Shown one piece after another: positions 1 through 20,000 of a DNA stretch of 20,000 nt (position 1 is the stretch's first letter; every line of letters starts with the position of its first letter). Source of the stretch: an uncultured virus (IMG/VR IMGVR_UViG_3300027977_000020) (taxonomy: Duplodnaviria > Heunggongvirae > Uroviricota > Caudoviricetes); the IMG/VR virus record IMGVR_UViG_3300027977_000020; one strand, written 5' to 3'. The translations under genes and the position numbers were made by a program. The notes below the pieces were generated by a model that was given only the letters and a program-made list of their open reading frames with translations, searched no databases and was not told the origin of the DNA.

Positions 1-376
1 CCTGGTAAGCCCAAGGTTGGACCTGTGAAGCCAGATTGCTCTGTTGAGTAACCTGCGGCTGTGCCACCTGGTAAGGCGACGGTTGAGCCTGGCTGGGGTA
101 CGGCGGGTTGATCTGCGTAAGCACCCGCTCCAGTGAACCCATCGCTGCTTCCCACGGATTGTTGGGGGAGGACGGCGACGTTAACTGGTTGTACTGGCTG
201 TTGGTAGTAGGCCCCGTAGTCGGTATTCCCGGCGACGGCAATTGGGCTGTAGCTGCCGAAGCTACCGCCGGGGTAGGCGTTTGGGTTACCCACTGGGGGT
301 AAGCGGTTGAGCCCTGGTCCGAGGCTACTGCCTGGGAGACCGGGCTCGGGGTCGAAGCTTGGATCTGCTGGCTCAT
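1..376 (-). CDS. Pro/Gln/Ser/Thr-rich protein overlapping the portal 3' end in another frame (possible scaffold/head protein; partial)
   Basis: ATG at 376, in-frame TAA just upstream (392-394), then 125 stop-free codons: MSQQIQASTPSPVSQAVASDQGSTAYPQWV...NNPWEAAMGSLERVLTQINPPYPSQAQPSPYQ... Confidence 0.6.
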   Translation of the reverse strand, partial: MSQQIQASTPSPVSQAVASDQGSTAYPQWVTQTPTPAVASAATAQLPSPGIPTTGPTTNSQYNQLTSPSSPNNPWEAAMGSLERVLTQINPPYPSQAQPSPYQVAQPQVTQQSNLASQVQPWAYQ

Positions 377-2105
377 AGCTACCCGAGTAGGTTAGTTCTT
401 CCGCGAGATGGTCGAAAGTTCTATAGATTAGCGGAGTGATATTCAATCTCGGATCAGCTGCAAGCGGTTGGTTAGGCGCAAGCGGATGAGGAGATTGCAA
501 CATCTGTTGTAATAATACCAGAAATTGTTGCATAGCTGACTGAGTTTGTTGAACCATACGGAAAGGGAAACCCCTCAACATTTCAGCCCGCTCAGCATCA
601 GTTTTTTCTGGAAATAAGAACTTCAACGCTTCTATACTATCAACTCCCAGCTCTTGTAGGTTACGAACAACAATAGATTTTTGGTTTACATCGTAAGCCG
701 TATCTTCATAAACATCACCTTGATACCTATAAGTAACTGTACGATCACCATCTTCTGGTAACCCAATAACCCCACGAGGTACTTTATTCTCTGCCAGGGC
801 CACCTTCATCACCTGATTTAGCTTCCCTTCAAACTTTACATTTGCAATTTGATACTTTTCAATTGCTTCAGGTGTTTGTTCTGTCGGAGGCTTTGGTTCT
901 TTTAAACCCGAAGCAGCTATAAATGACTCTCGAAAAATTAATTCTTGGTGATAAATCATCATCTCAAGGAGACGATTAAATCCATACGCAAGAAATGATT
1001 TATTTTTTCTTAATGCTGTGGCCTGAGCTCGACCCATCAAACCTTTAATTTCAGTCGCAGTGGCACCGGCTGAAATTGAAATCTCATCAACACCACCTAA
1101 TGCAGTACGTATCTCTTCTCTTAACAACAAAAGATATCTGCTCATGTCCCCGTTAACGGGGTCAGGTGTCATATAGCCCACACGGTCGGAAGGTTCTACG
1201 TTCGCAATAATTCGCGGAACACGCAGGCCACCACCCATCGAGGCGCCGAAAGGTTCACTTACTCTTGTCGACGGGCTATCGACTCCAGAAAAACCACTCT
1301 GACTGCTGATCGTAGGTCTAAAAGTTGACTGACTATCTGACGCTTCGACAAGATCACTACGTGGACGCGAACTAATTAGTGTTGGATTACCAAAAAATTC
1401 AATGTTCTTAGAAATGTTCCGTGCAAGTTGGTCGTGGAGAACAATTTGCTCCATAAAAGGATCAAATTCGCCTTCTCCCTCTGTTCCACTTGCATTTGGT
1501 TTGTTTAATACCTCGACAGCTGGTATAAAACCAAGCATGTTAGGCCTTTTTTTACTTGGAGTTAAAATTGCACCTGGTTCAAGCTCAAAACTTAATTCAC
1601 TATCAGTTTCGACCTCACTAATCTCTTCAGCTGTAATAGAAAGTCGAACGTACCGTTTATTTTGCCCGTACGCATTACTAGGTAGACCTAAAGTACTGTT
1701 TTTAACTTTATAGCTGTAGATAATGATTACTTCTTCTACTTCACCGTTTACATCGTGATAAACGCGATATTGATTTTTGTTAAAAAAGTAAATCTGGTAT
1801 TTTAACTTTGGGTCAGGGCGAAAATAAAAAAGACCAGCACCATCAATTAAGAAATTCCTGATAATCGAAGGAAATCGAATATCAATCTTATTCAGCTTTA
1901 TGACGTTGTCTAAAAACTTTGAACGACTTTTATACGTATCCTGATCACAGTAGAATGTTACACCCTTCTTAATCATAAGAAGAGTCATCTGCTGTAAATG
2001 GCTTAAAACAACCATCGTGGCCGATTGGTTGCTTCGATCCTGGGTGCGTGAGGCCTCCAGGATCTCATTAAACCGTTTTCTGGTCTCAGTTGAGCTCGCA
2101 GACAT
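1..2105 (-). CDS. Phage portal protein, SPP1 gp6-like (3' end beyond window; >=701 codons), with low-complexity Pro/Gly C-terminal extension
   Basis: Translated by hand from ATG at 2105 (MSASSTETRKRFNEILEASR...) with no stop before the window edge, which is why the ORF track omits it. Contains LGFIPAVEVLN...GEGEFDPFMEQIVLHD...FFGNPTL and ISAGATATEIKGLM, resembling SPP1-type portal segments; downstream of terL on the same strand. Confidence 0.8.
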   Translation of the reverse strand, partial: MSASSTETRKRFNEILEASRTQDRSNQSATMVVLSHLQQMTLLMIKKGVTFYCDQDTYKSRSKFLDNVIKLNKIDIRFPSIIRNFLIDGAGLFYFRPDPKLKYQIYFFNKNQYRVYHDVNGEVEEVIIIYSYKVKNSTLGLPSNAYGQNKRYVRLSITAEEISEVETDSELSFELEPGAILTPSKKRPNMLGFIPAVEVLNKPNASGTEGEGEFDPFMEQIVLHDQLARNISKNIEFFGNPTLISSRPRSDLVEASDSQSTFRPTISSQSGFSGVDSPSTRVSEPFGASMGGGLRVPRIIANVEPSDRVGYMTPDPVNGDMSRYLLLLREEIRTALGGVDEISISAGATATEIKGLMGRAQATALRKNKSFLAYGFNRLLEMMIYHQELIFRESFIAASGLKEPKPPTEQTPEAIEKYQIANVKFEGKLNQVMKVALAENKVPRGVIGLPEDGDRTVTYRYQGDVYEDTAYDVNQKSIVVRNLQELGVDSIEALKFLFPEKTDAERAEMLRGFPFRMVQQTQSAMQQFLVLLQQMLQSPHPLAPNQPLAADPRLNITPLIYRTFDHLAEELTYSGSYEPADPSFDPEPGLPGSSLGPGLNRLPPVGNPNAYPGGSFGSYSPIAVAGNTDYGAYYQQPVQPVNVAVLPQQSVGSSDGFTGAGAYADQPAVPQPGSTVALPGGTAAGYSTEQSGFTGPTLGLP

Positions 2106-2132
2106 TCAAGTTAAGGACAAAACGATTAAAGA

Positions 2133-2291
2133 TTACTTCTTGGCTGCCATCTGTTTGGCCTTACGGGCTTTTGCTAAAGCCCTTTTACGTGATTCTTCTT
2201 TGCCACGGGGTTCACCACCCTTTGATTCTTTGTCCCCTTGATTTTTCTCTTGAAACTTTTTCAAGAGCTCAGCGGGCATTTTATTAGTCAT
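2133..2291 (-). CDS. Small basic protein, 52 aa (MTNKMPAELLKKFQ...RKRALAKARKAKQMAAKK)
   Basis: Below ORF-track cutoff. ATG at 2291 overlaps the end of the upstream GT17 gene (ATGACTAA); alternative ATG at 2279; TAA at 2133-2135; fills the gap before the portal start. Confidence 0.75.
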   Translation of the reverse strand: MTNKMPAELLKKFQEKNQGDKESKGGEPRGKEESRKRALAKARKAKQMAAKK

Positions 2292-3093
2292 CTGGAAGAA
2301 GATACTTTCTGACTCTTTCCAGTGTAACCGCTTCTAGCGGTAAATTCTCCATTGGAAACGCAGTAAGCATATGATCTTCTCGACCCAACATATCTATATT
2401 GCCGGGTACTGCTTCAAATGTCTTACAGGTCTCGACAACAGTAGGCATATCGGTCTCCCAATGTGCGTAAGATTTAAGTTTTTTAAGTCTCCTTTCAGAG
2501 TCACCCATCCAACTTAAATGCCACCCAGCATCACGGTCTCCTATTACCTTACGTGTAGTCTGACGACGAACATTTGTTATAGATCCTAATGAAGCAAGTC
2601 TTCCTGCAGTGCAGATCGTTGCACAATGCCAGTGAAAAAGCTCACCAAGGGGAGTACAGAGCTGTAAATCTGCCCTCCCGTAGTGCATGGACATATCCAA
2701 ACCTAAAATTGCATCAGGATTTGCCTCAAGTTCAGTTTTTATCTGTTCAAATTTTGCTGGGTTAGGGAGTTCGTCACAGTCAGAACAAATAAAAACAGCA
2801 TTTTTTGGCATTTCCGAGAGATAAACACCAAGAGCATCGCGTTGTCCACGCTCACGGACCCAATGATCCGGTTCCTCGTCAACAGGCGGAAGTTTGACGT
2901 GGATAACCTCGATCAAATCAGCGGGTAAACCTAACTCCTTAATGGTTTCGGCACAAGTAAAAGCCTTCGGCTCTCCTCTATGAGTTCGATCCGCATCTGC
3001 AATTAAAAAACCATCGACATGATCCTTTAATAAGGAAATGCGTAATTCAAGTAACTCGCGTTCGTTAAAATAAGGAAAACAATCAATTAACAT
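2284..3093 (-). CDS. GT17-like glycosyltransferase (GnT-III/MGAT3-like), paralog 2
   Basis: DCFPYFNERELLELRI, THRGEPK, RERGQRD, SDCDE (DxD) and GWHLSW motifs typical of the family. Confidence 0.85.
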   Translation of the reverse strand: MLIDCFPYFNERELLELRISLLKDHVDGFLIADADRTHRGEPKAFTCAETIKELGLPADLIEVIHVKLPPVDEEPDHWVRERGQRDALGVYLSEMPKNAVFICSDCDELPNPAKFEQIKTELEANPDAILGLDMSMHYGRADLQLCTPLGELFHWHCATICTAGRLASLGSITNVRRQTTRKVIGDRDAGWHLSWMGDSERRLKKLKSYAHWETDMPTVVETCKTFEAVPGNIDMLGREDHMLTAFPMENLPLEAVTLERVRKYLLPDD

Positions 3094-3898
3094 TTTCAGG
3101 AAGGAGATAGGTTTTGACGCGCTCTAACTCAAATAATTTTGAGGGCAGAGCGCTTAAAGGATAAGTGGTAATTAAGTGATCGTCACGCCCAAGCATATCG
3201 AGGTTTCCCTCTTGGGGTTCAAACAGCTCACATCTGCGCTGTACGTCTGGTGTGTCCCACATATAGTACTCAGCAATAGATCTGAGTTTATTCTTTCGTC
3301 GTACACCGTCACCCATCCAACTTAGATGCCAACCAAAATCTCTTTCACCCAGATACAGATTATCTTGGCTCTCCCTCATTACGGAGAGTGTGCTGTGTTT
3401 CTTTAAAAAACCAACCGTAGAAACAAAAGCTCGTTGCCACTCATGCAGAACACCATCAGGAGTTATTAACTGCCGATCAGCGCGTCCATAGTGCATAGAC
3501 ATGCTAGCCCGCACTACTTGCTTTGAAGTTTCAGCTGCGGTTTTTAGCTTATCTAATTTAAGAGGATTGACTAGCTCATCACAGTCGGAGCAAATAAAGA
3601 ACGTTTCGTCTGAACACATATGAAGCCCAACACCTAAAGCATCGCGCTGGGCTCGTTCACGCAACCACGGATCTGGTGCTTCCTCAATAGAAGGTAACTC
3701 AACGTGTAAGACTTGAACTTTACTGTCGTCGATACCAAGTTCTTTAAGAGTATCGACGCAGGTAAAAGGCTTTTCGTCACCTCGATGCGTTCTGTTGGCA
3801 TCTGTTATCAGAAATCCGTCAACGTAATCTTCGAGAGTCCTAATACGGAGTTCTAGTAGTTCTTTCTCGTTAAAGTACGGAAAGCAATCGATAAGCAT
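3083..3898 (-). CDS. GT17-like glycosyltransferase, paralog 1
   Basis: Same motif set: DCFPYFNEKELLELRI, THRGDEK, RERAQRD, SDCDE, GWHLSWMG. Confidence 0.85.
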   Translation of the reverse strand: MLIDCFPYFNEKELLELRIRTLEDYVDGFLITDANRTHRGDEKPFTCVDTLKELGIDDSKVQVLHVELPSIEEAPDPWLRERAQRDALGVGLHMCSDETFFICSDCDELVNPLKLDKLKTAAETSKQVVRASMSMHYGRADRQLITPDGVLHEWQRAFVSTVGFLKKHSTLSVMRESQDNLYLGERDFGWHLSWMGDGVRRKNKLRSIAEYYMWDTPDVQRRCELFEPQEGNLDMLGRDDHLITTYPLSALPSKLFELERVKTYLLPENVN

Positions 3899-3929
3899 AG
3901 ATCGCCTGAGCGGGTGCCACTATAGTAGC

Positions 3930-4214
3930 TTAGCTCTGTCCTAGATATTTAGCTGCACGACGCTTAGCTCTTGTCAAAAGATTTACATCTGCGTTTGTAT
4001 TTTGATCAAATTCTGAAGAATTTGTATCGGCAGAATATCCACCGGGATTCAGAGATGGCTGTGGCTGACCTGTTAGTGACGTTTCATCTTCCGCCGACAT
4101 TTCAGCAAATGCTGAATCAGCCGATTGATTGGCTCGACGCTGCGCATCAGCGGCGTTCATTTGCTCTTGATAGTTTTTTGAAAACCCAAAAGCAGCATTG
4201 TTAAAAGAGTTCAT
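3930..4214 (-). CDS. Hypothetical protein (94 aa; acidic/polar with basic C-terminus)
   Basis: ATG coupled to upstream stop (TGATG at 4212-4216); no recognisable motif. Confidence 0.65.
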   Translation of the reverse strand: MNSFNNAAFGFSKNYQEQMNAADAQRRANQSADSAFAEMSAEDETSLTGQPQPSLNPGGYSADTNSSEFDQNTNADVNLLTRAKRRAAKYLGQS

Positions 4215-4495
4215 CAGTAGAAAACGATAACATTGTGAACAGTACCACTATGAATAGCTGTTATAGACATAGGTACAATTGAGTCAGCATTCAAACGCAC
4301 TAATGGGATCTGCTGGCCGGGTGTATCAGTCATCTCAACTGTTAGGTAATGATCTTGACCAGCATCAGTCATAAAATAAAATCCACGAGCGGCAGAAAAA
4401 CGTTTTAGCCCACTTGCAGGCACATAATGAAAACCACTTGCATAAGGTAAGGTCGAAGATTGCCCATATACAGATCCAAAAGCTCTAACGTCCAT
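4214..4495 (-). CDS. Small beta-rich virion protein, possibly head-spike base family (RcGTA Rcc01079-like)
   Basis: Likely start MDVRAFGS at 4495. Pattern ARGFY...LTVEM...IVPMSITAIHSGT..VIVFY resembles the recalled TRALY...L.V.M...LPV.V..V..TGT...IV.L pattern of spike-base proteins; unverified. Confidence 0.45.
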   Translation of the reverse strand: MDVRAFGSVYGQSSTLPYASGFHYVPASGLKRFSAARGFYFMTDAGQDHYLTVEMTDTPGQQIPLVRLNADSIVPMSITAIHSGTVHNVIVFY

Positions 4496-4517
4496 AACAA
4501 CAAAAGTTTTTCTAAGT

Positions 4518-4799
4518 TTAACCGTATTTTTCACAAATAATTATTAAACGTCTCAAATACCACGCGCATTTTTTTAAGTCCTCAACACCGTTTTTATGCT
4601 CAGTTCTCCACAAGTACTTTAAACAGGCTCCGCGACAGTACGCTTTAAACCCTTCAACACCTAAAGCAGACTCAATGGCATCAATACACTCGACAGCACC
4701 TTGTGTGTAGTGCGATGGACTGTTGACTGGATCTTCTGAAGTTTTTAGAGGTTCCATAGAATCAAATTCATTGAATAAGAAGGCATCGGATTGGGTCAC
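4518..4799 (-). CDS. DUF3310 protein (T7 gp1.7 nucleotide kinase / SaV-like)
   Basis: DPVNSPSHY..G.VECIDAI...G...KYLWR...KNGVEDLKKC.WYL signature. Confidence 0.9.
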   Translation of the reverse strand: MTQSDAFLFNEFDSMEPLKTSEDPVNSPSHYTQGAVECIDAIESALGVEGFKAYCRGACLKYLWRTEHKNGVEDLKKCAWYLRRLIIICEKYG

Positions 4800-4802
4800 A
4801 AA

Positions 4803-5678
4803 CTACACGCTGAACATCTGAGTTATATCTAACAAAGATAAATTTTCTGCAGACAAAACTTTACTGTATTTTGTATCTAGGTGCTCAAGCAGCCCGCAGG
4901 GGGCTATGCAGAGTTTACCTCGTTCTTTAATCAACGGCACAACACGGCGGTGCTCCTGTTCAAAAGCAAGTTTTTCAAAAGCAAGTCCCATAGAACTTCT
5001 ATCAGCAATCGGCCAACAACGAAATTTCGTCAAGTTAAAACTTTTTATAGGATCGCAACTGTCAGAAACGATGTATTCATCAGCCATATCCTGATCTAGT
5101 ATCATCATTCCCATATAAGGATTACCTAGAGACACAAAACAAACAAAATCATCGTAAGGCGTTATGAAAGTTTGAGCTTTATACGGTCTTTCGCCCCACA
5201 CGGATTTTGTAGGTCCGTTTAACTCCCATCTTCGGTAGTTATCAAAGGGTATGGATCGTTCATTAAAACGCTCAAATCGACAAAAACCAGGTTCTAGGTT
5301 TAACTCCTTTAACTTATCTTTCCAGGATATCCAATAGTCAAAATGTTTATGCGTGAAAAGCATATCATTTTCTGTATATACATAAAAATCATGCGTTTTT
5401 GCTTGAACGGCTTGTATCAAAAGAGGTTTGTGCGCCCAAGTTAAACTAAAACCTGTGTACTCAGGTTCCGCAACAACAATATTTAAACCGCAGGCACCTA
5501 AATTAGGTTCGAGCAGGTCAAAAACTATATCTTTATCCTGCTTGTGTTCAAAATCAATAAAAATGTAGAAGTCTTTGTGACCTGGAATTTTACTATAAGC
5601 TCGTAACGTTTCCAGAAGCACGTCAAACCGCTCTAGAGGATTATGTGCTGTAACAGCAACGAAAAATTTGTTTGACAT
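4803..5678 (-). CDS. Hypothetical protein, possible GT-A-fold glycosyltransferase
   Basis: N-terminal beta-strand FFVAVTAH, FYIFID, YVYTENDML (DxD-like position) and late LLEHL. Coupled to terL stop (TAATG). ORF is solid; function uncertain. Confidence 0.45.
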   Translation of the reverse strand: MSNKFFVAVTAHNPLERFDVLLETLRAYSKIPGHKDFYIFIDFEHKQDKDIVFDLLEPNLGACGLNIVVAEPEYTGFSLTWAHKPLLIQAVQAKTHDFYVYTENDMLFTHKHFDYWISWKDKLKELNLEPGFCRFERFNERSIPFDNYRRWELNGPTKSVWGERPYKAQTFITPYDDFVCFVSLGNPYMGMMILDQDMADEYIVSDSCDPIKSFNLTKFRCWPIADRSSMGLAFEKLAFEQEHRRVVPLIKERGKLCIAPCGLLEHLDTKYSKVLSAENLSLLDITQMFSV

Positions 5679-7201
5679 TAGTACTCCATTTCAAAGTTAC
5701 CGCGACGTTGAAGAAAACAAACTAAGTGAGTATATGCGTCTAGTAAGTCGTCATGCGATGTAGCACCTATGTTAACTAGTTGGTCAAACAATAGGTCAAA
5801 TTTTCGATACCGATTAAATATCACTTTTTTATTTTCTAATAGACCTAATGTTCCCCTAAACCGAGACACCTTATCACCACGGAAACCTTTGACCTCGTGG
5901 ATGTGTATGTTACCTAGTCCTTTATCAGTCAACATAATGCGTCGAAGATCTGCAGCAAGCGAAGCTTGGTAAGCAACTGACTCAACAACCAATGTACAAG
6001 TTGAGTAAGTCGGAAAAAACTCTCCTGCCGCATCTTCTGTAAGTATGCCCCATTCGACCAACATCTTACACAGTAAATCTATCTTCTCAAGGTTTCCTAT
6101 AGTCCGAATCTGATGTGCATCAATAATATAATACTTATCTTTTAATCTACCGCCCAAGACGAACGCAGTATAGTCTGATGTCTCACTCTTACTGGCCGAT
6201 AAATCCACACCGACTGCAAGTGAATCAAACTCAGTTACAACATCACCTTTCACAAGTAAGTCTGGCGATAAGACTAGATCCGAAGTCATCACCGGTTGCT
6301 GTTGGTACTGATAAGCGAAAGCAACGGGATCAAGTTCCTTCTGACCTAATAAATACTCAACACTCCACTGCTCGGGCCAATAACTTTCAGGTTCACTCTG
6401 GTCGTCATAAGTCAAAGCTTCTTGCGTGACTTGTTTCCACCCGCGATCTGGTACAAACATTGTTTTATGAATGTCTAGCGGATGAAACCTAGTTCCTAAA
6501 CAGATGGCTCTGCCTCCTTCAAAAATAATAGGTGCAATAACTGAAGACCAGTTATTGTTCATTTCTTCACGGATCACAGGATTTCGAATGTCCGCACTGC
6601 TTTTGATGGGGTCATCTATGAAGCACAGATGAGCACGTTTTGATGTGATTGAACCTCTAAGTCCTGCAGCGCGTAGTGTGAATTCTTCGTCACCTACTCG
6701 CGAAATGCCCGCGTAGTCAAAATCAATCGACCAACCCACATCGCTCTGCATACCTGGTTTGAGCCGACACGTGGGAAATACTTTTTTAAACTCAGTTGAA
6801 TCAACAATTTGTTTAATAATTCGACTTTTAGGTATCGCAGTGTTGATGTTGTAAGAAATGTAAATAATCTGAAGCGGCATTTTTGCTGCTGTATGGCGTC
6901 CTATACACCATGCAGTGAACATATTGAGCACGGTAGACTTGGCCGAGCCTCTCGGGGATAGTATATCAAGGTTTTGTCCTGCGATATCTAATAAGTACTT
7001 ATTACTCTGACCTGTGATCAAGTGTGAGTACCACTCGAGCATGTGCTTTGCTGGTGGTTTATCAAGCAACGTACAGAACGTTTGAAAGTCGTTAGCTGCT
7101 CGCGTAAAAATAGTATCCAACACTGGAGTGTCGCTATCAAACGCTTTTGCCGCTCGCATCTGTAGAGCGCGACGATAAGCAAAAGTTTCACGACTAGGCA
7201 T
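5678..7201 (-). CDS. terL: Terminase large subunit
   Basis: Walker A PRGSAKST, Walker B LCFIDDP, coupling motif LGTRFH, nuclease motifs VGVDLS..SDYTA and HDDLLDA. Probable start MPSRETF at 7201 rather than TTG at 7246. Confidence 0.95.
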   Translation of the reverse strand: MPSRETFAYRRALQMRAAKAFDSDTPVLDTIFTRAANDFQTFCTLLDKPPAKHMLEWYSHLITGQSNKYLLDIAGQNLDILSPRGSAKSTVLNMFTAWCIGRHTAAKMPLQIIYISYNINTAIPKSRIIKQIVDSTEFKKVFPTCRLKPGMQSDVGWSIDFDYAGISRVGDEEFTLRAAGLRGSITSKRAHLCFIDDPIKSSADIRNPVIREEMNNNWSSVIAPIIFEGGRAICLGTRFHPLDIHKTMFVPDRGWKQVTQEALTYDDQSEPESYWPEQWSVEYLLGQKELDPVAFAYQYQQQPVMTSDLVLSPDLLVKGDVVTEFDSLAVGVDLSASKSETSDYTAFVLGGRLKDKYYIIDAHQIRTIGNLEKIDLLCKMLVEWGILTEDAAGEFFPTYSTCTLVVESVAYQASLAADLRRIMLTDKGLGNIHIHEVKGFRGDKVSRFRGTLGLLENKKVIFNRYRKFDLLFDQLVNIGATSHDDLLDAYTHLVCFLQRRGNFEMEY

Positions 7202-7246
7202 AAAAGTAAAACTGTCTGTATACTGATAGCAAGATTCTAACCCCAA
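7202..7246. promoter_or_regulatory. Compact divergent promoter region between terL and GT4
   Basis: 45-bp gap with TATACT on + (7219-7224) and gtTAGAAT on - (7234-7239). Confidence 0.45.
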
Positions 7247-8419
7247 ATGGCGAAAATTCTGTGGTACGGTGATATCCTTTCAAATACTGGGTTTGCTAGA
7301 GTTACACACAGTGTTCTAGAGCATTTACAGAAAAACAACGAGATTGTTGCTGTAGGAATAAATTATACGGGTGATCCTCATGATCTTCCTTTCAAGGTCT
7401 ATCCTGCCGCAGCTAAAAACCCACAGGATCGATTTGGTATCGGACGACTACCTGAAATCATCACTGCTGAAAAACCAGATTTTATAATTTGCTTAAATGA
7501 CATTTGGATTGTTAACCAAGTATGGGAGCGCGTACACTTACTGCAAGCACAGTGTAAGTTTAAATTTATAGCTTACTTCCCACTGGACTCTCAGTGGTAT
7601 ACCGAAAGCCATATGAGGTTCGTTAAGGATTGGGATTTTGCAATCACGTTTACAATCGAACAAGCGCAAAGGGTAATGCAGTTAGGTGTTAAACCTAAGA
7701 TGCTCGGCGTAATCCCACACGGTGTGGAGACATCCAAGTTCTATCCATTAGATAGAACACAGGTTCGTCAACAACTTCAATTACCAGAAGATAAATTCAT
7801 TGTTCTAAACGCCAATCGAAACCAACCAAGGAAACAAATAGACCTGACCATAAAAGCTTTTGCAGAATTTGCGATAGATAAAGAAGATACAATGCTCTAT
7901 TTGCATATGAGCGAGAAGGATCTTGGGTGGGACATCCGTGCCTTGTTTGAAACCGAAATGAAACGACGAGGACTTAAATCAGACCAAAGGCTACTAATGA
8001 CGGCAACCAATATTGATTACTGCAATGCGCCGCCAGACGACGTACTTAATTTAATTTACAATGCTTGTGATATCGGAATCAATACAGCTAACGGAGAAGG
8101 CTGGGGCTTAGTTCCGTTTGAACACGCAGCTTGTAAAAAGCCGCAGGTACTACCAAACCACACGTCATTTGCCGAAGTGTGGAAGAACAAAGCATTACTA
8201 GCTGATGTAGCAGCGTGGATATACGATAAAGACCTAGGTGTCGAACGAGGTATTGTAGATATTAAAGACATGGCCAACAAGATGGGGGACTTGTACAGAG
8301 ATAAAGAATTTGCAGAAAAAGTAGCAAACGACTGTTTTGAAGTAACAACCAACCCTTCGTACCGTTGGGACAAAATTGCTGAAGGTTTCCAGAAAGCAAT
8401 GGAGGAAATTTCGAAATGA
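7247..8419 (+). CDS. GT4 (GT-B fold) glycosyltransferase
   Basis: TGFARV, IPHGV, NRNQPRK and YNACDIGINTANGEGWGLVPFEHAAC (E-x7-E motif). Confidence 0.92.
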   Translation: MAKILWYGDILSNTGFARVTHSVLEHLQKNNEIVAVGINYTGDPHDLPFKVYPAAAKNPQDRFGIGRLPEIITAEKPDFIICLNDIWIVNQVWERVHLLQAQCKFKFIAYFPLDSQWYTESHMRFVKDWDFAITFTIEQAQRVMQLGVKPKMLGVIPHGVETSKFYPLDRTQVRQQLQLPEDKFIVLNANRNQPRKQIDLTIKAFAEFAIDKEDTMLYLHMSEKDLGWDIRALFETEMKRRGLKSDQRLLMTATNIDYCNAPPDDVLNLIYNACDIGINTANGEGWGLVPFEHAACKKPQVLPNHTSFAEVWKNKALLADVAAWIYDKDLGVERGIVDIKDMANKMGDLYRDKEFAEKVANDCFEVTTNPSYRWDKIAEGFQKAMEEISK

Positions 8420-9501
8420 GCTTACAGTTTCACCGCTATCGTACGTATCACAACCGGGCTGTTAAGACTGTTTTTACCCCAACAACAAGTGGATACCCTT
8501 CTGTTTACGAACAAGCACGAAATATTGGTGGGACATTTACACGGATAACCAGTGGTTTGCCTGAACGAAACGTAGCAAACTTCAGCCCCTGTGTCTTAAA
8601 ACACAAAAACTCCACTTTAATTGCGTGGCGAACACAGCCTGAACCGTTTGTATTCCGCCACGACAACAAATATTTCTATTACAACAACACACCTACGGAT
8701 CTTTATGTCGGAGAACTCGTAGGGGACGATTCAATTTGTGCGGCACGAAATTTACGACCGGCTAAACACAGACTTAGCTACGAAGATCCCAGGCTTTTTA
8801 TAAGTCCTGACGATAACTTACAGTGTCAATTTGTAACAAGCACGTATGCAAGTAAATGGGACACAACAAAACACACGCTTATCAAGACCCCTAAAATTTG
8901 CGTCGGAAGCATAAACAAGTTTGGCAACCTAACCGACTGCTTGTTTCCTGATATAGGCACTAATTTACAAGACGGAGGTTCTGAAAAGAACTGGTGTTTC
9001 TACACCGACAAATCAGAACTAAAGCTTTTGTACTCAACAATCCCTTTAGTTATAAAGTCACCTGGAAAACCTGATAAAACTATTGATTCGTCTTGTCTAA
9101 AAGCATTAACAGGCGAACACCCAACTTTTAACTCCACGGCGCCTGTTCTTGTCGATGATGAGTGGCTTGTGTTTTTCCACTGGAAATACATGGTGTATGA
9201 ATTAGATAAAAGACCTTACTTGCTTTACTCCTTAGGTGCATACACACTTGATGAGCAGCAAACAAAAATTACACGCATGATGAAAGAGCCTCTTTTTGTG
9301 GGTTCGACACGAGACGAACTGATAACTTGGACTGATTGTGTAGGCAACGATATATCTAATCAACCAGCTTGTATCTTGCCTTTTGGTTGTTTTATAGAAA
9401 ATGAAGAAGAACTTGTGATGTCCTTAGGTGTGAACGATTGCTTTATAGGTATTTTCAGAACACCCGTGGTTAACGTTTTGTCTTTGTTAAGTCCGGTTTA
9501 A
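8416..9501 (+). CDS. Five-bladed beta-propeller glycan enzyme (GH130-like hydrolase/phosphorylase or GT91-like transferase)
   Basis: NFSPCV, YEDPRL, EKNW, LLYS..P, LPFG and SLGVND motifs; ATGA overlap with GT4. Confidence 0.7.
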   Translation: MSLQFHRYRTYHNRAVKTVFTPTTSGYPSVYEQARNIGGTFTRITSGLPERNVANFSPCVLKHKNSTLIAWRTQPEPFVFRHDNKYFYYNNTPTDLYVGELVGDDSICAARNLRPAKHRLSYEDPRLFISPDDNLQCQFVTSTYASKWDTTKHTLIKTPKICVGSINKFGNLTDCLFPDIGTNLQDGGSEKNWCFYTDKSELKLLYSTIPLVIKSPGKPDKTIDSSCLKALTGEHPTFNSTAPVLVDDEWLVFFHWKYMVYELDKRPYLLYSLGAYTLDEQQTKITRMMKEPLFVGSTRDELITWTDCVGNDISNQPACILPFGCFIENEEELVMSLGVNDCFIGIFRTPVVNVLSLLSPV

Positions 9502-10028
9502 GTTTTCTCTTCGCGTTCAATCGTGCTCCAGACAACAATTGCAGCATCGTCAATTAAAGAGCTCATCGTGGGTTGGTCTTGGAAACTGTTAAGAAGTTCA
9601 CGCAGGCAACGATCTGCTCCGGCAAGTAATAAACCTCGACGGTCAACTCCGTCCGTTAACTGACGAACAGCTTGAATGTGACTACGAAGTTCTTTTTGAA
9701 GGACTGCAATTTTCGTAGCAGCTGTGGCATAATCTAACATACCTGCTACCGTCATTTGTCTGACGTTATCTAAGTCAACTTTTAACGCATCTATTTCAAC
9801 TAATAGATCTTTACGTAGATCACTTTTAGGATATTTCTCTTGAACCCAAGCAGTTATGTCAGATATCGAGCCGGTGTAGTTGGGTGTCAAAAACCGAGCA
9901 TAAAGATAAGCTTCAATATCGCTTACGCTGTTTTTTGCGTAGTATGTAAAGGAATCTCGTTGCGCTTTGTTAAGCGAAGTTAGCCACGAACCGACCGTGG
10001 TTGAGTCCCCAATAGTTGCTTTAATCAC
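9498..10028 (-). CDS. Hypothetical helical protein (176 aa); positional candidate for small terminase
   Basis: GTG start coupled to upstream TGA; coiled-coil-like segments; next minus-strand gene upstream of terL. No diagnostic motif. Confidence 0.4.
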   Translation of the reverse strand: MIKATIGDSTTVGSWLTSLNKAQRDSFTYYAKNSVSDIEAYLYARFLTPNYTGSISDITAWVQEKYPKSDLRKDLLVEIDALKVDLDNVRQMTVAGMLDYATAATKIAVLQKELRSHIQAVRQLTDGVDRRGLLLAGADRCLRELLNSFQDQPTMSSLIDDAAIVVWSTIEREEKT

Positions 10029-10834
10029 GCGAAGAATCGCTGTCCAGCTAAAGCTAGGTTTGCTCCGAATTGTCGTCTTGCAAGATCCGCTTTGGTTTGA
10101 GCTTTAATCTTTGTAAGATCCCCAAGAGTTCTAGCTTGTTCCAGCTGCAACGCCGTTTCACGACCTTGTGACCCAAGAGCTAAGCTGCCTTCTGTATTGG
10201 CTCGAGTTTTGAAAGCACTAGCAACTGCACCTGCTTGTTGTGCAGCTATCTCAGCTTTTGTTTGTTCCTGTAGTGTTTTTAGCCCGATATTAGATTGCGC
10301 TAATGTTTTTGCTAGTTCATTTTCACCGGCAAGACTAGCAGACCCAGCTTGTGCTAAATAATTTGGCCCAGCTAATTCAGTTGAAAGCTTTGCAGCTGCA
10401 AGATTTTTTGCTGTGTCAATTCCAGCTCCAGCGGCGGCAGCTGTGATACTAGCTTGTGTTGCAGATTTTTTCTGAGCTTGATCTAGAGCTTCCTTTAAAA
10501 CAGATAATTGACTACTAGCAATCGTATTTCCCTCAAGACCTAAAGCACCGCCATACGCACCTGTTAGGGTCGCAAGACCTTGCATTGCTGCAGTCAGTGG
10601 GTTATTTGCTGCTGCTGCTTGAGCTCCAAACAGTGCATAGTAATCTATGGGTGCAGCTGTAGTACCGCCACCGCCGCCAAGTGCAGTTTGCGTGGCCATC
10701 CAGTTTTGATCATATGCAGCCTGTTTGCTGGCCTTTTTATCGCCGCCGCCACCAAACAAGCTTCCGAGTAGACCAATACCTCCAGAGGCTAGTCCTGCCC
10801 CTAAACCACCACCAAGTGCAGCAAGAAAGCCCAT
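10025..10834 (-). CDS. Gly/Ala/Gln-rich protein, possible internal virion/ejection protein
   Basis: N-terminal glycine-zipper-like MGFLAALGGGLGAGLASGGIGLLGSLFGGG followed by long Ala/Gln helical stretches. Confidence 0.5.
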   Translation of the reverse strand: MGFLAALGGGLGAGLASGGIGLLGSLFGGGGDKKASKQAAYDQNWMATQTALGGGGGTTAAPIDYYALFGAQAAAANNPLTAAMQGLATLTGAYGGALGLEGNTIASSQLSVLKEALDQAQKKSATQASITAAAAGAGIDTAKNLAAAKLSTELAGPNYLAQAGSASLAGENELAKTLAQSNIGLKTLQEQTKAEIAAQQAGAVASAFKTRANTEGSLALGSQGRETALQLEQARTLGDLTKIKAQTKADLARRQFGANLALAGQRFFA

Positions 10835-10836
10835 GA

Positions 10837-11481
10837 TTAGAAAACGGGTACTCCGGGTTTAAAGGCGGCAGTTGCCTGTTGTGAATAAGGAGCTAAAGCA
10901 GCCAAAACATTTGGATTAGGCATCCCTAGTGTTGCACTTAAGTTCATCATGCCATAAGCAAGTTGTGTATCCCTGTTTATGGTTGCTTCAGTTATTTTTT
11001 GCCACGCGAGAATTGTGTCTCGCTCGGTATCTCTAAAAGTTTTTTCTTGTGAAAGTCGGAATGCTTGTGAACCAGCAATATCTGCTTTTCTTTTGTAATC
11101 CTGATAATCATATTCAAGCCTTTTAGGATAAAACTTTTGTGATGCCTCTGTTTGTCTCCTTGCCATTTCCTCGGCATACTTAAGCAGCGCAAGCTGGTCT
11201 GCTGTAGAACTGCCTCCAAGATCACCGGGGGCATTATTTCTGTCCTGGGGAGGTAAATCTGGGTAAGGAGGAGGAACACTTCCTGCAGGTAGACCAGATT
11301 CCGCAGGAGGCTCAGATCCTACAGGAGGCACAGTAACTGTTGTTTTTGAAGGTTTTGCTTGTCCTTCAGCGTACTTAGAACCTAAATACCCACCAATTGC
11401 AGGTATAGCAAGGCCTCCAGCAAGTCTAAGAAGAGGACCCGCAGCAGCTCCAATAGCAGGAAGAGCAGGAAGAGCAAACAT
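10837..11481 (-). CDS. Hypothetical protein with hydrophobic Gly/Ala N-terminus and Pro-rich linker, possible internal virion protein
   Basis: IGAAAGPLLRLAGGLAIPAIGGYLG, Pro-rich linker, helical C-terminal half; TGATG coupling. Confidence 0.45.
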   Translation of the reverse strand: MFALPALPAIGAAAGPLLRLAGGLAIPAIGGYLGSKYAEGQAKPSKTTVTVPPVGSEPPAESGLPAGSVPPPYPDLPPQDRNNAPGDLGGSSTADQLALLKYAEEMARRQTEASQKFYPKRLEYDYQDYKRKADIAGSQAFRLSQEKTFRDTERDTILAWQKITEATINRDTQLAYGMMNLSATLGMPNPNVLAALAPYSQQATAAFKPGVPVF

Positions 11482-12059
11482 CAGATAGGCCTCGCGAGTT
11501 CAGCTAAAGACGGATCGACAGTTTTTCGAAGTAACTCAGTATCTATTGCTCGAGCAGCATCAAGCGCACTACCTATAGCCTGACGAGCTGTAGCACCTTC
11601 AGCCCCTATTTGTGCTTCTTGAACACGACCCCTTGCCCCAACTTCTGCCAGCATACGTTCCCGTGCACCAGCTTCTTCCATTAATTGACGATTAGTTTGT
11701 ACCATATCGTTAATAATTTGATTAGCGTTTAAATATGTCTTAAAAGGTGCCTCTTGTCCTATCGCTTTAGCTGCTTGATTGGTCGATGCACGACGAAAGT
11801 TCTCGTCATCTACTTGGCGTTGAATAGCTATAATATCAGGCGCAGTAAGATTATATTTAGAACCCTGTGCGGCAGGAATAGGAGGAGATACTAGCCCTCC
11901 ACCACCAGGGTTTACTGCGCCCTGCACAATGCCTCCTCCTACTTTATCAAGAATAAAGTCTGCAATAAAAGCTTCAAGTAGACCACGCCCGAGCCCACCG
12001 CCGCCGCCTCCACCGCCAGAAGCTGTCTGTCCGCCTGAACGAGTAATTCTGGGAGCCAC
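11481..12059 (-). CDS. Gly-rich hypothetical protein, possible internal virion protein
   Basis: Poly-Gly run, amphipathic LLEAFIADFILDKV, helical Ala/Gln C-terminal half; TAGTG coupling. Confidence 0.45.
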   Translation of the reverse strand: MAPRITRSGGQTASGGGGGGGGLGRGLLEAFIADFILDKVGGGIVQGAVNPGGGGLVSPPIPAAQGSKYNLTAPDIIAIQRQVDDENFRRASTNQAAKAIGQEAPFKTYLNANQIINDMVQTNRQLMEEAGARERMLAEVGARGRVQEAQIGAEGATARQAIGSALDAARAIDTELLRKTVDPSLAELARPI

Positions 12060-12301
12060 TACACACCTCCGGGATTGTCGTATTGAGTCCCGCTAAGCGG
12101 TTTCTTCACTGATTTTAGCGGATTTTCCGGTTTAATATTCACTAATCCTAGAGCAAGTTGTTGCGAAGAAGGATACGCAACTGTCTGAGGAAAATTACTT
12201 TCTATGTACATGCTCATAAAAGCATTAGGATCTAATTCAGGAGCAAAGTTTCTAACATCACGCTCCCGAAGTTGTTGTTGGCGAGGCGTTAGGTTTGTCA
12301 T
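12059..12301 (-). CDS. Hypothetical protein (80 aa)
   Basis: ATGA overlap upstream and TAGTG overlap downstream. Confidence 0.7.
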   Translation of the reverse strand: MTNLTPRQQQLRERDVRNFAPELDPNAFMSMYIESNFPQTVAYPSSQQLALGLVNIKPENPLKSVKKPLSGTQYDNPGGV

Positions 12302-12795
12302 GAAAGAGTCTGATATTCTTGCGAAGGAGGAATGTGGCTAGATGAAGGCGCATTCAACATCGAATAATTGGCGCCTAAATTAGGTGTATCGTACTCTGCA
12401 GGACGTTGACTGGACAACATATCCATGTGCTCATCAGACTGAGAAGCAAGTTTAACCAGCAAATCCATAATCAAGTCAAACTCTTCAGGATCGAGCTGAG
12501 AAATTAGCTCCATCAAGTAGTTATCTTCGTGCGGACGTTCGGGTTCTGTACGTAATCGGGATGATAATTGAGCCCGGAGCATAGGCTGAGTATTATTAGG
12601 GTACGCATTCAGTGAACGAGTAGCTCCTGTATACATTCCTTCTTCTTCCATCCCAGGCATAGGAGGAAGCCCACGCCCGAATTCACGAACAACTCGAGCC
12701 GTAATTGGTGCGGCTGCCGCCATTTCAGCAGGAGTTTGGGGTACTGGAAGCCCTAAAACTCGAGCAGCTAACTCGTAATCGGCTTGACTAAACAC
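12298..12795 (-). CDS. Hypothetical protein (165 aa; Pro/Met/Glu-rich)
   Basis: GTG start overlapping the HTH gene end; coupled to the next gene. Confidence 0.7.
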   Translation of the reverse strand: MFSQADYELAARVLGLPVPQTPAEMAAAAPITARVVREFGRGLPPMPGMEEEGMYTGATRSLNAYPNNTQPMLRAQLSSRLRTEPERPHEDNYLMELISQLDPEEFDLIMDLLVKLASQSDEHMDMLSSQRPAEYDTPNLGANYSMLNAPSSSHIPPSQEYQTLS

Positions 12796-13057
12796 CTGAA
12801 CACACTGCTACAGATAAGTCCATTTTACTGTGAATACCCAGTAAATCGCCAGGATTACAATAAAGTGATAAACATAATTTTTCAAGCACATCCGGCGATG
12901 GTATATACTTTGTATCTGTGTAGATACGCCGTGTGGTTGTTGGTGACAAGTCAGCCGTTTTACTAAGAGCAAACGACGAGATATTTTTTGCGTCTAAAAC
13001 GGTTTTTAATTTATTGAAGAGACATCCAGCAGCCGGATGCGACGAATAAAAAGGCAT
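12788..13057 (-). CDS. Cro/C1-type (XRE, HTH_26-like) transcriptional regulator
   Basis: LKTVLDAKNISSFALSKTADLSPTTTRRI...DVLEKLCLSLYCNPGDLL; probable ATG at 13057. Confidence 0.85.
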   Translation of the reverse strand: MPFYSSHPAAGCLFNKLKTVLDAKNISSFALSKTADLSPTTTRRIYTDTKYIPSPDVLEKLCLSLYCNPGDLLGIHSKMDLSVAVCSGV

Positions 13058-13077
13058 TTTAAACAAAATAAGCTATG

Positions 13078-13755
13078 TCAATCATAAAACTTTAAACCCT
13101 CAGATATGTCAACTAAACCAGTACCTGAAAAATGACCGAAAGAAGTTAAATCAATTTTGGGACTTTGAACCCTGCGCCAGCTAAGCATCTCAGAAGGAAA
13201 ACGAATATCGTCTAAAAACAACCAACGAGGTTTTTTTGTAAGTTGCAAACCAGCTAGCAACCTGTAGAACTTTTCTTCAAAAACACCATCTTTAGGTGCA
13301 TCGCACATAATAAAATCAGCCTCATTCATAAGTTTTTTATGTTTTTCAAACGCAGCAACTTGACTTAAATCATCTAAGTACTGAACTACTCGACCCCCAT
13401 TACTAACAAAATCGGCAGACGTTAAGTATGTAGTCTCAAATGTATCCCACGGGGCGAGATCAAACGTGTGAATATCAGCGTTAGGCGCGAAATCGCACAT
13501 AACACGCGTTCCAGTAGCGTAATGCGTTCCTATGTCTACGATACACTTAGGTTTAATATAGTGTAAGAGACCTGCCAACAAGCGATAATGGTCTCCAGGA
13601 AAAGCGTTTGCAAAAGGATTTGTAGATTTTAACTGCGTTTGCGAGGCAAACAACACGGCACCGCAAACTAAAAGGTAATCATCGAAGCTCTGAGCCGCAG
13701 GATCGTCGTCAACTGACAGACAATAGCTTTCAATGTGGTGGCGAACATCAGGCAT
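13078..13755 (-). CDS. Class I SAM-dependent methyltransferase (Methyltransf_24-like)
   Basis: IVDIGT, IHTFD, DFIMCDAPK and LFLDD motifs. Confidence 0.8.
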   Translation of the reverse strand: MPDVRHHIESYCLSVDDDPAAQSFDDYLLVCGAVLFASQTQLKSTNPFANAFPGDHYRLLAGLLHYIKPKCIVDIGTHYATGTRVMCDFAPNADIHTFDLAPWDTFETTYLTSADFVSNGGRVVQYLDDLSQVAAFEKHKKLMNEADFIMCDAPKDGVFEEKFYRLLAGLQLTKKPRWLFLDDIRFPSEMLSWRRVQSPKIDLTSFGHFSGTGLVDISEGLKFYD

Positions 13756-13756
13756 C

Positions 13757-14527
13757 TTAGAACCCCAGGTATTTACGGCGGACGAAGTCTAGATCATAAG
13801 TAACGAAATCTACGGGAAACTCCGGGATATTAAACGGATTTTTGTAGGTTTCGCCGTCAACGTGAGCTTGCCACGCCTCTCCCCATTTGGTGTGTAGATA
13901 TCTCTTGTTTAACTCATGAGCAACATGAATAGCATGCTCTAATCGGGGTTCTGATCGCCAAGTTTGCGAACCATCGGAGTAGTCCTTTCGTCTGCCGTGG
14001 TAATAGTCAGTATCTAAAGACAGTACTCGTTTAACATCGTCATGAATAAAACGCATACCATAATCCATATCCTCACAGTACCCTGGGTATAAGTTCTCAT
14101 CAAATAATCCATATCTCTGCACCATCCAATCTTTTAATAGAAAAATATCCCACCCACCGCCTTTGCCGTGAACTATACCGACTTCGTCATCTTGTGCTTT
14201 CGTATTCATTTCTTCGAGAAACCCAGGTTCATACATCACGTCGTGATTAGAAATAACCCAGTACTTCGCTGTTATGAAAGATTTAATGATTAAATTCCAT
14301 GCACCGGAACATCCAATGTTTGAAGGCAGATGCGTAACATGAACTTTTTTTACAAACGGGTTAGAACAATTACGGATATTGTCAACTGCTTCTGTAATCT
14401 GACCACGACCGTTATTGTTAAAGACAACAAAATTTTCGACTGGGTAGTCGATACTCATAAACAAACGGTGTAACCAGTAAGGGTTGTTGACAATAGCCGT
14501 GCCTAGTACGGGGATCGAGTCGCTCAT
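13757..14527 (-). CDS. GT2-like (GT-A) glycosyltransferase
   Basis: VVFNN, NIGCSGAWN, ISNHDV and GLFDENLYPGYCEDMDY motifs; ATG at 14527. Confidence 0.8.
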   Translation of the reverse strand: MSDSIPVLGTAIVNNPYWLHRLFMSIDYPVENFVVFNNNGRGQITEAVDNIRNCSNPFVKKVHVTHLPSNIGCSGAWNLIIKSFITAKYWVISNHDVMYEPGFLEEMNTKAQDDEVGIVHGKGGGWDIFLLKDWMVQRYGLFDENLYPGYCEDMDYGMRFIHDDVKRVLSLDTDYYHGRRKDYSDGSQTWRSEPRLEHAIHVAHELNKRYLHTKWGEAWQAHVDGETYKNPFNIPEFPVDFVTYDLDFVRRKYLGF

Positions 14528-14640
14528 CAACAGGTCGTCTGTCCCAACATGTTAACACAATAGCTTTACAAAAACACCGGGCACTCAGAGTAAAAAATTA
14601 GAAAATAAATTAGAATTTAGTGTACTTCGCAACAAGTCTC

Positions 14641-14736
14641 ATGGCTGGCATGACCAAAGCAGGTGGTAGCAAAGGCGGTAGTAAGGGTGGCGGTAAAGGC
14701 GGAATGAAGGGCGCCAAAGGCGGTACAAAAAAGTAA
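14641..14736 (+). CDS. 31-aa Gly/Lys-rich basic peptide (MAGMTKAGGSKGGSKGGGKGGMKGAKGGTKK)
   Basis: ATG...TAA in an otherwise AT-rich intergenic gap; repeat kept at protein level with varied codons; TAGAAT at 14611-14616 upstream. Confidence 0.7.
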   Translation: MAGMTKAGGSKGGSKGGGKGGMKGAKGGTKK

Positions 14737-14821
14737 GTTAAAACCAGTAGCTTCATTCGAGCTCTAAAGATCTTGAATGAAGCTGCCCCCACAGCTGGTT
14801 GGCGTTCGTTATAAAAAAAGA

Positions 14822-15451
14822 TTAAACAACTTCTTTTATGTCATAAATATAGTGATTAGAAGTCTCAAACGATCGAGTATTTTCAACTGAATACACAGTA
14901 GTGTCTATTTCATATCCAGGATTCGCAGAAATACGATTAAAAGTCCAGGCACTGTCGTACCACAAAACTCTATTGTTAGGGTAAGCATAATAATTTCCAG
15001 TCTCAACCTTGAATAAGTGAGCACACTTATGCTCTGGTGTTTCTGAATAGTTAAAATCCGTCATGCCTTTGTTCTCAAACGCCCAGTCAAGCGTGAACAT
15101 ATAATCACCTTGGACTTTTGTGCCATCAGGACGGATAAGATCTGCTTTCAACCCAGCAAGGCGATTTCTTCTTTGAACATCCACGTAGGAAGAAAAGCAA
15201 TCCCAGTACATAATCTGATTAAGAGGCTCTATTACAGCGTCAGGTTTCCAGCAAAGTGAATGTAGTGGTCTACGAGTCCAATTTACTCCGTTCTCTAAAA
15301 AGCATTCAAACAAAGGAACTCTTTTCTCCATCGACGCAACGGAGTGAACGTCACAGCGCGACACCTCTCCTTGTCCCTTTTTGTGGTTGTACAAAAATTC
15401 ATTACGGATGTAACAGGACCAATCAGGTAAGTTGTGGTTCAAATAAGCCAT
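14822..15451 (-). CDS. Hypothetical phage protein (209 aa)
   Basis: YIRNEFLY, WDCFS, YMFTLDW, ETPEHKCAH and YPNNR resemble an uncharacterised aquatic-phage family (from recall). Confidence 0.7.
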   Translation of the reverse strand: MAYLNHNLPDWSCYIRNEFLYNHKKGQGEVSRCDVHSVASMEKRVPLFECFLENGVNWTRRPLHSLCWKPDAVIEPLNQIMYWDCFSSYVDVQRRNRLAGLKADLIRPDGTKVQGDYMFTLDWAFENKGMTDFNYSETPEHKCAHLFKVETGNYYAYPNNRVLWYDSAWTFNRISANPGYEIDTTVYSVENTRSFETSNHYIYDIKEVV

Positions 15452-15490
15452 TTGATAACCAGGCCACTCAAAGGAGAACTCCTAATATAA

Positions 15491-15820
15491 CTAGGACTCT
15501 TTAGGTGTCTGCTCTGTCGCCCAGAGTGTACAGGTTCGTTCCGCATAAGAATTGAAGCTATAGCCGTCAACCCCGGAACGGCGTGAAATCGGTGTAGTAG
15601 CTTCTAGGTGCAGCATGCATTTTGTATACGAGGTTTGCCATTTAGCCTCGTATATACTCCCTTTTTTATAATTTGGAATAATACTCACATGGAGAAAATA
15701 GACAAGGCTAAAAAAACCAAACAGCATCATGAACGAAGAGATAAGCTCAGGTGCTTTCCAGAGCAAAGCAACGAGAGGAAGCTGAGGAACGCCAGTAGTA
15801 AAGTTGAATTTAGAGTCCAT
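15491..15820 (-). CDS. Small membrane protein with Cys-containing C-terminal domain
   Basis: Hydrophobic LISSFMMLFGFFSLVYFLHVSII; ATG at 15820 fits the upstream promoter better than 15856. Confidence 0.55.
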   Translation of the reverse strand: MDSKFNFTTGVPQLPLVALLWKAPELISSFMMLFGFFSLVYFLHVSIIPNYKKGSIYEAKWQTSYTKCMLHLEATTPISRRSGVDGYSFNSYAERTCTLWATEQTPKES

Positions 15821-15843
15821 AGAACGCAGGTAGTGACACCTAG

Positions 15844-15872
15844 AGCATAGCATCACAACTGTTGCGTGTCAA
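15844..15872 (-). promoter_or_regulatory. Sigma70-type promoter TTGACA-N17-TATGCT with extended TG
   Basis: Minus strand reads TTGACA cgcaacagttgtgatgc TATGCT. Confidence 0.75.
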
Positions 15873-15889
15873 CAAAGTAGTGCTAGCAT
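15862..15889 (+). promoter_or_regulatory. Overlapping divergent promoter TTGCGT-N16-TAGCAT with extended TG
   Basis: 21 nt upstream of the methyltransferase ATG at 15911. Confidence 0.5.
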
Positions 15890-15910
15890 GCTGGAAACGC
15901 TCACTTTCCA

Positions 15911-16624
15911 ATGGCCACGAGTGCTAAGCCTTCCTTTAAAGAACTCATGTCTCAAATGAAACAAGAGACAACGGAAGCGCCTCGTATCAAGATAGAAGGG
16001 AACAAGAAGAAACTAGATGATCGATATACTTTCAATCAGGGCTGGTATGACGCTTTGTTGAACACCGACATGGTGCTCTCAACCAACAACGAGGCGGCAG
16101 GCTTAAAAATTGACCCACTTGAGCAGCGCCAGATTGTTGAAATTGGTGTCTACGAAGGAGCTTCAACTGTTTTCTGGTCTGATTTTTATCTAGATCACCC
16201 AGATTCGCGTTTGATTTCGATTGATCCTTTTACAGGAAGTGCGGAACACCACGCGGAACCAGAAAAATACCCAGAATTAGCGAATATTGAGCTCACAGCA
16301 AGGTGTAACGCCGCCAAATCTGCCAACGCTGCAAAAATTGAAATAATCAAAGCCTATAGCTGGGGAATTTTTCCTGAATTAATCCGTCGATTTGGACAAG
16401 ATCGTTGGATTGACCTACTTTATATAGATGGAGCACACGACCCAATCTCAGTTGCTCGTGATACGGCACTGTATTTACCTATGGTAAAACCCGGTGGCGT
16501 TTGTATTTTCGACGATTTTGCTCACCCCGAGGTAAAACAAGGTGTTGAAGGTACGCTAGCGGCAACAAATTGCATTGAGTTTGCACTCTTTACAGGTTGG
16601 CAGCTTGCTTGCAAAGTCAAATGA
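15911..16624 (+). CDS. Class I SAM-dependent methyltransferase (Methyltransf_24-like)
   Basis: IVEIGVYEGAS, ISIDPF, DLLYIDGAH and VKPGGVCIFDD motifs. Confidence 0.9.
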   Translation: MATSAKPSFKELMSQMKQETTEAPRIKIEGNKKKLDDRYTFNQGWYDALLNTDMVLSTNNEAAGLKIDPLEQRQIVEIGVYEGASTVFWSDFYLDHPDSRLISIDPFTGSAEHHAEPEKYPELANIELTARCNAAKSANAAKIEIIKAYSWGIFPELIRRFGQDRWIDLLYIDGAHDPISVARDTALYLPMVKPGGVCIFDDFAHPEVKQGVEGTLAATNCIEFALFTGWQLACKVK

Positions 16625-16839
16625 AACACAAATTTGAAGAATACTTGGAGCTGGACTCTTCAGCTCCTAGCGGACTCAGGTGGACAAAACGAAACGGACG
16701 TATTAAACCTGGAGATACTGCAGGAACAATACACAAAAATAAAAGATACTATGTAATCCAGTACTTTGGAACTAAATATAACTGTGAGGATGTAGTTGCA
16801 GCTTTAAAAAATGGAGAGCTTAGCGAGGAAGACTACTGA
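16621..16839 (+). CDS. Truncated HNH-homing-endonuclease-like protein (N-terminal part only)
   Basis: LELDSSAPSGLRW...KPGDTAG....YYVI.YFG.KY resembles the N-terminus of phage HNH endonucleases; the HR..W and DH...N...N motifs are absent; ATGA coupling. Confidence 0.6.
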   Translation: MKHKFEEYLELDSSAPSGLRWTKRNGRIKPGDTAGTIHKNKRYYVIQYFGTKYNCEDVVAALKNGELSEEDY

Positions 16840-16847
16840 CCACGTAG

Positions 16848-17135
16848 CTAAAAAACGGTTACACCTGACTCATCTTCTTCTTGGTCGATAAAATCTTCAG
16901 CAAAAAGAATTTTAATTGTATCTAAAACGCGGTTTGTGTTAGATAAATATACTTGGTACTCTTCGTACAGGATTTCTTTTATATCCTCACTAAGTTGTTT
17001 AGTAAGCTGCTCGTCTCCGGTGTAGTCAAGAATGCTTTCCCTTAAGTTGTTCTTTACCCTCTTAACGTAATCAGCGTTAGGAAGCACAGAAGAATTGAAG
17101 TTAAAAATGTCGTCGCTATCGTTAGAGAAGAACAT
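16848..17135 (-). CDS. Acidic hypothetical protein (95 aa)
   Basis: AGGAG Shine-Dalgarno 7 nt before ATG. Confidence 0.75.
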   Translation of the reverse strand: MFFSNDSDDIFNFNSSVLPNADYVKRVKNNLRESILDYTGDEQLTKQLSEDIKEILYEEYQVYLSNTNRVLDTIKILFAEDFIDQEEDESGVTVF

Positions 17136-17199
17136 AATTAAACTCCTAGAGTGTCAGCGTAAGTCTAGCAGCAAGCTACCATTAAAGATGTGTGCTGCG

Positions 17200-17895
17200 T
17201 TACTGAACCAAAGATTCTCTACGCAACATTTCGCGATAGGCAACACCCGGATTGCTACCAACCCAAGCCATAAAATCTTCAGGTGCCATACCAGCACCGC
17301 CACCGGCTTCGAATAGACGACGTTGAAGTTCGCCTCCTTCACTCATTGCTTTACCTAGCAAATTTTGCTTGGTGTATTCAATAGCAAGTTCATTCTGTTC
17401 TTCTGGTAACGGTGTTGGACTTGCAGTTAAAGGAATTGAACGAGGCGGAGGTTGTTGAGTAGATAAAGCAGGTATATATGATGGAGCCGGAGCGGATACT
17501 TCGCGAGTTACAGGAGGAGCAGGCCTATCTACAACAGGGGAACGGGATAAGGCTTTAATTTCTGCAGGAGATAAAGATTCAATTTCTTTTTGCCTTTGCA
17601 TTCCAAGTCGGATACGCTCGGACTCCTGAATTAATTTTTGATCGTCTTGAGCATTAACTGTACCTGCGTCAAGAATATTCGCAAGTACACCTACTTGTGG
17701 ACCAAGACCAAAATACTCTAACCTTCGCTGAGTGTCTGCAGGTAAATACTTACCGGCAACCGCACGAACAGCTTCTTCAATTAAAATTGCCCTTGCATTA
17801 AAAGGATTTAAAGGATTAAGTGCCTTACCGACTCGACCCAATTTTGTGGTAGGGGTACGAGATTTAAAAGGATTTAAATATGTGGGAAATCTCAT
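17200..17895 (-). CDS. Hypothetical protein with Pro-rich central linker
   Basis: 231-aa ORF; TATAAT (17921-17926, minus strand) 25 nt upstream. Confidence 0.75.
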   Translation of the reverse strand: MRFPTYLNPFKSRTPTTKLGRVGKALNPLNPFNARAILIEEAVRAVAGKYLPADTQRRLEYFGLGPQVGVLANILDAGTVNAQDDQKLIQESERIRLGMQRQKEIESLSPAEIKALSRSPVVDRPAPPVTREVSAPAPSYIPALSTQQPPPRSIPLTASPTPLPEEQNELAIEYTKQNLLGKAMSEGGELQRRLFEAGGGAGMAPEDFMAWVGSNPGVAYREMLRRESLVQ

Positions 17896-18035
17896 TACAA
17901 CCGAATGTTAGTCTACGTTTATTATATCGCTAGCGTAGCTCACTACTAAAAAGTTTTTTAGACAGAGAACCAAAATAGGCTGCCTAAACCAAACAACATT
18001 AAATTTTTTTGAGTTTTTCCAAAAAACAATCTACT

Positions 18036-18064
18036 TTGACATAGATCCATTAGGCTGCTACAGC
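18036..18064 (+). promoter_or_regulatory. Possible promoter TTGACA-N17-TACAGC
   Basis: Perfect -35 preceded by A/T tracts; -10 lacks the final T. Confidence 0.35.
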
Positions 18065-18079
18065 CCACAGAGTTCTAAC

Positions 18080-18340
18080 ATGCCTACCACATTCGACAAT
18101 CCCCTTCAAACACAAGAGTTTAAACCTGCACCAACCACTCCAAATCCCCGATCCAGCGGAATTTCAACTGAATATGGTATCGATCCCGATTTTTTTGGGG
18201 GCGAAGACCTAAAAGCAGCTCGCGACCAAGGTTTTACTGACGAAGAAATCAAAGAGTTTTTGGACACCCACGACAAAGTACTTAGGGCACAAAACGTACC
18301 TGGTGGCGGTGGTATCTACGATCAACTAAAAGTCAACTAA
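18080..18340 (+). CDS. Hypothetical protein (86 aa)
   Basis: Plausible composition (FFGGEDLKAARDQGFTDEEIKEFL); stop overlaps that of the convergent gene. Confidence 0.7.
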   Translation: MPTTFDNPLQTQEFKPAPTTPNPRSSGISTEYGIDPDFFGGEDLKAARDQGFTDEEIKEFLDTHDKVLRAQNVPGGGGIYDQLKVN

Positions 18341-19002
18341 ACAAGGGGCCCATATGGGATTCGTTCCCCATTTGGGCCTATTCTATCGTATGTAGGTGTA
18401 GGCCGAAAATTAGGATTACCAGGTGATTTAATCATTGACGGATTCCACCCTGGGGTCGGTAGCGGAGTGTTCGGGCCCGAAGGAATTGTTGCCATGAGTA
18501 GACCAGTTCGGGGATTTTCATAGTATTCCGGCTGTACTGCAGAAGCTAAAGGCGAGCCTGGACCCATTAAAAATTTATACCGTTCAATAGGCTCGTATGG
18601 TGCTCCCTCACCTGTATACCTAGTGGAATCATCATTCAGATATTCTTGTAAATCAAGTTTTTGTGGGTCTACCACAGTGCCTGGTATAGGTCTGTTTTTT
18701 TGATATTCTATAAAATCACGTTCTGCAATTCCCATCGGAGTTAGAGCAGGGTCATCGCGTAAATAAGCTAAGGGTAATTTAGGACCGGGCCGATTTATCT
18801 TGTCATAGTACTTTTGCAGATCCTCAGGTCTGTAGTCAAACTCCATCTGTTCTTTTAAGACCTCTGAAGGCATACCTTTAAAAGGATTACGAGGCCCAAT
18901 TTTAAAACTAGGGTCCGCCGCCACAGCGTAATTATCAGGCAGAAAGGCCGAAATACTCTCCTCGAGTAAAGCTACGGCGCGTGGATCTACTTCACTGTAC
19001 AT
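18337..19002 (-). CDS. Pro-rich hypothetical protein (221 aa)
   Basis: Starts 2 nt after the upstream stop. Confidence 0.7.
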   Translation of the reverse strand: MYSEVDPRAVALLEESISAFLPDNYAVAADPSFKIGPRNPFKGMPSEVLKEQMEFDYRPEDLQKYYDKINRPGPKLPLAYLRDDPALTPMGIAERDFIEYQKNRPIPGTVVDPQKLDLQEYLNDDSTRYTGEGAPYEPIERYKFLMGPGSPLASAVQPEYYENPRTGLLMATIPSGPNTPLPTPGWNPSMIKSPGNPNFRPTPTYDRIGPNGERIPYGPLV

Positions 19003-19004
19003 GA

Positions 19005-19256
19005 CTAATACCTTCCTAATTGTTCATCAATAATCTGTTGTTTTCTACGAGTCTGCTCATTTAGCGCATCCTTAACTCGTTCAGCTTCGTTTATTAGCGG
19101 TTGATAAGGACCGAAAGGAATATCCCTCATAGTAGGTCGCGGTTGAGGCACCGGATTACTGGGAGGAACATAATTTGGTGAGCGTGTACCATAACGCTCC
19201 GTCAAACCAGTAAGTACGTTAACGATGGCATTGTTTAAAAACTCAAAAGGGTTCAT
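19005..19256 (-). CDS. Hypothetical protein (83 aa)
   Basis: ATG start; TAGAAT upstream at 19295-19300. Confidence 0.65.
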   Translation of the reverse strand: MNPFEFLNNAIVNVLTGLTERYGTRSPNYVPPSNPVPQPRPTMRDIPFGPYQPLINEAERVKDALNEQTRRKQQIIDEQLGRY

Positions 19257-19345
19257 ATGTCTTTACTGCCCTTCTAGCAATACAACTTGAAGTAATTCTA
19301 CTACAGCAAAAAGTTTTACCCGCGTTCTCCTGCGCCGAATTTTTT

Positions 19346-19837
19346 TTATATAGCCATACAGCGTTTTCCCTGAGGCTCAAGTTCCCAGCCTTGACCAGAA
19401 TAAAATTCAACTGCTTTCGCGTCAGCAAAGAGATTTACGTTTTCAACTTGCATTTGTTTTAGCCGCGTGGTCAAAATATCCAGCAAACCTTTACCTAAAC
19501 CATTGTGCTGATACAACGGGTGAATTACTAAATCCCAAATAGTTGCAGTCAGTACCCCGTCTCCCGTACAACGAGCAAACCCAATCAAATGCGGCGCCCA
19601 AATGTTGTGACGCCATAGGCCAAGGACCAATAACGAATTATTTAAAGCTTTTTTTGTACGATTTCGAGGTCTGCGACACCAACCCACGGTGTCAGCAAGC
19701 TGTTCTAGCTCAATAGGACTAACTTCGCGGTCAAAACTCGCAATTATCCGCAGTTTTCTGCTGTTGCTCGGGAATTCTTGCCACTGGGTGCCGTAAAGTC
19801 GACTAAACACGGCTGTTACTATGTTGGCAGAACACAT
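19346..19837 (-). CDS. ycf52: GNAT N-acetyltransferase, cyanobacterial Ycf52/SNAT/NSI-like
   Basis: ELEQL..VGW.RRP...KKAL..SLL..GLWRH, LIGFARCTGDGV..ATIWD..IHP.YQ..GLGK, LFAD...FY...GW.LEP; acetyl-CoA motif Q-x-x-G-x-G intact; likely start MCSANI at 19837. Confidence 0.85.
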   Translation of the reverse strand: MCSANIVTAVFSRLYGTQWQEFPSNSRKLRIIASFDREVSPIELEQLADTVGWCRRPRNRTKKALNNSLLVLGLWRHNIWAPHLIGFARCTGDGVLTATIWDLVIHPLYQHNGLGKGLLDILTTRLKQMQVENVNLFADAKAVEFYSGQGWELEPQGKRCMAI

Positions 19838-20000
19838 TTTAGCCTCAAAATACCCCGCTGTTACCAAAAACCTTCTCGCCACCGTCGTCATACAAGCTTG
19901 TATATTAAAAAAAAGGCAGCTTTTACACATTGCGGCAGGTTTGTGATACATAGTGGCGCGGAATTCTTTATACTTTCTCGCCCCATGACAGGAAGAACAA

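Follow-up and report, generated by a model that had tools for sequence, protein, structure and literature searches.

A portal-like gene and a putative scaffold gene share a long out-of-frame overlap in an aquatic phage lineage

The end of a portal-like gene and the beginning of the gene that follows it, here termed ORF2, are very probably encoded by the same 497 nt in a lake cyanophage with a dsDNA genome of ~80 kb, the portal tail being read in one frame and a separately initiated ORF2 in the other, as judged from comparison of the sequences. The window is the whole 20,000-nt stretch of DNA from this phage that was analyzed, and its left edge cuts both genes (Table 1). ORF2 is read in the +1 frame of the portal-like gene, whose final 40 codons and stop lie beyond the left edge. 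Two contigs that are 100% identical, L002 and L003, supply the full arrangement of a 741-aa portal-like protein and a 305-aa ORF2 (3353..5578 and 5082..5999 in L002); extension to both stops, as proposed in a preceding sequence-only reading, gives the shared length of 497 nt.

Table 1. Features of the overlapping gene pair in window coordinates.
Feature	Position	Strand	Remarks
Portal-like gene	3..2105	-	ORF; 701 of 741 codons in window, left end open
ORF2 (scaffold-like gene)	2..376	-	ORF from ATG; first 125 of 305 codons in window
Dual-coded stretch (probable)	3..376	-	374 of the 497 shared nt; portal residues 577-701 and ORF2 residues 1-125
ORF2 start codon ATG	374..376	-	last two bases of portal Tyr577 (TAT) and first base of Glu578
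TAA in ORF2 frame	392..394	-	15 nt ahead of ORF2 ATG ('tta' on the strand shown)
NPWE helix of ORF2 (predicted)	113..160	-	ORF2 residues 73-88; sole predicted structured element inside the overlap
Portal codons ~521-576 with low synonymous variation	377..545	-	directly upstream of ORF2; includes TGGTATTAT at 512-520

The primary observations of the sequence-only reading hold. It described two minus-strand frames open across positions 1-376 to the window edge, with a TAA just before the ATG of the second; the ORF listing agrees on both frames, and the TAA is found in the frame of ORF2. The five stops that it placed in the third frame are all recovered exactly, at 1, 49, 88, 112, and 193 nt from the ORF2 ATG (window positions 375, 327, 288, 264, and 183). 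The GC contrast between the tail and the core is likewise reproduced, at 0.60-0.62 over positions 1-400 versus 0.305 at 1701-1900, and the GC content of the portal tail is 0.618 versus 0.411 for the portal core. Both products are of low complexity, with a portal tail rich in G/P/A/S and an ORF2 rich in Q/S/P/A/T. The double open frame exceeds chance. After shuffling of the portal codons, the +1 frame remains open in 0.6-0.8% of trials for the source phage and in 0-8% for other long-tailed relatives, and the portal frame remains open in 0.07-12% of trials after shuffling of the ORF2 codons.

The relatives examined represent at least four deep clades. Single-protein context scans for P0016 and P0054 found nothing, and alignment-based scans succeeded in their place. 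Both frames are open in 263 of the 264 evaluable loci among 284 fetched, which bears out the expectation that homologous phages would keep both. The arrangement is present in 72/72 evaluable loci of clade 1, the clade of the source phage (80 fetched; overlap 488-515 nt), 77/77 of the S-EIVl-like clade 2 (80 fetched; overlap 554-692 nt in the 71 tabulated), 76/77 of clade 3 (80 fetched; overlap 455-527 nt), and 38/38 from a fourth search (44 fetched). The exception is L237, in which an apparent indel has swapped the two frames. The sequence-only reading had named homologues with a portal stop near codon 575, or without the second frame, as evidence against dual coding, and none occurs among the 264 evaluable loci. 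The portal-like proteins of these clades have diverged to ~30% identity, and the two genes appear to have shared DNA since before the lineage split into clades that are now ~30-45% identical. A single word-limited search with the portal-like protein returned over 2,000 clusters of proteins, defined at 90% identity. Dual coding is less certain in a short-portal clade, because shuffling alone leaves the +1 frame open in 58-80% of trials and the ORF2 of this clade has no detectable homology to other ORF2 proteins.

Both frames carry a signature of purifying selection in sequence comparisons within clades. Third-position diversity was compared by Mann-Whitney test for 60, 63, and 62 unique sequences of clades 1, 2, and 3, respectively. 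Synonymous variation was expected to be suppressed in both frames, and in the overlap of all three clades it is reduced to 0.34-0.65 of the outside level, with inside/outside ratios (portal/ORF2 frame) of 0.45/0.43, 0.34/0.64, and 0.61/0.65 (all p < 2e-9). In clade 1, diversity within the overlap is 0.235 in the portal frame and 0.212 in the ORF2 frame versus 0.517 and 0.498 outside, and synonymous differences are back to ~0.45 directly past the portal stop. An OLGenie-style count yields dNN/dSN of 0.31, 0.68, and 0.63 and dNN/dNS of 0.38, 0.27, and 0.54 in the three clades, with ≤0.05% of bootstraps reaching 1 for either ratio. Values of dNN/dNS below 1 could also arise if only the portal frame were under selection, given the stronger constraint on second than on first codon positions, and are not decisive for ORF2 by themselves; therefore, the case for ORF2 rests on the lost portal-synonymous variation and on amino-acid homology.

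The same data bear on the possibility that only ORF2 is functional and that the portal tail is translated but functionless, its frame being open as a by-product of a GC-rich ORF2. Consistent with this possibility, the portal tail is much less conserved across clades than the overlapped part of ORF2 (mean column identity 0.33 vs 0.47), ORF2-synonymous sites of clade 2 keep 64% of the outside diversity, and ORF2-codon shuffles leave the portal frame open in up to 12% of trials. Selection on ORF2 only, however, predicts a dNN/dSN of 1 or more, because the ratio compares first with second positions of ORF2, and the values of 0.31-0.68 fall below this. ORF2-synonymous sites also lose 35-57% of their diversity within the overlap in all three clades, the portal frame is retained across nearly all loci down to ~30% identity, and the end of the portal tail is net positive in every clade (mean charge of the last 25 residues +2.0 to +7.3). 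A functionless tail is thus unlikely.

Evidence for the overlapped part of ORF2 also comes from protein comparisons. Homology across clades is detected by hmmsearch, with E values of 5e-14 to 5e-55 in clade 3 and of 7e-47 to 5e-75 in clade 4. The overlapped N-terminus is alignable across clades; M1, N73, P74, W75, and A78 do not vary among 56 sequences drawn from three clades, and the counterpart of the NPWE motif in clade 4 is NPYKEAF. The only cultured relative in the phage collection, Synechococcus phage S-EIVl (KJ410740), contains the same gene pair in the same +1 relation. Its portal-like protein is 46.8% identical to that of the source phage and its ORF2 33% identical (BLASTP E 5e-24, full length). 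The deposited annotation of S-EIVl (AHV82224, 767 aa; AHV82225, 133 aa) shows no overlap, as ORF2 was started 192 codons too late and only its last 133 codons were retained; once the full ORF2 is read, the overlap is 554 nt.

The S-EIVl record, in which the annotated start follows the portal stop, is in line with a reading in which only the portal frame codes across the shared stretch, ORF2 starts later (at Met79 or past the portal stop), and the open frame upstream is a compositional accident. Gene callers commonly shorten such genes, and many public calls are forms of 219-232 aa, versus ~305 aa for the full protein, that cover 74% of the ORF2 query; some callers start at Met79. The chance openness of the +1 frame in a single genome also reaches 8%. 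Nevertheless, this reading is very unlikely. Met79 is replaced by F or Y in other clades, the start annotated in S-EIVl removes a conserved FG.EAP..LN.Y motif, and M1 and the NPW motif are invariant in the 56 sequences noted above. Diversity at portal-synonymous sites falls by 39-66%, and does so exactly where the genes overlap; the +1 frame is open in every clade, in contrast with the remaining four frames, each of which has 6-11 stops within the 497 nt in L002.

The ATG of ORF2 sits in a conserved portal tyrosine codon. In other clades, the same portal motif supplies the ATG from a different tyrosine codon, located four codons farther upstream (TAT-GCA or TAT-GGA), and the S-EIVl start occupies this position. 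The ORF2 frame opens 15 nt before the ATG in 70 of 72 clade-1 loci and 66 nt before it in the other two, L008 and L011. Shine-Dalgarno-like sequences vary among the clades. An AAGGAG box, 7 nt upstream of the ATG, is present in 40 of 43 unique clade-2 upstream regions, including that of S-EIVl, and GAGG precedes the ATG in 15 of 16 from clade 4; the box is weak (GGGT) in the clade of the source phage and absent in 49 of 53 unique clade-3 regions. The upstream regions of clade 1 harbor TGGTATTAT, an extended -10-like sequence, in 36 of 37 unique cases, and none from other clades does. Read from the alignment by eye, it is perhaps an internal promoter element of clade 1. A sigma-70 promoter scan of the minus strand gave no candidate ahead of ORF2, and the RNA upstream of ORF2 shows no stable fold (z -1.14) and no Rfam match.

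The decrease in third-position diversity is blurred at its upstream edge, since it starts ~50 codons ahead of ORF2 in two clades. The last 50 portal codons before ORF2 have values of 0.229 and 0.245 in clades 1 and 2 versus 0.517 and 0.488 for the rest of the portal gene; clade 3 shows no such drop (0.527 vs 0.585).

The start sites also inform a second interpretation offered in the sequence-only reading, a frameshifted portal fusion. Programmed frameshifting could join the frames either by a +1 shift, giving a portal-ORF2 fusion, or by a -1 shift, attaching the tail of the portal to the head of ORF2; supplying the fusion would then be the purpose of the overlap. The geometry of the two frames suits either shift, and a minor fusion product beside the separate proteins is compatible with the data. 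As the reason for the overlap, frameshifting is highly improbable. No canonical slippery heptamer common to the clades was found; one occurs in the ORF2 frame in 0/71, 46/67, and 0/66 loci of clades 1, 2, and 3, and CCCAAAC occurs in the portal frame in 36/71 and 59/67 loci but in only 1/66 in clade 3. A -1 shift from the portal frame enters a frame full of stops. Moreover, ORF2 has its own conserved ATG directly after an in-frame stop, with Shine-Dalgarno boxes in clades 2 and 4 that would be needless for a product made only by a shift. An assembly or sequencing error that removed a portal stop or introduced an indel is a practically negligible explanation, the swapped frames of L237 notwithstanding, as the same structure recurs in hundreds of contigs from many samples and in a cultured isolate genome, and an independent DNA run covers the stretch in full and contains neither insertions nor deletions. 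RNA-library contigs span only parts of the stretch and cannot establish that it is transcribed, from which strand, or where transcripts start.

The names 'portal' and 'scaffold' are putative, as they derive from weak profile matches, gene order, and one low-confidence model. The portal-like protein matches phrog_20475, 'virion structural protein' (E 2.8e-163), and, over residues 49-244 only, phrog_64, 'portal protein' (E 6.5e-7), which is also matched by 15 of 24 distant relatives. Pfam SPP1_portal is matched by two of these 24 (best E 2e-4), none at the gathering score. A portal cluster of the ESM Atlas scores 0.96 at rank 11, and the portal profile matches a portal in the PDB at E 0.49. Alignment with N4 gp59 by hhalign gave no match, and a tblastn search of the phage collection, with E values up to 1 allowed, returned only S-EIVl and two weak unannotated matches. 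In gene order, the large terminase gene (TerL) lies upstream at 5678..7246, the portal gene is located between TerL and the ORF2 and capsid genes, and a major head protein is encoded downstream of the pair (L002 8583..9632; phrog_1357, E 1.3e-23). The C-terminal extension of the P22 portal is a helical barrel. The portal-like protein resembles it in having, past a conserved core, extra C-terminal length that would lie inside the capsid, and differs in that this tail is a low-complexity G/P/S/A-rich sequence with a basic end.

The ORF2 sequence has no match in Pfam, PHROG, NCBIfam, PDB sequences, or the ESM Atlas, and hhalign against N4 gp57 found none. An AlphaFold2 model has a mean pLDDT of 50.7, with helices at residues 159-222 and 265-302 (pLDDT 73-87), the latter region being predicted as a C-terminal helix-turn-helix, and a further helix at 74-88 (pLDDT ~60); residues 6-71 and 91-157 have a pLDDT below 50. 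A structure search with this model yielded generic long-helix matches only (Z at most 5.3). From the predicted fold and from the location of the gene between the portal and major capsid genes, we infer that ORF2 may be a scaffolding protein. The scaffolding protein of P22, gp8, binds coat protein through a C-terminal helix-turn-helix. ORF2 shares with scaffolds of this type its gene position and, in the low-confidence model, an elongated, helical shape with a C-terminal helix-turn-helix. In contrast, it has no sequence or fold match to any scaffold, and a Q/S/P-rich head, predicted to be disordered and encoded within the portal gene, makes up half of it.

In the preferred reading of two proteins encoded by one stretch, the portal-like gene would run past its folded core (~residue 576) as a 165-codon G/P/A/S-rich tail with a Lys/Arg-rich end, and ORF2 would start at the boundary between core and tail. 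Read one base out of frame, the same 497 nt would specify a mostly disordered N-terminal half of ORF2 with the short NPWE helix; past the portal stop, ORF2 would go on as a long helix and the helix-turn-helix. ORF2 would be made by its own initiation at the internal ATG, in clade 1 perhaps with an internal promoter, and not by frameshifting. The two disordered segments may be able to accommodate two coding constraints at once, as overlapping viral genes usually do. Inside the capsid, the portal tail could act as a flexible tether whose basic end contacts DNA or assembly partners. The interpretation in the sequence-only reading therefore stands in part: two real coding frames probably share the DNA, and neither the frameshift fusion nor the direction of tail gain finds support. 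The proposal that the portal acquired its tail through an extension across the next gene is not supported, as both tail and overlap are present in every clade sampled, to ~30% portal identity, and codon usage is uninformative on which frame is older. RSCU correlations with non-overlap genes are near zero for both frames (0.06/-0.04, 0.08/0.10, and 0.29/0.09).

Long out-of-frame overlaps are a textbook feature of tiny RNA and ssDNA viruses. In the spanin genes of phage lambda, Rz1 is embedded in the +1 frame of Rz. Like Rz/Rz1, the pair described here belongs to a tailed dsDNA phage and overlaps at length, out of frame and on one strand, and its two products would both function in one process. 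In contrast, Rz and Rz1 are lysis genes, one wholly inside the other, with a shorter shared stretch, whereas the present genes are putative head-assembly genes that share ~500-690 nt end to start, with both shared parts putatively disordered. According to excerpts of PMC8903798, long overlaps are rare in tailed dsDNA phages, in which genes usually overlap by a few bases, and DNA-virus overlaps are typically short, with a median of 15.6 nt overall and 14 nt for +1. The present overlap is unusually long and old for a tailed phage. Disorder-promoting residues are overrepresented in the proteins of overlapping viral genes, and disorder has been proposed to ease the double constraint (Rancurel et al. 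2009; Willis and Masel 2018, via excerpts of PMC8227390). Like the overprinted pairs in those excerpts, both products here are of low complexity and ORF2 is predicted to be disordered; unlike them, the pair belongs to a dsDNA genome of ~80 kb and its overlap is old, with neither frame callable as de novo, whereas those data sets are drawn mainly from small RNA and ssDNA viruses with one clearly young frame.

In a very abundant lineage of aquatic phages, two putative core genes for head assembly thus share 500-690 nt and provide a large natural data set on two proteins evolving on one DNA stretch, in a lineage whose only cultured member is mis-annotated. A literature search on portal/scaffold overlap found no paper describing it, the S-EIV1 genome paper being outside the reach of the search. 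The arrangement raises a testable question, namely what the long tail of the portal and the head of the putative scaffold, both disordered, do in capsid assembly. It is possible, though doubtful, that the overlap is functional and not just tolerated: the portal tail and the ORF2 head would bind each other and nucleate the procapsid at the portal, the shared bases would make both be inherited and changed as a unit, and an internal promoter or start would set the large excess of scaffold over portal. If true, two assembly proteins of a tailed phage would be genetically coupled in a new way.

Interleaved constraint, in which a conserved motif of one frame lies opposite a variable linker of the other, was considered and rejected, as the two frames show a weak positive correlation in per-codon conservation (rho +0.19). 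Matching the terminal motif of the portal with a regular expression gave inconsistent counts (24/54, 10/59, 2/57, 0/7, and 17/18) and was not used as evidence. Inside the overlap, a peptide of the xDL...PG(L/I)...LF type recurs in examples from several clades.

The stretch in which the tail of a portal-like gene is shared with the head of a second, scaffold-like ORF (ORF2) is a real, old, and selected dual-coding region, the interest of which lies mainly in its length and age and in the genes that share it. The sequence-only reading described two minus-strand frames open at the left end of the window, and the ORF listing bears this out, with both ORFs running off the edge. Its finer details also hold: the TAA at 392-394 ends the ORF2 frame 15 nt ahead of the ATG, the minus-strand stops at 183, 264, 288, 327, and 375 are precisely those of the third frame, and the GC content is 0.60-0.62 across 1-400 versus 0.305 near 1800. 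The ends of both ORFs were located by leftward extension on L002 and L003, two IMG/VR contigs that are identical in sequence to the left end of the window and extend past it. The two ORFs have 497 nt in common on L002, with ORF2 in the +1 frame, so that the first codon position of ORF2 is the second position of the portal frame.

Coordinates of the overlapping ORFs and neighboring features
Feature	Sequence	Position	Strand	Basis or remark
Portal-like ORF, 701 codons	window	3..2105	minus	ORF listing; off left edge
ORF2, 125 codons, ATG start	window	2..376	minus	ORF listing; off left edge
Portal-like ORF, 741 aa	L002	3353..5578		
ORF2, 305 aa	L002	5082..5999		
ORF2 of S-EIVl	L001	6748-7725		325 codons
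Invariant stretch CTGGTATTATTA	window	486-530	minus	inside portal gene
TGGTATTAT	window	512-520	minus	~140 nt before ORF2 ATG
120-aa ORF	L002	6197-6559	minus (locus)	phrog_2359 (holin), weak, E 9e-4
Capsid gene region with insertion	L002	7517-8650		insertion ~1 kb
Rfam Intron_gpI	L002	7608-8578		whole model, 35 bits, E 6.3e-7
LAGLIDADG homing endonuclease ORF	L002	7745-8542		PF03161, E 6.4e-13
52-codon Lys/Glu-rich ORF	window	2133-2291	minus	
Glycosyltransferase family 17	window	2284-3093	minus	PF04724, E 5e-11
Glycosyltransferase family 17, tandem paralogue	window	3083-3898	minus	PF04724, E 1.8e-12
GT1/GT4-like gene	window	7247-8419	plus	
GT2 gene	window	13757-14530	minus	
Methyltransferase gene	window	15911-16624	plus	
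GNAT acetyltransferase gene	window	19346-19951	minus	

The long ORF is named portal-like from its sequence matches and gene order. It matches phrog_20475, 'virion structural protein' (E 2.8e-163), and more weakly phrog_64, 'portal protein' (E 6.5e-7, residues 49-244); among 24 distant relatives, 15 match phrog_64 and two match Pfam SPP1_portal. A feature search of the ESM Atlas places a portal cluster at rank 11 (score 0.96), and in gene order the ORF follows the large terminase gene and precedes that of the major head protein (phrog_1357). For ORF2, none of the databases searched gave a family match. Its AlphaFold2 model is of low confidence (mean pLDDT 50.7, with residues 6-71 and 91-157 below 50) and contains a short helix at 74-88, a long helix at 159-222, and a C-terminal helix-turn-helix at 265-302 (pLDDT 73-87); a structure search with this model returned generic long-helix matches only (Z ≤5.3). 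Position and modeled architecture suggest a scaffolding protein.

High GC helps to keep a second frame open but does not explain openness that recurs in every clade, because shuffled sequences seldom stay open. When the portal codons are shuffled, 0.6-0.8% of trials with this phage keep the +1 frame open, versus 0-8% with other long-tailed relatives; the short-portal clade is the exception, as its +1 frame would stay open in 58-80% of shuffles. Shuffling of ORF2 codons leaves the portal frame open in 0.07-12%. The four other frames of the 497 nt on L002 contain 6-11 stops. The stretch was also checked for artefacts, and an independent DNA run from another study (X13) spans the full 1,501 bases without indels. 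Parts of the overlap and ORF2 are covered by contigs of three RNA libraries (two studies), which indicates presence in those libraries rather than transcription. The contigs of two RNA-library runs and of one DNA run share a start at L002 5077-5078, 4-5 nt ahead of the ORF2 ATG. A break in the assembly graph where the strains are invariant probably accounts for it; contigs cannot show transcript ends.

Homologues were examined for retention of both frames, counting loci where the portal stop could be evaluated and leaving out those that run off the contig. Both frames are open in 263 of 264 evaluable loci, many of them near-duplicates (60, 63, and 62 unique sequences in the three large clades).

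Retention of both frames and third-position diversity (outside overlap, within overlap, ratio) by clade
Clade	Fetched	Off contig	Evaluable	Both open	Overlap (nt)	ORF2 (aa)	Portal frame	ORF2 frame
1, portal 80-100% identical to that of the window	80	8	72	72/72	488-515	303-320	0.517, 0.235, 0.45	0.498, 0.212, 0.43
2, S-EIVl-like, ~45% identical	80	3	77	77/77	554-692 (71 tabulated)	314-347	0.488, 0.167, 0.34	0.438, 0.279, 0.64
3, diverse	80	3	77	76/77	455-527 (ATG, GTG, or TTG starts counted)		0.585, 0.357, 0.61	0.585, 0.382, 0.65
Fourth search, short-portal seeds	44	6	38	38/38				

The fourth search comprises two groups: seven short-portal loci, whose portals measure 565-604 aa and whose overlaps are 266-341 nt long, and 31 loci with overlaps of 419-503 nt. 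In one clade-3 relative, L237, the portal and ORF2 reading frames change places soon after the ORF2 start (~4200-4400), which fits a one-base indel, whether a sequencing error or a defunct genome lies behind it. S-EIVl, the only cultured relative, carries a portal-like CDS of 767 aa and a +1 ORF overlapping it by 554 nt. GenBank annotates only the last 133 of the 325 codons of this ORF, a start that cuts off the conserved FG.EAP..LN.Y motif and hides the overlap.

Synonymous variation is suppressed in both frames, as third-position diversity in the overlap falls to 0.34-0.65 of that outside in three clades (Mann-Whitney p <2e-9 for every comparison). Synonymous differences among same-residue pairs in 15-codon windows are ~0.5 outside the overlap versus 0.02-0.40 inside, returning to ~0.45 right after the portal stop. 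An OLGenie-style count (own implementation, 40 sequences per clade, bootstrapped) gives dNN/dSN of 0.31, 0.68, and 0.63 for the portal frame and dNN/dNS of 0.38, 0.27, and 0.54 for the ORF2 frame in the three clades, with at most 0.05% of bootstraps reaching 1. The portal-frame ratio is conservative, because under selection on ORF2 alone the comparison of ORF2 first with second positions would give at least 1. The ORF2-frame ratio below 1 could arise from portal selection alone, so that the support for ORF2 comes from the lost portal-synonymous variation and from protein homology. ORF2 proteins of different clades align from end to end (BLASTP against S-EIVl, E 5e-24; hmmsearch, E down to 5e-55 in clade 3 and 5e-75 in clade 4), and 56 sequences share M1, N73, P74, W75, and A78 without exception. 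Portal tails align poorly, that of this phage matching S-EIVl in a GSADLA...PG.LA..F stretch only; mean column identity across clades is 0.47 for the ORF2 part versus 0.33 for the portal tail. A similar terminal peptide, xDL...PG(L/I)...LF, occurs in examples from several clades and in distant representatives, and the last 25 residues of the tail are net positive in all clades.

The ORF2 ATG is formed by a Tyr codon (TAT) and the following G within E-L-x-Y-x-G-x-Y, a conserved portal motif located where the core ends. The first Tyr is used in clades 2, 3, and 4 and the short-portal clade, and the second, 12 nt downstream, in the clade of the window. A stop 3-15 nt upstream ends the ORF2 frame in nearly all loci. 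Upstream of the ATG, clade 2 has AAGGAG at 7 nt (40/43 unique regions), clade 4 has GAGG (15/16), and clade 1 has GGGT only; 49 of 53 unique clade-3 regions have no AAGGAG/GAGG-like word. As to a frameshifted portal fusion, raised in the sequence-only reading, no slippery heptamer common to the clades was found, and a -1 shift out of the portal frame enters a frame full of stops. Together with an ATG of its own after a stop, these features point to separate initiation, the simplest reading of the sequence being that the portal-like and scaffold-like proteins are each made from their own start. A minor frameshift product may be made as well.

Synonymous variation already starts to fall ~50 codons ahead of ORF2 in clades 1 and 2 (third-position diversity 0.229 and 0.245), and in clade 3 there is no drop (0.527). 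The invariant stretch CTGGTATTATTA lies in this part of the window, and TGGTATTAT is carried by 36 of 37 unique clade-1 sequences and is absent from the other clades; it resembles an extended -10 element and is missing from the list of a consensus promoter scan. A putative internal promoter would make biological sense for the scaffold and capsid genes with their abundant products. The stretch before ORF2 has no stable RNA fold and no Rfam match.

The proposal that the portal gained its tail by extending over the next gene is not supported. Every clade sampled has both tail and overlap, including those with portals only ~30% identical, and codon usage favors neither frame as older; overprinting is thus claimed for neither gene. 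In short portals the overlap shrinks together with the tail. The nearest known tailed-phage precedent is lambda Rz/Rz1. No description of the portal/ORF2 overlap was found in the literature searched, which did not include the S-EIV1 genome paper. PMC8903798 reports a median overlap length of 15.6 nt in DNA viruses; for +1 overlaps the median is 14 nt. The enrichment of disorder in overlapping viral proteins reported in PMC8227390 fits both products here, and roles of the two disordered segments are presumptive.

Beyond the left edge of the window, the major capsid gene of the same phage is split by an insertion containing a homing endonuclease ORF; the Intron_gpI match there is below the gathering score of 50. 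Among 51 clade-1 loci with both exon markers, 42 are uninterrupted and nine carry insertions of three size classes. ORF2 and the capsid gene flank the 120-aa ORF, which is encoded on the opposite strand. The tandem glycosyltransferase family 17 pair is placed between the terminase and portal genes, and the 52-codon ORF lies immediately upstream of the portal start.
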